Shown: positions 1 to 56,239 of the stretch, piece by piece
Position numbering within the stretch: position 1 is the first letter of the stretch
Layout of the letters: each line of letters starts with the position of its first letter
Program-made: the position numbers and the translations under genes
The notes under the pieces: generated by a model
What the model saw: the letters and a program-made list of their open reading frames with translations, nothing else
Told to the model about the DNA's origin: nothing
Database searches by the model: none
IMG/VR virus record: IMGVR_UViG_3300011334_000247
Span: 1 to 56,239 of that record
Source: a virus
Lineage: Duplodnaviria > Caudoviricetes
Length of the DNA stretch: 56,239 nucleotides
Reading direction: 5' to 3' (one strand)

Positions 1-1194
1 AACGGAGATACAAGCGGCAGTGTGACGCTATCAGCGCCAGCAACAGCGGGTTCTGTAGTGGTGACCTTGCCAGCGACAACAGGAACGATGGCGGTGTTGC
101 CAACGGCTACTGGCGTATTGGCTGAATCTGCTGGTGGTACAGGTACTACGACTGGTTACTACGGCTTCAAGAACCGCATCATCAATGGTGCGATGGTGAT
201 TGACCAAAGAAATGCGGGGGCGAGTGTTACTGCAAATAATGATGTATTTGGAGTAGATAGATTTAAAACTGTAGCTTCGCAAAGTTCTAAATTAACTGTT
301 CAACAAAATGCTGGTTCAATTACTCCACCAACAGGATTTAGCAACTATTTAGGATTTACTTCATTATCTGCATATTCTGTTCTTACTAGTGATTTTTTCT
401 TTATTGCTCACAATATTGAAGGTTTTAACTTTGCTGATATGGGTTGGGGTACTGCAAGTGCTTCAACAGTCACATTGTCATTTTGGGTTCGTTCAAGCCT
501 GACAGGAACATTTGGTGCGGCTTTAAGAAATTCTGGGAGTAGTCGTAGCTATCCTTTTAGTTACACAATTTCTGTTGCAAACACATGGGAACAAAAAACC
601 ATTACTGTTGCTGGAGATACATCAGGAACTTGGATTGGCGCAACCAATGGAATTGGTTTGCAGTTAGCCATTTCTCTTGGTATGGGTTCTACATACAATG
701 GAACTGCTAATGCATGGGCATCTGCAAATTACGCATCAGTCACAGGCGCAACATCAGTAGTTGGCACAAACGGCGCTACTTTCTACATCACAGGCGTACA
801 GCTAGAAAAAGGCTCAACAGCAACGAGCTTTGATTACAGGCCATACGGCACGGAGTTGGCTTTGTGTCAGAGGTACTTTTTTCAATATCAAGGAAATGCT
901 ACAGCAACACCAATAGGTTCTGCATATTTGGCATCAACTGTTTCTGCCCAAGGTTATTTACAGTTTCCAGTTCCAATGCGAGCCGCACCTACGCAAACTG
1001 GTTCAGCCGCTACAGATATTCAAGTTACATGGTCTGCTGGTACTTCAACTACATCAGCATTAACACTTGATTTGGTTAATACATTGACAGCTTCGTTAAG
1101 AATAACTACAACAGGATTGACAACAGGCCAAGGTGGTTATTTTTTAATTGCGGCTGGAACATCAAAATATCTTGCCTTTTCTGCGGAGTTATAA
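1..1194 (+). CDS. Tail fibre / receptor-binding protein (5'-truncated; carbohydrate-binding-like domain)
   Basis: Frame open from base 1 (NGDTSGSVTLSAP...); FKNRIINGAMVIDQRN...TLSFWVRSS...ITGVQLEKGSTATSFDYRPYGTELALCQRYF is a typical phage fibre signature; paralog/allele at 55660. Confidence 0.8.
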   Translation, partial: NGDTSGSVTLSAPATAGSVVVTLPATTGTMAVLPTATGVLAESAGGTGTTTGYYGFKNRIINGAMVIDQRNAGASVTANNDVFGVDRFKTVASQSSKLTVQQNAGSITPPTGFSNYLGFTSLSAYSVLTSDFFFIAHNIEGFNFADMGWGTASASTVTLSFWVRSSLTGTFGAALRNSGSSRSYPFSYTISVANTWEQKTITVAGDTSGTWIGATNGIGLQLAISLGMGSTYNGTANAWASANYASVTGATSVVGTNGATFYITGVQLEKGSTATSFDYRPYGTELALCQRYFFQYQGNATATPIGSAYLASTVSAQGYLQFPVPMRAAPTQTGSAATDIQVTWSAGTSTTSALTLDLVNTLTASLRITTTGLTTGQGGYFLIAAGTSKYLAFSAEL

Positions 1195-1347
1195 ATGTAT
1201 AAATTAGAAAATGACAATGTAATTAGACGATTAGCCGACAATGCTTGCATACCAAAAGATGAGGCCAACACCGACTACCAAGCCTACCTAACATGGCTTG
1301 CAGAGGGCAACATACCAGAGCCTGCTGACCAAGGAGAACAACAATGA
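1195..1347 (+). CDS. Small fibre-associated (assembly chaperone-like) protein, 50 aa
   Basis: Read manually: [50 protein letters not shown]; IPxDxxNxDYQxYLxW motif typical after fibre genes; abuts both neighbours. Confidence 0.75.
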
Positions 1348-2123
1348 CCACAACAATCAATGCCAGCACCAGTGCTGGTCTAGTCCAGACTGCTGACACC
1401 AGCGGCGTGTTGGCGCTTCAGACTGCTGGGACAACGGCGGTAAGTATCAGTGCGGCACAGGTTGTTACGTTGACCAATGCTTTGCCTGTGGCTTCAGGTG
1501 GCACAGGACTGACTACCGTTCCACATACAGTCCAAGTATTTACTTCTGGTTCAGGCACTTATACAACCCCTGCAAACTGTAAAGCTATTTGGGTGCGTTG
1601 TGTTGGCGGCGGCGGTGGAGGCGCAAGTAATGGCGCATCTGGACAAAACGGTGGTTCTGGCGGCGGAAACACAACATTTGGCACATTAACCGCAAATGGC
1701 GGCGGTGGATCGTTTTATACAGCCGCCGGAGGTGCTGCCTCTGGTGGTGACATCAATAGTTATGGTGGGTCAACCGGAGTTCCCGGCAATTCATCACCGT
1801 TGCTTTATCAAGGTTATTGCGGTCCCGGCGGTTCTTCTGTTCTTGGCTGCGGTGGACCCGGCGGTTCAAATGGCGGTGCTGCTGGTAATCCTGGAGGTCA
1901 ATATGGCGGCGGCGGCGGCGGTTGTGGAACAAATAGTTCTTATCTTGCTATGGCTGGTGGCGGTGGGGGTGGCTATACAGAAAAGTTAATTAACTCACCG
2001 AGTGCAACATATTCTTATGCCGTGGGTGCTGGTGGTGCTGGTGGAACTGGTGGCGGCACAGGTGGCGGCGTAGGTGGCGCAGGAGCGGCTGGCGTAATTA
2101 TTGTCACGGAGTACTATGTATGA
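1344..2123 (+). CDS. Glycine-rich tail fibre/adhesin-like protein
   Basis: [11 protein letters not shown]...VGGGGGG...[11 protein letters not shown] glycine-rich domain; located in fibre cluster. Confidence 0.7.
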
Positions 2124-2386
2124 AATACGCAATTGTTAAAGACGGTGTGGTTGTTAATGTGATTGAATATGAAACACAGCCCTCTACGCCTCCTGCGGGC
2201 TTTGAAGATGGGCATGTAGCTATCCAACAAAATCACGTTAGCGTAGGCTGGCTCTATGCAAACGGCACATTCACAGACCCAAATCCGCCAAAGCAAATGC
2301 AGGTTGACCCACCAAAGTCATTAACCGATATGATTCTTGCCAACCCCACAGAGTTGGCAAAACTTAAACAAGCATTGGGGATATAA
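2120..2386 (+). CDS. Small fibre-associated protein
   Basis: [15 protein letters not shown]...VGWLYANGTFTDP, typical partner of Gly-rich adhesin genes; ATGA coupling. Confidence 0.65.
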   Translation: MKYAIVKDGVVVNVIEYETQPSTPPAGFEDGHVAIQQNHVSVGWLYANGTFTDPNPPKQMQVDPPKSLTDMILANPTELAKLKQALGI

Positions 2387-2387
2387 C

Positions 2388-2549
2388 ATGGCAATCACGC
2401 TAGACGGCACAACGGGCATCACGACCCCCGGACTCACCAACACAGGCATCCCTGCTAACGTAGCCGCAATTTGCAATGCGGCTTGGACATCTGAAGTCAT
2501 TGCCGCTTACCAAGCACAGTTGGAAGCCAATAAACCTGTAGGAGTTTAA
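2388..2549 (+). pseudogene. Chimeric 53-aa remnant: fibre N-terminus fused to C-terminus of a fibre-associated protein
   Basis: MAITLDGTTGITTPGLTNTG resembles neighbouring fibre N-termini; IPANVAAICNAAWTSEVIAAYQAQ resembles the C-terminus of a common small fibre-partner protein. Confidence 0.55.
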
Positions 2550-2551
2550 TC

Positions 2552-3739
2552 ATGGCGGTGATAATAAATGGCACAAGTGGCATCACGAATGTCAACGGTT
2601 CTGCATCCACTCCAGCAGAGACAGGAACAGATACCGACACAGGTATTTACTACGGAACAAACACAGTTGGTTTAGCCACCAACGGTACAAATGCGTTGTT
2701 TATTGATGCTTCACAGAATGTGGGGATAGGTACAACAGACACCACAAATCAGCGTTTAAAAATTAAACAATCTGCTGATACTGGAGCGGCGTCTTTCTCA
2801 TTTAAAGTAGAGGCTAATGTTAATGATACTGGTTTGTTTCTAGGTTATCGTGGGGTTGGAGCGGCAACAGCGGCAGATACTTGTGCGATTAATGCTTCGT
2901 ATGTTTCTACTGGCGCATTTAAACCAATTACATTCCTTACGTCAGACGCAGAACGTATGCGTATCGACACCTCTGGTAATGTGGGGATTGGTACGAGTTC
3001 GCCAAGTTATAAATTGGATGTGCGTAGTACGCTTGCTGTTTTGGATGGTTCATCCAACATCGGCTTCTATGCAAATGGAAGTGCATATACCCAAATATGG
3101 CAAACGCTTCAGTCTACAAATGATTTTATTATTCAAACAACAGCGTCTAAATATATTTCGTTTGGAATAAATAGCGCAGAAAAAGTGCGTATCGACACCA
3201 GCGGTAACTTGCTGGTGGGGACTACTGCCCAACCTGCCACGGGAGTAGGCGTTCAAGTTATTTCATTCAATAATGCATATTACGGATTACGCCTTTCAAC
3301 ATCCAACTCTGGCGGCGCTAGTTGTATCCAGTTCTTAAACTCTGCTGGAACTCAACAAGGTTTGATTTCGCACAACGGCACAGGAACTACGACTTATGGA
3401 ACATCGTCAGATTACCGACTAAAGGACAACCCACAACCAATGCAGAACGCTTTGGAGACTGTGGCAAAACTTAATCCTGTTACATACACATGGAAAATAG
3501 ATGGTTCTATTGGTCAAGGTTTCATAGCCCACGAACTTCAAGAAATATTTCCAGACGCAGTACAAGGCGAAAAAGATGATGTTAATGAAGATGGCTCAAT
3601 CAAGCCACAGGGCATCGACACCAGCTTCTTGGTTGCCACATTGACAGCGGCAATACAGGAACTCAAAGCATTGGTAGACACACAAGCATCTACCATCACA
3701 GCCCTGACAGCACGAATTGAATCACTGGAGACAAAATGA
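2552..3739 (+). CDS. Tail fibre protein with C-terminal intramolecular chaperone (peptidase S74) domain
   Basis: Repeated ERMRIDTSGNVGIGT units; TSSDYRLK...GFIAHELQEIFPDAV...LTAAIQEL coiled coil. Confidence 0.85.
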   Translation: MAVIINGTSGITNVNGSASTPAETGTDTDTGIYYGTNTVGLATNGTNALFIDASQNVGIGTTDTTNQRLKIKQSADTGAASFSFKVEANVNDTGLFLGYRGVGAATAADTCAINASYVSTGAFKPITFLTSDAERMRIDTSGNVGIGTSSPSYKLDVRSTLAVLDGSSNIGFYANGSAYTQIWQTLQSTNDFIIQTTASKYISFGINSAEKVRIDTSGNLLVGTTAQPATGVGVQVISFNNAYYGLRLSTSNSGGASCIQFLNSAGTQQGLISHNGTGTTTYGTSSDYRLKDNPQPMQNALETVAKLNPVTYTWKIDGSIGQGFIAHELQEIFPDAVQGEKDDVNEDGSIKPQGIDTSFLVATLTAAIQELKALVDTQASTITALTARIESLETK

Positions 3740-3879
3740 ACGAAGTAAAACTCTCAACCAACTTGGTAAATGCCATCCTGCAATACCTTGGTAGCCGTCC
3801 ATACACTGAAGTGTTTCAGGTCATAGAGGCTATCCAAAAGGAAGCCAAAGAACAGGCCGAAGCGCCTGCTGCGGAATGA
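3736..3879 (+). CDS. Hypothetical protein, 47 aa
   Basis: Read manually: MNEVKLSTNLVNAILQYLGSRPYTEVFQVIEAIQKEAKEQAEAPAAE; GGAG RBS, ATGA overlap. Confidence 0.7.
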   Translation: MNEVKLSTNLVNAILQYLGSRPYTEVFQVIEAIQKEAKEQAEAPAAE

Positions 3880-3882
3880 CCA

Positions 3883-4077
3883 ATGGAAACTACAGAAACA
3901 AAACTTGCCGTGCATGAGGCCGTTTGCGCTGAACGCTACCGAAACATTGAAGATGCAATGGACCGTGGCAAGACTCGCATGCGCACCATTGAGATTCAGC
4001 TCTACATCGTGATTGCTGCCGTACTCTTTGGTCCAGGCGTGGCCGCTGAGTTCGTAAAGAAAATCCTGGGGCTGTAA
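3883..4077 (+). CDS. Small membrane protein (XhlA/holin-like)
   Basis: HEAVCAERY coiled coil followed by a C-terminal TM segment; start of lysis region. Confidence 0.6.
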   Translation: METTETKLAVHEAVCAERYRNIEDAMDRGKTRMRTIEIQLYIVIAAVLFGPGVAAEFVKKILGL

Positions 4078-4081
4078 CGAT

Positions 4082-4786
4082 GTGGACCCCATATCGCTGT
4101 GCCTCCTTGCCGCCGGGCTAGTTAAACAAATCCAGGCTGGGTGCGACCTTTACCGTGAGGCGAAAACCCAGTTCATCCAGGTAAAGAAAACAGCAGATGA
4201 AGTGATAGCGATCGGCAAGGAGGCCAAGGGCTTCTTTGCCAAGCTGGTGCAGTTCTTCAGCCCTGCGCCAGCAAAGACCCCCGCTGCGGCAAGCAAGCCC
4301 GCAGCAAAGAAAAAAGAGCAGTTTGTCGATGTCGACGAGCAGCAGATTCTGAACGATGTCGTGGCCAGGCTCATCGAGTTCTTCCATATCCAGGAACAGC
4401 TTGCGGCTCACATACGCGAGGAGGAAGAAAAGTCTCGGACCGTGTACGACCCGAACGCCAACCTCATGGAAGCGGCGATCAAGAGGGTCAGGGCGCAAGA
4501 CCAAATGGACCAACTGGTCATCACCATAAGAGAGGCGATGACCTGGAACGCTCCGCCGGAGCTTGGTGCCCTGTACAGCAAGGTATTCGAGATGCGTGAA
4601 ATTGTCGGCGCTGAGCAAGAAGCTGCCAGGCTGGCACAGGAGGCAATCGCCAAAAGGAAACGATGGCAACGTCAGCAAAGGGAGGCGGACAGAAACTTAA
4701 AAATCGGAGCAAGCCTCCTGACTTTGGCTCTTATCGTATACCTGTGGATGTGGCTCCTGTGGCTCAAACAAGCGAGGATACTGTGA
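4082..4786 (+). CDS. Hypothetical coiled-coil protein with C-terminal TM
   Basis: 234-aa ORF, MDPIS start, hydrophobic C-terminus. Confidence 0.7.
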   Translation: MDPISLCLLAAGLVKQIQAGCDLYREAKTQFIQVKKTADEVIAIGKEAKGFFAKLVQFFSPAPAKTPAAASKPAAKKKEQFVDVDEQQILNDVVARLIEFFHIQEQLAAHIREEEEKSRTVYDPNANLMEAAIKRVRAQDQMDQLVITIREAMTWNAPPELGALYSKVFEMREIVGAEQEAARLAQEAIAKRKRWQRQQREADRNLKIGASLLTLALIVYLWMWLLWLKQARIL

Positions 4787-5016
4787 TGGGCGTTTTAGGT
4801 TGGGTTCTTGCGACGATTCTCGTAGCGTTCTTGCTGCCGATGCTCGCCTTTTTGTATCTGGATATTCTCGAGGCCAAGCACGAGACCAAGGTCCAGCTGG
4901 AGCAAGTGCAGAAGTTAAGACGCGAAGTCGAGAAGCAACGACGAGAAGATAAGAAGCCCGAAAGTTTTTCTGACAATCCATTGTTTGACCGAAGGAGTAA
5001 ACGTGAACATTTTTGA
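4786..5016 (+). CDS. Hypothetical membrane protein
   Basis: MGVLGWVLATILVAFLLPMLAFLYLD TM segment plus coiled coil; TGATG coupling. Confidence 0.6.
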   Translation: MGVLGWVLATILVAFLLPMLAFLYLDILEAKHETKVQLEQVQKLRREVEKQRREDKKPESFSDNPLFDRRSKREHF

Positions 5017-5188
5017 AATATGGGTTCTGTCGGTTTTGCTGGTGCTGGCCACTGGATGCGAAGAGCGTTTTCGCTACCCATGCCAAAACCCTAAGAACTG
5101 GGAAACAGCCGAGTGCAAGCCACCCATCTGCACTGCCACTGGCACATGCCCTGAACAACTCACCAAACCTGAACTGGAGAAAAAGTAA
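5003..5188 (+). CDS. Putative Cys-rich lipoprotein
   Basis: AAGGAG RBS before GTG; lipobox LATG-C; RYPCQNPKNW...CKPPIC...C. Confidence 0.65.
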   Translation: MNIFEIWVLSVLLVLATGCEERFRYPCQNPKNWETAECKPPICTATGTCPEQLTKPELEKK

Positions 5189-5502
5189 TGCCTACAGTCG
5201 TAATGAATTCCAAACAACGCCTGAGTGTTGAAGAGATCGAAGTCCGTGTCTGGGCATTTGTGATCACGGCCCTGGTCATAATCCTTCTCGGTTCAGTCGC
5301 CATGTTCCTCTACAGCGTCAGCTTCGTCACTCAACCAATGGCAGGCATGGCCCCCATAGACAAGGTGTACACGCAGCAAATCTCCACCATCATGGTGTTC
5401 ATCACCGGCGTGCTCGGTGGCGTTGCCGGTCGATCTGGTGCCAAGGCCGTGGCCAATGCGATTGCCAAAGCTGAAGCGAATGACGACGAGGCTAAGGAAT
5501 GA
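5188..5502 (+). CDS. Two-TM membrane protein (holin candidate)
   Basis: Two hydrophobic segments, upstream of spanin/endolysin. Confidence 0.55.
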   Translation: MPTVVMNSKQRLSVEEIEVRVWAFVITALVIILLGSVAMFLYSVSFVTQPMAGMAPIDKVYTQQISTIMVFITGVLGGVAGRSGAKAVANAIAKAEANDDEAKE

Positions 5503-5984
5503 GTTTGTTCAATCCGTATGTCTTACTAGGCATTGTGCTGGCCATCCTGGCCAGCTTTGGTAGCGGCTACTACAAGGGCGGTCAAGACGAGTTTGCTAAA
5601 CAGCAAATGGAGATTGCCGCCCTGAATCAGAAGAGTCGAGAGACTGAACAGAAGATGGTCGAAGAGGCCAATGACCTAGCACTGAAATTGAAGAAGGCTG
5701 AAAACGATGCAAAACTTGTTACTCAAAAGCGCAACTCTGACATTGATTCTGGCGCTCTCAAGCTGCGGATTCCTGTCAAAGCAGCCGCCTGCCCAACCGT
5801 ATCAGCCTCCGCAGATACCCCCGCTCCCGCCGGAGATAGCGTTCAAGCAACAGCCGAACTTGACAGAGAGGTTGCTAAATCTCTTGTCGCCATCACCGAC
5901 CAAGGCGACGCCAACACCAGGCAGCTCAACGCCTGCATCGATGCCTATAACGCCGTCTACCAAACCCTGAAAGGAAAACCATGA
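5499..5984 (+). CDS. i-spanin (Rz-like)
   Basis: N-terminal TM, coiled coil, LRIPV...C...GD...QLNACIDAY; contains nested lipoprotein ORF. Confidence 0.8.
   Translation: MSLFNPYVLLGIVLAILASFGSGYYKGGQDEFAKQQMEIAALNQKSRETEQKMVEEANDLALKLKKAENDAKLVTQKRNSDIDSGALKLRIPVKAAACPTVSASADTPAPAGDSVQATAELDREVAKSLVAITDQGDANTRQLNACIDAYNAVYQTLKGKP
5707..5970 (+). CDS. o-spanin (Rz1-like lipoprotein) nested in +1 frame of Rz
   Basis: Signal peptide with lipobox LSS-C followed by a proline-rich mature part, fully embedded in Rz. Confidence 0.75.
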   Translation: MQNLLLKSATLTLILALSSCGFLSKQPPAQPYQPPQIPPLPPEIAFKQQPNLTERLLNLLSPSPTKATPTPGSSTPASMPITPSTKP

Positions 5985-6592
5985 CTTCTGAAGAATTAGC
6001 ACAAGCCCTTAAATTAACGCCCGCAAAGGCAGAGGAGTGGATCGATGCAATCAATGAAACCTGTGATCGTTTTGACATATCAACGCCTGAAAGACAGGCT
6101 TGCTTCCTGGGCCAGTGCGCTCACGAAAGCGGTGGGTTCTCTGCTCTCCAAGAAAACCTAAACTACAAACAAGAAAGCCTGTGCAAGGTTTGGCCAAAGC
6201 GTTTCCCCACCCTGCACGACGCTGAGCCTTACCATAAGCAGCCACAGAAGATTGCCAACAAGGTGTATGCCTCACGTATGGGCAACGGCGATGAAGCCTC
6301 TGGCAACGGTTGGAAGTACCGTGGACGCGGTCTGATTCAATTGACCGGCCATGACAACTACAAAGCCTGCGGCGAAGCCCTGGGAGTTGACCTGCTGGAA
6401 AACCCTGACCTGGTGGCCACGCCCCAGTACGCGGCCCTGTCAGCTGGCTGGGTCTGGGCCAAAAACCACCTTAACGCATACGCCGACAAAAACGACATGG
6501 AAGGCTTGACCAAGAAGATCAACGGCGGCACCCATGGGATTGAAGACCGTATCGCCCGTACCCAGCTTGCGCTGGATACCCTGATGGCATAA
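5981..6592 (+). CDS. Endolysin, glycoside hydrolase family 19
   Basis: FLGQCAHESGGF..ENLNY, YRGRGLIQLTGHDNY, TKKINGG motifs. Confidence 0.9.
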   Translation: MTSEELAQALKLTPAKAEEWIDAINETCDRFDISTPERQACFLGQCAHESGGFSALQENLNYKQESLCKVWPKRFPTLHDAEPYHKQPQKIANKVYASRMGNGDEASGNGWKYRGRGLIQLTGHDNYKACGEALGVDLLENPDLVATPQYAALSAGWVWAKNHLNAYADKNDMEGLTKKINGGTHGIEDRIARTQLALDTLMA

Positions 6593-6616
6593 AATCTTTG
6601 TAGGGACCTCACGTCC
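6567..6616 (+). promoter_or_regulatory. Late promoter 1 (TTGCGC-17-TAAAAT) with GGGACC leader hairpin
   Basis: -35 6567-6572, -10 6590-6595, GGGACCTCACGTCC 6603-6616; same layout at 41231 and 47337. Confidence 0.65.
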
Positions 6617-6618
6617 GC

Positions 6619-6649
6619 AAAAAGCCGCTTTCGAGCGGCTTTTTCTTTT
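6619..6649 (+). terminator. Intrinsic terminator
   Basis: AAAAAGCCGCT-TTCG-AGCGGCTTTTT. Confidence 0.8.
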
Positions 6650-6658
6650 GGAGCACAC

Positions 6659-7801
6659 ATGGCAACAGCAGCAAATCCTTTTGACATTAACACCACCGGC
6701 GGCACGCTCACGCCCGGGACGGCCACCACTGCTGCCCAGTTTGACCCGGTCCAACGCCAGGTAGACGCGGCCAAGGAAACAACAGCTGGCCAATTACAAG
6801 GCATCATGGCTGAAGACAGCCCGCTCATGCAGCAGGCCCGTGCACAGGCCAAGCAGGGTATGGCTGCCCGTGGCTTGATCAACAGCTCTATGGCACAAGG
6901 AGCGGGCGTAGCGGCCATGCTGGAGCGTGCTACACCGATCGCGGCAGCCGACGCAGGCACCGACTTCAACCAAGCCCACACCAACCAACAGGCGGCCAAC
7001 ACCGGCGGCCAATTCAACGCTGGCCAACAAAACCAGTTTGGCTTGCAAAAAGGTGCCCAGACTTTTGCCACGGGCGAACGCACAGCCGGGCAGGAATTTG
7101 CAGCTGGCCAAGCTGGCCTGGAACGCGAACAGCAGTCCAAGCTACAAGTTGCACAGCAAAACTTTACCGGCGCTCAGTCAGCCCTGGACCGCGCACAGCA
7201 ACTCGTGCTTACCGACAAAAGCATCGAAGCTCAAAACTCTTTGCAAAAAGCACAGCAAGACTTTGCCAGTGCGCAAGCCGGTTTGGACCGTGCGCAGCAA
7301 ACCGCTTTGCAAACAGGTCAACAAACATTTACCGCTGGCCAGGCAGCCCTGGAGCGCACACAGCAAACGACCATGCTCAAGGCGCAGCAAGACTTTGCAA
7401 GCGCACAGTCTGCCCTCGATCGAGCACAGCAGGTTTCGCTTACCGATAAAAGCATTACGGCCCAAGCCAATTTGCAAAAAGCTCAGCAAGATTTCCAAGC
7501 CGCTCAAGGTGTTTTGGAGCGCGAGCAGCAAACTACTTTGCAAAACGATCAACAGGCTGCGGCCCTGGAGCAGATCGGGTTCAAGGCCAAGGTCGACCTG
7601 CAAAACATTCCAACCGCGTTTGCAGCCAACATCACCAACACCACCATGAACGGCGTCAACGCAATCATGGCCGACGGCAACATGAACGCAGATGCCAAGA
7701 AGGCAGCCGTTGCCAATTTGATTACCTACGCAAACGCGCAGGTAGACTGGGCAAATAAGTTTTATAGTGCAGCCATTCCTCCCATCAAAGCACCTGCATG
7801 A
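6659..7801 (+). CDS. Putative internal virion/ejection protein with ~22-aa Gln/Ala repeats
   Basis: Repeated QQxFxxAQxxLxRxQQ units; position before GNAT and giant proteins. Confidence 0.6.
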   Translation: MATAANPFDINTTGGTLTPGTATTAAQFDPVQRQVDAAKETTAGQLQGIMAEDSPLMQQARAQAKQGMAARGLINSSMAQGAGVAAMLERATPIAAADAGTDFNQAHTNQQAANTGGQFNAGQQNQFGLQKGAQTFATGERTAGQEFAAGQAGLEREQQSKLQVAQQNFTGAQSALDRAQQLVLTDKSIEAQNSLQKAQQDFASAQAGLDRAQQTALQTGQQTFTAGQAALERTQQTTMLKAQQDFASAQSALDRAQQVSLTDKSITAQANLQKAQQDFQAAQGVLEREQQTTLQNDQQAAALEQIGFKAKVDLQNIPTAFAANITNTTMNGVNAIMADGNMNADAKKAAVANLITYANAQVDWANKFYSAAIPPIKAPA

Positions 7802-8244
7802 TCTATCGCAAAGCCAAACTAGAAGACGTCCCGGCCATCGTAGAGTTGGCCGTCATCTCCGTGTCAAACGACCCGTTGCCAGTCAAGATTGACAAGCTGT
7901 CGATGTCTGACACGGCCAAGGTGTGTTTGAACCCGGCTCACTTTTTGTGGGTTGCTGAGGACGAAGACGGCAAGATCGTTGCTGCGTTTGCAGCTTGCGT
8001 GCAAAAGAGTTTTTGGTTTGAGCGCATGCAGTGTTCGGTGCTTCTGTATTACACAACGGTCAAGGGCGCTGGCCTTCCATTGATTCGTGAGTTTGCTAGG
8101 TGGGTCAAAAGCAGATCGGCAATCAAGTTGGCGATCATTGAGTTAGAGCCTGGCGTAGACCCGCGCTTGGCAAAGTTTATTAAACGTCTTGGGTTCTCTC
8201 GAGAATCCATGAATCTCTGTTACGTAAGAGGAGTTCCAACATGA
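7798..8244 (+). CDS. GNAT-fold acetyltransferase-like protein
   Basis: MIYRKAKLEDVPAIVEL start, GAGLPLIREF..W, FIKRLGF end. Confidence 0.65.
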   Translation: MIYRKAKLEDVPAIVELAVISVSNDPLPVKIDKLSMSDTAKVCLNPAHFLWVAEDEDGKIVAAFAACVQKSFWFERMQCSVLLYYTTVKGAGLPLIREFARWVKSRSAIKLAIIELEPGVDPRLAKFIKRLGFSRESMNLCYVRGVPT

Positions 8245-9155
8245 GTAAAGCAGTTAAATCAGTTGGCAATGCCATAGGCAGCGTCGTCAGTGGCGCGGTA
8301 AAGGCCGTGTCGAATGTTGCCAAGGGCGTAGGCAATTTAGCCAAACAGATTACCAGCTCAAAGCTCGGCAAAGCTGTAATGATTGCAGCGGCTATTTACT
8401 TTGGAGGTGCAGCCCTGTCGGGCGGCTTCAGTGCTTCAGCGAGCGGGGGAACATTCCTATCGGGGATGGGGACTGGGGTAGCAAATGCTGCCTCCAGTCT
8501 CTCCACTGCCTGGGGCTCAGCTATGTCTGGCAATTTCTCTCAAGCCGGGTCCGCTCTTAGCTCAGGCTTTAGTGGCGAAGTTGCTGGATCAACAGCAGCT
8601 AATTTAGGCGGCAGCGCGGCTTCCTCAGCAGTTAGCCCAACCCCAGGCTACCCACAGGCACCAGTTGGCGCACCTCCGGTTGCAGCAGCCCCGCCCGTAC
8701 CAGCGGGCTACCCACAGGCTGCAACAGCCCCGATTGCGTCTTCGGGTTCTGTGGCTACCAGCGCACTACCCCCAGCCGCGCCAGTAGTGCCCCCGCCAGT
8801 AGTGCCCCCGCCCACGGCCCCGGTCAGTATGTTTGACAAAGTTATATCCAGCCCATACACCGCTCCTGCTTTGATCAGCGGCGGTATGCAAGTGGGCGGT
8901 GCGTATATTCAGGGCCAAGCGCAAGAAAAGCAATTGCGCGAACAGCGTGAGTATGAAGAACGCATGGCCCGCGAGGCACGCGATCGTTACAACGCAAACG
9001 CAGGCGCACCGTTGTGGTCATCTGAGCAAGCACCAATCTATCAATCAAATCAGGCTGCTTGGGACCCATACGCTGAGGCACGTGCACGTAACGCCCAACG
9101 ATATGCACCGCCACCAACAGGCGTGGTCGCCCGCTACATGCCCACTACCGCTTAA
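8241..9155 (+). CDS. Putative ejection (DNA pilot-like) protein
   Basis: Gly/Ala/Ser-rich amphipathic N-terminus, Pro-rich linker, charged C-terminus. Confidence 0.55.
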   Translation: MSKAVKSVGNAIGSVVSGAVKAVSNVAKGVGNLAKQITSSKLGKAVMIAAAIYFGGAALSGGFSASASGGTFLSGMGTGVANAASSLSTAWGSAMSGNFSQAGSALSSGFSGEVAGSTAANLGGSAASSAVSPTPGYPQAPVGAPPVAAAPPVPAGYPQAATAPIASSGSVATSALPPAAPVVPPPVVPPPTAPVSMFDKVISSPYTAPALISGGMQVGGAYIQGQAQEKQLREQREYEERMAREARDRYNANAGAPLWSSEQAPIYQSNQAAWDPYAEARARNAQRYAPPPTGVVARYMPTTA

Positions 9156-9166
9156 AGGAAACCATC

Positions 9167-9607
9167 ATGGCCGGACTAATTAAAGAACAGATGGGTGCCG
9201 CCAAAGGCGACACGCCAGATGAAAACAATCCCGCATTCGTTCAAGCAATGAGATTTGCCATGAGCGTTTTGTACGAACAAGACGCTGCCGACGATGTGGC
9301 CAAACAACTTAGTGCCGGTCAAGATAAGGTGGATGCCTTGGCCAACATTGCCTATGAGATCACCAGCACAGTCGATGAGAAGACCGAAGGCCAAGTGCCT
9401 CGTGAACTGATCGCGTTGTTGGCCATGGCGATCCTCAACGAAGTCATCGACATCGCTGAGGCTTTGAAGTTGGGAGTTACTCCAGCCGAAGCAGCTGGCG
9501 CATTCAAGCAAATGCTGTTGCGTTACCTGGGCGAGAACGGTGTTGACACCACCCAGTTGCAACAGTCAATGGACCAGGTCGATCCAAAAGTATTTGAAGG
9601 AGCCTAA
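9167..9607 (+). CDS. Hypothetical virion-associated protein
   Basis: 146-aa ORF with AAAGGA RBS in ejection operon. Confidence 0.65.
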   Translation: MAGLIKEQMGAAKGDTPDENNPAFVQAMRFAMSVLYEQDAADDVAKQLSAGQDKVDALANIAYEITSTVDEKTEGQVPRELIALLAMAILNEVIDIAEALKLGVTPAEAAGAFKQMLLRYLGENGVDTTQLQQSMDQVDPKVFEGA

Positions 9608-9609
9608 TC

Positions 9610-10830
9610 ATGGCCGGACTTGTTATGGGCAACATTGGCCAGGCCATCAGTGGCTTTGGCGCAAACATCGGAAACCTGATGTTCAAAAGCATTGGCGACG
9701 AAGCCGATCGCGATGCCCGTATTGCGGCCAAGAAGGAAGAGTGGCAAGCACGCCTTCAGGACCGACAAGACGCCCGCCAAGAAAACAATGACCTGAAGCG
9801 TGAGCTGCTTGAGATGCGGCTTGATGCTGGCGCTGTGAAAGGCGCAAGCGGAGGCAAGGGCGGTGGCAGCATCGACATGGAAGAGATCAAGCCTGGCGGC
9901 AAACACGAGGTGTGGGCGGCTGCCAAAATGGACATGACTGTTCCTGAGTACAAAGCGTTTTACGATTCGCTAAAGACCGGCGACAAGAGCGCATTCTTGC
10001 AAGAAGTGACTCGCACCAACGTCGCCCCAGCCGTACCCGGCATGGGTGCCGTTGAAGGCGAGATGAGCGATGCCGTTTCACGCAAGACTGCTGTTCGTAC
10101 GCCCGAAACTGTTAAAGCGCCATTACCTGGATTCGAGGCCGAGTACAAAGCCAAGATGAAAAAGCTGGCCGACCTTCAAGAGTCTTACGCTTTGGGCGGA
10201 CATTACGACGACATTATGAAAGGCCGTCAACAAGGATTCCAGACCGAGACTGGCCAAGGTGTATTGGCTGGCAATATCAAACCAGGCCCTGGTGGCGAAG
10301 CCGTTGGCGTGTCGTTGGGTAAAGAGCGCATGAAAGTCGAAGGCGGCGAGAAGCTCAACGTCTACACCGGCGAAAGCACAACCACACCAAAAGGCTTGTC
10401 CGAAATTCAAGAGAACAAGGCGCAAGCTGGCAAGGCTTCCAGTGGCAGTGGCACTGGTGGCGCTAAGCCAGTTCGTGTTCAGAGCACCAAAGAAGATTCC
10501 GATGGAAACATGATCCTGGTTATGACCGACGGATCAACCAAACCTATGCTGGGCACAGACGGCAAACCCGTGCGCAGTGCGGCATTCAACAAAGAAGTTT
10601 CCAAGATCATCACCAAGTTGGAAGAGGACGATTCGTCGTTCAAGAAACTGTCGCCGGACGAGAAGCGCAAACGCGCTGAGCAACGATTGACTGGCAAATC
10701 TTCAGAGGCCGCGCCTGCGGCTTCATCCACTTCCGTGGCCACGCCAGTAACTCAAGCAGATTTTGACAAATTGCCTTCGGGCGCAAGGTATGTGAATCCC
10801 AAAGACGGCAAAACCTACACGAAAAAATAA
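9610..10830 (+). CDS. Putative ejection protein
   Basis: 406 aa; C-terminal DFDKLPSGARYVNPKDGKTYTK motif typical of genes preceding giant virion proteins. Confidence 0.6.
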   Translation: MAGLVMGNIGQAISGFGANIGNLMFKSIGDEADRDARIAAKKEEWQARLQDRQDARQENNDLKRELLEMRLDAGAVKGASGGKGGGSIDMEEIKPGGKHEVWAAAKMDMTVPEYKAFYDSLKTGDKSAFLQEVTRTNVAPAVPGMGAVEGEMSDAVSRKTAVRTPETVKAPLPGFEAEYKAKMKKLADLQESYALGGHYDDIMKGRQQGFQTETGQGVLAGNIKPGPGGEAVGVSLGKERMKVEGGEKLNVYTGESTTTPKGLSEIQENKAQAGKASSGSGTGGAKPVRVQSTKEDSDGNMILVMTDGSTKPMLGTDGKPVRSAAFNKEVSKIITKLEEDDSSFKKLSPDEKRKRAEQRLTGKSSEAAPAASSTSVATPVTQADFDKLPSGARYVNPKDGKTYTKK

Positions 10831-10832
10831 TC

Positions 10833-13800
10833 ATGGCCCTTGATTTTTCCAAGTACGGCACGCCGGTTGAAGACCAGGACGACCAGCCCGATTTTTCAAA
10901 ATTCGGCACGCTGGTAGAAGATGCTCGGCGCGAGCTGTCGCCTGGCTCTACGCCATCGACTGCTGGCGCGGGACGCGGCTTTATCAACCCGGTCATGCCC
11001 ACACGTGCGCCCACGAAAGCCGCGCCTGTCGAAGCCGATGCCAGCAACATCATCAGCGATGACTTTGGTGGCGCGGCCATCATGGCGCAAAACCCGGATG
11101 CCGCAATTGAGGTGAACCGCGCGTCCAGCGTGATGACGGGCCGCACATTTGAAAAGCCCGCTCCGTTAATTGATCGACGCGGTGCGCCTGTTTCAGAAGA
11201 CAAATTTAATGAGCTGAAAAAAGCATACGATGCGGCTACCCCGGATGAGCGCGAAACTTTGCTCAAAGCCCCCGGCGTTAATGGCACTGTTTTTAAAACG
11301 ATTGCCGATCAATATAAAAAGCTCGACACCTCAATTGAAAAAACGCCTACGGCTAAAGTCTTTGATACTCGACGTGAGGCGCGTCGAGATAGCTTTATCA
11401 ATCAAGGCATGGAAGCAAAGAGCGCGGACGCGTTGGCTGCCAAAGAAGCCGCCCAAGGTAATACGCCACAACCTTTGGCGCAAGCCACTCCATCAACTTT
11501 TGATTTTGAAACAAAACGGGAATTTGCCAGGCCAGAAAATAAACTGGTTCAAGAAGAAACCGGCGGATTGATCACTGCCCGCACCATCAAACCCAGTGGC
11601 CTGGATGAATTAAATGCTGCTGGAAAAGCGGCATACGGCAAAGTCGTAAATCAATTCGGTTCCAGTTCGGCTGGCGCATGGCAAATGATTGGCGACTTGA
11701 CAGCCGCTGTCGGTGAAGCCACCGGCAATGAGAATGTCGGTCAGTTTGGTAAGCGGCTGGCTGGCGGTAATGCCATATTGCAAAAAGAAGCCAAACAAAA
11801 ACTTGAAGCAATTGGCACTAATCCAAACGCGGCCCTGGCCTTCGTTGAAGAAGGTGTGTCCGGTGCAATTACAAACATTGCGCCTTATTTTGTAGTTGGT
11901 CCAACCTTAGCCTTGTCGACCATGGTTGGCCAAGTGGTAACTGATGAGTACGGCAATGGCCGCGCGGCTGGATTAAAACCCGGCGAGGCCCTGGCCCGGG
12001 CAACGGCCATGGGTGCCGCAGAATTTATTGGTGAACGCGCCAGCTTACCAACTCCGCTTATTAAAGGCTTTAAAGATTTGGTCAAGGGTTTGCCCGCCGA
12101 TCAAATCATGCCCGCGTTTGCCAAATATCTAGCTAAAGAAAACGTCGCCGAGCAAGTTACAACTTCGCTTAACTTTGCCACCGATAAGTGGGCACCGTTT
12201 GGCATCACACCAAACGCTACCTTGGCAGATTATTTGCAAGCAGTCGGCGACACGTTCTATCAAACAACTGCTCAGACTTTGGTCATGGGCGGTGCGGGTA
12301 AGGTTGCCGCGCCAGTCGTTCGTAAGTTTACCGAACCAACAACGCCGGAAGGCATTCTGTCTAAGGCCTTGAACGAGGGCGTCGCTGGCACAGAATTTAA
12401 CCCGGCAGTTAATGACGCCCTGGCTCGTCGTGCCTTGGACGTTCAGTCATACGACGCCAACATCATCAGCCCCACACAGACAGCGCGTGTCGGTCGTGCG
12501 CAGACACTGCTGAACCAAGCAACAAATGTAGATGACATGACCGGCGCAGCCGAAGAGCTGGCCGGTAATCTCAACGAGATGCTGGTGCCTGATAGCGCGG
12601 TCACACCGTTGCCGGTCATCACCAACGAGCCAATGCTGACAAGCGAGCTGCCGCCCCTGGCACCTGGCCGCATCGAGCCAACAATGGCCAACGAGCCCCT
12701 GGCCTTGACCCCTGGTCCAGATGTCAACGTAGAAACAGAACAACAGTTTGGCTTGGACAAGTTGCGCATGAATGCGCCACGTCCACAAAGCATCCAGGGT
12801 AAACCCGTTGCCAGCTTGACAGACGATGAGCTGTCAGCGACCATTGCCGACTCAAACGTCTCAGCCATCACACGCAGAAGCGCAGAGGTTGAGCTGAAGG
12901 CCCGTCAATCTGAACAAGCACCGAATGTACCAGCAGCCACCACAACGGCCACAGAGGCCATCCCGGACGTCACGGGTACCCTTGGGTCAACCCCAGTGCG
13001 GGGTGGCGCTCCTGCACCGGTTAGCGAGCTCCCTGACGCCAATGCAGCAAGAGCGGATGCTCAACGATCTATTGATCGATGGTCAGCCTCCCAGGGCGTG
13101 GCTTCTCCAATCCAATTCAACGCAGCACCCCCAGAAGAAACATCAGCCGTAAGCCAGATCGGCCAGGCGCTGAACAGTCAGTTTGGCACGCGCCTGGTTG
13201 CATACCACGACACAAACCCAGATGCACCCAACGGCGTGGCCATTGGCGGCACGGCCTTTGTCAATACGGCCAACGTCGCGATCAATGCCGGTCGCACATC
13301 GCTGCATGAGTTCAAGCACACGATCGAACAGATTGCAGCAGCCGAGGCCAAGGCGGGACTAACCAACACACCGGCGCAACAATTCACCACCCAGATTGAC
13401 AGCATCTTTGATGACATGACAGACGAAGGCAAGCGAGCCTACGTTGAAAAGTTCTTACACAAAGAAGAACTGGATGGAATCACGGACCCGGCTGCACGCG
13501 AAGCACGCATTCAGGAATTGGTAGCTGCGCCGCTGACCCGGTCAGAGATGACCGCCGACTTCCTTGGCAACCGAGCAACCGACCGCGCGTTCTGGGCAGA
13601 TGTGGCCAAGGCCGATCCGCAAGGGTTCAAAGGCTTTGTCGACAAATGGCTTGGCATCATCGACGGTTTGCTGGCTAAGCTGCGCGGCAGAAAAGATCAG
13701 GGTAAATACGAATCCGCCCGGGTCGACAAATACGTTCAAGATTTGAATCGCGCAAAGATGGTTGCACGCGATGCCCTGGTTGCATATCGCAAGGGTACAC

Positions 13801-16259
13801 TCCAGCAATTTGAAGGAGCAATCAATGGACCAGCCAACAATGTCGCCGCCGGAAATCAAAACATACCAGGAGTTGCAGCATCAGCTCGACCAGAACTTGG
13901 TGAAGCTGGGCGTGCTGAAGTCCCAAGCTACGGCACAGGCAGACAGGGCGCAATCTCAGTTGTCGGACGTCATTACTCGTCGTCTCCCCAGCAATCCCTA
14001 AGCGGAGCTTACTATGGCCGAGGACTTAAAGGGGCAGAACGTAATCGCCTGGACAGCAGCACTGATCCACGCCTTAAGAACCGCATCTACTTCTACGTCG
14101 ACCAAGGGTCAGGCATCCGACCAGAGTCCGGCGTGGGTGGCTACGCACATGAAGTCAAACTGGACAACATCTACGATCCACAAACTGGACTCGTTCGACC
14201 CCAGGCCGACCTCAATGGATTTGAATCCGCAGTAATCAACGCTGGATTCGACGGGTACATCGCACCCTTCGGAAACAACCAGGCAGCAGTTGTGCTGCTT
14301 GGCCAAAAGCACAAGGCCGTACCAGTCGCACAGATTGGCCAACCGGCTTCTGCGCCCCTACCGCAAGCAGCCGCACCGACCACACTGAAGAAGGGCCTGC
14401 TCTCGCGCGAGGCCAACACAATCGACGTATCCAAAATCCCTGGTGCCAAATTGCGCATGGGCAGCTTGGAGATTCCAGCCGAACAAACCGAAGCAGCCAA
14501 CGCTGAGCTGGAGCGCATCGGCAGCGATGTGCGTTTTGCCAAAAAGCAACAAGCCGAAATAGCTGGACCACCAGTGCCAAAAGACTTTGGCGTGTACAAG
14601 GACGTGGCCAAGAGCTTCAAGCTATCCGACGCTGAGTACAACGCGTCGGCCCTGCCGCTGATGACCGGCCAAGCCGGAGACCGTGCATTCCAAACGCCGC
14701 GCGTGGGCGGGCTGCCTGAAGTAGTCCAGTGGTTAGACAACCGCCGCCAAGAAAGCGGCCTGCCCTTGCTCAACATCAAGAGCGAGAACGACCGCGAAAC
14801 CCTGGCCAACATGATGGCTGCCGAAGCCGTTGCCGCAATCAAGAGCGCGGGTAATGCTGTCGAATGGTACGACGAGACCGTGGCCAAAACGCTGCGGATC
14901 ATGGCCGTTAAATACCCAGAGCTTGAATCTGACCCAGCCGCACGCAATGCCTTTCTGATGGCCGTGGCCATATCGTCTCAAACGATGAACGTGGAAGACA
15001 ACTTGCGTTATGCGTCCAAACAATACGAGGCTTATAGGGCTTCAGTAGATGCTCAGGGCGTAGGTAGATTTCCAGAGGTGGGCACAGGCAAATCAGCGCC
15101 AGCAATGGGCAACAACTTTGCTTTGGCCAACGACGTGTTAGCCGAGATGGGCCCCGACCTGCTGCGCAGATTCTTGCAAACAGAATTCACCAAACGCGAC
15201 CTGGAGACCATGGGCTTTCCAATTGGCGGCGAGTCGATGGACGAGAAGATGCTTGGCTCTGCCATCTTTGGACCGAAGATTGGTTTTGGTTTTTACTCAA
15301 ACCTGACCGGCAACTTTGAGCCGGTGACCATGGACATGTGGTTCATGCGCACCATCGGTCGCTTGGCCGGTACCCTTCCAGCGTTTGATGAAAAGCTGTT
15401 CCCCAAGCAAGTGGCCAAGTTGCGTGCTGCATTGCAACAAACCGGCGACGCGAACAAAGGGTTGTACGCGGCCAGCTTTGACCCGGCCCTGGTGGCTGAG
15501 GCGATGAAAACTGACGAGGGTGCTGTTGCGTTAGCGCGACAAGTCAACAGCCTGCACAATCGCCAGTACATCAACGAACGCGCCAAGTTCGACGCTGGCA
15601 CCCGGATCAAGACTGACCTGGTTGGCGCAGCCGCTTCAATTTTGAAATCAGCGGACAAGCCAAAGGACGCTCCCAAGAGCGGAGGCGAGCGCCAACTTCT
15701 GAGGGACGTGGTCCGTCGGATGGTGGACAAGGTCGAAAAAGAAACCGGCAAGCGCGTGCCGCCTGCCGCATTGCAAGCTTTGATCTGGTATCCAGAGCAA
15801 GAACTCTACAAAAAGTTGGGCGTAAAGCTAAGAGTTACTAGCCAAGATTACGCAGGTGCGGCAAAATCTCTGCTAACAAAAGAGGGCTTCGATGGAAAAC
15901 GAATCAGCACAGCAGCCAAATCTGGACCAGGACCAGCACGACAAGTGGCTGGCAAGCAGGTCGCGGGAGCAAATCAGCCGACTGGCCAGCCGAGCCGCCC
16001 AAGCGGCCCGCTCGGCGGAACAGAACGGAAAACTTTCATCGAAGAGCGGACAACCCGAGTCCGATCTGAAGAAGTAAGAGCGCAACCGCTCGAAGATATT
16101 TTTGCCAATCTAAACAAGCGCGGCCTTGCCCGCACCAAAGCCGAGGTTGCATATACTGCCAGACCAGACGGCGCACAAATCAAATACGTACAAGAGAATT
16201 TTCTCGACATCCTGTCTGAGTTGGAAGACTCCGACCTTGTAAAAATTAACTGCGACTGA
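10833..16259 (+). CDS. Giant polyvalent ejection protein 1 (zincin HExxH, ART-like and HhH-glycosylase-like domains)
   Basis: 1808 aa; HEFKH at 13305-13319 with downstream EMTAD; GRHYS...IYFY...GFDGY (~13960-14310); GPKIG..FYSNL.G..VTMDMW..R / LQALIW (~14850-15850). Confidence 0.65.
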   Translation: MALDFSKYGTPVEDQDDQPDFSKFGTLVEDARRELSPGSTPSTAGAGRGFINPVMPTRAPTKAAPVEADASNIISDDFGGAAIMAQNPDAAIEVNRASSVMTGRTFEKPAPLIDRRGAPVSEDKFNELKKAYDAATPDERETLLKAPGVNGTVFKTIADQYKKLDTSIEKTPTAKVFDTRREARRDSFINQGMEAKSADALAAKEAAQGNTPQPLAQATPSTFDFETKREFARPENKLVQEETGGLITARTIKPSGLDELNAAGKAAYGKVVNQFGSSSAGAWQMIGDLTAAVGEATGNENVGQFGKRLAGGNAILQKEAKQKLEAIGTNPNAALAFVEEGVSGAITNIAPYFVVGPTLALSTMVGQVVTDEYGNGRAAGLKPGEALARATAMGAAEFIGERASLPTPLIKGFKDLVKGLPADQIMPAFAKYLAKENVAEQVTTSLNFATDKWAPFGITPNATLADYLQAVGDTFYQTTAQTLVMGGAGKVAAPVVRKFTEPTTPEGILSKALNEGVAGTEFNPAVNDALARRALDVQSYDANIISPTQTARVGRAQTLLNQATNVDDMTGAAEELAGNLNEMLVPDSAVTPLPVITNEPMLTSELPPLAPGRIEPTMANEPLALTPGPDVNVETEQQFGLDKLRMNAPRPQSIQGKPVASLTDDELSATIADSNVSAITRRSAEVELKARQSEQAPNVPAATTTATEAIPDVTGTLGSTPVRGGAPAPVSELPDANAARADAQRSIDRWSASQGVASPIQFNAAPPEETSAVSQIGQALNSQFGTRLVAYHDTNPDAPNGVAIGGTAFVNTANVAINAGRTSLHEFKHTIEQIAAAEAKAGLTNTPAQQFTTQIDSIFDDMTDEGKRAYVEKFLHKEELDGITDPAAREARIQELVAAPLTRSEMTADFLGNRATDRAFWADVAKADPQGFKGFVDKWLGIIDGLLAKLRGRKDQGKYESARVDKYVQDLNRAKMVARDALVAYRKGTLQQFEGAINGPANNVAAGNQNIPGVAASARPELGEAGRAEVPSYGTGRQGAISVVGRHYSSSPQQSLSGAYYGRGLKGAERNRLDSSTDPRLKNRIYFYVDQGSGIRPESGVGGYAHEVKLDNIYDPQTGLVRPQADLNGFESAVINAGFDGYIAPFGNNQAAVVLLGQKHKAVPVAQIGQPASAPLPQAAAPTTLKKGLLSREANTIDVSKIPGAKLRMGSLEIPAEQTEAANAELERIGSDVRFAKKQQAEIAGPPVPKDFGVYKDVAKSFKLSDAEYNASALPLMTGQAGDRAFQTPRVGGLPEVVQWLDNRRQESGLPLLNIKSENDRETLANMMAAEAVAAIKSAGNAVEWYDETVAKTLRIMAVKYPELESDPAARNAFLMAVAISSQTMNVEDNLRYASKQYEAYRASVDAQGVGRFPEVGTGKSAPAMGNNFALANDVLAEMGPDLLRRFLQTEFTKRDLETMGFPIGGESMDEKMLGSAIFGPKIGFGFYSNLTGNFEPVTMDMWFMRTIGRLAGTLPAFDEKLFPKQVAKLRAALQQTGDANKGLYAASFDPALVAEAMKTDEGAVALARQVNSLHNRQYINERAKFDAGTRIKTDLVGAAASILKSADKPKDAPKSGGERQLLRDVVRRMVDKVEKETGKRVPPAALQALIWYPEQELYKKLGVKLRVTSQDYAGAAKSLLTKEGFDGKRISTAAKSGPGPARQVAGKQVAGANQPTGQPSRPSGPLGGTERKTFIEERTTRVRSEEVRAQPLEDIFANLNKRGLARTKAEVAYTARPDGAQIKYVQENFLDILSELEDSDLVKINCD
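13825..14001 (+). CDS. Candidate overprinted 58-aa protein (+1 frame inside giant gene 1)
   Basis: AAGGAG 6 nt before ATG; MDQPTMSPPEIKTYQELQHQLDQNLVKLGVLK...; host frame here is a low-complexity linker. Confidence 0.4.
   Translation: MDQPTMSPPEIKTYQELQHQLDQNLVKLGVLKSQATAQADRAQSQLSDVITRRLPSNP
15892..16077 (+). CDS. Candidate overprinted 61-aa protein (+1 frame inside giant gene 1)
   Basis: GAGG 6 nt before ATG; host frame is a G/P/A/R-rich linker. Confidence 0.3.
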   Translation: MENESAQQPNLDQDQHDKWLASRSREQISRLASRAAQAARSAEQNGKLSSKSGQPESDLKK

Positions 16260-16267
16260 GGACCAAC

Positions 16268-16759
16268 ATGACACCCAAGATGATCATCTCCCAAGACTGC
16301 AAAGACATGCTGGACGACGCAGTTCATTCAGAGCTTTACGCATCCAATTTGTACAAGCACATTGCAAATGAGTTGCAACGCATCGGTTATTTCGGCACCT
16401 CGAAATTCTTCTTGAAAGAAAGCGCGGACGAGTTGGAACATTACCAGCGCCATGTTGAATTTCAAAACGATGTCGGCACTGTGGCCAAGGTGCCAATGAT
16501 CGAATCAATGGATGAGCCTATCAAGACATTGAGCGATGCGATTGAGACCGGATATGAGACCGAGCTCCAGCTGTACAACGACTACAAGAAGTGGTATGGC
16601 CAGGCATCGGACGATCCTGTGGTCCAGCAGTTCTTGCTTCAGTTCCTGGAGATTCAGCGCACCAGTGTGGGTGAGTACGGCGACTTGCTGGCACGCATTC
16701 AGCTTGTCGATCAAGACAAAGCGGGCATGCTCTTAATCGACCAAGAATTAGGCGGTTAA
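16268..16759 (+). CDS. Ferritin-family protein
   Basis: ELYASNLY, FFLKESADELEH, ETGYETE, QFLLQFLEIQ, MLLIDQEL match the ferritin four-helix pattern and length. Confidence 0.8.
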   Translation: MTPKMIISQDCKDMLDDAVHSELYASNLYKHIANELQRIGYFGTSKFFLKESADELEHYQRHVEFQNDVGTVAKVPMIESMDEPIKTLSDAIETGYETELQLYNDYKKWYGQASDDPVVQQFLLQFLEIQRTSVGEYGDLLARIQLVDQDKAGMLLIDQELGG

Positions 16760-16763
16760 TCAC

Positions 16764-19700
16764 ATGGCCAATTGCACGTATCGGTTCACCGACGCGAACG
16801 GCAAAGAGCGAGTCATCGAAGGCCAAGCCGCATTTAAAGCGTACCTGGCCAGCGGTGGCCTGGAGCACTTGTTGCCCGGCACTGCCATCGCGCCTGCGCT
16901 CAGTAAGCGCCAAACAGAAACGCCTGCGTTTAAGAAGTGGTTTGGTGATAGCAAAGTCGTTGACGCTAACGGCGATCCGTTGGTCATGTATCGCGGCCAA
17001 CGAAAGGTAGCAAAACCCGATCGTTTTGTTATGACTCAAGGCCGGGCGTTGCCATCATTTGCTTCTGACCCAGATGTGGCAAACGTCTACGCCTTACAAC
17101 TTGATACTCTGAGTTATGGCAAGGGTTCAAACGTCATGCCGGTTTTTCTAAGCATGCAAAATCCGTTGGACATACGTTCAGCGGGCGAAGAGATTGCGCT
17201 AGATGAGTTGATGGAAAAATTGAATTGGGATTTTTCAATTGAGAATGGATTGAAAAATGAAAAACCTGTTATCGGCTACGGCGATCTTGCCGATGCTTTA
17301 GAAGATTTGGATGAATTGATTTATTCAACAAATGCTGAATTCAAAATTGATGCCGCAAATGCTAAAGGGTATCGGATTAAAAGTTTTGAAAAACTTGCCG
17401 ATGCCATAACCGAGTGGGGTGAGGACGGGGATATTGATTCCATAGAACTTGCTTTGACGGACGTTACTTTCGATACCTATCTTTTGGGTGATTCAGAGGG
17501 CCTAATTCGTTTGATTGAAAAATCTGGATACGATGGCATCATTCACAAAGACGTGTTTGATGTTGGGGCGGCTTATTACCCCGGCGATAAAACAAAATTA
17601 GAAGAGGGCATTGGCGGCGGTCCCGTAATAGATACCTATCGCCCGCTGGAACAGACTCAAATCAAATCAGCTATCGGTAATCGCGGCACGTTTGACGTTA
17701 CCAATCCCGACATTCGATTCAGCCAGCGCGTGCCCGAGCTGGAGCCTGAAGACGTACTCAAGCCAAGCACGATTGCAGCCGCTGAGGCAGCCATCAAGCG
17801 TTACAAAAAAGCCGAGGCACCCGATACCCTTACCGCCAAACAACGGGCCGATGGTGAGGCTCTGCTCAAGCCCCTGTTCGATGGAGCCACACGCAACAAA
17901 GCAGACTTCGACAAGACCCTGGACCAGATTGCCGAAGGCTTGGGTGGCTACGCCAAGAAGCCGGGCATCAAGGGTTTGAACCGGGCCGTCACCAAGCTGA
18001 TCACCGAGAACGGGAACGACCCAACCACGATGAAGGATTTGTTGCGCGGCACGATCGTGGTCAATACCTTCCAGGAAGCCCAGGAAGCGATCAATGAGAT
18101 CGGCAAGGCGTACACCTTCGATCGGATTAAAAACCGCTTGGCTGTCGATCTGACAAGCCCTGACGGTACTGTGCTCACAGGTGTTCCCTTGTCAACCGGG
18201 TACCAAGACATCCTGACAAACGTGACCCTGGAAGATGGCACGGTTGCAGAGATTCAGATCAGCACGCCCGAGATGTTGGCTGCCAAGCATTTGGGCCATG
18301 AGGTTTATGCGTTTGAGCGAGAGATGGGTAAGAGCCCGGTCAAGTCAAAGATGGTTGATTTGCAAAAGCAAATCTATGCCGAAGGCTACGACGCTTATTT
18401 GGCACGTGAAGCGAAGGCTTTGAAGACTCGTTCAAATTCAGCCTTGCCAACCGGGTCTGCCTTCTCGCGTACATCCGAAGGGTTGCGCGGCTCAGGTGCT
18501 GGCAACCAGGCGGTGGCAGAGTCCCAGTTGGGGGCCACTGTCACAGGCACTTCGTTCCAGTCAAAGAACATGGTGCCTGGTGGTAAGGATTTGAAGTCGA
18601 AGTCCATGTCACCAAGTATACCTGAAAGCATTGGTATCAACGTAAATCAAGACGGAAATAATAAATACGCCGACAAAATCGTTGACGGAAAAAAGACACT
18701 GGAGACCAGGGCGTCCGATTCGTTGCGCCCATACGTCGGCAAACGGGTGGCCATCGTCCGCACTGGCGAAGGCCCGGCCAAAGCAATTGGCGCAGTGACG
18801 ATCGGTGAACCTATCAAAGTCACCACACAAAAACAGTTTGATAAATACCGCGATCAAAGCCTGGTGCCCAAAGACTCCAAGTTCGACATCGCTCCAGGTG
18901 GCGTGAAGTATTTGTATCCTTTGGAAAACCCTGTGCGCTATGAGACTGAGCGCGACGTTGGCCAAGGCATCGTGGCTCGTAAGGTCATCGTGCCGGTAAC
19001 CCGGGCTGCGCAAAAGAACGCAGCAGCCAGTCGCGTGGACAACGTATCCGCCGATCGATTCAAACGAACCGAACAACTCCAGCAAGCCGTCAGTGATTTG
19101 CAAGATGGCAAGATCACACGCACCGAGTACAACCGCATGGTCGACCAAGTGCGCCCGGTCTATCCGTACAAGGACCTGCCCAAGCTGACGACCGCAGCCG
19201 AGGCACGCTATGCCCTGGCCAATGGCCGTGGCCAAAGTCCAGAGAAGGCAGCCAAATACAGCTTGCCATCCAAGACTCTGAAGGCCGGAGATTGGGCACA
19301 GCTTCGCCTGGACATCCCGTCTTACCAAGAGCACGACGCGTGGGTGGTCAGCGTGCATACGCCCAAGTCCACCAACCGCGAAGTGCAGGCTGCATACGAC
19401 GCTGGCCCGGTGATTGGCTATGAGTCGGTCGGCGCTTTGACTGACGCCACCTTTGGCATGAACCAGAAGGCCGCAGCCAAGATTGCCACAGGCACAGCCA
19501 AGGGCACGATTGCCACGGTGCTGGGCAAGTGGAAGCCAATCAGCAATGCCGCTGCCACGGTCCGCGCAAAGGCCGCGATGAAAGACCCGGCTTGGGTACA
19601 GGTTGGCATGGACCCATTCCGCCACAGCTACTTCTACAACCGCGACACCATGCAGCCGATCGTTCGTGCTGATGAGGTAATTCAGATTGGTCCCTTGGTC

Positions 19701-22361
19701 TTGGCCAAGAACCCAGGCTACAGCGAGGACGTCGACATCACTGGTGCCCCTTTCGCGTTTACCAAGCGTGAAGAGCTTGTCCAGATCGCGGACGACGCTG
19801 CACGCCAGGCTGTGTTCCTTCAGCAGAAGGCCAAAGAGGCTGGCTATAAAACAGTCGATGATTTTGTTGACAACGACTACAACAAGTTTGTCGAAGTAGC
19901 GAAGCAGTGGCGCGAAGAGAACCCAGCCGAGATGATGTTCTCTCGCAAGCCAGTTGGCCGTGAGACTGAGGGCTGGATATTCAGCCGCGATGAGCTTGGT
20001 CGCTTCCGCTTCGGGGCTGGTGCAAAGGCTTACCGATACGCGGCAGACGTGGCCAACATCGTTCTCGACAAGATCAACTTGAAGCCAGTCAGCCCCGAGC
20101 TGTCACGCGCTTTGCGCAAGATGAAGGTCGAAGTCGAGAAGGCTCAGAACCTCACAGTCGATGTGGCCAAGAATCTCAAAGACTTGCCCAAGCAAGAACG
20201 CGAGATGATCAGCGATGTGATTGAAGGCGAACTCAAGAAGGGGGCCATGCCCCCTCAGCGCGTGCTCGACCTGGCTGCATCCATGCAATCGATCATGTCT
20301 GAACAGACAGCAGAGCTGGTGCGCCTGGGCATGCTGTCACCCCAGGCCGCTGGCCGTTGGGATGGCAAGTACCTGCCACGGTTCTACGAACAAAAGCTCG
20401 GCGACGAAACCAAGGCTTGGGCAAAGGCAGTCAAGGGTTTACTTGGCCGCAAGAAAACCATGCAAGGCATTCGAGGCAGCAGCTTGAAAGCAAGGGGCAT
20501 GTTCCAGAACGTGCCAGTCAATGAGCTTGACGACTGGACCAACGAAGGTTGGCAAGTTCGTGACGACAACTTCGACCCAGCAGTCGACGACACCATTACC
20601 GTGTGGCGTGACTACACCCGCGATGAGCGCGACGACATGGGCGAGATTCGCGATGCAATGTTCCGCTTCGTCATGGGATACAACAAGAGCCAGCGCGACA
20701 TTGCACTTGGACGCTTGTACGAAAACTTGGCCAGCAGCTACGGCAGCAAGCGCGAACAACCTGGATACGTACAAGTACCTGCAACTAAGGTGGAAGACAC
20801 CATGGTCCCCATGTACGGCAAACTGTCTGGCATGTGGGTACCCAAAGAAGTGCTTGACCAGTTATCTGCGTTTGACCAGTCAATGCAAAACGACTTGACC
20901 AAGATGTACCTCAAGGGTTTGTCGATGTGGAAGGAAGGCAAGACCGTTCTCAATCCAGTCGCTCACGCAAACAACGTACTGTCGAACTTGACAATGGCTC
21001 ACTTTGCTGGCGTGTCTTATTGGGATACACACAAATACGTTGGCGCAATTGCTGACCTGGTCCGAGGTAAGGACATGGTCCAAGAGGCAAGCGACGCTGG
21101 CTTGTTTGGCGGCACGTTCAACCGCGCTGAGCTGTTGAAGGTATTGCCTGAAGAACTCAAGGCCATGGCACAGATGACCGAGTCAGCAGTTGGTCGCAAC
21201 GTCGACAGACTGTGGAACGCTTTGTCTTTGTTCTTGCGCAAACCCATGGGTGTTGCATACGATGCTGAAGATCAGTTCTTCAGATACCTGATCTACCGCG
21301 ACGCACGCAACCGTGGTTTGGATGTGGATGATTCAGTCGACTACGCACAGAAGTACATCTTCACGTATGACGATTTGCCAAAGGCTGCACGAATCATTCG
21401 AGACATGCCAGTTGGTTTGCCGTTCTTTAGCTACACATTCAAAGCCATACCAGCTTTGGCCAACACAGCACTCGAGCATCCGTTCAGATACGCTGCGCCA
21501 GCCGTTGCTTTGTACACAGCAAACGCTCTCATGTACGCAATGGCTGCAAGCCTGGGCGGCGGTGACGATGAAGACTGGTGGACCGTGATTCGTCGTTATA
21601 TGACTGACGAAGAGTTCCGCAACAAAACCAAAGAGATGGAAAAGCAAGAGCGCCAGTTCTTGCCAGAGTGGATGAAGGGCGCAAGCCTGTCATTGGGCAC
21701 AGAGAAAACCATTCGCTTAGGCATGGACGATCTGACCAACTTGCCTGTGTTCTTAGACGTGAGTCGCATCTTCCCAGGTGGCGACTTGTTTGACGCACAT
21801 AACAACGCCGGTGGTGTTCCGCTGCTTGCACCGTTGACACCGAACAATCCAATCCTGACCACGGCTGCGGCGATGCTGTTCAACAAGGACACGTTCCGAA
21901 ACAAGGACATCGTTCTCAAGACAGACACCGATGCCGAGGCTGCACAGAAACGATTGGCTTGGACCTGGAAGCAAGTCTCACCTGCGATCGCTGTGGGCAA
22001 CACTCACTTCGAGCGTGCAATGAACGTGATCGCCAACAGCACTGGCCAACCTGTCGACGTGGGCCTGGCCGAGTACACCGGCATCGGTGCCGACGGCTTG
22101 CCCATCCAGGGTAAATATGCAGCGATGCAAACCGTGGGTATTAAGGCGCGACCAATTGACCTGGATACATCAGAGAAGATTCAAGCGTCGCAAACCAAGG
22201 CGATGATCAGAGACTTGGATACTCAGATACGCAAGCTCAAGCGTTTGGAAAGCAAGGGCGCGATCACTCCCGAATCGTCGGAACGTGAACGTGAGAAACT
22301 GAAGCAGAAGAAACAGTTTTTGAAAGAGGGCTTGACGGTTGAGGGTGAAGAGAAAGACTGA
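16764..22361 (+). CDS. Giant polyvalent ejection protein 2 (ART-like, RelA/SpoT-like nucleotidyltransferase, ASCH and other domains)
   Basis: 1865 aa; FKKWFGDSKVVDANGDPLVMYRG...GYDGII...QIKSAIGNRGTFD (~16920-17720); KGLNRAVTK...KDLLRGTIVV...GYQDI...AEIQI...GHEVY (~17900-18400); YADKIVDGKKTLETR ASCH (~18630-18990). Confidence 0.7.
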   Translation: MANCTYRFTDANGKERVIEGQAAFKAYLASGGLEHLLPGTAIAPALSKRQTETPAFKKWFGDSKVVDANGDPLVMYRGQRKVAKPDRFVMTQGRALPSFASDPDVANVYALQLDTLSYGKGSNVMPVFLSMQNPLDIRSAGEEIALDELMEKLNWDFSIENGLKNEKPVIGYGDLADALEDLDELIYSTNAEFKIDAANAKGYRIKSFEKLADAITEWGEDGDIDSIELALTDVTFDTYLLGDSEGLIRLIEKSGYDGIIHKDVFDVGAAYYPGDKTKLEEGIGGGPVIDTYRPLEQTQIKSAIGNRGTFDVTNPDIRFSQRVPELEPEDVLKPSTIAAAEAAIKRYKKAEAPDTLTAKQRADGEALLKPLFDGATRNKADFDKTLDQIAEGLGGYAKKPGIKGLNRAVTKLITENGNDPTTMKDLLRGTIVVNTFQEAQEAINEIGKAYTFDRIKNRLAVDLTSPDGTVLTGVPLSTGYQDILTNVTLEDGTVAEIQISTPEMLAAKHLGHEVYAFEREMGKSPVKSKMVDLQKQIYAEGYDAYLAREAKALKTRSNSALPTGSAFSRTSEGLRGSGAGNQAVAESQLGATVTGTSFQSKNMVPGGKDLKSKSMSPSIPESIGINVNQDGNNKYADKIVDGKKTLETRASDSLRPYVGKRVAIVRTGEGPAKAIGAVTIGEPIKVTTQKQFDKYRDQSLVPKDSKFDIAPGGVKYLYPLENPVRYETERDVGQGIVARKVIVPVTRAAQKNAAASRVDNVSADRFKRTEQLQQAVSDLQDGKITRTEYNRMVDQVRPVYPYKDLPKLTTAAEARYALANGRGQSPEKAAKYSLPSKTLKAGDWAQLRLDIPSYQEHDAWVVSVHTPKSTNREVQAAYDAGPVIGYESVGALTDATFGMNQKAAAKIATGTAKGTIATVLGKWKPISNAAATVRAKAAMKDPAWVQVGMDPFRHSYFYNRDTMQPIVRADEVIQIGPLVLAKNPGYSEDVDITGAPFAFTKREELVQIADDAARQAVFLQQKAKEAGYKTVDDFVDNDYNKFVEVAKQWREENPAEMMFSRKPVGRETEGWIFSRDELGRFRFGAGAKAYRYAADVANIVLDKINLKPVSPELSRALRKMKVEVEKAQNLTVDVAKNLKDLPKQEREMISDVIEGELKKGAMPPQRVLDLAASMQSIMSEQTAELVRLGMLSPQAAGRWDGKYLPRFYEQKLGDETKAWAKAVKGLLGRKKTMQGIRGSSLKARGMFQNVPVNELDDWTNEGWQVRDDNFDPAVDDTITVWRDYTRDERDDMGEIRDAMFRFVMGYNKSQRDIALGRLYENLASSYGSKREQPGYVQVPATKVEDTMVPMYGKLSGMWVPKEVLDQLSAFDQSMQNDLTKMYLKGLSMWKEGKTVLNPVAHANNVLSNLTMAHFAGVSYWDTHKYVGAIADLVRGKDMVQEASDAGLFGGTFNRAELLKVLPEELKAMAQMTESAVGRNVDRLWNALSLFLRKPMGVAYDAEDQFFRYLIYRDARNRGLDVDDSVDYAQKYIFTYDDLPKAARIIRDMPVGLPFFSYTFKAIPALANTALEHPFRYAAPAVALYTANALMYAMAASLGGGDDEDWWTVIRRYMTDEEFRNKTKEMEKQERQFLPEWMKGASLSLGTEKTIRLGMDDLTNLPVFLDVSRIFPGGDLFDAHNNAGGVPLLAPLTPNNPILTTAAAMLFNKDTFRNKDIVLKTDTDAEAAQKRLAWTWKQVSPAIAVGNTHFERAMNVIANSTGQPVDVGLAEYTGIGADGLPIQGKYAAMQTVGIKARPIDLDTSEKIQASQTKAMIRDLDTQIRKLKRLESKGAITPESSEREREKLKQKKQFLKEGLTVEGEEKD
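18395..18607 (-). CDS. Candidate antisense-embedded 70-aa protein (putative antitoxin/immunity)
   Basis: MDFDFKSLPPGTMFFDWNEVPVTVAPNWDSATAWL...; TATACT (18620-18615) 7 nt before ATG; sense frame is Ser/Gly/Thr-rich filler over this interval. Confidence 0.55.
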   Translation of the reverse strand: MDFDFKSLPPGTMFFDWNEVPVTVAPNWDSATAWLPAPEPRNPSDVREKADPVGKAEFERVFKAFASRAK

Positions 22362-22563
22362 GGCGCATGTCGTCCAGTCTTTCCACCAATCGGTTGATTC
22401 GTTTCTGGTTGTACTCAACCATGGCAACGTAGTATTCGACCGATGTCTCTGCGTCCATCTGCGCAAGCTGGGCCTCAAGCAATTCGTGTTCTGCAATTTC
22501 GATTGGGGTCTTGGACCTGAAGACGTCACGTATGAATTGCAAAATGAGTTCACGCTTGGTCAT
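22264..22563 (-). CDS. Hypothetical protein
   Basis: MTKRELILQF...; coupled to upstream ORF; 3' end overlaps giant gene 2 convergently. Confidence 0.6.
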   Translation of the reverse strand: MTKRELILQFIRDVFRSKTPIEIAEHELLEAQLAQMDAETSVEYYVAMVEYNQKRINRLVERLDDMRLSLSLHPQPSSPLSKTVSSASVSHVHVPTIRE

Positions 22564-22799
22564 AATTTGTCCTTTACCCATAGGCAATCAAAACAAATCC
22601 TCATCATCCAACGCACAAACCAATTGGGTTCCTTGCCTTTGCTTGGACGATAAACAATGCCCACGCCACCTGGTCGGTTGCCAAACAAATAGCACTGCCA
22701 CTCAGACTGTTCTGGTCTCAGTTGAAACGTGTAGCTTCCATCAGCGTGAAGCGTGAAATATTCCCCGTCAAACGCTTTGTAGATTTCTTCTTGGCTCAT
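22560..22799 (-). CDS. Hypothetical protein
   Basis: 79-aa ORF with ATGA overlaps on both sides. Confidence 0.6.
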   Translation of the reverse strand: MSQEEIYKAFDGEYFTLHADGSYTFQLRPEQSEWQCYLFGNRPGGVGIVYRPSKGKEPNWFVRWMMRICFDCLWVKDKL

Positions 22800-23074
22800 T
22801 GCTTGAGGTCCCTGATGTATATGGCAAAGCTGCTCATGGTGTCGTGGCCAAAACCTTTGAGCTTCTCAACATGCTGCGCTACTTCTTCAATCACGTTGTT
22901 GCGCAATTCGTTGTAAAACTCTTCCGGTGTTTTAGCTTCTAGATCGCCAAGCCGTACTCGTATCTTGGTCATCTCTTCGGTCAGCTCTCGCATTTGATTT
23001 TCAATCTGACGCTTACGATTCAGTGACTCGACACGCTGCATGTGATTCCAGGCTTCGTCTTCTTCGTTAGTCAT
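22796..23074 (-). CDS. Hypothetical protein
   Basis: 92-aa ORF, coupled overlaps. Confidence 0.65.
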   Translation of the reverse strand: MTNEEDEAWNHMQRVESLNRKRQIENQMRELTEEMTKIRVRLGDLEAKTPEEFYNELRNNVIEEVAQHVEKLKGFGHDTMSSFAIYIRDLKQ

Positions 23075-23283
23075 GCTGCCCCCTTCTTTTTAGATGCGTG
23101 CAGTCTTGCAATTCTTGCTTCTCTGTTTTGCTTTTTAAACTCTTCGTCATAGATAGCAATCACAGACTCCATTGTGCCAAAAGTGTGGAGATTACCGCAC
23201 TCATACCGGCGATACGTTCCACCCTCACGTTTACGGGTTTCTTTAAGTTCCACCCAAACATCACAAACCGGGCACGTCTTCAT
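23071..23283 (-). CDS. Zinc-ribbon protein (NrdR-N/Ogr-like)
   Basis: CPVC...ETRKR...RRYECGNLHTFGTME. Confidence 0.6.
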   Translation of the reverse strand: MKTCPVCDVWVELKETRKREGGTYRRYECGNLHTFGTMESVIAIYDEEFKKQNREARIARLHASKKKGAA

Positions 23284-23636
23284 ACCATGGCCCCGGCCAG
23301 GGCCTGAGTCATTTCACGCATGCGCTTCTTTGCTCGATATGCAGCCGACCTTTCAGTCGCTGGTTTGCGATGTCTGGTTTTATCTTTGCCTGGACCCAGC
23401 TTGTATATCTTGATGATGTCTCTGCCCCTGATGTCCTTCTCCCATCCGCTGATGTGAGCAGCGCCTGCTGCATGCAGTTCGCGTGTGTACTGCAACACAG
23501 TCACGTAGTGCAAGCCAGTCATCTCGGCCAACTCCATGCAGCTGTAGTTGCCATCCCACAAAAACTTAATCAGCTGGGCCTGGGTAAGTGCGTTGATCTT
23601 GATGAGCTTCTTGCCTTTAGTTTTTGGCGGATTCAT
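23280..23636 (-). CDS. HTH DNA-binding protein
   Basis: SCMELAEMTGLHYVTVLQYTREL helix-turn-helix. Confidence 0.6.
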   Translation of the reverse strand: MNPPKTKGKKLIKINALTQAQLIKFLWDGNYSCMELAEMTGLHYVTVLQYTRELHAAGAAHISGWEKDIRGRDIIKIYKLGPGKDKTRHRKPATERSAAYRAKKRMREMTQALAGAMV

Positions 23637-23731
23637 GCAAACCCCCAGCCTGCCCACATCAAGCCTGATATGAGTCCCGCTAAGAACCAGGTAAGACACC
23701 AGCCCAACACAAAGAGGATGATGTATTTCAC
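23633..23731 (-). CDS. Small hydrophobic peptide, 32 aa
   Basis: Read manually: MKYIILFVLGWCLTWFLAGLISGLMWAGWGFA; overlaps both neighbours by 4 nt. Confidence 0.5.
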   Translation of the reverse strand: MKYIILFVLGWCLTWFLAGLISGLMWAGWGFA

Positions 23732-23946
23732 CGGGTCACCTCTCTGAGTTTCTCCATGTAGTGCCAAGCCTTGCCAGCGTCGTCGCTGTCCTTGCGCCCC
23801 TGCCGCATGGCGTACTTAATGATGTTGCCCTTGAGAAAACCTCGAAACTCTTCCGGTGTCAACACTGCTTCCATCACGGTCCACGGCTGCACGGCCATGT
23901 CCTTGTAGTGGCTGCCACCAACTTGTGTGTCGTCTGCATTCATCAA
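23728..23946 (-). CDS. DUF3310 / SaV-like protein
   Basis: QVGGSHYK...QPW...GFLKGNIIKY..R.G.K...KAWHY. Confidence 0.8.
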   Translation of the reverse strand: MMNADDTQVGGSHYKDMAVQPWTVMEAVLTPEEFRGFLKGNIIKYAMRQGRKDSDDAGKAWHYMEKLREVTR

Positions 23947-25964
23947 TCAATCTCCTTCATGTAATAGGGTGTTGCAAATCCATCGGCACGCAAGGGTAAG
24001 CCTGGTGCCCAACTCAGTGACTGGCCCATGACTGCTTCGGCCTTGGCCAAGTCGTCCGTGCCCCTCGACTCGATGATGATCTCATCGTGAACAGTGAACA
24101 GCTGGTCATGCCCAGCTTCATCAAGGGCCAGCATCGACTCACGCAAACAGTCGCGTGCAATCGCCTGTGTGATGTTCTCCACCAGCTTGCCCCCGTACGT
24201 TGCAAGCCTGGTCCACTGCTTGGTCTTCTGGTCCTGGCCTTCGTATGTCAACGACCCAGCACTGGCCACCACGTACTTGCCGCCGGTCTTGCTGTTCTCC
24301 CTCACCAGGTCCTCGTTCTCAATACGTGGTTTCACGTAGAACAGCTTGCGACCGCTTGGCAATTGAATAGTGAGAAACCCTGACTCGTATCTGAAAAACA
24401 ACTTCGACTTATGGTTGGCGATCTCCAGTGCAACCGCCGTCTTGTTGGTCACCGCCTGCTTGGCTGCACGCTCGACCGAGTACCACAGCTTCACGATCTC
24501 AGGGTTGGCTTCGCGCCATGCCACCTTGATGGGATCGAGCTCTTCCTCTGTCAGGCCCATGGCCAAAGCGCCCATGGTGGTCAGAGCACCGACGCCGCCC
24601 TGGTAGCCAAGCGCCAGCTCAGCAACCTTGCCTCGCTGCCTGTATGGTGACTTCTTGTCGACGCTGCCAGCGGGCAGCTTGAACATCTGCTCAGCCGACG
24701 CCTCGTAGATTTTGCCGTGGGTCTTGAACACTTCCAACCGCCACTCGCACCAGGCCAGCCAAGCGATCACGCGGGCCTCGATGGCGCTGAAGTCGATGGA
24801 TAGTAGGGTAGCCCCAGGGCCTGCAATAAAGGCCGTCCTGATGAGCTGTGACAGCGTGTCAGGCACCGTTCCAAACATCATTGCAAGTGTGTCGAACTCG
24901 CGCATCTTGACCAGGTCGCGTGCCAGGTTCAAGTCTCTGAGTTTGTTCTGTGGCAGGTTCTGAACCTGCACGATACGACCGGCCCATCGGCCCGTGCGAT
25001 TGGCACCATAGAACTGGGTGAGTCCTCGCACGCGGCTGTCTGCGCACACGGCCCGCTTCATGGCGCTGAACTTGGACACGCTGGTCTTGGCCAGCTCTTG
25101 CCTCAACATCAGCACCTGGTGCACGGTCTCGTTGTCTGTGTTGGCCAACAACGTGGGCACAGTCTTCTTGGTCAAGTCCGCGATGGTGTCATCGTCCTCA
25201 GCTTCTTGCAGCCACTTGAGTAGTTGATTGCGGCTGTTCGGATTGTCCAGGCCGGTGAGCCTGACCGCCTGGTTGGTCAGTCGTTCTTTGAATAACTCGG
25301 AACACTCGATGGCCGCGTCGACCAGGTCAGTGTCAAGCATCACGCCTCTTGACATCATGCGGTGATCGAGATGCCACAAGCGCCATTCAATATCAGGCAC
25401 TGGGAACTTGGCCAGCTTGGTTGCAATCTCGTATTCAGACTCAACGTCTCGTGCGCAGTAGTCTTTGAACAGCTGCCACTTGGCTGGGTCATGGTGCGAT
25501 CGGTTGCGTGTGCGGCCACCGTTTGTTTTGGTTGGTTTGCATGGGATGCAGAAGTACCTGATCAAGCCCCAGCCTACGGCCATCTTCTGCTTGTCCGGGT
25601 CAATGCCTACGACCTTGCCAACGTCAGCCAGGTTACCCGGCATGCCAAGGTAGAGGGCGTGCACGCTTGTGCATCTCCACTGCTCAGGCTTGATGAGGTG
25701 CGGGCCAAAGTGGGACCCGATACAAGCCATCTCAAACGCTGCGTTGTACGCGGTCTTGATAACGGTCGGGTCGGTGAGTGCGTCCATGATGTGGTCGGGT
25801 AACTCTTCGCCGTTGGCCAAGTCGTACACAGCCACCTGGCCGTCACCGTATTTGAAACCGAACAACATGATCTCGAAGTCGTCGCTCTCAACGTACTTGT
25901 GCACGCCACACTTCTTCAGGTCGACGCTGCTGTACGTCTCCAGGTCAATACGAAGCGTGATCAT
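23943..25964 (-). CDS. DNA polymerase, family A, with 3'-5' exonuclease
   Basis: IDLETYS, AYNAAFE, YCARDV exo motifs; RTGRWAG, DFSAIEARV, RQRGKVAELALGYQGG, TVHDEII. Confidence 0.95.
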   Translation of the reverse strand: MITLRIDLETYSSVDLKKCGVHKYVESDDFEIMLFGFKYGDGQVAVYDLANGEELPDHIMDALTDPTVIKTAYNAAFEMACIGSHFGPHLIKPEQWRCTSVHALYLGMPGNLADVGKVVGIDPDKQKMAVGWGLIRYFCIPCKPTKTNGGRTRNRSHHDPAKWQLFKDYCARDVESEYEIATKLAKFPVPDIEWRLWHLDHRMMSRGVMLDTDLVDAAIECSELFKERLTNQAVRLTGLDNPNSRNQLLKWLQEAEDDDTIADLTKKTVPTLLANTDNETVHQVLMLRQELAKTSVSKFSAMKRAVCADSRVRGLTQFYGANRTGRWAGRIVQVQNLPQNKLRDLNLARDLVKMREFDTLAMMFGTVPDTLSQLIRTAFIAGPGATLLSIDFSAIEARVIAWLAWCEWRLEVFKTHGKIYEASAEQMFKLPAGSVDKKSPYRQRGKVAELALGYQGGVGALTTMGALAMGLTEEELDPIKVAWREANPEIVKLWYSVERAAKQAVTNKTAVALEIANHKSKLFFRYESGFLTIQLPSGRKLFYVKPRIENEDLVRENSKTGGKYVVASAGSLTYEGQDQKTKQWTRLATYGGKLVENITQAIARDCLRESMLALDEAGHDQLFTVHDEIIIESRGTDDLAKAEAVMGQSLSWAPGLPLRADGFATPYYMKEID

Positions 25965-26215
25965 TCCGCTGGCCTGGTGTCGATAAACACCGGCGTGAGG
26001 TCACCCATCCATGCGCCTATCGTGTTGAACTCGAAGAACTCTTCTGCCTCTTCGCGTGTCATCTCGCGTGCCAGTATGTCGATCACTATGGTGCGGTCAT
26101 AGGCAACGACCGGGTCCATACCAAACCTGTGCGCTACACCGATGATGGCTTCATCGAATATGTTTGGTTCTAAAAAGATTGCACTCTCTATCTCGTCAAT
26201 GATGCGTCCTCGCAT
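25961..26215 (-). CDS. Conserved phage hypothetical protein
   Basis: AGGAG RBS before MRGRII; FDEAIIG...VAYD...EEAEEFFEFNTIGAWMGDLTPVF. Confidence 0.7.
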   Translation of the reverse strand: MRGRIIDEIESAIFLEPNIFDEAIIGVAHRFGMDPVVAYDRTIVIDILAREMTREEAEEFFEFNTIGAWMGDLTPVFIDTRPAE

Positions 26216-26236
26216 AGCTGTTCTCCTGGTTAACTG

Positions 26237-26515
26237 TTTGATGAAGGGCCGGTTACTTTGCGCACCTAGAGAATGCAAGGAGCAAGCACGGCATGCAGGG
26301 AGCTCCAGCCCCTCATCAAAAAGTCCCCGTCTTTCCAGGGTGTCATGTCGGCTACTCGCTGCACTGATTACTGTGCGCTTCACTTCAGAGTCACTCAGCA
26401 TCCGCTTTGGCTAACACGGCTGGGGACTGTGGGTCCAACGAGCAAGAAGCCCCAATTGGCTACCTGTGGCTGGCAATCCCCATGCGTGTTAGGCCCCGTC
26501 TTTCCGGGGTGTCAT
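26237..26515 (-). ncRNA. Candidate structured ncRNA cluster (three long stems with variable loops; two TGACACCCYGGAAAGACGGGG elements)
   Basis: Stems 26237-52/26305-20 and 26411-29/26474-92; 22-nt repeats at 26325-46 and 26494-515; G-U pairs favour the - strand. Confidence 0.55.
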
Positions 26516-26550
26516 CGCAAGCGGGTCATAACTCCGCAACGAGGCGAATC

Positions 26551-27090
26551 TTATTTTAAGAAGTCATCAACTTCATCGCTGAAGTCATCCTCTGCGCGGC
26601 TGCGGCCAGACAGTGGTTCACCGTCTGCCAGCTTCTGCACATTGTTCAAACCACATGCGATGCCCTTGTTTCCATCCACGCTGTACGCGTAGAAGTTAAT
26701 CGACACGCGACCATAGCAACCGCTGTAAACCTCATCAGCATCCATGATCTCGACTTTGTCAATGTCGATCACGCCAGGGCGTTGGTTGCTGTTGCAGTTA
26801 ATGAAGTAGTGGCCCTTGTACTCTGGGCTCTTTTCTACATCACGGTCGGTGTCACCATCGCGCAAAGGCAACTTGAAACTGGCAAGGAATTTACCACCCC
26901 AGGTTGATGTGCTCTTCGCGTCAGTCTTGACAGCATCGACCGCGCCTTTGATCTTGTCGATCGTGGCTTTGTCGGACTTTGGAATCAAGATTGCCAAGCT
27001 GTATTTGTCTTTGTCATTCTTCTTGAAGATGTTGACGTAAGACAAACGCACCTTGCCGGTGACGATCTTTGTTGTTTGCTGTGTAGCCAT
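26551..27090 (-). CDS. DUF2815 family ssDNA-binding protein
   Basis: VRLSYVNIF, PLRDGD, VYSGCYGRVSINFYAY..GNKGIACGLNNVQK, acidic C-tail. Confidence 0.9.
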   Translation of the reverse strand: MATQQTTKIVTGKVRLSYVNIFKKNDKDKYSLAILIPKSDKATIDKIKGAVDAVKTDAKSTSTWGGKFLASFKLPLRDGDTDRDVEKSPEYKGHYFINCNSNQRPGVIDIDKVEIMDADEVYSGCYGRVSINFYAYSVDGNKGIACGLNNVQKLADGEPLSGRSRAEDDFSDEVDDFLK

Positions 27091-27115
27091 TTGAGTGTTT
27101 TCCTTGTTCACTGGT

Positions 27116-28285
27116 TTACGAGAAATCTTCTACTGCGGATGCAGCAGAAGCGAGTGCCGGTCTTTTGTCAGAGACTTGGACCAGCGTTGGTTTGCCTTCG
27201 GGCTTGACGATTAAACCATCAAGCACTTCGGCGAACACCTTCTTACCGACCGCCTTCTCCATGGCAGTGATGCCCAAGAGACTGCGTTCGTATATTACTT
27301 CTTCAGGTATGCCAGCCTCTACCAACTTGGCAGCAACTACATCCTGGTCTGAATACTTCCTGTTGGATCGACCTTCAACTAACTTGAAACCGGGCACGAT
27401 TGTGTTGTGCTCGGTTGCCTGTTTGAATGCGTATGCTTTCAAGTCGTTGAACCAATCGATCACCATGTCTGCTTTGGGTAGCAGCTCTGCAATGCGATCC
27501 ATTGAAAGGCTTGCCGGCAATGGTGGCTGCGCATCTTCAATCGGACCAAACTCCTGCTGCGCAACTGCGATCGCTTGCGCTGCTCTTGCCGGGCATGTGA
27601 ACCTGGCCTTGCAAAACGAGCTGGTGCAGTGGTCACCTGCAACGAACTTGCCCTTACCTTGCCAGGCTAAGTCTGCAAGAGGCTTGACTTCGTATGTTGC
27701 CCAATCAAGCAAGTCATCGATGTGTAGTTCCTCGCTTCCAAAGTTGTGGAGCCTTGGTTGCAACACAGTCATGCGTACGCGGAAGATGTCATAGAGATGG
27801 CACAGCTCATTGAACGCGCCAAGCCCATACAAACGCAACTGGCTGTTGTGTTTTGGTTCAACGTAGATTCCTTTGCCGTACTTCAGGTCCATCACCTCAA
27901 CGATGCCGTCGGCCACGATCACCAGGTCACCGGTGCCGAAGCCTTCGGGTACCCACAAGCTGAAGTCAAGTCGACGTTCGACCATGATGACTGGGTCCTT
28001 GCAATCGAGTTTGATTTCCTCGATGCGCCGGATCGCATAGTTGACTGACTCTTGCACATAGTCGCGCAGCTCTTGGCTGTCGAAGTGCATGAGCTCTTTG
28101 GGTAGTGGATCGACTGGTCGACCCAGGTAGGTCAGCATCTCTTGCTCAAACACCGCATGGGCAAACGTGCCTTCGCGTGCGAACTCGCTACCCTCATCGG
28201 GGAACTGCGCTTCCAGGTTTGCACTGGGTGTGCACGTCATCCACTTCTCGCTACCGGATGCTGATAGCTTTGCGTGTGCTGTCAT
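27116..28285 (-). CDS. DUF2800 family PD-(D/E)xK (Cas4-like) exonuclease
   Basis: HAKLSAS..W..C, EGTFAH, FGTGD, DLKYGKG, QLRLYGLG, C..FC. Confidence 0.9.
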   Translation of the reverse strand: MTAHAKLSASGSEKWMTCTPSANLEAQFPDEGSEFAREGTFAHAVFEQEMLTYLGRPVDPLPKELMHFDSQELRDYVQESVNYAIRRIEEIKLDCKDPVIMVERRLDFSLWVPEGFGTGDLVIVADGIVEVMDLKYGKGIYVEPKHNSQLRLYGLGAFNELCHLYDIFRVRMTVLQPRLHNFGSEELHIDDLLDWATYEVKPLADLAWQGKGKFVAGDHCTSSFCKARFTCPARAAQAIAVAQQEFGPIEDAQPPLPASLSMDRIAELLPKADMVIDWFNDLKAYAFKQATEHNTIVPGFKLVEGRSNRKYSDQDVVAAKLVEAGIPEEVIYERSLLGITAMEKAVGKKVFAEVLDGLIVKPEGKPTLVQVSDKRPALASAASAVEDFS

Positions 28286-28464
28286 ACTTCCCTCGCTTTC
28301 AACATTGCATCTGCCACTGAATAAGCCCATTCAGCAACCTTATCAGGGTTGCCATCGTGATATGTATATGGGTTTGCCAAAGCCTTTGCCGCAAAATAAT
28401 CGCGCAGACTCATGCCACGTATGTTGGTGTAATGAGCATTTGGAAATGCCTCTGGATTTTTCAT
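28282..28464 (-). CDS. Conserved small phage protein
   Basis: GMSLRDYFAAKA...AYSVADAMLKAR family motif. Confidence 0.75.
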   Translation of the reverse strand: MKNPEAFPNAHYTNIRGMSLRDYFAAKALANPYTYHDGNPDKVAEWAYSVADAMLKAREV

Positions 28465-28739
28465 TTACCATACCTCGGTGCACAAGTTACGTCGACAGGG
28501 ACTGTCGACAAGAAGCCGTTGATGCGGCGACGGGCCGTGATCATCACAGGGCGAAGGCCGCTGTCTTCGCATTCCTTCACGCTGTTGATGACCTCGTTGC
28601 GTGTGAGCATGGTGATCTCTTTGTCGACGATCAGCTCAGTGTTTTGGTACGTATTGTGACTGGCAATGTGCGCAGGCTGCGGTGCAGGCGTTGAGCATGC
28701 AGCCAGCGTGAGCACGGCCAGGACAAGCGCGGGCTTCAC
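28461..28739 (-). CDS. Putative lipoprotein
   Basis: MKPALVLAVLTLAA-C lipobox. Confidence 0.65.
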   Translation of the reverse strand: MKPALVLAVLTLAACSTPAPQPAHIASHNTYQNTELIVDKEITMLTRNEVINSVKECEDSGLRPVMITARRRINGFLSTVPVDVTCAPRYGK

Positions 28740-29020
28740 GACATAGCCTTTCTAATCGCATCGCCTGTCGCGTACTCAGTGTGGTACTTCTCAGTTGCCT
28801 GTGTCAATGCAAGCAGAAAACCGAGCTGGCCAATTTTGCGCATCTCAAGGTCAGGGCCTGTTGCCAGTGCCGCGCCAACAGTGTCCGCACCTGCGCTAAG
28901 AAAAACAGCCGTTGCAATAGTCCCGCCCTCGGTCTCTACCATCTTCTCGTACTCGGCAAGATGCCGGTCGGCTCGCGCACAGGCAAGCTCTGATATTCGG
29001 TCTAGTTCGGCTTGTGTCAT
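28736..29020 (-). CDS. Hypothetical protein
   Basis: MTQAELDRISEL...; overlaps neighbours by 4 nt. Confidence 0.6.
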   Translation of the reverse strand: MTQAELDRISELACARADRHLAEYEKMVETEGGTIATAVFLSAGADTVGAALATGPDLEMRKIGQLGFLLALTQATEKYHTEYATGDAIRKAMS

Positions 29021-29229
29021 ACAGGCACACCAACAATGTTGGATGGGTCCATGCTGTTGTACCAAGCAATCGCGTCGTCGGACACTTGCTTCGCGTTTGC
29101 GCTGATGTAGCTCGCAATGATCAGCGCAGGTGTGGGCACCTCTTCAATTGCTTCTGGCCTGTCGAGTGAACCCTCGATGGTGAACTGATTGTCAGGCGCG
29201 TCTTTGATGATGATGGTTGCAATGGTCAA
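29017..29229 (-). CDS. Hypothetical protein (TTG start)
   Basis: GGAG RBS before TTG; fills operon gap. Confidence 0.55.
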   Translation of the reverse strand: MTIATIIIKDAPDNQFTIEGSLDRPEAIEEVPTPALIIASYISANAKQVSDDAIAWYNSMDPSNIVGVPV

Positions 29230-29230
29230 T

Positions 29231-29590
29231 TTAAATCTCCAATTCTGATGTGATCTGACGAAGGCTGAGGTGCAATCGTTCGAGGCGAGTGACTTGGTCG
29301 TTGATCGATCCAACCAAAGAGCTGTAGCTGCGCTCAGCCCGGTTTTCTTTGGCGGTCATCGGCCCAGGACCTGGCTGGCGCAAGACGTGCGTGCGCTGGT
29401 CCAGGTCGCTGACTGCATCGTCGATCGATCCGATGATTGCCATCAAGCGATTCATGCTCTCGGCCATGGGCATTTCGCGAGCTGCACCTAAGATCGCGCC
29501 GGGGCGAAGCTGTTGCTCTTGTGCATAGGCTTCACGCTTGGCCATCTCTTCCAACACCCGTGGGTCAGTTGCGTAGTTGCGCTCGTACAT
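29231..29590 (-). CDS. Hypothetical coiled-coil protein
   Basis: 119-aa ORF, TAATG coupling. Confidence 0.65.
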   Translation of the reverse strand: MYERNYATDPRVLEEMAKREAYAQEQQLRPGAILGAAREMPMAESMNRLMAIIGSIDDAVSDLDQRTHVLRQPGPGPMTAKENRAERSYSSLVGSINDQVTRLERLHLSLRQITSELEI

Positions 29591-29937
29591 TACAGCTTCT
29601 CCGCTTTGGCTAACAAGGCTGTGTAGTCTTCGGGTTTTACTTCGGTCAATTTGCTTGCACCAAACTCGGCGATCAGTGCAGCGACGTGATCCTTCTTGCC
29701 TGCCTGGCTGATTGTTGCCAGCTTGGCACGCACTGCTTCCAGGGTGAGTTCATCTGACTTCTGTTCCGGGGCAGGTGCAGGGGATGCCTTCGCAGAAGAG
29801 GCACGGGGTGCGGTCTTTGGCGGTGGGCTTTCGGTCTTGAAGTTTTCCAGGGGCGTTAAAACCGGGTAGTCTTGCAATAATTTCGTCACTGCTGCTACTT
29901 GTGCCGGAGTCACCGGCGCGATTGTGATTGTGATCAT
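29590..29937 (-). CDS. Conserved protein of DUF2800/DUF2815 operons
   Basis: LTLEAVRAKL...FGASKLTEVKPEDY..L C-terminal domain. Confidence 0.7.
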   Translation of the reverse strand: MITITIAPVTPAQVAAVTKLLQDYPVLTPLENFKTESPPPKTAPRASSAKASPAPAPEQKSDELTLEAVRAKLATISQAGKKDHVAALIAEFGASKLTEVKPEDYTALLAKAEKL

Positions 29938-29962
29938 TTGTCATCTCTCTTATGGATTAGGT

Positions 29963-30151
29963 TTATTTGACGCGGCGAACGCGTTCTTGTAGGAATGGGG
30001 GTTTTGTTTCAGGCTCTAAATAAACTGGTTCGCGTCCGGTTGGCTTCCAACCAAATCGCCGCCACGTTGCCTGTACATCTGCGCCCGTCGTCCATTTGAA
30101 GTCGGGGTGAGACGCCGGTATTGTTGGGTCTATGCGTCTAGCTACTGCCAT
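29963..30151 (-). CDS. Hypothetical protein
   Basis: GGAGG RBS; F.W..GADVQATWRRFGW motif. Confidence 0.65.
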   Translation of the reverse strand: MAVARRIDPTIPASHPDFKWTTGADVQATWRRFGWKPTGREPVYLEPETKPPFLQERVRRVK

Positions 30152-30185
30152 CCTTGTTACCTCCTTGTTGCTGGTTAGTGCGGCG

Positions 30186-30244
30186 GATGATAGCAGAACT
30201 TTCATGCGTGTTGTCAAATTATTTTTGAAAGTGATGCTATCATC
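30186..30244. promoter_or_regulatory. Divergent promoter/operator region with 19-bp inverted repeat
   Basis: 30186-30204 and 30226-30244 are inverted copies (17/19) of TGAAAGTnnTGCTATCATC, each holding an extended -10 TGnTATCAT. Confidence 0.6.
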
Positions 30245-30251
30245 GCGCCCC

Positions 30252-30464
30252 ATGACTACAAGAGACATCATCAAAAAACTTGGGGGCCCCGTCTACGTGG
30301 GCTGGTGTTTGGGTATCAACTCTCAGGCTGTGAGCCATTGGTCATCGAAGAACCGCATACCGGTTGCTCGAGTGCCGGAGCTGATGCGTTTGTGCAACAA
30401 ACTTGGTGTACGGGTTACGCCAAAACAGATGCGCCCTGACATCAAATGGCATGGTATGGCATGA
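30252..30464 (+). CDS. Cro/YdaS-like HTH regulator
   Basis: IIKKLGG...LGINSQAVSHW...IP...MRPDI; probably leaderless. Confidence 0.75.
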   Translation: MTTRDIIKKLGGPVYVGWCLGINSQAVSHWSSKNRIPVARVPELMRLCNKLGVRVTPKQMRPDIKWHGMA

Positions 30465-30658
30465 CACAGACTCGATACGACCTGGTACTTTCCCTAGATG
30501 CCTTGCGTGCAATGATTGCAGGTGAGATGCTTGAGTTGCAGATTGATGAAGACATTGTGATTTCGATTTGTTGTGACGGTAGAACCGTTGAGACATTCAG
30601 AGATCACATCAACAAAGCGATGTTGGAATTGTTACCTACACCACCTCTTGTGAATTAA
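30461..30658 (+). CDS. Hypothetical protein
   Basis: ATGA-coupled to Cro-like gene. Confidence 0.55.
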   Translation: MTQTRYDLVLSLDALRAMIAGEMLELQIDEDIVISICCDGRTVETFRDHINKAMLELLPTPPLVN

Positions 30659-30696
30659 ACCGAGCTGCGCGGATCGCAGTGTTTGATGGAGTTTGT

Positions 30697-30879
30697 ATGA
30701 GCAGTAGGCTTGATTATTTTGATGACCTTTTACGAGACTGCCTGCGTGCAGTGCACGATGTAGGAATACCTGAAGAACACCACGGCGTTGTGATCGCAGC
30801 GTTGATCCAGTCTGATAGCTACAACGGTTTGCGCAAAGCGATGTTGCAAGCTGAAGCTAATCGGAGGGCTGTGTTATGA
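30697..30879 (+). CDS. Hypothetical protein
   Basis: GGAG RBS; MSSRLDYFDD... Confidence 0.55.
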   Translation: MSSRLDYFDDLLRDCLRAVHDVGIPEEHHGVVIAALIQSDSYNGLRKAMLQAEANRRAVL

Positions 30880-31106
30880 CGCTGAAAGACTTTATAAAAC
30901 AAGCCACTGAAGAGTACGGATGGGGCGCTAGTTTTTTCAACCACGAAACATTTGAACAGCTGATCCGGGCTGATGAACGTGAGGCGTGTGCAAAGGTGTG
31001 TGATGAATTGATAGCGCCTGACATTTATAGCGACACAGACGTGTCAATGTGGGATGTGACTTGCATGGAGTGCGCTACTGCCATCAGAGCAAGGGGGCAA
31101 GCATGA
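30876..31106 (+). CDS. Hypothetical protein
   Basis: ADEREACAKVCD...CATAIRARG motif common in phages. Confidence 0.65.
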   Translation: MTLKDFIKQATEEYGWGASFFNHETFEQLIRADEREACAKVCDELIAPDIYSDTDVSMWDVTCMECATAIRARGQA

Positions 31107-33415
31107 GCCGACCCTCAGTATTACCCGTGCAGCTGGAGACCATACCGGCTGAGATGCGTGCTCTCAACAGGTGGGTGATGTGGCAGCTGGTGCAGCGCAA
31201 AGGTCGATGGACGAAGATGCCCAAGACCATCAACGGTGCAGCGGCCAGCAGCACTGACCCGACTACATGGTCTACGTTCGACGACGTGTGCGACGCTCTC
31301 ATCATGGGCGACGGCTTCGACGGCATCGGCCTTGTGCTCGGTGACGACGTGCATGGCATCGACCTGGACGACTGCCGTGACCCAGTGACAGGTGACTTGA
31401 CCGAGCTGGCCGTTGAGGTGTTGGACCAGGTGCAAGGTTACGCGGAGGTGTCGCCCAGTGGCACGGGCATCAAGCTGTTCGCGAAGACGAACCTGGACGG
31501 TAGTCGTACCAAGAAGGAAGTGGGTGTCGAGCTGTACAAGGACGGTCGTTATTTCACCGTCACAGGACACCGGCTCAACGGTCACGACCATGTGGTCGAT
31601 GACGTGCAGGACCTGGCTTGGTTCGTTGAGAGGGTGTGGGCCGAACAGCTGAGTGAGTCTGGAAGCGTCGACGCTGACGAGCGGGCCTTGGCCAACTACA
31701 AGCCAGTGCTCGAAGACTGGGACCTGGACCGAGTGATGACAGAGGTGCTGCCTTACCTGGACCCTGACGGCGGATACGAAGAGTGGCTGAAGGTAGGGGC
31801 TGCACTGCATCACCAGGGTGTGGGCTCGGAGGAATGGCTCGAGGCGTGGGACAGCTGGTCTGCTCAGTCAGGCAAGTGGGTCGAGGGCGTGTGTGCTGAC
31901 AAGTGGTCATCGTTCAGTGAGCAGCGAGACGTTGGCCGTGGTGCTGTGACGTTGGCCTCACTGCTGAAGGCGACCAAGGAGAAGAGGGCTGCTGCTGTGA
32001 GGTCAGAGCGCGACCAGATGATGGCCGACCTGCTTGACCAGATCGACAACGCTGCCGACCCTCGCGACCTGCAAGAGAAGATCGCTGCGAAGGCTGCACA
32101 CAACGGTGACTTGTCAGACGTCGAGCGTGCTCAGCTGGCCTCTGCTATCCAGCTGCGTGCGAAGTCACTGGGAGTCAAGCTGGAGATCGCAACGGTGCGT
32201 GGTTGGCTTCGTCCAAGGGTGCGTGCATCGTTCCCACACCTGAACGACGACGGTCACCCACTGTGCACGCTTGAGAACTTCGGTGTCTTGCTTGAGCGCC
32301 TGGGTGTGACGATCAGGTACAACGTGATAGGTAAGGCTTTCGACGTGCTGGTGCCGGACTCGGGCTTTAGCCGTGACAACCGTGACAACTCAGCACTTGC
32401 GTACATCTTCTCCGAGTGCGAGAAGGCACGCATGTCTACCAAGCACATCGTGCAGTACCTGCCAATGGTCGCAGACATGAACCAGTACAACCCGGTGGTG
32501 ACTTGGGTCGAGTCAAAGGAATGGGATGGGGTGAGTCGGCTGGAGAAGTTTTACGCAACCGTCGACACCGGCGGCCAGATGCCAGAGGATTTGAAAAAGA
32601 TGCTCATGCGCAAGTGGTTGGTCCAGGCGATTGGTGCAGCCTTCTCACCCGATGGCATTGCGGCCCAGGGCATCCTGACATTCACAGGCCCACAGAACAT
32701 AGGCAAGACAACCTGGTTTCAAAAGCTGGCACCCGAATCCTTGGACGTGATCCTGACCGGGCACACACTTGACGTGCGTTCAAAGGATTCATGCCTGATC
32801 GTTTTGAAGTATTGGATCGTCGAGCTTGGCGAGATCGATGCGACATTCAAGAAGTCAGACGTCGCAGTCTTGAAGTCGTTCATCACCCAAGCGATCGACA
32901 ACATCAGACGTCCATACGCGATGACCGAGTCGACCTATGCAAGGCGCACCGTGTTTGGCGCAACGGTCAACGACGAATGGTTCTTGGCCGATCCGACCGG
33001 GAACAGGCGTTTCTGGACGATACCCGTCGTGAAATTCAACTTAGAACTTTTTGGTTCAGAGCTTGACATGCAGCAGCTGTGGGCTGAGGTGCTTGTTTTG
33101 TGGAGAAACGGGGAGCGTTGGAACTTGTCAATGGAAGAGACCGGGGTCCTGGGCGAGCACAACGAGGGGTTCACTGCGGTCGATCCGATTGATGAGCGGA
33201 TAGGTGCGGCGTGGGCCTGGAGTGACGTTGTGGTTGATTGGGATTGGGTCACGGCGACCGATGTGCTGATGAAAATTGGGATCAAGGACCCGAGTAAGTA
33301 TCAGACGATCGCGGCATCGAGGGCATTGAAGAAGTTGAACGGAGGTCAGCGGAAAAAGTCGAATGGCCGGGTGCTTTTTGCAATTCCGTCTGCGTCGATC
33401 GATTTTCTAGGGTAA
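31103..33415 (+). CDS. Primase-polymerase / PriCT-2 / VapE-type helicase fusion
   Basis: GIDLDDC, YAEVSPSGTG, ELY...RYFTVTG; YEEWLKVGAALH..WDSWS; GPQNIGKTT, IVELGE, DPTGNRRFW. Confidence 0.9.
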   Translation: MSRPSVLPVQLETIPAEMRALNRWVMWQLVQRKGRWTKMPKTINGAAASSTDPTTWSTFDDVCDALIMGDGFDGIGLVLGDDVHGIDLDDCRDPVTGDLTELAVEVLDQVQGYAEVSPSGTGIKLFAKTNLDGSRTKKEVGVELYKDGRYFTVTGHRLNGHDHVVDDVQDLAWFVERVWAEQLSESGSVDADERALANYKPVLEDWDLDRVMTEVLPYLDPDGGYEEWLKVGAALHHQGVGSEEWLEAWDSWSAQSGKWVEGVCADKWSSFSEQRDVGRGAVTLASLLKATKEKRAAAVRSERDQMMADLLDQIDNAADPRDLQEKIAAKAAHNGDLSDVERAQLASAIQLRAKSLGVKLEIATVRGWLRPRVRASFPHLNDDGHPLCTLENFGVLLERLGVTIRYNVIGKAFDVLVPDSGFSRDNRDNSALAYIFSECEKARMSTKHIVQYLPMVADMNQYNPVVTWVESKEWDGVSRLEKFYATVDTGGQMPEDLKKMLMRKWLVQAIGAAFSPDGIAAQGILTFTGPQNIGKTTWFQKLAPESLDVILTGHTLDVRSKDSCLIVLKYWIVELGEIDATFKKSDVAVLKSFITQAIDNIRRPYAMTESTYARRTVFGATVNDEWFLADPTGNRRFWTIPVVKFNLELFGSELDMQQLWAEVLVLWRNGERWNLSMEETGVLGEHNEGFTAVDPIDERIGAAWAWSDVVVDWDWVTATDVLMKIGIKDPSKYQTIAASRALKKLNGGQRKKSNGRVLFAIPSASIDFLG

Positions 33416-33619
33416 AGGGCATTATGGCCGGGGAGTATTGCCCTGGGTAATGCCCTTGCCTAAGTTCTTGATTCTCTTATTCTTTTCTTCTTTTAGGGTA
33501 TTAGGGTATTAGAAATAGAAGTATAAATAGGGAGGAGAGAATTAAATGAAGGATAGAAAAAAAGTCCCCTATAAGGGTATAGGGTTTTTAAGTGCTAATG
33601 CCCTTTACCCTAATGCCCT
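33408..33619. repeat. Putative replication origin (17-bp inverted repeat plus short iterons around an AT-rich core)
   Basis: TAGGGTAAAGGGCATTA 33408-24 / TAATGCCCTTTACCCTA 33596-612; further TAATGCCCT and TAGGGTAT copies. Confidence 0.55.
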
Positions 33620-33881
33620 GGAAAAGACGATCGAGGGGTACCTGGTGAAGAGGGTGAAGGCGGCTGGCGGGATGGCACCGAAGTGGGTTTCACCTGGTCA
33701 GAGTGGTGTTCCGGACAGGATTGTTTTTCTGCCTGGTGGTCGGATTATTTTTGTGGAAGTCAAAGCCCCAGGCAAAAAGCTGAGGCCGCTTCAGGTGCAC
33801 GTGCAAGGTCAGCTGGAGGCGCTTGGCGTGGATTTTCGGGTCGTGGACTCAAAGGAGACAGTTAATGCTTTATTCTGCTAG
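33546..33881 (+). CDS. VRR-NUC domain nuclease (start uncertain)
   Basis: EKTIE..L...KWVSPG..GVPDRIV...FVEVKAPG..LRPLQ. Confidence 0.85.
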   Translation: MKDRKKVPYKGIGFLSANALYPNALEKTIEGYLVKRVKAAGGMAPKWVSPGQSGVPDRIVFLPGGRIIFVEVKAPGKKLRPLQVHVQGQLEALGVDFRVVDSKETVNALFC

Positions 33882-35178
33882 GCCAGCGCAAGCGGTCACC
33901 CAGGCCCGAATGCTGGAAAACCCTTATCAGTTGGTTGCACTGAGGATGGGTGGCGGCAAGACCGTGGCGACCCTGACAGCGATCAATGATTTGAAGTTGG
34001 CCAAGACCCTGGTGGTGGCACCCAAGAGGGTGGCCGAAATGGTTTGGCACAGGGAGGCAGCCAAGTGGGACCACCTGGCCAAGATGCGTGTGGCCAAGGT
34101 CCTGGGGACCAAGGACCAGAGGATGCGTGGGCTGATGCAGGATGCGGATGTGTACGTGATCAACCGGGAGAATTTTGTTTGGCTGGTCAAGCTGGTGGCC
34201 GAGAGCAAGCAGCCCTGGCCGTTTGATTGCGTGGTGATCGACGAGAACATTGGGTTCAAGGACAGAAGCAGCAAAAGCTGGCAGGCCCTGAAAAGCGTCA
34301 GGAAGGCCATAGAGAGGCTTTACATCCTGACAGGTACCCCTGACCCTAACGGTGATTTACTGGACCTCTGGCCGCAGATTAGCATGCTTGACGGGGGTAA
34401 ACGGTTGGGCACGGGGATCACCAAGTACAAGGACAGGTGGTATTTGCCGGACAAGAGGAACGGCACGACGATCTACAGCTGGAAGCTGAAGCCGGGGGCC
34501 AGGGCTGAGATACAAGAGCTGGTCAGGGATGTGATGGTGAGCATCGACAGCGACACACAGCTGCCGCCACGGATCGACAACGTGGTGCCGGTGCCATTCA
34601 ATCGAAAGAGGTATGACGAGATGGAGGCGACCCAGATCAGCGGCCCGGTGGTTGCGGTCAACCCGGCAGTGCTGGCTGGCAAGCTGGCACAGATGGCCAA
34701 CGGCGCTGTGTATGACGACCAGAAGGTGGTGCACCCGATACACGACGGGAAGCTGGACGCGCTGGCCGAGATAGTGGAACAGGGTGAGCCGGTCTTGTGT
34801 TTTATTTCGTATGTTCACGACTGGGACCGGATCAAAGAGAGATTCCCCCAGGCCGTGAAGTTCACCGGCGACGACGTATTGGACGACTGGCAGGCCGGAA
34901 ATATCAAGTTGATGGTGATGCACCCAGCAAGCGGCGGGCACGGCGTAGACGGGCTACAGGTGGGCGGCAATGTGGCTGTTTGGTACGGGCTGCCATTCAG
35001 TTTGGATTTGTACGAACAGGCAAACGCCAGGCTTCAACGGCCAGGACAGAAGCACCAGGTAACGGTGCATCACCTGGTTGCAGTCAATACGATTGATGAA
35101 CGGATCATGCGAGTGCTTGAGACCAAGGGCGACATGCAGCAGGCTTTGATTGACGCAGTAAAGGAGATTCGAGGATGA
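33865..35178 (+). CDS. SNF2-family helicase
   Basis: MGGGKT, VVAPKRVA, VIDE, LTGTP, HPASGGHG, QANARLQRPGQ. Confidence 0.9.
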   Translation: MLYSARPAQAVTQARMLENPYQLVALRMGGGKTVATLTAINDLKLAKTLVVAPKRVAEMVWHREAAKWDHLAKMRVAKVLGTKDQRMRGLMQDADVYVINRENFVWLVKLVAESKQPWPFDCVVIDENIGFKDRSSKSWQALKSVRKAIERLYILTGTPDPNGDLLDLWPQISMLDGGKRLGTGITKYKDRWYLPDKRNGTTIYSWKLKPGARAEIQELVRDVMVSIDSDTQLPPRIDNVVPVPFNRKRYDEMEATQISGPVVAVNPAVLAGKLAQMANGAVYDDQKVVHPIHDGKLDALAEIVEQGEPVLCFISYVHDWDRIKERFPQAVKFTGDDVLDDWQAGNIKLMVMHPASGGHGVDGLQVGGNVAVWYGLPFSLDLYEQANARLQRPGQKHQVTVHHLVAVNTIDERIMRVLETKGDMQQALIDAVKEIRG

Positions 35179-35636
35179 CAAGCAAAGAGAAAATCACGAG
35201 TGCGCAGACGAGCAAGAACCTGGGTGAGACGCCGTCCTATGACTTGGGCGACATCGACATCATCAGGGCTTGTGGAATGGCGGGACAGAGCAACCCGCTT
35301 GGGTTGTCGATTTGGAGGTGGCGGTATGCCGGTGACACGCGCGAAGTGTTTAAGGTCGCGGAGGGTTTGATCGATAGGGGTTATGAGACCAGGGTGGTGT
35401 ATGTGGTCCTGGATCACCTGGCCAACGATGTTTGCAAGGTATGCAAGGGTCGTGGCTATGGAACGGTGGAAGGGGCCCCGGTATTGAACGGTGAGGTTTG
35501 CGTCGACTGCCGGGGCACCGGTCGACGTCCTTTGGTTGGAGATGCAGAACAGGCCCTGATCGAAGTGATCATGGGCCTGGAGAGGGAGATCGCGGGCAGC
35601 ATCATGCGCCGACTGGCGCAGGACCTTGATCTCTGA
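35175..35636 (+). CDS. Putative late-gene antiterminator (lambda Q-like Zn finger)
   Basis: CKVCKGRG...CVDCRGTG; last gene of the middle operon, the usual Q position. Confidence 0.6.
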   Translation: MTSKEKITSAQTSKNLGETPSYDLGDIDIIRACGMAGQSNPLGLSIWRWRYAGDTREVFKVAEGLIDRGYETRVVYVVLDHLANDVCKVCKGRGYGTVEGAPVLNGEVCVDCRGTGRRPLVGDAEQALIEVIMGLEREIAGSIMRRLAQDLDL

Positions 35637-36021
35637 TGACCTGGTTGCAGTGAGGGCAGATGTCTCTGCCTTCACGCCTCTTGATCGCACGGTGAACAGC
35701 TGACTCGTGCACGCCAACCTGTTTGGCAGCAGCGTACACGGTCATGCCTTCATCGAGAACCAAGGCCAGGGCCTGCATGGTTTTGGACAAGGGCTGTGCT
35801 GCATTTCGTGGGTCGTCTCCGCGCTTGGACCAGATAGCGAAGGCAGCGTCTGGCCAAGCATCGGGTTTGCCGGTGAAGGCAGAGCACGAAGGCTGGCCAG
35901 CGTTGTCCCAGGCTACCAAATAACGCAGGTCGTCCCGGTCGGCCATGACGCGCAGCTTGTGGCGCACGTTGTCAGACCACGGGATGTCGTAGATGAACTT
36001 GTCAAAGTCGAGGAGGTTCAT
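35602..36021 (-). CDS. HTH DNA-binding protein
   Basis: GMTVYAAAKQVGVHESAVHRAIKR plus CPHC. Confidence 0.65.
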   Translation of the reverse strand: MNLLDFDKFIYDIPWSDNVRHKLRVMADRDDLRYLVAWDNAGQPSCSAFTGKPDAWPDAAFAIWSKRGDDPRNAAQPLSKTMQALALVLDEGMTVYAAAKQVGVHESAVHRAIKRREGRDICPHCNQVIRDQGPAPVGA

Positions 36022-36215
36022 GTCAAGCCCTCCAAGATTGCAACAGCGATAGCACGCATCTGGTGCCGGGGCAGTGTGACCGAGTAGGCCAACTGCCTGG
36101 CGTTGGGGTCCTTGGCTGCAAGCCACTGGGACTCGATCTTCAGGTGGTACTGGTCGAAAGTCTGGGTCGGTGTGACCGCGACGTGCAGTTTGTAGTCGTC
36201 GGAGACGTCGATCAT
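36018..36215 (-). CDS. Hypothetical protein
   Basis: GAGG RBS; overlaps neighbours. Confidence 0.6.
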   Translation of the reverse strand: MIDVSDDYKLHVAVTPTQTFDQYHLKIESQWLAAKDPNARQLAYSVTLPRHQMRAIAVAILEGLT

Positions 36216-36457
36216 GTCGTCACCTCCGGGCATCTTTCAAACAAGGCGACCAGCTTGGGGTCATCGATCTGGGTCCAGCCGTCTGGCCGATACCAAACCC
36301 CGTCCAGCTCGTGTGCGACCTGGCGACCGTAGTCGATTGGCCATCGAGAGGACTCGAGGATGCCCTCGCGAGGCATGTGTTGTGGTTGCACCGAATACAC
36401 GGCACGGTTGCCACTGGGCAACGTGACGAGCATGTTGGTGTTCGAGAGATTAGGCAT
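36212..36457 (-). CDS. Hypothetical protein
   Basis: 81-aa ORF, TAATG coupling. Confidence 0.6.
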   Translation of the reverse strand: MPNLSNTNMLVTLPSGNRAVYSVQPQHMPREGILESSRWPIDYGRQVAHELDGVWYRPDGWTQIDDPKLVALFERCPEVTT

Positions 36458-36987
36458 TAGAGCTCCTTCATTTTGGTTACGGTTTCAGTTAAAGCGGATG
36501 CCATGGGCGCACCCCTGGCAGCGATGATGCTGGCCAATTCGGTGTAGTACCACAAGACGTCTTCCTTGGGTGCCTTGAATTTTGCAAACACAGTTGGACC
36601 GTCGGAGACGATCGCCCTGGCGTTGTGCAATTTGTCAGACCCGGCAATCAGAAGAGCGTCGTTGCTTGCCTTGGCTAAGTGGGCCAGGTACTCGATTCTT
36701 TTTTCTTTCCAAGTGCCTTTGCCCAAGTGGCTGACGGCCATCACCAGGTCAGCGACATAGGGACCGAATTCTTCTCTGATCGGGATGATGTATTCCCGGC
36801 CAGCGTCTTCGACCACGTCGTGGAGAACTGCTGCAATGGCAACATCTTCACTGCCACCGTACTCCATGGCCATGGCCGAGACAGCGAGCGGGTGAGATAT
36901 GTAGGGCACGTTCGTGCCGGTTCTGAATACGCCAGCGTGAGCGGCAGTGGCCATAGCCACCGCCCTGGCATAGCGGGTTCTGTTCAT
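36457..36987 (-). CDS. HD-domain hydrolase, Mesh1/small alarmone hydrolase-like
   Basis: AH.G..R....PYISHPLAV...AAVLHDVVED...DKLHN pattern of SpoT/Mesh1 hydrolases. Confidence 0.85.
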   Translation of the reverse strand: MNRTRYARAVAMATAAHAGVFRTGTNVPYISHPLAVSAMAMEYGGSEDVAIAAVLHDVVEDAGREYIIPIREEFGPYVADLVMAVSHLGKGTWKEKRIEYLAHLAKASNDALLIAGSDKLHNARAIVSDGPTVFAKFKAPKEDVLWYYTELASIIAARGAPMASALTETVTKMKEL

Positions 36988-37073
36988 AACGGTCTCCAGA
37001 TAAAAATGTCCAACAACAAAGCGACCATGGCCGCGATGTATACGAGAGTGAGTGCAATGGCTTCGCGGTTCAT
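36984..37073 (-). CDS. Small membrane peptide, 29 aa
   Basis: Read manually: MNREAIALTLVYIAAMVALLLDIFIWRPL; 4-nt overlaps. Confidence 0.55.
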   Translation of the reverse strand: MNREAIALTLVYIAAMVALLLDIFIWRPL

Positions 37074-37405
37074 TCGATCCCCTGTTCTTTGGCAGCAGCC
37101 AAAATAATTTCGTCCATCTTGGCTTCGATTGCATCAGCGGTTGACTTGCTGATCATGTCGTAGCGTCCGTAGTTTTGTTTGATTTCCCTGGGCACGCCAG
37201 GGATGCGAAACACGGTGCTGAATTCACGGGCCAAATTGCAAAGCCCGTTGTTGTACAGGTCGTAGTAGCAGTTCGATGCCTTACGAAACTTTTCAAAATG
37301 CTTGTTGGAAGTCTTTGCGTTTGGCACAGAGCCAAAGAATGGCACCCGGTCTCTCAACGCATCGGCCTTGGCCTGGTATCGGCCCTTGCTTTCCCAATAT
37401 GTCAT
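37070..37405 (-). CDS. Hypothetical protein
   Basis: MTYWESKGRYQ...YYDLYNNGLCN. Confidence 0.7.
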   Translation of the reverse strand: MTYWESKGRYQAKADALRDRVPFFGSVPNAKTSNKHFEKFRKASNCYYDLYNNGLCNLAREFSTVFRIPGVPREIKQNYGRYDMISKSTADAIEAKMDEIILAAAKEQGIE

Positions 37406-37406
37406 G

Positions 37407-37670
37407 TCAGTCTCCAAAAAATTCAGCCAAGATGTTTCTCAACACGTAACGCGGTTCGGTGTCCCCCGCACCGAATTCCGAGTACAGCTCCAAGACTTTG
37501 CAGCCTTTGTTGTAAGCCTCATCCTTGTTTGTCGAGGCGTTGATGATGGCTGCAATCTCAATGTTGAGGGCCTTTGCAGCCGGTTCGCAGTCCCGGGTTC
37601 CTGTGTACAGGTCCCAGTCGTCGCCAGTCAGTTCAAGCACGATGGCTTTTTTGATGATCACGTTTCTCAT
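37407..37670 (-). CDS. Hypothetical protein
   Basis: AGGAG RBS; FGAGDTEPR motif. Confidence 0.7.
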   Translation of the reverse strand: MRNVIIKKAIVLELTGDDWDLYTGTRDCEPAAKALNIEIAAIINASTNKDEAYNKGCKVLELYSEFGAGDTEPRYVLRNILAEFFGD

Positions 37671-37685
37671 GTGTTCTCCTGATCC

Positions 37686-37760
37686 CTGGCAACCGGCCAG
37701 ATCGGTGTGCAAGCGCACTGGTCAGGGCACCCGGGTGGATGCCCTGCACCGCTGTGCTTA
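37686..37760 (-). ncRNA. Structured cis RNA element, class II copy A
   Basis: Long bulged hairpin + ACCGA + CTGGC-CGGTT-GCCAG hairpin just before RBS; covaries with 39621-39694. Confidence 0.5.
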
Positions 37761-38714
37761 CGCGGTCAACAAGTCCAAAGCGCGGGACTTGAGGTCAGCG
37801 CCTGCACCCCACTGGGATGCAACGAAGCGGTTTTCATCGCTACGAGCGCGGACGTGGTGGTCAGCGTATTCAGTGACAGCGTTGAGGAAGCCCCAACGTG
37901 TACCGAAGACACCGTCCATGGTGGAGCCCATGCCGCCGCCGTTGAAAAGGTCGAGGACCTTCTTGAAACCGGCAGTCTCACGGACCTTGTCACCGCCACC
38001 GAAGAGCGCGACGGCCATGTCGCCAGCCTGCTCTTCGTGCATGTCGACGTTGGCCAGGCTTGTCACTGTGTGACGGAAGGCATCCCATGCAGCAGTGTTC
38101 AGGCCCATGAATTCTTTGATTGATTCAGGGTTGAACACTGAGCGGTGAGTTACCTTGAAAGACGCGGGAGCGTCGGTCATGGCCATCTGCAAAGTGTTCT
38201 TGCAGACGGTGCGAACAGTGGTACGACGCACCTCAGTGGACAACGATCCGTCAGCCGAGGTGCTGATCAGGATGTAGCCGCCGATCTTGTCGGCCAATGA
38301 AGCGGGAGAGGCTTCGCCGATCTTGGCCGTAGCCCAGAAACGCTTGCCACCGTAGATCGTGCCAGCAGCTGACAACTCCAGGCCACCGGCCTTGGCGATG
38401 TCGCGGAAGAACTCGATCACTTCACCAGGCTGCACGACCTGGTACTTGCGGGACACGACACCCAGGGGTGCTTTCGTGTCGGAGCGGAACAGAACGTGCT
38501 GATCCGGCAATTCCACCTGGCCACCGTTGTATTCGGTGTTGAAGCGGACGATGCCACGCTTGATCTTCCAGTCCATGCCAGCGGCCTCGCGCCAAGCATC
38601 GAGGCTAGTGCCGTCGGCGAGTGCTTGGCCAAGGCCGTGCCAGGGTGTTCCGTCCGAAGCCAAGTAGGCAAATTCGACACGGCCATTAGCGCGGGTTGTG
38701 AGTTCGTGAGACAT
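37758..38714 (-). CDS. DUF932 family protein
   Basis: PWHGLG, AGMDW, LGVVS..Y.VVQP, STSADGS, VRTVCKNTL, GTRWG.LNAVTEYADH. Confidence 0.9.
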   Translation of the reverse strand: MSHELTTRANGRVEFAYLASDGTPWHGLGQALADGTSLDAWREAAGMDWKIKRGIVRFNTEYNGGQVELPDQHVLFRSDTKAPLGVVSRKYQVVQPGEVIEFFRDIAKAGGLELSAAGTIYGGKRFWATAKIGEASPASLADKIGGYILISTSADGSLSTEVRRTTVRTVCKNTLQMAMTDAPASFKVTHRSVFNPESIKEFMGLNTAAWDAFRHTVTSLANVDMHEEQAGDMAVALFGGGDKVRETAGFKKVLDLFNGGGMGSTMDGVFGTRWGFLNAVTEYADHHVRARSDENRFVASQWGAGADLKSRALDLLTA

Positions 38715-38736
38715 GATTCATTTCCTTTACAAAAAA

Positions 38737-38792
38737 ACCAAGCAGTTGCGGTCGCCTGGATACACCGCCAATACCCGGCACGCCGGGCATTG
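38737..38792 (-). ncRNA. Structured cis RNA element, class I copy 1
   Basis: 33-nt core ACCAAGCAGTYRCGGTCGCCTGGATACACCGCC (+ strand) plus hairpin with GCGTGC loop. Confidence 0.6.
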
Positions 38793-38798
38793 CAAGGG

Positions 38799-39101
38799 CT
38801 ATGCGCCCTCCATTTCAAATAACCAGTCACCACCCATGGCAGCTTCGACGAAGCTGATGCTGCCCTTGGTGCCTTCTTTCACGTCGTCCCTTGAAGGGAT
38901 CACGTTGCCGTAGTAGTCACGGGCAGCAGCTGGTCCGAGCAAGCAACGGCCAGAGCTGATGGCGTCCATCATCACCCGGCCATAGCTGCCTTGCAGCGAC
39001 CAGGCACCGGAGTTGATGGCGCGTTGCACGGCCAGGTAAAAGTCGAGTTCGGTGACTTCGTCATCCGACTCGATCGCGGCGATGTCGTTAAGTGTCAGCA
39101 T
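38799..39101 (-). CDS. Hypothetical protein
   Basis: AINSGAWSLQGSYGR motif; 100 aa. Confidence 0.7.
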   Translation of the reverse strand: MLTLNDIAAIESDDEVTELDFYLAVQRAINSGAWSLQGSYGRVMMDAISSGRCLLGPAAARDYYGNVIPSRDDVKEGTKGSISFVEAAMGGDWLFEMEGA

Positions 39102-39313
39102 TCCAATTCCCCTTTCATGGCCCGGAAGATCAGGGCCTTACCTTTATTGAGAGATTGCCGAGCGCCTTCGATGTCACCGAAGGCCATCTGTTCTTGGGCG
39201 TCGGACATCAAGCCCGCGACGACCATGTTGACGCCAGCAACCTGGTACGTGATCGAGTCGACCACGCTGGCGATGAATTCATCGATGTCGCAACCGTACA
39301 TTTGGTCAACCAT
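39095..39313 (-). CDS. Hypothetical protein
   Basis: GGAG RBS; MYGCDID...LMSDAQE...RQSLNKGK. Confidence 0.65.
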   Translation of the reverse strand: MVDQMYGCDIDEFIASVVDSITYQVAGVNMVVAGLMSDAQEQMAFGDIEGARQSLNKGKALIFRAMKGELEC

Positions 39314-39314
39314 G

Positions 39315-39602
39315 TCAGTTCTCCAAAGGTTCGGTTTGAGCGGCCAGCAAGTTGTAGCTGACGGTGGTGTACTTGGTGACCAAGTCGGCGGGAGCTTCGA
39401 GCTCCTGGGCAACCTTGGCCCAAGCAACGCTTTTCTTTTCAGGCGTCAGCTTGACGGTGGTGACGTACATGCTGCCTCTGTAAGTGCCAGCACCCAGCAA
39501 CTTGATTTTGTTTTTCAAGTCTTCGGCCTGTTCTTGCAAGGCGTCGATCTGGTCTTCCAACAGGCCGAGCTCGTCGACCATCTTCAAAGCGGTGGTATCC
39601 AT
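39315..39602 (-). CDS. Hypothetical protein
   Basis: GGAG RBS; VDELGLL..QI..L coiled coil. Confidence 0.7.
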   Translation of the reverse strand: MDTTALKMVDELGLLEDQIDALQEQAEDLKNKIKLLGAGTYRGSMYVTTVKLTPEKKSVAWAKVAQELEAPADLVTKYTTVSYNLLAAQTEPLEN

Positions 39603-39620
39603 AAGAATCTCCAAAGAAAC

Positions 39621-39694
39621 ACCAGCGACCGGCTGGTTCGGAGTGTTGATCACACTGCACTGCACCCTGTCACGGTGCAGCACGCTGGGATCAA
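39621..39694 (-). ncRNA. Structured cis RNA element, class II copy B
   Basis: TTGATC...GATCAA-closed hairpin + TCCGA + CCAGC-CGGTC-GCTGG hairpin before RBS. Confidence 0.5.
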
Positions 39695-39870
39695 ACGGCC
39701 ATCTGTTCAGCGAAGATGTAATTTGCAGCAGCCTTTGCGTCCTTGAGCGAGTCGACGTTCCAGCCTGTGTAGCTGTCGCCGTCCTTGTCAAAGAACAATT
39801 CATAAACCTGAGCGGCTTGGCTGAACGCAGCCCAGATTTCGACGTTGCCTTTTGATGCGATGAATTTCAT
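39691..39870 (-). CDS. Hypothetical protein, 59 aa
   Basis: Read manually: MKFIASKGNVEIWAAFSQAAQVYELFFDKDGDSYTGWNVDSLKDAKAAANYIFAEQMAV; AAGGAG RBS. Confidence 0.7.
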   Translation of the reverse strand: MKFIASKGNVEIWAAFSQAAQVYELFFDKDGDSYTGWNVDSLKDAKAAANYIFAEQMAV

Positions 39871-39885
39871 GTGATCTCCTTTAAG

Positions 39886-40065
39886 TTAAGCGGGGGCAAA
39901 CAGTTTCCGACCTTCCCTCATAAACACGCGGAAGGCAACAGCCTCCCGGTTGTCGAGTTCGTCGGCAGCAAGCATCTCTTCCATCTCGATGAGCATTTCC
40001 AGGAAGCCCAGGCCGTAAGCCTCGCGCTTGTTGTCGATGATGTTGATTGCGGTTGTGATGTCCAT
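39886..40065 (-). CDS. Hypothetical protein
   Basis: GGAG RBS before MDITTAINII. Confidence 0.65.
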   Translation of the reverse strand: MDITTAINIIDNKREAYGLGFLEMLIEMEEMLAADELDNREAVAFRVFMREGRKLFAPA

Positions 40066-40067
40066 GT

Positions 40068-40280
40068 TTATCTCCAAACTGAGTAAGGTTCGCCACCGCT
40101 GAGCGCGATGTCGTAGGGTGAAAAGATCGGGGTGAATTTGCGGGCGCTGTTCATAATGTTCACAGCGTTGTCGTAGAAGTCTTCGCGCAAGGTGTCAAAA
40201 CGCTTGCCCCCTACTTCTACCAGCGGCATTTCCAGATCGATCAGTTGTACGCTGAGCGGTATGTCGCGGTACTTTTTCAT
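40068..40280 (-). CDS. Hypothetical protein
   Basis: GGAGG RBS, 70 aa. Confidence 0.6.
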   Translation of the reverse strand: MKKYRDIPLSVQLIDLEMPLVEVGGKRFDTLREDFYDNAVNIMNSARKFTPIFSPYDIALSGGEPYSVWR

Positions 40281-40471
40281 ACGACCTCCGGTGTGTAGGC
40301 GCTGACGTACTCGATTTCGTAACCGAGGGCCTTGATCACGGCCAGGTCGCCGGTGCTGAAAGTCTTTGTGCCGACCAGGGCAGCAAGCAACTCAGCAGTG
40401 CGGTTGCCTGGTGCTGGGTAAACCTTGGGAAGGCCGTACACCGATTTGATTGTCAAAACGACAGTTGGCAT
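40277..40471 (-). CDS. Hypothetical protein
   Basis: IKSVYG..KVYP...L.GTKT...IKALGY motif; AGGAG RBS. Confidence 0.7.
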   Translation of the reverse strand: MPTVVLTIKSVYGLPKVYPAPGNRTAELLAALVGTKTFSTGDLAVIKALGYEIEYVSAYTPEVV

Positions 40472-40488
40472 GTCTATCTCCTGAAAGT

Positions 40489-40545
40489 ACCAAGCAGTTA
40501 CGGTCGCCTGGATACACCGCCAATGCCGAGCACGCCGGGCATTGG
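40489..40545 (-). ncRNA. Structured cis RNA element, class I copy 2
   Basis: Same 33-nt core plus hairpin. Confidence 0.6.
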
Positions 40546-40565
40546 AAGGGCCGAAGCCCTGGGGG

Positions 40566-40661
40566 TTAGGAGTTCAACCACTCCTCAAAGGTTTTGATTG
40601 GCCAGCCAAGGTCCTTGGCGCAGGCCACGTAAATTTGATAACGCGATTGCAGGCTTTCCAT
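40566..40661 (-). CDS. Small protein, 31 aa
   Basis: Read manually: MESLQSRYQIYVACAKDLGWPIKTFEEWLNS; AAGGAG RBS. Confidence 0.65.
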   Translation of the reverse strand: MESLQSRYQIYVACAKDLGWPIKTFEEWLNS

Positions 40662-40676
40662 ATTTACTCCTTGAAG

Positions 40677-40889
40677 TTAAGTTCCGTAAGTTCCCCAGGC
40701 AGGCATCTCCCACAGCCATTCGGTGGCTGAGTAGGGCAGCGACTCCCGTGTGCGTTCGTTGTTGGCGTATGCAACCAGTGCAGCCCGGTCCGACCGAAGC
40801 CGTTCGAGCGTGGCAGTTACATGCGCATCAGGCCGATACGACTCAAACATCTTGATGTTGAAGTCGATCTTGGCAAGTGCTTTTTCCAT
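40677..40889 (-). CDS. Hypothetical protein (first early gene)
   Basis: GGAG RBS before MEKALAK. Confidence 0.6.
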   Translation of the reverse strand: MEKALAKIDFNIKMFESYRPDAHVTATLERLRSDRAALVAYANNERTRESLPYSATEWLWEMPAWGTYGT

Positions 40890-40904
40890 GCTGATCTCCA
40901 AAGT

Positions 40905-40961
40905 ACCAAGCAGTCACGGTCGCCTGGATACACCGCCGGAAGGCAGCACGCTGCCCTCTGG
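40905..40961 (-). ncRNA. Structured cis RNA element, class I copy 3
   Basis: Same core; hairpin stem sequence replaced but pairing and loop kept. Confidence 0.6.
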
Positions 40962-41105
40962 TCCATCCTTCGCACTCGTCAGTCTGGGGGACTGGTTCTT
41001 AGCGGTCTGGCCTTTAGGTTCCCTGGTCGGTACTGCGTAATCGGCTGGTTCCCTTTTTGTATCCCCCTGGTCCTTCGGGGCTCAGTCGTTTCTGACTAGG
41101 ACTCC

Positions 41106-41133
41106 AATGTAGCACACTGACAGTGACTGTCAA
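41106..41133 (-). promoter_or_regulatory. Early sigma70 promoter with overlapping palindromic operator
   Basis: TTGACA-16-TACATT with TG extension; palindrome TGACAG-TGA-CTGTCA at 41118-41132. Confidence 0.65.
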
Positions 41134-41230
41134 GTAAATATTAAGTTTCGGCAAAAATACAACAAAAATCTTTTTGCCGGCGTTGTTTTTACGCAACAAA
41201 TATTTTGATTTTTTGATGGTTTTCAGCCAC

Positions 41231-41280
41231 TTGACCCGGTTTGCACGTCGGTTTACACTCTTCGCGGGACCGTGCGTCTC
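41231..41280 (+). promoter_or_regulatory. Late promoter 2 (TTGACC-17-TACACT) with GGGACC leader hairpin
   Basis: -35 41231-36, -10 41254-59, GGGACCGTGCGTCTC 41266-80. Confidence 0.7.
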
Positions 41281-41294
41281 AAAAAACTGTTAAC

Positions 41295-41319
41295 AAAGCC
41301 GCCTCTCAGGCGGCTTTTT
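41295..41319 (+). terminator. Promoter-proximal intrinsic terminator
   Basis: AAAGCCGCCT-CTC-AGGCGGCTTTTT. Confidence 0.75.
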
Positions 41320-41332
41320 CATTGGGAAAATC

Positions 41333-41572
41333 ATGCAACAAATCACAATCACCGTCGGCGACGACGGCAATATCACAGTCGAAACAAGCGAAGGTGGGGA
41401 GCCGTACCAATGTCAAAGCACCGATGAGTGCTTGAAGTACGTCGGCATGATCCTCAAGGAAGAATCGGGCGAAAGCCCACAAGAGCAATCCACTGAAGGG
41501 CCGGAGAACTACGGCAAGATGTGGGAGCAAGAGGCCCAAAAGCGTCAACCCCAACCTGGCCTCATGGCCTAA
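41333..41572 (+). CDS. Hypothetical acidic protein
   Basis: 79-aa ORF, first late gene. Confidence 0.65.
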   Translation: MQQITITVGDDGNITVETSEGGEPYQCQSTDECLKYVGMILKEESGESPQEQSTEGPENYGKMWEQEAQKRQPQPGLMA

Positions 41573-41586
41573 TCAAGGAGCTAACT

Positions 41587-41820
41587 ATGCAAAGCTATTC
41601 AAACCCAGAATCCCGCAACACCATGCGTGCAGCAGGCAACCCGATGAAAACCGGCGCAGCTATCGGCGGCGGTGGCAATCAAACACAAGGCGCTGGCCAA
41701 ATCCCTGGCAAAGTGTCCGTGCCCATGCCTGGCACCGATAAGACCCAATCCGCATACAAAGGCGGCACGGCTAAAGCCCCCATGGGTTTTAACAACGGCC
41801 TGATCGCTGGAAAAATCTAA
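41587..41820 (+). CDS. Hypothetical Gly/Lys-rich protein
   Basis: AAGGAG RBS before MQSYSNP. Confidence 0.65.
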   Translation: MQSYSNPESRNTMRAAGNPMKTGAAIGGGGNQTQGAGQIPGKVSVPMPGTDKTQSAYKGGTAKAPMGFNNGLIAGKI

Positions 41821-41978
41821 TGCCTAGCAAGTCCGCTGCCCAGGCCAGGATGATGGCCGCAGCCGCTCACAACCCCGCCTTCGCTAAGAAGGTGGGTGTT
41901 CCTGTGTCTGTGGCTGAGGACTACAACAAGGCTGACAAGGGCACGGGCATCATTCGCAAAGCGATGAAGAAAAAATGA
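41820..41978 (+). CDS. Small basic protein, 52 aa
   Basis: Read manually: MPSKSAAQARMMAAAAHNPAFAKKVGVPVSVAEDYNKADKGTGIIRKAMKKK. Confidence 0.75.
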   Translation: MPSKSAAQARMMAAAAHNPAFAKKVGVPVSVAEDYNKADKGTGIIRKAMKKK

Positions 41979-42145
41979 AGCCCGGTCTCTACGCCAACAT
42001 TCACGCCAAGCAAGAGCGAATCGCTGCTGGCAGCGGTGAGCACATGCGCAAACCAGGCACCAAAGGTGCGCCGACCGCAGAGGCTTTCCGCGAATCAGCG
42101 AAGACTGCAAAGCCTGGCATCATTCGCAAGGCGATGAAGAAATGA
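41975..42145 (+). CDS. Small basic protein, 56 aa
   Basis: Read manually: MKPGLYANIHAKQERIAAGSGEHMRKPGTKGAPTAEAFRESAKTAKPGIIRKAMKK. Confidence 0.75.
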   Translation: MKPGLYANIHAKQERIAAGSGEHMRKPGTKGAPTAEAFRESAKTAKPGIIRKAMKK

Positions 42146-42453
42146 AAACACCAGCGTGGCAACGATCCGAGGGGAAGAACCCCGAGGGTGGACTCAATGC
42201 GAAGGGTCGCGCAAGCGCCAAGGCTGAGGGCATGAACCTCAAAGCTCCGGTGAAGTCCGGCGACAATCCACGTCGCGCGAGCTTCCTGGCCAGGATGGGC
42301 AACATGCCTGGTCCTGAACGCAAGAACGGCGAGCCGACCCGGCTGTTGTTGAGCTTGCAGGCTTGGGGCGCATCAAGCAAAGCAGACGCGAAGGCCAAGG
42401 CCAAAGCGATCAGCGCACGCAACGGCATCATTCGCAAAGCGATGAAGGATTGA
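42142..42453 (+). CDS. Small basic protein (DUF6321-like)
   Basis: PAWQRSEGKNPEGGLNAKGRAS...RRASFLARM. Confidence 0.75.
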   Translation: MKTPAWQRSEGKNPEGGLNAKGRASAKAEGMNLKAPVKSGDNPRRASFLARMGNMPGPERKNGEPTRLLLSLQAWGASSKADAKAKAKAISARNGIIRKAMKD

Positions 42454-42454
42454 C

Positions 42455-42916
42455 ATGGGAAAGAAGACTGGAGCAACTCGATTGGCTGAGCTGGCAGGCG
42501 CACCGCCCAGGCTCGCGTCCGTCGAGGACCTCGAGGCTGCTGGCCCTACGCCTGCGCACCGACACGCCAAGCAAACCTCGAGCAAGAAGCCTATGGGCAT
42601 CAACCTCAAGGCTGTGGCCGAGGCCCTGCGCGAGGCTGGCATGGACCCGGCTGTCGAGATGATCAACATCTTGAAGCGCCAGGTCCCAGTGCGTGATGCG
42701 AATGGCAAGCCACGCGTCGACCCTGAAACCAAACAGCCAATGATGGTTGATGCCATCGACGCAGACACCAAGCTGCGTGTGCTCAACGAGATGCTGCAAT
42801 ACACGCAGCCAAAGCTCAAGTCTGTCGAGATGAAAGTCTCCGGCAACCTGGAGCTCACAGCTGAGCAGCTCGACAATCGATTGGCCATGTTCTTGTCAAA
42901 GGCTGCACGCAAATGA
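42455..42916 (+). CDS. Terminase small subunit (putative)
   Basis: Directly upstream of TerL; LQYTQPKLKSVE motif. Confidence 0.65.
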   Translation: MGKKTGATRLAELAGAPPRLASVEDLEAAGPTPAHRHAKQTSSKKPMGINLKAVAEALREAGMDPAVEMINILKRQVPVRDANGKPRVDPETKQPMMVDAIDADTKLRVLNEMLQYTQPKLKSVEMKVSGNLELTAEQLDNRLAMFLSKAARK

Positions 42917-44391
42917 AAATCGACGACCTCGACCTCTCGAAACTTGATCTGTCAAAGCTCAGTCACGCAGAGAAGCTCGAGGTTTACGAGCTGCTTCGGA
43001 TCAAGGACATTCGCGCCAAGCGCAACCGCCTGGCAGCCTACAAGCCGTACAACAAGCAGGTCGAGTTCCACACAGCTGGCGCATCATTCCGTGAGCGTTT
43101 GTTCATGGCCGGTAACCAGCTTGGCAAGACATGGGCTGGCGCATTTGAGACCGCGATGCACCTGACTGGCCGTTACCCTGACTGGTGGAAGGGCACCCGA
43201 TTCCCTTATGCGATCCGCGCAATGGTTGGGTCCGAGTCAGCTGAATTGACACGCAAGGGCGTGCAGCGTTTGCTGCTTGGTCCGCCTGAAGTGCGCGACG
43301 AATGGGGCACTGGCTCCATTCCCTACGAGTGCATCCGCGACACCAGCATGAAGCAAGGCGTGCCGGATGCAGTGTCCAGCATCGTCGTGCGTCACGACTG
43401 TGGCGAGGATTCGGTTATTCAATTCAACTCATACGACCAGGGCCGCACCAAGTGGCAGGCCGACACGGTCAACTGGGTGTGGTTCGATGAGGAGCCACCG
43501 CTTGGTGTTTACTCTGAGGGCCTGACCCGCACCCAGGCTGTCGGCGGCCAGGTGTGCGTCACCTTCACGCCACTGCTTGGCATGTCCGAGGTGGTCAAGC
43601 GGTTCTTGATCGAAAAGCCCGCAGGCACCAACGTCACCAACATGACGATCAACGATGCCGAGCACTACACCGAAGAGCAGCGCGAAGCCATCATCAACGC
43701 ATACCCTGAGCACGAGCGCGAAGCACGGGCCAAGGGTATTCCCATCCTGGGCAGTGGCCGCGTGTTCCCGGTTGCCGAGGACGCTATCAAGGTTCGGTCG
43801 TTCCCGATCCCACCGCACTGGCCGCGCATCGTCGGCCTGGACTTTGGCTGGGGTCACCCGACAGCTGTCGTGTGGATGGCGTGGGACCGTGACAGCGACA
43901 CGCTCTACGTGACTGACTGCTACCGAATGAAGGAAGCCAGCGTGGCCATCCACGCTTCGGCTATCCGCACGCGAGGCGACTGGGTGCCAGTGGCCTGGCC
44001 GCATGATGGCTTGCAGCACGACAAGGGTTCAGGCGAACAGCTGGCCAAGCAGTACAAGGACCTGGGTGTCAACATGCTGGCCGATCGCGCTACATTCGAG
44101 GATGGCGGCAACGGCTTGGAGGCCGGTGTCGCTGAGATGCTGACGCGCATGCAGACCATGCGCTTGCGAGTGTTCTCTCACCTGGAAGAGTGGTTCGAGG
44201 AGTTCCGCCTGTTCCACCGCAAAGACGGCGTGATCGTCAAGCTCAACGACGACTTGCTGTCAGCTACTCGCTACGGCATGATGATGCGTCGCAAGGCCAA
44301 AACGCAAGAAGAAGCCGAGACCCGCATGCGCAACACTCGCGCACCCAACGTCACGCCATTCGGCGTGTTTGACCCTGTGACTGGATACTGA
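42913..44391 (+). CDS. terL: Terminase large subunit
   Basis: AGNQLGKT Walker A, WFDEEPP Walker B, TFTP, GLDFGWGHPTA nuclease motif. Confidence 0.95.
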   Translation: MKIDDLDLSKLDLSKLSHAEKLEVYELLRIKDIRAKRNRLAAYKPYNKQVEFHTAGASFRERLFMAGNQLGKTWAGAFETAMHLTGRYPDWWKGTRFPYAIRAMVGSESAELTRKGVQRLLLGPPEVRDEWGTGSIPYECIRDTSMKQGVPDAVSSIVVRHDCGEDSVIQFNSYDQGRTKWQADTVNWVWFDEEPPLGVYSEGLTRTQAVGGQVCVTFTPLLGMSEVVKRFLIEKPAGTNVTNMTINDAEHYTEEQREAIINAYPEHEREARAKGIPILGSGRVFPVAEDAIKVRSFPIPPHWPRIVGLDFGWGHPTAVVWMAWDRDSDTLYVTDCYRMKEASVAIHASAIRTRGDWVPVAWPHDGLQHDKGSGEQLAKQYKDLGVNMLADRATFEDGGNGLEAGVAEMLTRMQTMRLRVFSHLEEWFEEFRLFHRKDGVIVKLNDDLLSATRYGMMMRRKAKTQEEAETRMRNTRAPNVTPFGVFDPVTGY

Positions 44392-44392
44392 C

Positions 44393-44716
44393 ATGCCACA
44401 ACCCTACAACATGATGCAGATGCCTCAACGTCAACAGCAGCCACTGCAACCGGCGCAAGACATGCCGCCTGCGCAAGCCAACCTTGCGGCCATCAGCCAA
44501 AATTCCAGGGCCGATGCGGCCATGCCGAGCGGCAAATCTCAGAACGCGCCGGTCGCTGGTAAAGAGGTTATGCGGCGGCCACCAACATTGCAGCCAATCC
44601 CAGGCGGCGCAATGGGTGGCCAGGCGATGAAGACGGGCATCAATCCTGAGAATCGCAACATTAACCAAACCATGGGCACGGGCATCATCTCTGCCCAGAT
44701 GAACCGTTCAGCCTGA
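44393..44716 (+). CDS. Hypothetical Q/P/M-rich protein
   Basis: 107-aa ORF between TerL and portal. Confidence 0.6.
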   Translation: MPQPYNMMQMPQRQQQPLQPAQDMPPAQANLAAISQNSRADAAMPSGKSQNAPVAGKEVMRRPPTLQPIPGGAMGGQAMKTGINPENRNINQTMGTGIISAQMNRSA

Positions 44717-44728
44717 TAGGACAAACAC

Positions 44729-46951
44729 ATGAAGCCCCAGCAAATTGAGGTAGAAGTAGAAGTCGCCGATCCAGAGATGGAGAGGGAGCGCACGCAAGAA
44801 CGCCTGCAAGCGTTTGGCCAATCCATGGCCAACCAGCGCGACGATTGGATTCGGTCCCGCTACAGCTACGGAGTGGACAAGCGTTGGATCGAAGACGAGG
44901 ATCAGTACAACGCCAAGGACAACATCGCCAAGCAGGCCAGTCAGATGATGACTTCAGTGGAGCAGGGTTATCCCGTAACTACGCAGATGGCCAAGCCTCA
45001 CCGTTCGACTGTCTACATCGGCATGACCAGGCAGAAGACCAATGCAGCCGAGGCACGCATCTCCGACATTTTGCTGCCCACCGACGACCGCAATTGGGGC
45101 ATCAAGCCCACACCGAAACCCAAGCTCATGGCCATGAGCCGCGACACCCAGATGGCCGGTGACCGCGAGACCGGCCAACCACTGATGCACCCAGAGACTG
45201 GCCAGCCCTTGGCTATGCGCGACATCGCCCGTGCCTCCTTAGAGATAGCACGCAAGAAGGCGGAGGCCATGCAGCTGGAGATCGAGGACCAATTGGTCGA
45301 ATGTGACTACAACGGCGAATTGCGCAAGGTGATTCACAACGCGGCCCGCTTGGGCACCGGCGTGATCAAGGGACCGATCGTCACCAACCGCACACGCAAA
45401 GCCTGGCAGCCGTACAAGGACATGCAGGGCAACACCATTCACCAGTTGGACATCGTCAACGAAGTGACGCCCGCGTCATTCAGCATCGACCCCCGCAACG
45501 TCTGGCCAGACCCAGGCTGCGGCGATTCGATTCACAACGGCAAGGGCATCTACGAGCGCGAGCAAATGACCAGCCGCCAGGTCCGCGATCTGGCCAAGCA
45601 GCCCGGCTACATGAAAGAGCAGATTCGCAAAGTGCTGGAAGAAGGTCCTAAGAAGTCGGTCACATTCCAGGAACTGAAGGACGACGACCAGCGCGACATT
45701 GCACGCGATGTGTATGAGATGTGGAGCTATTGGGGCGACGTGGACTACGACGATCTCGAAGCCGCAGGCATCAAGCTGGGCGACAAGGACGAGCTTCGCG
45801 CGGTCAGTGCATGCGTCGTGATGATCAACAGCACGATCGTCAAGGCATACCTCAACCCGCTTGAAGGCGGCGAGCTGCCATACGACTTCTACGTTTGGGA
45901 GCGTGTGGCTGACAGCGTGTGGGGTTATGGTATTCCCTACCTCATGCGTGCACAGCAGAAGGTCCTCAACGCTGCATGGCGTCAGATGATGGACAACGCC
46001 GGTGTATCCAGCGGGCCACAGATCATCGTCAAGGCTGGCGCTATCCAGCCAGCAGACAAGCAGTGGCAGCTGAGCGCACGCAAGATATGGTTTGCTACCG
46101 ACGAGGTGGACGACGTGCGCAAGGCATTCACCGCAGTGGAATTCAACAGTCACCAAGCTGAGCTGTCCGGCATCATCAAGATGGCCATGGAGTTGGCCGA
46201 CATGGAGACTGGCGTGCCAGTCCTTATGCAGGGCGAGAAAGGCGCAGCGCCTGATACGGTCGGTGGCATGCAGATGCTGATGAACAGCGCCAACGTGGTG
46301 CTGCGTCGTTTGGTCAAACAGTTCGACGACATGGTCACACGCCCGCACATTCGCCGGTACTACGACTACAACATGATGTACAACGATGATGAAGAAGTCA
46401 AAGGCGACTTCAGCATCGACGCCCGTGGCTCATCGGCCCTGCTGATCCGCGACATCCAGAACCAGGCATTCCTGAACCTGCTGGCCGCTGGAGCAAACCC
46501 GGTGTACGGCGTGTACCTGGATACCCAGAAGCTATTCGAGAAGGCCCTACAGGCCCAGCACATCGATCCCAAGGACGTGTTTAAGTCCGAGGAAGAACTC
46601 GAGAAAATCAAAGAGCAGCAGAAGAACCCGCAGGCAGCACCGCCCGATCCAGCCCTGGCCGTGGCTCAGCTGCGTGGCCAGATCGAGATGGAGAAGGCCA
46701 AGGCCCAGAACCAGGGCGACATGGCCGAGTTGCAGGTACGCCAAGCGATTGCCCAGCAGGACGGCGAAATTCGCATGGCCGAGATGCAGCTCACCCGCGA
46801 GATCGAGATGCTGAAGATGGCAAACACACAAAACCTCACACTCGAACAGATCAAGGCCAAGTTGGCCGACACGGCAATGCGCGAGCGCGGCAAGAAAGAG
46901 CTGTACGCGGCAGAAGCAAATTTAAAAATGACCACTGGTCAAGGCATCTAA
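44729..46951 (+). CDS. Portal protein
   Basis: 740 aa after TerL; LGTGVIKGP, WGYGIP, TVGGMQML, C-terminal Q-rich barrel coiled coil. Confidence 0.85.
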   Translation: MKPQQIEVEVEVADPEMERERTQERLQAFGQSMANQRDDWIRSRYSYGVDKRWIEDEDQYNAKDNIAKQASQMMTSVEQGYPVTTQMAKPHRSTVYIGMTRQKTNAAEARISDILLPTDDRNWGIKPTPKPKLMAMSRDTQMAGDRETGQPLMHPETGQPLAMRDIARASLEIARKKAEAMQLEIEDQLVECDYNGELRKVIHNAARLGTGVIKGPIVTNRTRKAWQPYKDMQGNTIHQLDIVNEVTPASFSIDPRNVWPDPGCGDSIHNGKGIYEREQMTSRQVRDLAKQPGYMKEQIRKVLEEGPKKSVTFQELKDDDQRDIARDVYEMWSYWGDVDYDDLEAAGIKLGDKDELRAVSACVVMINSTIVKAYLNPLEGGELPYDFYVWERVADSVWGYGIPYLMRAQQKVLNAAWRQMMDNAGVSSGPQIIVKAGAIQPADKQWQLSARKIWFATDEVDDVRKAFTAVEFNSHQAELSGIIKMAMELADMETGVPVLMQGEKGAAPDTVGGMQMLMNSANVVLRRLVKQFDDMVTRPHIRRYYDYNMMYNDDEEVKGDFSIDARGSSALLIRDIQNQAFLNLLAAGANPVYGVYLDTQKLFEKALQAQHIDPKDVFKSEEELEKIKEQQKNPQAAPPDPALAVAQLRGQIEMEKAKAQNQGDMAELQVRQAIAQQDGEIRMAEMQLTREIEMLKMANTQNLTLEQIKAKLADTAMRERGKKELYAAEANLKMTTGQGI

Positions 46952-46969
46952 ACCTGAAAGGAAATCAAC

Positions 46970-47332
46970 ATGGCATCAATCAGCGCAACCGTCAGTCGCG
47001 ACACCGCTCCCGGCGCGATCATCGTTACTTGGGCATTAGGCAGCGCAGACACTGGCTTGCCCTATCAGCTCAGCTCAGCATCGGACCTAACATGCCACAC
47101 GTTTGGCACGTTTGGGGCAGCGACGATTACCTGGCAAGGGTCAAGCGACGGCACCAATTGGCACGCCATGACTCAAAAGGGTGGCACGGCCAACATGGCT
47201 TACACCACCACTGGCAACCACACACCCAATGAGATGCCTCCGTTCATCCGCCCGATCTCAGCTGGCGGTACGGGCACGGCGATCACCGCGTCTTTGTGCA
47301 TCTATCCACGTTGGTCCAAGAACCAATTTTGA
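46970..47332 (+). CDS. Hypothetical virion protein
   Basis: GTFGAATITWQGSSDGTNW beta-rich motif. Confidence 0.65.
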   Translation: MASISATVSRDTAPGAIIVTWALGSADTGLPYQLSSASDLTCHTFGTFGAATITWQGSSDGTNWHAMTQKGGTANMAYTTTGNHTPNEMPPFIRPISAGGTGTAITASLCIYPRWSKNQF

Positions 47333-47336
47333 TCAC

Positions 47337-47387
47337 TTGCGCACCACCCCCTGCCTCGCATAGAATCTCGGCAGGGACCTTGCGTCC
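47337..47387 (+). promoter_or_regulatory. Late promoter 3 (TTGCGC-18-TAGAAT) with GGGACC leader hairpin
   Basis: -35 47337-42, -10 47361-66, GGGACCTTGCGTCC 47374-87. Confidence 0.65.
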
Positions 47388-47398
47388 AAAAATTACAT

Positions 47399-47423
47399 AG
47401 CCAGGCAATGACCTGGCTTTTTT
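47399..47423 (+). terminator. Promoter-proximal intrinsic terminator
   Basis: AGCCAGG-CAATGA-CCTGGCT-TTTTT. Confidence 0.7.
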
Positions 47424-47429
47424 GATGGC

Positions 47430-47630
47430 ATGAACGAATACACCTCCGATACCTGGCACAAACTGCGCAAATGGGCTGAAGCAGAGCTCGAACGCGCACG
47501 CGTTCGGAACGACGCCGTGGGACTCTCCGAAAATGACCCGGCTGCGCTTCGGGGTGAGAGCAGGATGCTCAAACGATATCTCGACTTGCCGCAAGCGGCA
47601 ACTCGAGGTGTAGTGGTTGAGCCGGACTAA
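47430..47630 (+). CDS. Small head-module protein
   Basis: SDTW..L...L...R..ND...TxxLRG-like pattern typical between portal and scaffold. Confidence 0.65.
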   Translation: MNEYTSDTWHKLRKWAEAELERARVRNDAVGLSENDPAALRGESRMLKRYLDLPQAATRGVVVEPD

Positions 47631-47654
47631 CAGTCCCGCACAACCTGTCTGAGT

Positions 47655-47677
47655 GACCGCCTTCGGGCGGTCTTTTT
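47655..47677 (+). terminator. Intrinsic terminator
   Basis: GACCGCC-TTCG-GGCGGTC-TTTTT. Confidence 0.8.
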
Positions 47678-47692
47678 ATTGGAGAGCGAAAA

Positions 47693-48592
47693 GTGGAACA
47701 ACAACTATCCGAAGAGGAAACGCAGAAACTCTGGAACGAAGAAGCCGCAAAACTTGAATCCGGTGATCAACCCCCCGCGTTCGAGACCCAAGGCACTGTG
47801 CCGGACACACCGCCACAGGAAGACCCTCAACCCCAGGCCGCTGCGCCAGCTCAAGGACAAGAAGCTGATCCGCTGGCAGGACTTCCAGAACCAGTGAAGC
47901 AGGCCCTGGCCCGCATCACAGAACTGGAGACAGCCAACTCTCAACTGCTGCACCACGTAAAGACTGCCGAGGGTCGCGTGGCCGCGATGCAGCGTGAATT
48001 CCAGCAGGCACGTCAGGCGCAACAAGCCGTTGCACCACAAGACGCGCCTACGCAGGGAGACATTGCTGCCGCCGCCAAGAACCCCGAGAAGTGGGAGCAG
48101 CTCAAGCAGGATTTCCCGGAATGGGCCGGGGCAATGGAAGAGTACGTTGGGGCCAAGCTCAACGGCATGCAGAGCGGTGTTCAGGCCAATCAGGTCGTTG
48201 AATACGTACAAGCTCAGCAGGCCGAGCTTAGAAACCAAATGCAAGCTGCCATTGAAGAGGCCCGTGTCGAAGGCAAGTACGAAGACTGGCGCGAAACAAT
48301 CAACACGCCTGACTTTGCACAATGGTTCGCCATTCAGCCTAACGAGGTGAGAGCCTTGGCCGACAGTCCACATGGCAGAGACGCGATCAAGATGTTGGAC
48401 ATGTTCAACAACGTGAGAACGAAACCTGCTTCGGAAATCAGGCAAGAGCGCGGAGCACGTCTCGCCGCAGCCGCGACGACCCGACCTGGCCAGACACCGC
48501 CGCCCAAGACATTGGACGACTTGTCTCCAGAAGAACTTTGGAACTACGAGGCCAAGAAGCGCGAAGAACAAAAAGCGCGTCAAGGCTACTGA
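47693..48592 (+). CDS. Capsid scaffolding protein (putative)
   Basis: Acidic disordered N-terminus, coiled coils, directly before MCP. Confidence 0.7.
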   Translation: MEQQLSEEETQKLWNEEAAKLESGDQPPAFETQGTVPDTPPQEDPQPQAAAPAQGQEADPLAGLPEPVKQALARITELETANSQLLHHVKTAEGRVAAMQREFQQARQAQQAVAPQDAPTQGDIAAAAKNPEKWEQLKQDFPEWAGAMEEYVGAKLNGMQSGVQANQVVEYVQAQQAELRNQMQAAIEEARVEGKYEDWRETINTPDFAQWFAIQPNEVRALADSPHGRDAIKMLDMFNNVRTKPASEIRQERGARLAAAATTRPGQTPPPKTLDDLSPEELWNYEAKKREEQKARQGY

Positions 48593-48616
48593 AAACTTTT
48601 TTAAAGGACCTACATC

Positions 48617-49678
48617 ATGGCTATTCAAAATTACGGCACAGTTGCATCACGGAACTTGATCCGTGCCGCACAAGGCATGCTGGAACACGCCCAACCCATC
48701 ACCGTCTTGGGCGACTTCGGTACTCAGCGCGAAATGCCCCAGAACTCGACAGACACTTTGGTGTTCCGTCGTACTCTGCCTTTCGGCGCATCTACATCAG
48801 GCACCACAATCGAGAACTCTTCTCGCTATGTTGGTACTCCTGACATCACCGCATCCAACTTCGTGTTGGCTGAGGGCGTGACTCCTAACTCCAACACCAT
48901 CACGTTCCAAGACGTGTCCGTTCAGCTCCAGCAGTACGGTGTGTTGTTCAAGTACAGCTCCAAGACTGAGCAGTTGTACGAAGACGACATCCCCGGCGAG
49001 ATGGTCAAGCTGACTGGCGAGACCCTGGCTGAGGTGATGGAATTGGTTCGCTACGGCGTGTTGAAGGCTGGCTCCACTGTGATCTACGCAAACGGTTCTA
49101 GCCGCTCTGCGATCAACACAGCGATCAGCTTGAATGCAATTCGTAAAGCTGCCCGTACCTTGGAATCAAACCGTTGCCGCCGCGTCACCAGCCGTTTGGC
49201 TCCTGGCGTGAACTTCGGTACACGCGCTGTGCAACCTGCCTATGTGGTGTTCTGCCACACTGACGCAGTGAGCGACATTCGTAACCTGCCAGGCTTCACC
49301 CGCGTGGAAGAGTACGGTTCATTCAAGCCTATTCACGACCGTGAAGTTGGCGCATGTGAAGACTTCCGCTTCGTCAGCTCTCCGCTGTTGAAGTCCTTCG
49401 CTGCTGCCGGTGCTTCCGTTGGTTCAAGCGGCATGTTGTCTGTTGGCGCTGCCAACGTCGACGTGTACCCCTTCATCGTTATCGGTGAAGACGCATGGGG
49501 CCAAGTCGCATTGAAGGGCATGTCTGCCATCAAGCCTGTGGTGTTGAAAGCATCCCAGACCAACCACGCTAACCCATTGGGCCAATTCGGCTACGTGGGT
49601 GCTTCGACCTGGTTTGCTACCGTGCGTTTGAACGACGCCTGGATGGCTCGTATCGAAGCCGGTGTGACCGCTCTGTAA
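48617..49678 (+). CDS. Major capsid protein, N4-gp56 family
   Basis: LVFRR, LAEGVTP, LQQYG, EVGACEDFRFV, NPLGQFGYVG. Confidence 0.9.
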   Translation: MAIQNYGTVASRNLIRAAQGMLEHAQPITVLGDFGTQREMPQNSTDTLVFRRTLPFGASTSGTTIENSSRYVGTPDITASNFVLAEGVTPNSNTITFQDVSVQLQQYGVLFKYSSKTEQLYEDDIPGEMVKLTGETLAEVMELVRYGVLKAGSTVIYANGSSRSAINTAISLNAIRKAARTLESNRCRRVTSRLAPGVNFGTRAVQPAYVVFCHTDAVSDIRNLPGFTRVEEYGSFKPIHDREVGACEDFRFVSSPLLKSFAAAGASVGSSGMLSVGAANVDVYPFIVIGEDAWGQVALKGMSAIKPVVLKASQTNHANPLGQFGYVGASTWFATVRLNDAWMARIEAGVTAL

Positions 49679-49685
49679 TGATCAG

Positions 49686-49710
49686 GGGTGCTGGTTAATC
49701 CAGCGCCCCG
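49686..49710 (+). terminator. Hairpin after MCP (weak terminator or stabiliser)
   Basis: GGGGTGCTGG-TTAAT-CCAGCGCCCC, no U tract. Confidence 0.4.
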
Positions 49711-49730
49711 TCTAACCAAAGGAACACACC

Positions 49731-50228
49731 ATGAGCAATGCAGCTTATTACAGCCTTCTCAACAACGGGGAGTTAACCGGTGACGTGATTGGTGCGGTGA
49801 TGGCCACTCCACCAACCGCACTCACAGGCGCAACAACCTGTAACCGCGACGTCCACGCAGGTCGTATGAACGTAATCAATGCAGCCGCAGGTTGTGCAAT
49901 CACATTGCCCAACGCGACAGGCACTGGTTCGGTCTACCGCTTTATGATCGGCACAACCATTACATCAAACAGCACCACCATCAAGGTGAACAATGCTACT
50001 GATGTCATGTCTGGCCGCGCATACGTGATCAGCGATAACACAGCTGCGGTCCTTGGCTACGCCACTGCCGCTTCTGATGACACCATCACACTTAACGGTA
50101 CTACAACGGGCGGATACGCTGGCGACGTCATTGAAATCACTGACGCAATTGCTGGCACATACCTGGTCGAAGTTCATACCAAAGCCACCGGCACGGAAGC
50201 AACTCCGTTCTCGGCAACCGTCTCCTAA
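49731..50228 (+). CDS. Virion structural protein (decoration-like)
   Basis: Thr/Ala-rich, ITLPNATGTG..Y.F; after MCP. Confidence 0.6.
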   Translation: MSNAAYYSLLNNGELTGDVIGAVMATPPTALTGATTCNRDVHAGRMNVINAAAGCAITLPNATGTGSVYRFMIGTTITSNSTTIKVNNATDVMSGRAYVISDNTAAVLGYATAASDDTITLNGTTTGGYAGDVIEITDAIAGTYLVEVHTKATGTEATPFSATVS

Positions 50229-50248
50229 CCTTTTTAAGGAATCTCACC

Positions 50249-50686
50249 ATGTCATATAACATTTCAGAAGTCAACAGCGGCTTCGTTTCTCTGACCGCAG
50301 CTGGCGTCGCCGAAGGCACCAACGCCAACACCTTCAAAACCACCAACACTTTGACTTTCACCAACAACGGTGTGTTCAAGTCAAAGGGTGCAACCGACAA
50401 CTTGACTTTCAGCACAGGCACTGCCTTGGCTGCAAGCCAGGCTTGTTTGTTCGGTGTGTGGATCAACACCTCTGGCACCATTACCACCACCCAAGGCCCC
50501 ATCGTGGCTGCTGGCGACCCCTGCCCTGTGCCCGCACAGGCTACAGCCAACACCACTTTGGTCGGTTTGATCAAAGTGACCACCAGCTCGTCTGGCGCGT
50601 TCACACCTGGCAGCACTGACCTCAGTGCTTCTGGCGTGACTGGCGCTTACTACGACTGCATGGTCATGCCTGGCTCGGCCCTGTAA
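50249..50686 (+). CDS. Virion structural protein
   Basis: Thr/Gly-rich, FTPGSTDLSASGVT; after MCP. Confidence 0.6.
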   Translation: MSYNISEVNSGFVSLTAAGVAEGTNANTFKTTNTLTFTNNGVFKSKGATDNLTFSTGTALAASQACLFGVWINTSGTITTTQGPIVAAGDPCPVPAQATANTTLVGLIKVTTSSSGAFTPGSTDLSASGVTGAYYDCMVMPGSAL

Positions 50687-50715
50687 GTTGTCATCCTCTT
50701 CCTAGAAGAGTTTAT

Positions 50716-50744
50716 GCAGACCGCCTTCGGGTGGTCTGCTTTTT
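50716..50744 (+). terminator. Intrinsic terminator
   Basis: GCAGACCGCC-TTCG-GGTGGTCTGC-TTTTT. Confidence 0.8.
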
Positions 50745-50771
50745 GGATTTTTAACCCCCTGGAGAATAAAG

Positions 50772-51197
50772 ATGGCAAGTAAGAAAAACACCGTCCAAGG
50801 AATGGAAATCATCGACGACGAACCGGTCATTGAGACCGTGGCCGAGTCGCGTGATTTCAGCAAGCTCGCAGCCGATGAGGCTTTTATGAATGAGCTGGTA
50901 ACCGTCATGGTCCATTCGACTACTGATGAGAATCAACCCAACCATGTCGTTGTCAATTGCAACGGCATGAATCAACCCTTAATCAGGGGTGTGCCCACAA
51001 CCGTGAAGCGCAAGTATGTCGAAATCTTGGCCCGCATGAAGGAGACCAAGTACACCCAGGTGACGCGCAATCCTTCTGCGCCTGACCAGATCGACATGGT
51101 TGCACGCCACGGTTTGAGCTACCCCTTTGACCTGGTTGAAGACAAGAACCCCCGTGGCCGTGCATGGCTGCAAAACGTCTTGGCTGAAGCAGCCTAA
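50772..51197 (+). CDS. Conserved hypothetical head-module protein
   Basis: VVNCNG..LIRGVP..VKRKYVEIL...YPF. Confidence 0.7.
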   Translation: MASKKNTVQGMEIIDDEPVIETVAESRDFSKLAADEAFMNELVTVMVHSTTDENQPNHVVVNCNGMNQPLIRGVPTTVKRKYVEILARMKETKYTQVTRNPSAPDQIDMVARHGLSYPFDLVEDKNPRGRAWLQNVLAEAA

Positions 51198-51209
51198 TAG
51201 GGTCCGCGC

Positions 51210-51887
51210 ATGAACCTCCTTCAACTTGTCAACCAAGCCCGTGTCGAATGCGGCGTCTCTGGCCCTGCGCTGTCAACAGCCCAGGGCCAGACCGGCGAAT
51301 CCGGTCGCATGGTGTCTTGGGTGCAGCAGGCTTGGATTGACATCCAGACCAGCAAAGAAGATTGGTTGTTTTTGCGTCAACCTTTGACGTTCAACACGAC
51401 TGGGGCTCAGTGGCAATACAGCGCCACTGACGCCGGTCTTACTGATTTTGGCAATTGGAAGCGGGACAGTTTCCGCTGTTCCAGTGTTGGCCAAAGTTAC
51501 AAAGACGAACAGTTGATGAACTACATGGACTGGACCACGTTCAGAAACCTTTACCGCTACGCAAACATGCGCAACACGACCGCACGTCCGGTCGTTGTAG
51601 CAATCACACCTGAGAAGGACCTGGCCTTTGGCTCGACTCCCGACCAGGCATACGTGATCGATGCTGAATACTACACACAACCTGTCAGTCTCTCGGCTGA
51701 CAGTGATACTCCGGGTATACCGGCACGATTCCAAATGGCCATCGTCTATCGGGCCATGATGTACTACGCCGGATATGAGTCCGCCCCTGAAGTCCTATCG
51801 CGAGGTGACTTCGAGTACCGACGTTTGTACTCGCGAATGGAGATCGACCAGCTGCCGACCATGGTCAGTGGCCCACCTTTGGCGTAA
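51210..51887 (+). CDS. Head-tail adaptor (tail tubular A-like)
   Basis: MNLLQLVN start, W.FL, P.PD..Y.I, D.P.IPARF..AIVY.A. Confidence 0.75.
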   Translation: MNLLQLVNQARVECGVSGPALSTAQGQTGESGRMVSWVQQAWIDIQTSKEDWLFLRQPLTFNTTGAQWQYSATDAGLTDFGNWKRDSFRCSSVGQSYKDEQLMNYMDWTTFRNLYRYANMRNTTARPVVVAITPEKDLAFGSTPDQAYVIDAEYYTQPVSLSADSDTPGIPARFQMAIVYRAMMYYAGYESAPEVLSRGDFEYRRLYSRMEIDQLPTMVSGPPLA

Positions 51888-51889
51888 TC

Positions 51890-53929
51890 ATGGCCACAGG
51901 AATGCCTCCCGTCAAATACAGCTTGATCCAGCTGCAAGGCGGACTCGACCTGGTCACGCCCACGCTGTCGTTGCCGCCAGGCATTGCGCGTTCAGCCATC
52001 AATTTTGAAGTGGCCATCACGGGCGGGTATACCCGCATTGCTGGTTACGAACGATTCGATGGCCATCCCAATCCGTCGGACGCTGTCTACAACTCCATCA
52101 CGGTTGCAAGCGCCACCGGTTTGGCTGTGGGTAATACGTTCACCAATTTGGCGGGCACGTCTTCCGGCTACATCATCGCCATCAACGACACATCGATCAT
52201 CTACACCCGGGCTGTGGGCACGTTTGCCGTGTCGGATGGTGTCTATGTAGGTGGCGTGCTTAAAACAACAATCACGGTCCTCGGAGCGACTGCAACTATC
52301 TCCAGCTCTCTTTCCAGCCAATACACATATTTGGCTGGTGAGGTTTACCGGGCTGACATCGGAGCGGTGCCAGGTGCTGGCCCCATCCGTGGCGTCGTCT
52401 ATTACGGGAGCACGGTATACGCCTGGCGCAACAACGTCGGTGAAACGGCCATGGCCATTTACAAATCGACTACCAGCGGCTGGACCTTGGTGCCCTTGGG
52501 CTATGAGTTGGCTTTCAATACGGGTACAACTCAGCTTAACGAAGGCAACACGATCGTTGGCCAAACCAGCGGGGCAACGGCCACCATCACTCGAGTGGTT
52601 TTGTCTTCAGGCACTTGGGCTGCACACACGGCAGCCGGGTATCTGACATTCGCTTCTGTCACTGGCACGTTCCAATCGGGTGAGAATTTGCGCATTGGCG
52701 CTACCACCTACGCCCACGCGGGCGGAGCACAGGCTGCCATTACGTTGAGTCCCACTGGTCGGGTTGAGACGGTCATTGACAACATCAACGGCGCGACGCG
52801 CATCTATGGCGCAGACGGCGTGAACTACGGGTTTGAGTTTGATGGCACTACATACGTGCGAATCCGCACGGGCATGACGACTGATACGCCCACCCATGTT
52901 GCGGTGCACAAATCACATTTGTTCTTCAGCTTTGGCGCGTCGGTTCAGTTCTCAGGAATTGCTGATCCTTACAACTGGACCCCAATCATTGGCGCAGGCG
53001 AGATCGCGCTTAACGCAAACGTGACCGCGTTCTTGGTCCAGCCAGGCGATCAGTCGACGGGTGCGATGGCCATCTATTCAGACGACAACACATCGATCCT
53101 CTACGGCAGCAGCTCGGCTAATTTCCAGCTGGTGTCATACAACGTGGGCACGGGAGCAAAAGCCTACAGCTGCCAGAACATCAACGTCAGCTATTCGTTT
53201 GACGACCGTGGCGTGATGAACATGGCTACCACGTTGAACTTCGGTAACTTTGATTCAGCAGCCTTGACTTTGAATTTAAGACCGTTTGTTTCTGAAAGAC
53301 GCAATCTGTCTACGGCCAGTGGTGTGAATCGAGAGAAGGGCCAATACCGCATTTTCTTTAGCGATGGTTATGCCTTGTACGTCACCTTGGCCAACGGAAG
53401 TTTTATGGGTGCTATGCCAATGCAGTTCCCAAATCCGGTGACCTGCATGTGCGAAGGCCAACGGGCTGACGGATCAGAGACCGCGTTCTTCGGTTCGACC
53501 AACGGTTATGTGTATCGCCTGGATGCGGGTACGTCGTTTGACGGGGCTGAGATTGCAGCCAACATGACCCTGGTATTTAATGCGATTGGCAGCCCTCGTT
53601 TGCTAAAGAGATTCCGCAAAGCATCGTTGGAAATCACCGGCACAAGCTATGCTGACTTTTATTTCAACTACGACTTGGCGTATGCGACCACTGATATTGG
53701 CCAGGCAGCCCAGACTTTGTATGCCAGCAGCCTAAGTGCAAGCTATTGGGATACATCTTATTGGGACTTTTTTGTGTGGGACGAACGAACCCTTGCGCCA
53801 TCTGAGGTTGAAGTTAATGGCACGGCGGAGAATATCGCACTGAGGATTGCATCCAACTCGCCATATTTCCAACCATTCACCATCAACAGCGCGATCCTGC
53901 ATTACACACCGCGAAGAGGACTTCGATGA
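51890..53929 (+). CDS. Tail nozzle / tubular B-like protein
   Basis: 679 aa beta-rich, GGLDLVTP..NFE...GGY.RI.G; follows adaptor. Confidence 0.7.
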   Translation: MATGMPPVKYSLIQLQGGLDLVTPTLSLPPGIARSAINFEVAITGGYTRIAGYERFDGHPNPSDAVYNSITVASATGLAVGNTFTNLAGTSSGYIIAINDTSIIYTRAVGTFAVSDGVYVGGVLKTTITVLGATATISSSLSSQYTYLAGEVYRADIGAVPGAGPIRGVVYYGSTVYAWRNNVGETAMAIYKSTTSGWTLVPLGYELAFNTGTTQLNEGNTIVGQTSGATATITRVVLSSGTWAAHTAAGYLTFASVTGTFQSGENLRIGATTYAHAGGAQAAITLSPTGRVETVIDNINGATRIYGADGVNYGFEFDGTTYVRIRTGMTTDTPTHVAVHKSHLFFSFGASVQFSGIADPYNWTPIIGAGEIALNANVTAFLVQPGDQSTGAMAIYSDDNTSILYGSSSANFQLVSYNVGTGAKAYSCQNINVSYSFDDRGVMNMATTLNFGNFDSAALTLNLRPFVSERRNLSTASGVNREKGQYRIFFSDGYALYVTLANGSFMGAMPMQFPNPVTCMCEGQRADGSETAFFGSTNGYVYRLDAGTSFDGAEIAANMTLVFNAIGSPRLLKRFRKASLEITGTSYADFYFNYDLAYATTDIGQAAQTLYASSLSASYWDTSYWDFFVWDERTLAPSEVEVNGTAENIALRIASNSPYFQPFTINSAILHYTPRRGLR

Positions 53930-55650
53930 GCAATAACTTTTATACACATGGGTCTTTCCCATCCACGGGTTCGCAGGCCACGTCCGCGTCCATGCGGTCT
54001 GAGTTGGACCTGATCACGGCTGGCTTTGACAAGATGCCGACGCTGACAGCAAACGCAAACAAGTTTGTCGTCATCAACAGCGGGGCTACGGCGTTGACTG
54101 CTACCAGCACGCTTCCCACGGCCACTGTGACGGACACCGGGTTTACTGTTCAAAATACTACTGACAACACCAAGACATTCCAGTTCTTGGCCAGCGGTAT
54201 CACTGCGGGCAACTTGCGCATCTACACGATGCCTGATGCGGATACCACCTTGGTGGGTACTGGCGTTACCCAGACCCTGACCAACAAGACTCTGACGTCT
54301 CCCGTCATTGCAACGATCGTCAACACCGGCACGCTGACTCTGCCCACATCGACCGACACTCTGGTTGGCCGGGCGACCACAGACACGTTGACCAACAAGA
54401 CTTTGACTGCGCCAGTCATTGCTACCATTGTCAACACCGGCACGCTGACTTTGCCCACATCGACCGATACCCTGGTTGGCCGCGCGACTACTGACACGTT
54501 GACCAATAAGACATTGACGTTGCCGGTCATTGCCTCGATCGTTAACACTGGCACGCTGACTCTGCCGACATCGACAGACACCTTGGTTGGCCGCGCAACT
54601 ACTGACACTTTGACCAACAAGACTTTGACCTTGCCGGTCCTTGCCTCAATTGTCAACACTGGCACTTTGACTTTTCCCCCCTCGACCGATACCCTGGTTG
54701 GCCGTGCAACTACTGACACCTTGACCAACAAGACTTTGACCAGTCCGGCCATCAATACCGGCACGATAAGTGGTGGCACGATTAACAACGCGGTGATTGG
54801 CGGAACAACGGCTGCTGCCGGTACGTTTACAGCATTAACAGACTCAGGCAACCTGACATTCACAGGTACAGGCAACCGCATCCTTGGTGACACCAATAAC
54901 GCAACAATTTCAAACAGATTGTTTTTTCAAGCTAGTACAACAAATGGAAGTACATCGTTTGGTGTTTTGCCAAATGGAACTTCTCTTGTAAGTGGGTATC
55001 AGGCATATAACAATTCTGACCCAACAAATGCCGCTTTTGCTCAACTGGCAACAAGTGCAGGAACAGAAGTTCGTTTGACTTCAGGGATTACAGGAACTGG
55101 CACATACCTGCCAATGACCTTCTACACTGGCGGCTCAAATCGTTTGCAGATCAGCACTTCTGGAAAGGTAAGCATTGGCGGGGCTACCAACGCAACGGTT
55201 ACTTTAGAGGTGGTCGGCACTGACGCCATCTTGCTTCCCAAAGGTACAACAGCAGAACAGCCTACAGGTGTTGCTGGCTATTTGCGGTTCAACACGACCA
55301 CTACCCAGTTTGAAGGCTACAACGGCACAGCCTGGTCCTCAGTTGGTGGAGCTGCGATCAGCAACGACACCAGCACATCGACCAACATCTACCCGGTCCT
55401 CGCGGGCGCGACAAGCGGCACAGCGTTAACAGTCTATACGTCCAACGCCAAGCTGTTGTACAAGCCAAGCACAGGCGAGTTCACATCATCGGTTTTAACT
55501 GCCGGCAATGGTATTGTGGTCAACAGCCAAACCGTTGCGACAAGCTACACGATTGCAGCAGGGTACTCAGGAATGTCGGCAGGACCTGTGACTGTGGCAT
55601 CGGGTCAATCGGTAACTATCTCCAGCGGCTCACGCTGGGTTGTTCAATAA
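53926..55650 (+). CDS. Main tail fibre protein
   Basis: N-terminal anchor, TLTNKTLT repeats, LRFNTTTTQFEGYNGTAW, C-terminal SAGPVTVASG.SVT..SGSRWVV. Confidence 0.8.
   Translation: MSNNFYTHGSFPSTGSQATSASMRSELDLITAGFDKMPTLTANANKFVVINSGATALTATSTLPTATVTDTGFTVQNTTDNTKTFQFLASGITAGNLRIYTMPDADTTLVGTGVTQTLTNKTLTSPVIATIVNTGTLTLPTSTDTLVGRATTDTLTNKTLTAPVIATIVNTGTLTLPTSTDTLVGRATTDTLTNKTLTLPVIASIVNTGTLTLPTSTDTLVGRATTDTLTNKTLTLPVLASIVNTGTLTFPPSTDTLVGRATTDTLTNKTLTSPAINTGTISGGTINNAVIGGTTAAAGTFTALTDSGNLTFTGTGNRILGDTNNATISNRLFFQASTTNGSTSFGVLPNGTSLVSGYQAYNNSDPTNAAFAQLATSAGTEVRLTSGITGTGTYLPMTFYTGGSNRLQISTSGKVSIGGATNATVTLEVVGTDAILLPKGTTAEQPTGVAGYLRFNTTTTQFEGYNGTAWSSVGGAAISNDTSTSTNIYPVLAGATSGTALTVYTSNAKLLYKPSTGEFTSSVLTAGNGIVVNSQTVATSYTIAAGYSGMSAGPVTVASGQSVTISSGSRWVVQ
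54274..54747 (+). repeat. 111-bp (37-aa) tandem repeat, four full units plus a partial fifth
   Basis: ACCAAYAAGAC at 54280, 54391, 54502, 54613, 54724. Confidence 0.9.
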
Positions 55651-55659
55651 GGAAGAGAT

Positions 55660-56239
55660 ATGTCAAGCATAGTTGTAAACGGAGATACAAGCGGCAGTGT
55701 GACGTTATCAGCGCCAGCGACAGCGGGTTCTGTAGTTGTGACCTTGCCATCGACAACAGGAACGATGCTTACCACAGCGTCTACCACGGGCATCAGCGGT
55801 AGCGCAATATCTTCTGGTACTGTTCCAGAGGCTTATGGTGGTACAGGAACAAGCACTGGCTATTACGGCTTCAAGAACCGCATCATCAATGGTGCAATGG
55901 TGATTGACCAGAGGAATGCGGGGGCGAGTGTTACGCCTACATCAAGTGGTCAATTTACTATTGACAGATGGCAAGCTGGATTAAGCGTATCTTCAAAATT
56001 TAGCGTTCAACAATCATCAACCGCACCTAGTGGTTTTGTTAAAAGCATTCTTGTTACATCTTTATCTGCTTACACTGTTGGCGCAACTGAATCATTTGCA
56101 ATTCTTCAACCAATTGAAGGATTAAATATGACTGATGTTGGTTTTGGTTCGGCTGGTGCATCAGCGCTAACTTTGTCGTTTTGGGTTCGCAGTTCTTTGA
56201 CAGGAACATTTGGCGGTGTTCTTACCAATTATGCAAACG
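55660..56239 (+). CDS. Tail fibre/RBP, 3'-truncated; diverged copy of gene at 1-1194
   Basis: Read manually: MSSIVVNGDTSGSVTLSAPATAGSVVVTLP...GFKNRIINGAMVIDQRNAGASVT...TLSFWVRSSLTGTFG. Confidence 0.8.
   Translation, partial: MSSIVVNGDTSGSVTLSAPATAGSVVVTLPSTTGTMLTTASTTGISGSAISSGTVPEAYGGTGTSTGYYGFKNRIINGAMVIDQRNAGASVTPTSSGQFTIDRWQAGLSVSSKFSVQQSSTAPSGFVKSILVTSLSAYTVGATESFAILQPIEGLNMTDVGFGSAGASALTLSFWVRSSLTGTFGGVLTNYAN

What the first reader, a model, noticed from the sequence alone, without database searches (positions are those of the whole stretch)
26237..26515. Cluster of stem-scaffolded small RNAs with variable loops, one antisense to an RBS+start codon
The 335-nt gap between SSB and the next gene reads on the - strand as follows: repeat ATGACACCCCGGAAAGACGGGG; stem A CTAACACGCATGGGGATTG-[44 nt]-CAGTCCCCAGCCGTGTTAG; element B GCCAAAGCGGATGCTGA-[~27 nt]-TCAGTGCAGCGAGTAGCC; repeat ATGACACCCTGGAAAGACGGGG; and a 16-bp stem C TTTGATGAGGGGCTGG-[52 nt]-CCGGCCCTTCATCAAA. 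G-U pairs support the - strand. Loop C is the reverse complement of GCAAGGAGCAAGCACGGCATGCAGG, i.e. AAGGAG-10 nt-ATG, for which I found no full match among this phage's gene starts. The layout suggests a processed array of antisense/guide-like sRNAs aimed at host or competitor mRNAs.
Basis: partly seen in the sequence, partly recalled or inferred. Interest (0 to 1): 0.78.

Follow-up and report, generated by a model that had tools for sequence, protein, structure and literature searches.

The report
Widespread phage RNA hairpin heading hairpin RNAs
The gap between two phage replication genes holds two copies of a short RNA hairpin that recurs almost letter for letter in hundreds of unrelated phages, usually just ahead of tRNAs or long hairpin RNAs, and that matches no described RNA family; what it does is still unknown.

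Summary
The sequence features are real and at the stated coordinates. Stem-loops A and C fold far better than shuffles. Element B does not.

The key feature is the "repeat". It is a motif made of GACA, a 5-bp stem, a GANAGA loop and a G-poor tail. The exact 22-mer occurs in 76 IMG/VR stretches and the 21-mer in 48 genome-collection stretches from very different phyla. Cultured Xanthomonas, Stenotrophomonas and Bacteroides phages carry it too.

The stem covaries while the loop and GACA stay fixed. The motif lies on the transcribed strand, once or a few times per genome. It sits 4-8 nt upstream of tRNAs or tRNA-like RNAs, twice directly before a hammerhead core, and in about 40% of cases next to a long hairpin with a replaceable interior. 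Rfam 15 has no family for it.

I found no targets for loops A, B or C in the phage itself, and none that recur in 401 Burkholderiales genomes. The guide/antisense reading is therefore unsupported, apart from a conserved anti-Shine-Dalgarno-like apical loop in C.

Best reading (about 0.4): an RNA-level recognition and boundary hairpin in a co-transcribed, processed non-coding island, with copy 2 also terminator-like. The partner and function are inferred, not shown.

The parts
26521..26537 (-). Short family-specific hairpin just after the upstream gene and 5 nt before motif copy 1
   Evidence: Seen in the window and in relatives before the motif, with changed but still complementary arms. Not tested formally.
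26494..26515 (-). Motif copy 1: A-UGACA, stem CCCCG/CGGGG, loop GAAAGA
   Evidence: E 4.9e-8. The exact 22-mer is in 76 IMG/VR stretches. Stem covariation.
26411..26492 (-). Stem-loop A: long hairpin with base CUAACA.../...UGUUAG, a 2x2 internal loop and a 44-nt interior. A 'P2'-type cargo hairpin.
   Evidence: Fold z -4.56, 0 of 200 shuffles. The same arms with replaced interiors occur in L005, L019, L036 (twice), L038 and L059. It is absent in relatives seen in RNA-library contigs that join 26408 to 26547.
26347..26411 (-). Element B with its linker: a reduced form of a module (here called M) found after P2 hairpins in related arrays
   Evidence: Letters present. Its own fold is no better than shuffles. 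Resemblance to the GCUGAU...AUCAGC module of the L015/L033-type arrays comes from inspection only.
26325..26346 (-). Motif copy 2 (stem CCCUG/CGGGG with one G-U pair), followed by ACUUUUUG; terminator-like
   Evidence: E 1.5e-7. Listed as terminator-like by the scan. Relative L019 keeps the pair through a change on both sides.
26237..26320 (-). Stem-loop C: 16-bp stem with a 52-nt interior
   Evidence: Fold z -4.95, 0 of 200 shuffles. There are 11 consensus pairs in 12 relatives, 2 of them with compensatory changes, and the interior ranges from 4 to 70 nt.
26274..26284 (-). Apical hairpin of C, UGC-UCCUU-GCA, showing an anti-Shine-Dalgarno-like loop
   Evidence: MFE and centroid structure. By my own reading of its letters, not by the predicted fold, L036 can form AUGC-UCCCCU-GCAU at the same place despite a different interior.
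26213..26227 (-). AGGAG, 7 nt, then ATG: ribosome site and start of the 84-aa ORF (25961-26215)
   Evidence: The start and RBS are conserved in relatives. The ORF has no Pfam family.
26551..27111 (-). Upstream gene: gp2.5-like ssDNA-binding protein
   Evidence: Pfam PF10991, E 1.7e-66.
23943..25964 (-). Downstream gene: family A DNA polymerase
   Evidence: Pfam PF00476, E 1e-17.

Best explanation
The gap is a co-transcribed, non-coding RNA island made of exchangeable modules. Its one deeply conserved part is a hairpin of about 27 nt: N-GACA, a 5-bp stem, a GANAGA loop and a G-poor 5-6-nt tail. I read it as working in RNA, as a sequence-specific recognition hairpin that marks unit boundaries. 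It stands directly before elements that are cut out of transcripts: tRNAs and tRNA-like RNAs (RNase P), hammerheads (self-cleavage) and long hairpins (RNase III-type substrates). It probably governs 3'-end formation, processing or stability at that boundary. In this window, copy 1 heads hairpin A. Copy 2 plus its U-run is a likely partial terminator between the abundant ssDNA-binding protein gene and the polymerase operon, and it heads hairpin C. Hairpin C carries an anti-Shine-Dalgarno-like apex near the next gene's ribosome site. Shown: the motif, its structure, its strand, its spread and its neighbours. Inferred: that a protein or RNase recognises it, which one, and the effect.
For: Conservation: the exact 22-mer is in 76 IMG/VR stretches. 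The 21-mer is in 48 stretches of a collection with one genome per 185,579 species, from Burkholderiales, cyanobacteria, Bacteroidales, Clostridia, Patescibacteria and others. Cultured Xanthomonas, Stenotrophomonas and Bacteroides phages carry it. Structure: with the three inner stem positions left free, 29 of 40 distinct versions pair fully (chance about 5%), and 56 of 75 instances in loci found only by that pattern pair fully. Covariation score is 0.707 against 0.153 in shuffles (rows were pre-filtered for at least 4 of 5 pairs). With the loop left free, 76 of 87 instances are GANAGA. With the 5' flank left free, 34 of 38 loci not found by the TGACA patterns are within one letter of TGACA. 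RNA strand: G-U 13 against A-C 3. There are 35 same-strand and 0 opposite-strand tRNAs within 300 nt. Pfam-supported neighbour genes are mostly co-oriented: 26/26, 22/22, 21/21, 14/14 and 11/11. Boundary position: 20 of 297 unique instances have a tRNA starting within 20 nt downstream, 15 of them at 5-6 nt (Rfam confirms). Two of 306 have a hammerhead core directly after, against 0 in control windows (Hammerhead_1 at 19.9 bits, below the cut-off). Of 215 non-redundant instances, 87 have a perfect stem of at least 9 bp starting within 6 nt, 32 have a U-tract (8 in the control) and 40 have an SD plus start codon within 40 nt (21 in the control). The tail is A/G, then Y, Y, W, W with 7-13% G, and nothing upstream is conserved. 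Copy 2 is called terminator-like. RNA-library contigs of relatives run from the ssDNA-binding gene into the island (DNA carry-over is not excluded).
Against: No cleavage, termination or binding has been shown. A boundary or terminator role does not by itself explain why the loop letters and GACA stay fixed across phyla. Only 15% of instances have a U-tract, and copy 1 has none. No protein partner recurs nearby: the largest neighbour family covers 21 loci among roughly 300 instances. The control for the downstream-stem count used a shorter span than the test.
Confidence: 0.4

Rival explanations
1. The hairpin is a self-contained trans-acting RNA: a decoy or sponge for a very conserved host RNA-binding factor. 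The adjacent tRNA, hammerhead or long hairpin frees it from the transcript.
For: Letters are identical across phage groups whose flanks differ strongly in base content, as the printed contexts show. It is rare in the cellular genome collection: 48 stretches in a collection of one genome per 185,579 species. It is absent from 5,426 E. coli genomes. It does not depend on context: it follows a cro-like gene, tail genes and replication genes. Some phages have several copies close together (3 in the 700-nt gap of BUCT708; tandem copies in L228 and L234). A processing module sits a fixed short distance downstream. The loop plus closing pair equals E. coli 23S rRNA 2055-2063, CGGAAAGAC, the only such 9-mer in the rrn operon.
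Against: No partner is known. Most genomes checked have a single copy (5 of 5 large records). The rRNA likeness may be chance: the motif model does not hit the rrn operon, and loop position 3 varies (A, G, C or U). A 27-nt RNA is very small for a stable product.
Confidence: 0.2
2. It is a nut/put-like processive antitermination signal in early operons. It lets RNA polymerase read through terminators and untranslated RNA genes.
For: In Stenotrophomonas phage BUCT708 it lies 145 nt downstream of the cro-like gene of a divergent CI/Cro pair. CI-like S24 repressors lie about 2 kb upstream in 18 loci. It stands before untranslated RNA genes, strong hairpins and long replication operons. From recall, its size and purine-rich loop resemble lambda boxB.
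Against: No boxA-like element is present: nothing upstream is conserved. From recall, N-type proteins and their boxB sites diverge quickly, whereas this motif is invariant across phyla. It also occurs after tail genes (FoX2) and inside tRNA clusters. No N-like protein was identified.
Confidence: 0.12
3. One reading: A, B and C are processed antisense or guide-like sRNAs whose loops pair with host or competitor mRNAs, as in C4-type or anti-Shine-Dalgarno sRNAs.
For: The apex of C shows UCCUU in a pentaloop, and a divergent relative may keep a similar C/U-rich loop (my reading of the letters). Related arrays (L066) end in an sRNA resembling the anti-hemB and toxic-sRNA families, with a CCUCCC loop (37.1 bits, below the 49.5 cut-off, E 8.5e-7). 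Interiors are exchangeable.
Against: No targets beyond chance in the phage. No recurrent target in 401 Burkholderiales genomes; the best four hits are unrelated places. B is not structured. Relatives have C with a 4-nt loop and no interior at all. No Rfam sRNA family hits the window. The host is unknown, so the search may have missed it.
Confidence: 0.1
4. The motif works as DNA: a single-strand hairpin used in replication priming, an origin, or recombination of cassettes.
For: It is often in replication modules, next to SSB, SNF2 helicase, family A polymerase and PD-(D/E)XK nuclease genes. It has one or a few copies per genome. Covariation alone cannot tell RNA from ssDNA.
Against: It is strictly co-oriented with tRNAs (35 against 0). 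It sits at a fixed 5-6 nt from tRNA 5' ends. G-U exceeds A-C (13 against 3). It occurs outside replication modules.
Confidence: 0.07

Closest known systems
Lambda-type nut boxB and HK022 put RNAs (recalled)
   Same: A small RNA hairpin with a purine-rich loop, in one or two copies, in early operons. In one phage it lies just downstream of a cro-like gene.
   Different: No boxA-like partner. Invariant across phyla instead of phage-specific. Also found in tRNA clusters and after tail genes. No N-like protein found.
Orphan RNA motifs found near tRNAs and self-cleaving ribozymes (RAGATH set, recalled; drum motif, passages read in PMC5737381)
   Same: Phage and metagenome-borne, conserved, next to tRNAs and hammerheads, function unknown.
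   Different: No Rfam 15 family matches. The passages read say drum has a 3' terminator and an associated protein domain. Here there is no recurrent protein and a U-tract in only 15% of instances.
T7-type RNase III processing hairpins between phage genes (recalled)
   Same: Long imperfect hairpins (A, C) between co-transcribed replication genes. A hairpin would be left at the 3' end of the upstream message.
   Different: They are preceded by a separate conserved 21-nt motif and their interiors are swapped wholesale. Cleavage is untested.
P1/P7 C4 and P4 CI antisense RNAs (recalled); anti-hemB and toxic-sRNA families (Rfam names)
   Same: Stem-scaffolded loops that pair with ribosome sites. The apex of C is anti-Shine-Dalgarno-like.
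   Different: No model hit in the window and no target found.
UG27 reverse-transcriptase ncRNA arrays of phages (bioRxiv 10.64898/2026.09.22.753630, passages read)
   Same: Phage arrays of hairpin units that share only short motifs and gain or lose units.
   Different: No reverse transcriptase in this complete phage record or in a 95%-complete carrier. The conserved motifs differ.
Aca1/Aca2-bound 5'-UTR hairpins of anti-CRISPR operons (PMC13551039, abstract and passages read)
   Same: A short conserved hairpin in a phage 5' UTR about 20 nt before a start codon, with covarying stem pairs, bound by a protein.
   Different: Those co-vary with a co-encoded regulator and with the host family. This one has no co-encoded partner and is the same across phyla.

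Membership tests
Any Rfam 15 family | Covariance-model match at or near the gathering score | tested here: not met
   0 matches at gathering score over the whole window. At E up to 10 over 25900-26700 there are only 3 weak unrelated hits of 19 bits or less.
tRNA / tmRNA | ARAGORN or Rfam detection in the gap | tested here: not met
   0 tRNA or tmRNA genes in the window.
Intrinsic terminator | G+C-rich hairpin followed at once by a U-run | tested here: inconclusive
   Copy 2 qualifies and copy 1 does not. Across relatives, 32 of 215 qualify against 8 of 215 at a control position.
Lambda-type nut site | Conserved boxA-like single-stranded element beside the hairpin | tested here: not met
   Information content upstream is 0.12 bit or less per position in 226 non-redundant contexts. 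Only GACA and a G-poor 3' tail are conserved.
Lambda-type nut site | Position in an early operon downstream of cro or a promoter | tested here: inconclusive
   True for BUCT708, and 18 loci have a CI-like repressor upstream. Untrue for FoX2, where it follows tail gene D.
Lambda-type nut site | Cognate N-like antiterminator protein | not tested
   No search for arginine-rich small proteins was made.
C4-type / anti-SD antisense sRNA | Loop complementarity to a target ribosome site | tested here: not met
   Own genome at chance level. 401 Burkholderiales genomes give no recurrent target. The host is unknown.
C4-type / anti-SD antisense sRNA | Discrete processed RNA species | not testable with these tools
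   Only contigs of RNA libraries were available.
Retron / UG27 / DGR-type template RNA | Reverse transcriptase encoded in the same element | tested here: not met
   No PF00078 match in the 100%-complete window record or in the 95%-complete carrier G410.
CRISPR / TIGR arrays | Many regularly spaced repeats with short spacers and an effector gene | tested here: not met
   There are two copies 169 nt apart with structured 'spacers'. Effector genes were not searched for.
Self-cleaving ribozyme (hammerhead etc.) | Catalytic core in the window | tested here: not met
   No Rfam ribozyme hit in the gap. Hammerhead cores follow the motif only in L060 and L125.
RNase III processing site | About two turns of imperfect helix between co-transcribed genes | tested here: met
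   Predicted helices of A and C. Actual cleavage is not testable here.
Protein-coding sequence | Frame kept among relatives | tested here: not met
   Unit lengths of 114, 113, 114, 128 and 112 nt, and interiors from 4 to 70 nt.

The most novel reading that the evidence does not exclude
The GACA-stem-GANAGA hairpin is a phage-specific RNA ligand for a universally conserved cellular factor (polymerase, ribosome-assembly or RNA-processing machinery), possibly mimicking a conserved rRNA strand. Phages of many phyla carry it as a portable module that redirects that factor, and tRNAs, hammerheads or long hairpins are placed beside it to release or position it.
Probability: 0.2. Interest if true: 0.85.

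Novelty: new member of a known kind. Interest (0 to 1): 0.62.

Why it matters
A motif of about 21 nt that keeps its loop and flank letters while its stem covaries, in phages of hosts from Proteobacteria to Clostridia, Bacteroidales, cyanobacteria and candidate phyla, points to an interaction with something shared by all these hosts. I found no Rfam family for it. I also found no paper, in five searches: the hairpin letters, the loop letters with 'hexaloop', and three word searches. It is easy to test because cultured phages carry it. It also gives a marker for non-coding RNA islands in phage genomes, where tRNAs, tmRNA, hammerheads and unknown hairpin RNAs sit together. For this window it turns an odd intergenic region into a defined set of modules.

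Tried and rejected
- **Known RNA families.** Rfam on the window, on FoX2 and on 17 related loci found no family for the motif.
- **Loop targets.** None in the phage's own genome or in 401 Burkholderiales genomes. These sets include the unpublished genomes G303, G035, G214 and G388, and only this negative statement rests partly on them.
- **Pairing partners.** No complement of the loop in E. coli 16S, 23S or 5S rRNA. GTCTTTCC occurs in the window at chance level apart from the motif itself.
- **rRNA mimicry.** The 9-mer identity to 23S 2055-2063 is real. The motif model does not hit the rrn operon and loop position 3 varies, so I keep this only as a lead.
- **Promoter reading.** No sigma-70-like site in 25800-27300. 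The -10 position after TGACA is not conserved.
- **Reverse transcriptase link (UG27, retron).** None found. TIGR-Tas does not fit the passages I read.
- **Recurrent partner protein.** None within 3 kb.
- **Strand analysis from raw ORFs.** Too noisy in G+C-rich DNA: 84 of 299 motifs fell 'inside' spurious ORFs. I dropped it and used homology-supported clusters instead.
- **Other collections.** E. coli genomes gave no match. Plasmids gave only weak short matches.
- **RNA-library contigs of relatives.** Parts of the gap without cover say nothing, depth was not used, and DNA carry-over cannot be excluded.
- **Tools and files not used.** One paper search failed on syntax. I did not ask for supplementary files; those of PMC5737381 (motif lists) could hold a related motif that I could not see.
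- **Jobs not run.** No structure or complex prediction, because no protein partner is proposed.

Full report
**The observation**

The window is a complete 56-kb virus record. Genes around the finding lie on the minus strand:
- a DUF2800 nuclease-like gene (27116-28330);
- a gp2.5-like ssDNA-binding gene (26551-27111, Pfam Enc34_ssDNA-bd);
- a 335-nt gap;
- an 84-aa ORF with no family (ATG 26215);
- a family A DNA polymerase (23943-25964).

The 22-nt repeat occurs twice in the window and in none of 100 shuffles.

The gap folds better than shuffles (z -3.68). Taken alone, stem-loop A (z -4.56) and stem-loop C (z -4.95) are each better than all 200 shuffles. Element B is not (z +0.82, 161 of 200 shuffles as good). 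Rfam 15 finds nothing at gathering score in the whole window and only three weak unrelated hits at E up to 10 in the gap. ARAGORN finds no tRNA.

**The repeat is the conserved core**

A BLAST of the gap against named phages hit only the repeat, in Xanthomonas phages FoX2 and FoX5. There it lies in a non-coding stretch with tRNAs, followed by a long hairpin just as in the window.

The exact 22-mer is in 76 IMG/VR stretches. The 21-mer is in 48 stretches of a collection holding one genome per 185,579 species. The record titles range over Burkholderiales, Chromobacterium, cyanobacteria, Bacteroidales, Clostridia, Treponema, Saccharibacteria, Patescibacteria and one Pacearchaeota bin. Their flanks have very different base composition.

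Short-query BLAST adds Stenotrophomonas phages BUCT708/709, Bacteroides phage BS-TP2 and three uncultured phage records. No match was found in 5,426 E. coli genomes.

**Which positions matter**

Three viral scans each freed one part of the motif. I counted only loci first found by the relevant scan:
- Loop free: GANAGA in 76 of 87 instances (GAAAGA 63, GAGAGA 10, GACAGA 2, GATAGA 1).
- 5' flank free: within one letter of TGACA in 34 of 38 loci that the TGACA patterns had not found.
- Stem free: fully paired in 56 of 75 instances.

Of 40 distinct stem versions, 29 pair at all three free positions, where chance gives about 5%.

On a 72-row alignment the helix shows four pairs with changes on both sides and a covariation score of 0.707 against 0.153 in shuffles. 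Those rows had been pre-filtered for at least 4 of 5 pairs, so the 98% paired figure is inflated.

In 226 non-redundant contexts nothing upstream is conserved. The five to six bases after the hairpin are A/G, Y, Y, W, W with only 7-13% G. A covariance model from the alignment finds exactly the two window copies, three copies in the BUCT708 gap, and none in the E. coli rrn operon.

**RNA or DNA**

Three lines of evidence point to the transcribed strand:
- Stems hold 13 G-U against 3 A-C pairs.
- Same-strand tRNAs lie within 300 nt on either side in 35 and 21 instances, and opposite-strand tRNAs in none.
- Neighbour gene families confirmed by Pfam are nearly always co-oriented.

A raw-ORF strand count was too noisy to use.

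**What stands beside it**

Of 297 unique instances, 20 have a tRNA starting within 20 nt downstream, 15 of them at exactly 5 or 6 nt. Rfam confirms tRNAs 3-8 nt after the motif in seven genome loci. BS-TP2 has an unannotated tRNA-like element 4 nt after it.

Two of 306 instances are followed at once by a hammerhead core, against none in control windows. The L060 hammerhead scores 19.9 bits, below the cut-off. One locus has a permuted tmRNA (79.5 bits) just after the unit.

Among 215 non-redundant instances:
- 87 are followed within 6 nt by a perfect stem of 9 bp or more (27 at a control position, which used a shorter span);
- 32 are followed by a U-tract (8 in the control);
- 40 are followed by a ribosome site and start codon within 40 nt (21 in the control);
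- 73 are followed by none of these.

Five of five large phage records hold one copy.

Neighbour genes are mostly early or replication functions: family A polymerase (21 loci), gp2.5-like protein (17), DUF2800 (16), CI-like repressor (18), SNF2 helicase (13), SSB (12), PD-(D/E)XK nuclease and DUF1376. None is general. In BUCT708 the motif lies 145 nt after the cro-like gene. In FoX2 it follows tail gene D. One Kapaibacterium contig carries the motif inside a CRISPR spacer.

**The window's own family**

In 12 relatives, motif copy 1 always follows the upstream ORF and a small hairpin. What follows it differs:
- stem C directly;
- stem A, then B, then a second motif, then stem C, as in the window;
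- nothing at all before the polymerase start.

L036 has two stem-A units. Stem C has 11 consensus pairs, two of them with compensatory changes. Its interior runs from a 4-nt loop to 70 nt. Unit lengths are not multiples of three, so the region does not code.

RNA-library contigs from two studies join the ssDNA-binding gene's 3' end straight to element B, skipping motif 1 and stem A. This shows module loss in relatives. It also shows presence in RNA libraries, though DNA carry-over is possible.

In other Burkholderiales-type phages the same parts form tandem arrays of about 300 nt: motif, long hairpin, a module with complementary loops GCUGAU/AUCAGC, and a linker. One such array ends in an sRNA like the anti-hemB family, with a CCUCCC loop.

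**The guide/antisense idea**

Loops B and C have no complementarity in the phage beyond shuffles. Loop A has one 13-nt match equalled by 2 of 60 shuffles. In 401 Burkholderiales genomes only short matches at chance frequency were seen, and the four best lie in unrelated places on both strands.

What survives is the apex of C. It is a UGC-UCCUU-GCA hairpin whose loop is complementary to a Shine-Dalgarno sequence. By my reading of its letters, not by the predicted fold, relative L036 can form a similar C/U-rich loop in an otherwise different interior. It could act on the AGGAG 50 nt downstream or in trans. This is inference.

**Mechanism**

I favour an RNA-level recognition and boundary hairpin (0.4). 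It is transcribed. It sits as close as possible to units that are cut from transcripts. It has an unstructured G-poor tail, and in 15% of cases, including copy 2 here, it looks like a terminator. Hairpins A and C have the form of RNase III-type sites.

This reading does not explain the invariant loop. I therefore keep three rivals:
- a trans-acting decoy for a conserved host factor (0.2);
- a nut/put-like antiterminator (0.12);
- a DNA-level hairpin (0.07).

The 9-mer identity of the loop with 23S rRNA 2055-2063 is noted but may be chance.

**Comparison with the literature**

I read passages on several phage RNA systems: UG27 arrays (bioRxiv 10.64898/2026.09.22.753630), TIGR arrays (PMC12045711), Aca-bound hairpins (PMC13551039; abstract too) and the drum and ROOL motifs (PMC5737381). 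For theta ribozymes (PMC10879173) I read the abstract and outline only. None describes this motif. Five searches found no paper on it. Names such as boxB, put, C4 and RAGATH are recalled, apart from the Rfam family names that calls returned.

Noticed in passing
window 38732-38799, 40484-40551, 40900-40967; also 41941-42447: Three copies of a 68-nt repeat (90% and 69% identical to the first) and a second 29-nt repeat family lie in and around a stretch (about 39.86-42.12 kb) with no ORF of 100 aa or more. This may be another non-coding or regulatory region.
   Followed up: no
window 1-230 and 55678-55934; 54156-54821: The two ends of the record share 90-99-nt stretches at 91-96% identity. Near the right end there are five 111-nt-spaced tandem repeats. 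These may be repeated tail-fibre-like modules or terminal redundancy.
   Followed up: no
L111 165-185: In a Kapaibacterium contig the motif lies inside a spacer between CRISPR-like direct repeats, so a host has acquired immunity against this conserved phage sequence.
   Followed up: no
L048 1217-1453: A viral contig encodes a permuted tmRNA (Rfam RF04321, 79.5 bits) right after a motif plus long-hairpin unit.
   Followed up: no
L060 1615-1662 (-) and L125 about 6727-6780: Type I hammerhead cores start a few bases after the motif. L060 scores 19.9 bits, below the Rfam cut-off.
   Followed up: partly
L066 11068-11141 (-); the same letters in L004: An sRNA resembling the anti-hemB, Atu_C7 and toxic-sRNA families, with a CCUCCC loop and a terminator, closes a motif array (37.1 bits, cut-off 49.5).
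   Followed up: partly
L033 (reverse strand) about 1255-2105; L015, L069 and relatives: About 850 nt of tandem units of roughly 300 nt: motif, long hairpin, a module with two hairpins whose loops GCUGAU and AUCAGC are complementary, then a linker. The 3' end of the module repeats the 5' base of the long hairpin, which hints at alternative pairings. No Rfam family matches.
   Followed up: partly
L336 (Bacteroides phage BS-TP2) about 1525-1640: A tRNA-like element with an acceptor stem and T arm, not annotated in the record, starts 4 nt after the motif.
   Followed up: no
L335 (E. coli rrlH) 23S positions 2055-2063: The motif's loop plus closing pair, CGGAAAGAC, equals the only such 9-mer in the rrn operon. 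From recall, this is in the peptidyl-transferase and macrolide-site strand. TGACAC also occurs at 2086.
   Followed up: partly
L035 929-950 (-), 618-kb viral record: Here the motif lies between a nine-tRNA array and a gene whose product begins like elongation factor Tu.
   Followed up: no

Follow-up and report, generated by a model that had tools for sequence, protein, structure and literature searches.

A repeated hairpin and pseudoknot RNA element before early-gene ribosome-binding sites in a group of uncultured phages

Phage early operons carry many small genes of unknown function, and the control of their expression is poorly understood. In the phage DNA analysed here (the window, a single stretch of 56,239 nt to which all coordinates refer), the early operon contains a sequence that occurs three times, each time shortly before a start codon. 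What is this repeat, and what might it do for the genes that follow it? A 33-nt core beginning at 38737, 40489 and 40905 (plus-strand numbering) had been described in the earlier note, and its three copies are indeed identical at 31 of 33 positions. A 21-nt piece of the core has three occurrences in the window and is absent from all of 100 dinucleotide-preserving shuffles. The element, here called class I, is read on the minus strand, which is the mRNA strand.

The element consists of a hairpin, H1, followed by an H-type pseudoknot composed of stems S1 (CGGU/ACCG) and S2 (CCAGGC/GCUUGG). H1 is an 11-bp stem with the loop CGUG and an invariant closing G-C pair; the hairpin proposed earlier stands, and its GCGTGC loop is better read in this way. 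The proposed pairing of an ACCGYRAC loop with GCGGT is retained as a stem of 4 bp (S1) and not 5, because the G needed for the fifth pair is taken up by the closing pair of H1 and faces A, C or U in relatives. Likewise, the proposed second stem CCAGGCG/TGCTTGG holds as a 6-bp S2, since its last pair is unpaired in 59 of 86 distinct copies.

All three copies lie on the minus strand. Copy 3, the leader copy (40906–40961; model R1, 83.4 bits), is identified by this score, by its sequence and by helix covariation in relatives. Its H1 spans 40961–40951/40946–40936 around the CGUG loop (40950–40947), S1 pairs 40935–40932 with 40920–40917, S2 pairs 40927–40922 with 40911–40906, and the loops L1 and L3 are GUAU (40931–40928) and UGAC (40916–40913). 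The following segment (40887–40905) contains the linker UACUUU, the SD GGAG (40899–40896) and the ATG (40889–40887) of the first early gene (70 aa, 40677–40889), which is directly 3' of copy 3. Copy 2 (40490–40545; R1, 86.1 bits) forms H1 from 40545–40535/40530–40520, S1 from 40519–40516 with 40504–40501 and S2 from 40511–40506 with 40495–40490, and is followed by the same UACUUU linker, the SD AGGAG (40482–40478) and the ATG at 40471 of a 64-aa gene. Copy 1 (38738–38793; R1, 87.4 bits) has H1 at 38793–38783/38778–38768, S1 at 38767–38764 with 38752–38749 and S2 at 38759–38754 with 38743–38738; a U-rich linker, the SD AAGGA (38727–38723) and the ATG at 38714 lead into the DUF932 gene (37758–38714).

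The extra AGGGC/GCCCT hairpins reported for copies 1 and 2 are both present on the minus strand. The one at copy 2 (H0, AGGGC-UUCG-GCCCU, 40547–40560) lies between H1 and the stop codon (40566) of an upstream 31-aa frame, and the one at copy 1 (AGGGC-GCAUA-GCCCU, 38795–38809) contains the TAG stop of the upstream 100-aa gene (38799–39101). From the end of the pseudoknot to the ATG there are 16 nt (copy 3, 40889), 18 nt (copy 2, 40471) and 23 nt (copy 1, 38714), so that the placement close to a start codon is as reported earlier and the range of 15–22 nt is slightly shifted. The folding energies of the single copies give no clear advantage over shuffled sequences (z of −1.21, −0.71 and −1.97), and it is covariation among relatives, not energy, that supports the structure.

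Covariation was evaluated on a set of 86 distinct copies, which are mutually related, so that the counts below are not independent events; S1 was left out of the covariance model used for the search. Paired cells account for 94.6% of the alignment, compared to 81.8 ± 0.5 in shuffles, the covariation score is 0.399 compared to 0.171 in shuffles, and 0 of 500 shuffles reach either value. In slid controls, 17–48% of cells are paired. Two of the five covariation measures are non-significant, namely both-sided changes (reached by 29 of 500 shuffles) and further pair types (93 of 500). Compensatory changes are found at 10 of the 11 pairs of H1, at two of the four pairs of S1 (U-A 45, C-G 40; C-G 82, U-A 3) and at two of seven pairs of S2 (C-G 56, U-A 16, G-C 4; A-U 80, G-C 6), where one more pair changes on one side. 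S1 is 99.7% paired although it is absent from the search model. The S1 and S2 variants are found in all four possible combinations, and the two stems change independently. G-U pairs are frequent (pair 57–73 in 46 of 86 copies, pair 13–40 in 37 of 86); read on the opposite strand they become A-C mismatches, which argues for an element of RNA and not of DNA.

With both helices maintained in evolution, as befits an H-type pseudoknot, the comparison of related sequences confirms the element as a genuine RNA motif, in which the transcribed strand forms a hairpin and then an H-type pseudoknot. This is what the earlier note had proposed to lie before ribosome-binding sites, and all three helices keep their pairing through compensatory changes. 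The loops (L1, 3–4 nt; L3, 4–5 nt; 1 nt at the junction; S2 loop, 8–11 nt) are compatible with the fold: by stereochemical rules, L1, L3 and junction lengths such as these should allow both helices to form simultaneously. S1, S2 and the loops are conserved in sequence far beyond what pairing needs, the CGUG loop being present in 78–80 of 86 copies and the unpaired G50, A52 and A68 being invariant, whereas the stem of H1 is free to vary. The linker before the SD is the only clearly single-stranded stretch, and its sequence is not conserved.

The element matches no Rfam family. A search of the whole window against Rfam 15 at the gathering threshold gives 0 matches; at E ≤ 10, the segment 38600–41200 gives three unrelated weak matches, none of them on any copy, and 40870–41115 gives only IRES_APC (13.6 bits, E 5.7). 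The covariance model finds 103 copies in 61 of 88 sources, all of which are related uncultured phage contigs. Two weak R1 matches (loci L096 and L097) are attributed to chance; both are inside a coding frame. Megablast of 38000–42000 against cultured-phage records gives no match, and the nearest cultured relatives by large terminase (Xylella phage Xfas53 and Rhizobium phages) are below 61% identity. A DUF932 protein search of bacterial genome contigs returned only nine loci, in which, as in their genomes, models R1 and R2 find no element, and a degenerate pattern of the element is absent from a sample of 401 genomes from the order to which one of these genomes belongs. What emerges is an RNA fold with good support and no catalogue entry, which a whole group of uncultured phages sets immediately before ribosome-binding sites.

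The link to start sites is strict. An ATG follows the pseudoknot by 12–30 nt in 87 of 87 distinct contexts, opening a frame of at least 30 codons or one that runs off the locus, and an SD follows by 5–15 nt, most often 6–7. Copies are confined to the early operon, number one to four per genome and sit at the leader or at long gaps, and the genes between copies overlap or almost abut. The element is optional for a given gene: the MLTLND gene has it upstream in locus L023, whereas in the window this gene is coupled to the one beside it. The UUCG hairpin H0 precedes 26 of 91 copies-in-context by a strict pattern, and further variants of it occur. Duplication before different genes shows a module that, as far as the compared sequences tell, is portable.

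Judged by alignment, copy 3 is the 3' domain of a conserved leader of ~200 nt downstream of an early promoter, and the other copies are duplicates of this domain set before other genes. The 5' domain of the leader (40962–41100, minus strand) is delineated by the alignment A3 of 18 leaders and its consensus fold and has no Rfam match. It carries a covarying hairpin flanked by invariant blocks, GACCGCU and CGAGUGCGAAGG, with copy 3 fused to its 3' end; the single-sequence fold of the leader is no better than those of shuffles. Upstream lies a leftward early promoter-like site, TTGACA-16-TACATT with an extended TG (41106–41133, minus strand; 10 of 12 matches), which is conserved in A3, is overlapped by the palindrome GACAGTCACTGTC and resembles sigma-70 promoters. 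Transcription would start from this site. The first gene after the leader varies between phages. A leader-core pattern scan of viral contigs (16 fixed bases, 18 gap lengths), which is expected to give many chance matches and does so, finds a class I copy in 18 of 75 new loci and an extended leader motif in nine more. Neither this larger leader around copy 3 nor the ribozymes that occupy the same slot in relatives (see below) figured in the earlier note. The RNA libraries X10 and X12 contain short contigs over parts of the operon, including 40897–41067, which may reflect DNA carry-over.

We tentatively favour a reading of the element as a portable RNA module delimiting, on the 5' side, an early cistron that is translated independently, probably as a docking platform for the ribosome and protein S1. 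The module would fold on its own and act in cis in the early mRNA. The variable-stem hairpin with its fixed CGUG loop would stack beside the compact pseudoknot, followed by a mostly U/A-rich stretch of 5–15 nt and the SD, and the element would form the 5' boundary of the translation initiation region. The 30S subunit, via S1 and the platform, would find a structured site for docking or standby, with an open linker and SD next to it. A cistron without translational coupling to rely on, being the first after the leader or following a long gap, could then be translated independently, and the module might also stop decay arriving from upstream. The comparisons establish the strand, the fold, the modularity and the tie to start sites; docking, and any effect on expression, are what we infer. 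If the element docks ribosomes or insulates genes, it would be a natural counterpart of the insulators of synthetic biology and a new bacterial case of pseudoknot-assisted initiation.

The closest precedent for docking is the tisB +42 mRNA of E. coli, in which a 5' pseudoknot and a nearby single-stranded region are described as an S1/30S standby site; according to the same account, S1 binds H-type pseudoknots with nanomolar affinity, and compensatory mutants show that the tisB pseudoknot is required for 30S and S1 binding (PMC7708055). Here too, an H-type pseudoknot lies beside an unstructured stretch upstream of the ribosome-binding site, and the standby layout of a pseudoknot followed by a 5–15-nt linker before the SD is present in all contexts examined. 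Unlike the tisB standby site, which is reported as a single copy ~100 nt upstream of a sequestered ribosome-binding site in a toxin mRNA (PMC7708055), the class I element is 5–15 nt from an SD that looks open, recurs before unrelated genes, has an extra hairpin and shows no sequence similarity to tisB. In silico, with the pseudoknot omitted from the model, there is no clear sign that the element keeps the SD accessible: the mean unpaired probability of the SD is 0.503 in natural contexts, 0.481 when the element is shuffled and 0.550 when the initiation region is folded by itself, and no more than 50 of 86 contexts have a natural value above the mean of their shuffles. The strong sequence conservation of S1, S2 and the loops would suit a specific partner or a catalytic core no less than docking.

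In Cluster K mycobacteriophages, start-associated sequences (SAS, in extended form ESAS) offer a second comparison. The SAS is a motif of 13 bp with the SD inside it, is described in 11–19 copies genome-wide, has an upstream inverted repeat in half of the cases and was suggested to act in translation initiation (PMC3203893). Both are one-orientation repeats tied to the translation starts of a subset of genes. Unlike in SAS, the SD itself varies in the class I contexts, and the conserved part is the upstream pseudoknot, restricted to the early operon; the 13-bp motif as given in PMC3203893 has 0 matches in the window at up to two mismatches.

The slot occupied by copy 1 points elsewhere. Before the DUF932 gene of relatives, a hammerhead ribozyme or a different structured element is found instead, so that these phages exchange the class I element in the same position with hammerheads and with a second structured element. 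Among 225 loci, 27 have a hammerhead core with covarying stems I–III at a distance of 65–95 nt upstream of the DUF932 ATG, with Rfam scores below threshold (RAGATH-1-hammerhead, 23.7 bits; Hammerhead_1, 18.5 bits). The hammerhead core (CUGANGA ... GAAA) is absent from the copies in the window, Rfam finds none at 38600–41200, and elsewhere in the window the pattern has three matches, with 3.4 expected by chance. A hammerhead in this slot points to cleavage, not docking. Phages with a hammerhead also keep a class I copy at the leader, which suggests that the two RNAs are perhaps not interchangeable.

These ribozymes bring in processing, a strong competitor of the docking reading if a somewhat less likely one, in which the early transcript would be cut at or beside the element by a host RNase or by the RNA itself, the folds would guard the ends and the hammerhead would be the equivalent device. 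Clustered prophage hammerheads flank single genes or short blocks and were proposed to cut long phage transcripts, and a halovirus hammerhead is reported 13 nt before an early gene (PMC3088659). The class I copies mirror this arrangement, being small structured RNAs between genes or blocks, near start codons and with variable neighbours, and the very stable UUCG hairpin H0 after the upstream stop codon of many internal copies is what a protector of 3' ends would look like. Unlike the hammerheads, the class I element has neither a hammerhead core nor known self-cleavage; the earlier note could match it to no ribozyme, and it contains no known ribozyme core and nothing that Rfam recognises. Further points against processing are that the only clearly single-stranded stretch, the pre-SD linker, is not conserved in sequence, and that hammerhead phages still retain the leader copy. 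Of the roles suggested in the earlier note, processing or stabilisation and translational enhancement remain the two live readings.

Cleavage by RNase III fits the dimensions poorly. Substrates of this enzyme span about two helical turns, and its sites lie between T7 early genes. H1, with only 11 bp, is short for RNase III and no duplex of about two turns is present; a stack of 21 bp would arise only if H1, S1 and S2 stacked coaxially. RiboJ, a synthetic insulator, places a hammerhead and a hairpin before a ribosome-binding site, and in IncI plasmids a pseudoknot activates repZ translation. The likeness to these systems lies in repeated intercistronic structures or in a pre-SD structure that sets downstream expression. 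The class I element differs from each of them: from the T7 sites in having no long duplex, from RiboJ in lacking a ribozyme core in the window, and from repZ in that no antisense RNA or leader peptide is known here.

A more specific form of the processing reading, which we regard as distinctly unlikely, is that class I is a new class of self-cleaving ribozyme, or an RNA-only processing module, doing the job that hammerheads do in sister phages. The early polycistronic transcript would then be cut immediately upstream of each gene that is expressed on its own. New ribozyme classes have been found by way of the genes that accompany twister and hammerhead ribozymes, and what raises the idea here is that a compact, pseudoknotted, highly conserved RNA of ~57 nt accompanies known ribozymes; this size, together with the invariant unpaired G50, A52 and A68 and the conserved loop, is in the style of small ribozymes. 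A cleaving element would be a new ribozyme class and would help to explain the clustering of ribozymes in phage operons. Either way, the element is a short, testable RNA suited to compensatory mutation.

It is doubtful that the element serves as an operator for a regulator acting in trans, either a small RNA or an RNA-binding protein from phage or host, that would bind each copy and co-regulate the early cistrons, for instance shutting them off, by blocking the adjacent SD. The near-invariant CGUG loop, S1 and S2, set against a free H1 stem, are what sequence-specific recognition typically produces, the presence of several copies in an operon would amount to a small regulon, and the pentamer CGUGC is found again in class II elements and following the hammerhead. 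There is a T4 precedent in RegB, which is described as cutting GGAG at early-gene SDs with the aid of S1 (PMC1702504). Against this, no candidate regulator was identified, the early genes are small and of unknown family, and the first gene after the leader differs among phages.

A transcriptional role, whether as a put-like antitermination RNA or as a weak intrinsic terminator or attenuator made of S2 and a U run, is very unlikely. Its attractions are the position of copy 3 in a promoter-proximal leader, like putL, and the overall resemblance to HK022 put, also a structured nascent RNA of ~60–70 nt in an early operon with putL just after the early promoter (PMC9378689); furthermore, S2 and the T run of copy 1 scored as terminator-like in a scan, and at least five T occur within 8 nt after S2 in 56 of 86 copies. 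The U run is missing (three T or fewer) in 16 of 86, however, copies 2 and 3 in the window have UACUUU, the S2 loop is long at 8–11 nt, and strong terminators downstream were not seen. HK022 put, as described in PMC9378689, consists of two stem-loops, without this pseudoknot and without a set position relative to an SD. When model R2 was run unfiltered over HK022 nun-cI-cro, the best score was 3 bits (E 2), with no match at the put regions. The put-like antiterminator of the earlier note is disfavoured by this result and by the fixed SD distance in 87 of 87 contexts, which is unexpected for an antiterminator and is more in line with a role in translation or in the fate of the mRNA.

A feature acting at the level of DNA (a site bound by a protein, a hairpin promoter read by a phage RNA polymerase or a homology patch for cassette shuffling) is extremely improbable, as the compensatory changes and frequent G-U pairs fit the sense strand only, a sigma-70-like promoter lies upstream of the leader, and a search of the record for T7-type RNA polymerase came back empty, with its controls silent as well. 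The recombination anchor suggested earlier finds some support as a consequence of the repeat; recombination follows from any repeat and is not itself a function. The element does lie at mosaic junctions. Copy 2 combines the 5' part of one copy with the 3' flank of another, and in four loci (L005, L013, L014 and L020) such a pair brackets an extra gene, so that copy 2 looks like a recombinant of the two copies flanking that gene. Copies within a genome are more alike than copies of different genomes.

The three copies of the class I element in the window lie on the minus strand at 38738-38793 (copy 1, before the DUF932 gene), 40490-40545 (copy 2) and 40906-40961 (copy 3), in a 68-nt stretch present in three direct copies (at 38732, 40484 and 40900). 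A 21-nt core occurs three times in the window and in 0 of 100 shuffles. Each copy consists, in minus-strand order, of a hairpin (H1, 11 bp, loop CGUG), CGGU, GUAU, CCAGGC(G), ACCG, a 4-nt loop and (U)GCUUGG, followed by a short linker, a ribosome-binding site (SD) and an ATG. Since all three copies read this way, the earlier note's description of a repeated hairpin plus H-type pseudoknot holds with small corrections to sizes: pseudoknot stems S1 and S2 are 4 and 6 bp long, and the ATG is 16-23 nt further on.

Class I is a genuine family of RNA motifs with no matching Rfam family. The earlier note had named an Rfam search as a check on novelty; no Rfam 15 family reached threshold anywhere in the window, and permissive searches of the element region and the leader gave chance-level matches only. 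The exact core 18-mer is found in 20 viral contigs, one to five times each (50 copies in total). The DUF932 protein was used to gather 80 related loci (63-100% identity), and R1, a covariance model made from 42 distinct copies, gave 103 matches (86 distinct) in 61 of 88 sources (714 kb) at E <= 0.001; R1 also picked up diverged copies that lack H1. Among whole records, 12 of 17 carry the element in one to four copies, always inside the early operon and within ~2 kb, with a single copy in more distant records.

There is good support for the fold, for the strand and for the link to start sites. Over the 86 distinct copies, which are mutually related so that these figures are not probabilities, 94.6% of cells are paired vs 81.8 +/- 0.5 in shuffles, and the covariation score is 0.399 vs 0.171 (0/500 shuffles reach either value); sliding the partners leaves 17-48% paired. 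Counts of pairs changed on both sides (14 vs 11.7; 29/500 shuffles reach it) and of further pair types (34 vs 31.7; 93/500) are not significant. Because the search model did not contain S1, pairing in this stem is no fitting artefact; the stem is CGGU/ACCG in 45 copies, CGGC/GCCG in 40 and UGGC/GCCA in three, with a U-G intermediate in one copy and a mismatch in another. H1 and S2 were part of that model, which somewhat biases their counts; compensatory changes affect 10 of the 11 H1 pairs, S2 pair 1 is C-G (56), U-A (16) or G-C (4), and S2 pair 3 is A-U (80) or G-C (6). All four combinations of S1 and S2 variants are present, so at least some changes were independent or recombined. Frequent G-U pairs establish the strand as the mRNA-sense one. 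The CGUG loop and the unpaired residues G50, A52 and A68 hardly vary, if at all. Single-sequence folding energies are unremarkable.

An ATG follows the pseudoknot by 12-30 nt in 87 of 87 distinct contexts, opening a frame that has 30 codons or more or runs off the locus. The pseudoknot-to-SD distance is 5-15 nt, most commonly 6-7, and the SD and spacer sequences vary from gene to gene. Upstream, by our own pattern matching, 34 of 91 contexts have the conserved leader and 26 a UUCG hairpin after the preceding stop codon; among the remainder are other sequences and variant forms of the hairpin. For a given gene family the element is optional.

This fixed closeness to the SD speaks for a function in translation or in the fate of the mRNA. 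Our tentatively preferred reading is a structured module that would serve as a docking site or boundary and may allow independent initiation; the analogy is with the standby pseudoknot of tisB and with the affinity for pseudoknots that S1 protein is known to have (PMC7708055). Simple unmasking of the SD by the element was not supported in an in-silico accessibility test.

The main rival, processing or stabilisation of the mRNA (including self-cleavage), is less probable and takes its rank from a hammerhead swap in the slot just upstream of DUF932. That slot holds class I in closer relatives and a different structured element, class II, in others; in the group at 73-79% identity it holds a hammerhead core of canonical form whose stems covary, then a hairpin, then the SD. 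Type I hammerhead cores (L055-L074 near 3900-3960, e.g. L060:3899-3957; also L119, L135, L136, L139, L148, L155, L186, L203 and L217) lie 65-95 nt upstream of the DUF932 start codon, ahead of a CGGUU-loop hairpin and SD, and score below the Rfam threshold. For clustered gene-flanking hammerheads in prophages, a role in processing long phage transcripts has been proposed (PMC3088659). That the element is an operator for some trans-acting factor is improbable, even with the strong sequence conservation that fits it. Action at the level of transcription, including the put-like antitermination suggested in the earlier note, is very unlikely given the fixed SD distance, the lack of a match between a covariance model of the element and the HK022 put regions, and a U run after S2 that is not conserved. 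A DNA-level feature is the least credible reading of all.

Class II has two copies in the window (39606-39690 and 37671-37757, minus strand), before genes starting at 39605 and 37670, and precedes DUF932 in L035, L038, L042, L043, L048, L049 and L053. Its layout is a conserved 5' part with AGCGUGC or AGCGGUGC, an internal covarying hairpin, a CGGUY-loop hairpin, a linker, GGAG and ATG. The pentamer CGUGC occurs in the class I H1 loop, the class II 5' part and the relatives' hammerhead modules, in structurally different settings; it was noticed post hoc and may be chance.

Copy 3 forms the 3' domain of the early leader, ~200 nt from promoter to first ATG, which is conserved throughout an alignment of 18 leaders, with invariant blocks and with three or more additional helices that show compensatory changes. 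The 5' domain (40962-41100, minus strand) is a conserved structured RNA by itself; its invariant blocks GACCGCU and CGAGUGCGAAG flank a covarying hairpin in what looks like a kink-turn-like arrangement. Nine otherwise different phage contigs without class I (L113, L117, L130, L131, L142, L147, L152, L164 and L180) have the leader core, again with no Rfam match, 40-130 nt downstream of a promoter-like site and in two cases before tRNA arrays; the two domains are therefore separable modules. The 5' domain may act on transcription.

From a sigma-70-like promoter (41133-41106), the leftward early operon, made up of small genes without a known family, runs through 40889 and takes in at least DUF932 (37758-38714) and a gene with an HD domain. 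Genes between the class I copies overlap or almost abut. In four relatives (L005:3305-3706, L013, L014 and L020) an extra gene (MRYKKQDMR...) lies between a standard copy and a diverged, H1-less one. The window lacks this gene and has a single hybrid-looking copy there, as expected for recombination between repeats; copy 2 resembles a recombinant of the pair flanking the extra gene.

The divergent promoter region (41106-41259) contains the leftward TTGACA-16-TACATT, overlapped by a palindrome, GACAGTCACTGTC, a possible operator that relatives also conserve, and a second, rightward promoter-like site, TTGACC-17-TACACT (41231-41259). CheckV rates the 56,239-bp IMG/VR record as complete; it encodes a large terminase, portal, major head protein, DNA polymerase, exonuclease, primase/helicase and a polyvalent ART-domain protein, and comparison with cultured-phage records found no close relative. 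The polyvalent protein (16764-22361, plus strand; 1865 aa) has an ADP-ribosyltransferase domain and a weak RelA/SpoT-like stretch, and the early-operon gene at 36457-37134 (minus strand) encodes an HD_4 domain protein of a type found in (p)ppGpp hydrolases. Upstream of the terminase, three direct DNA repeats (41941-41969, 42111-42139 and 42419-42447, plus strand) all encode the C-terminal peptide GIIRKAMK, which ends three consecutive small genes (41820-41978, 41975-42145 and 42142-42453).
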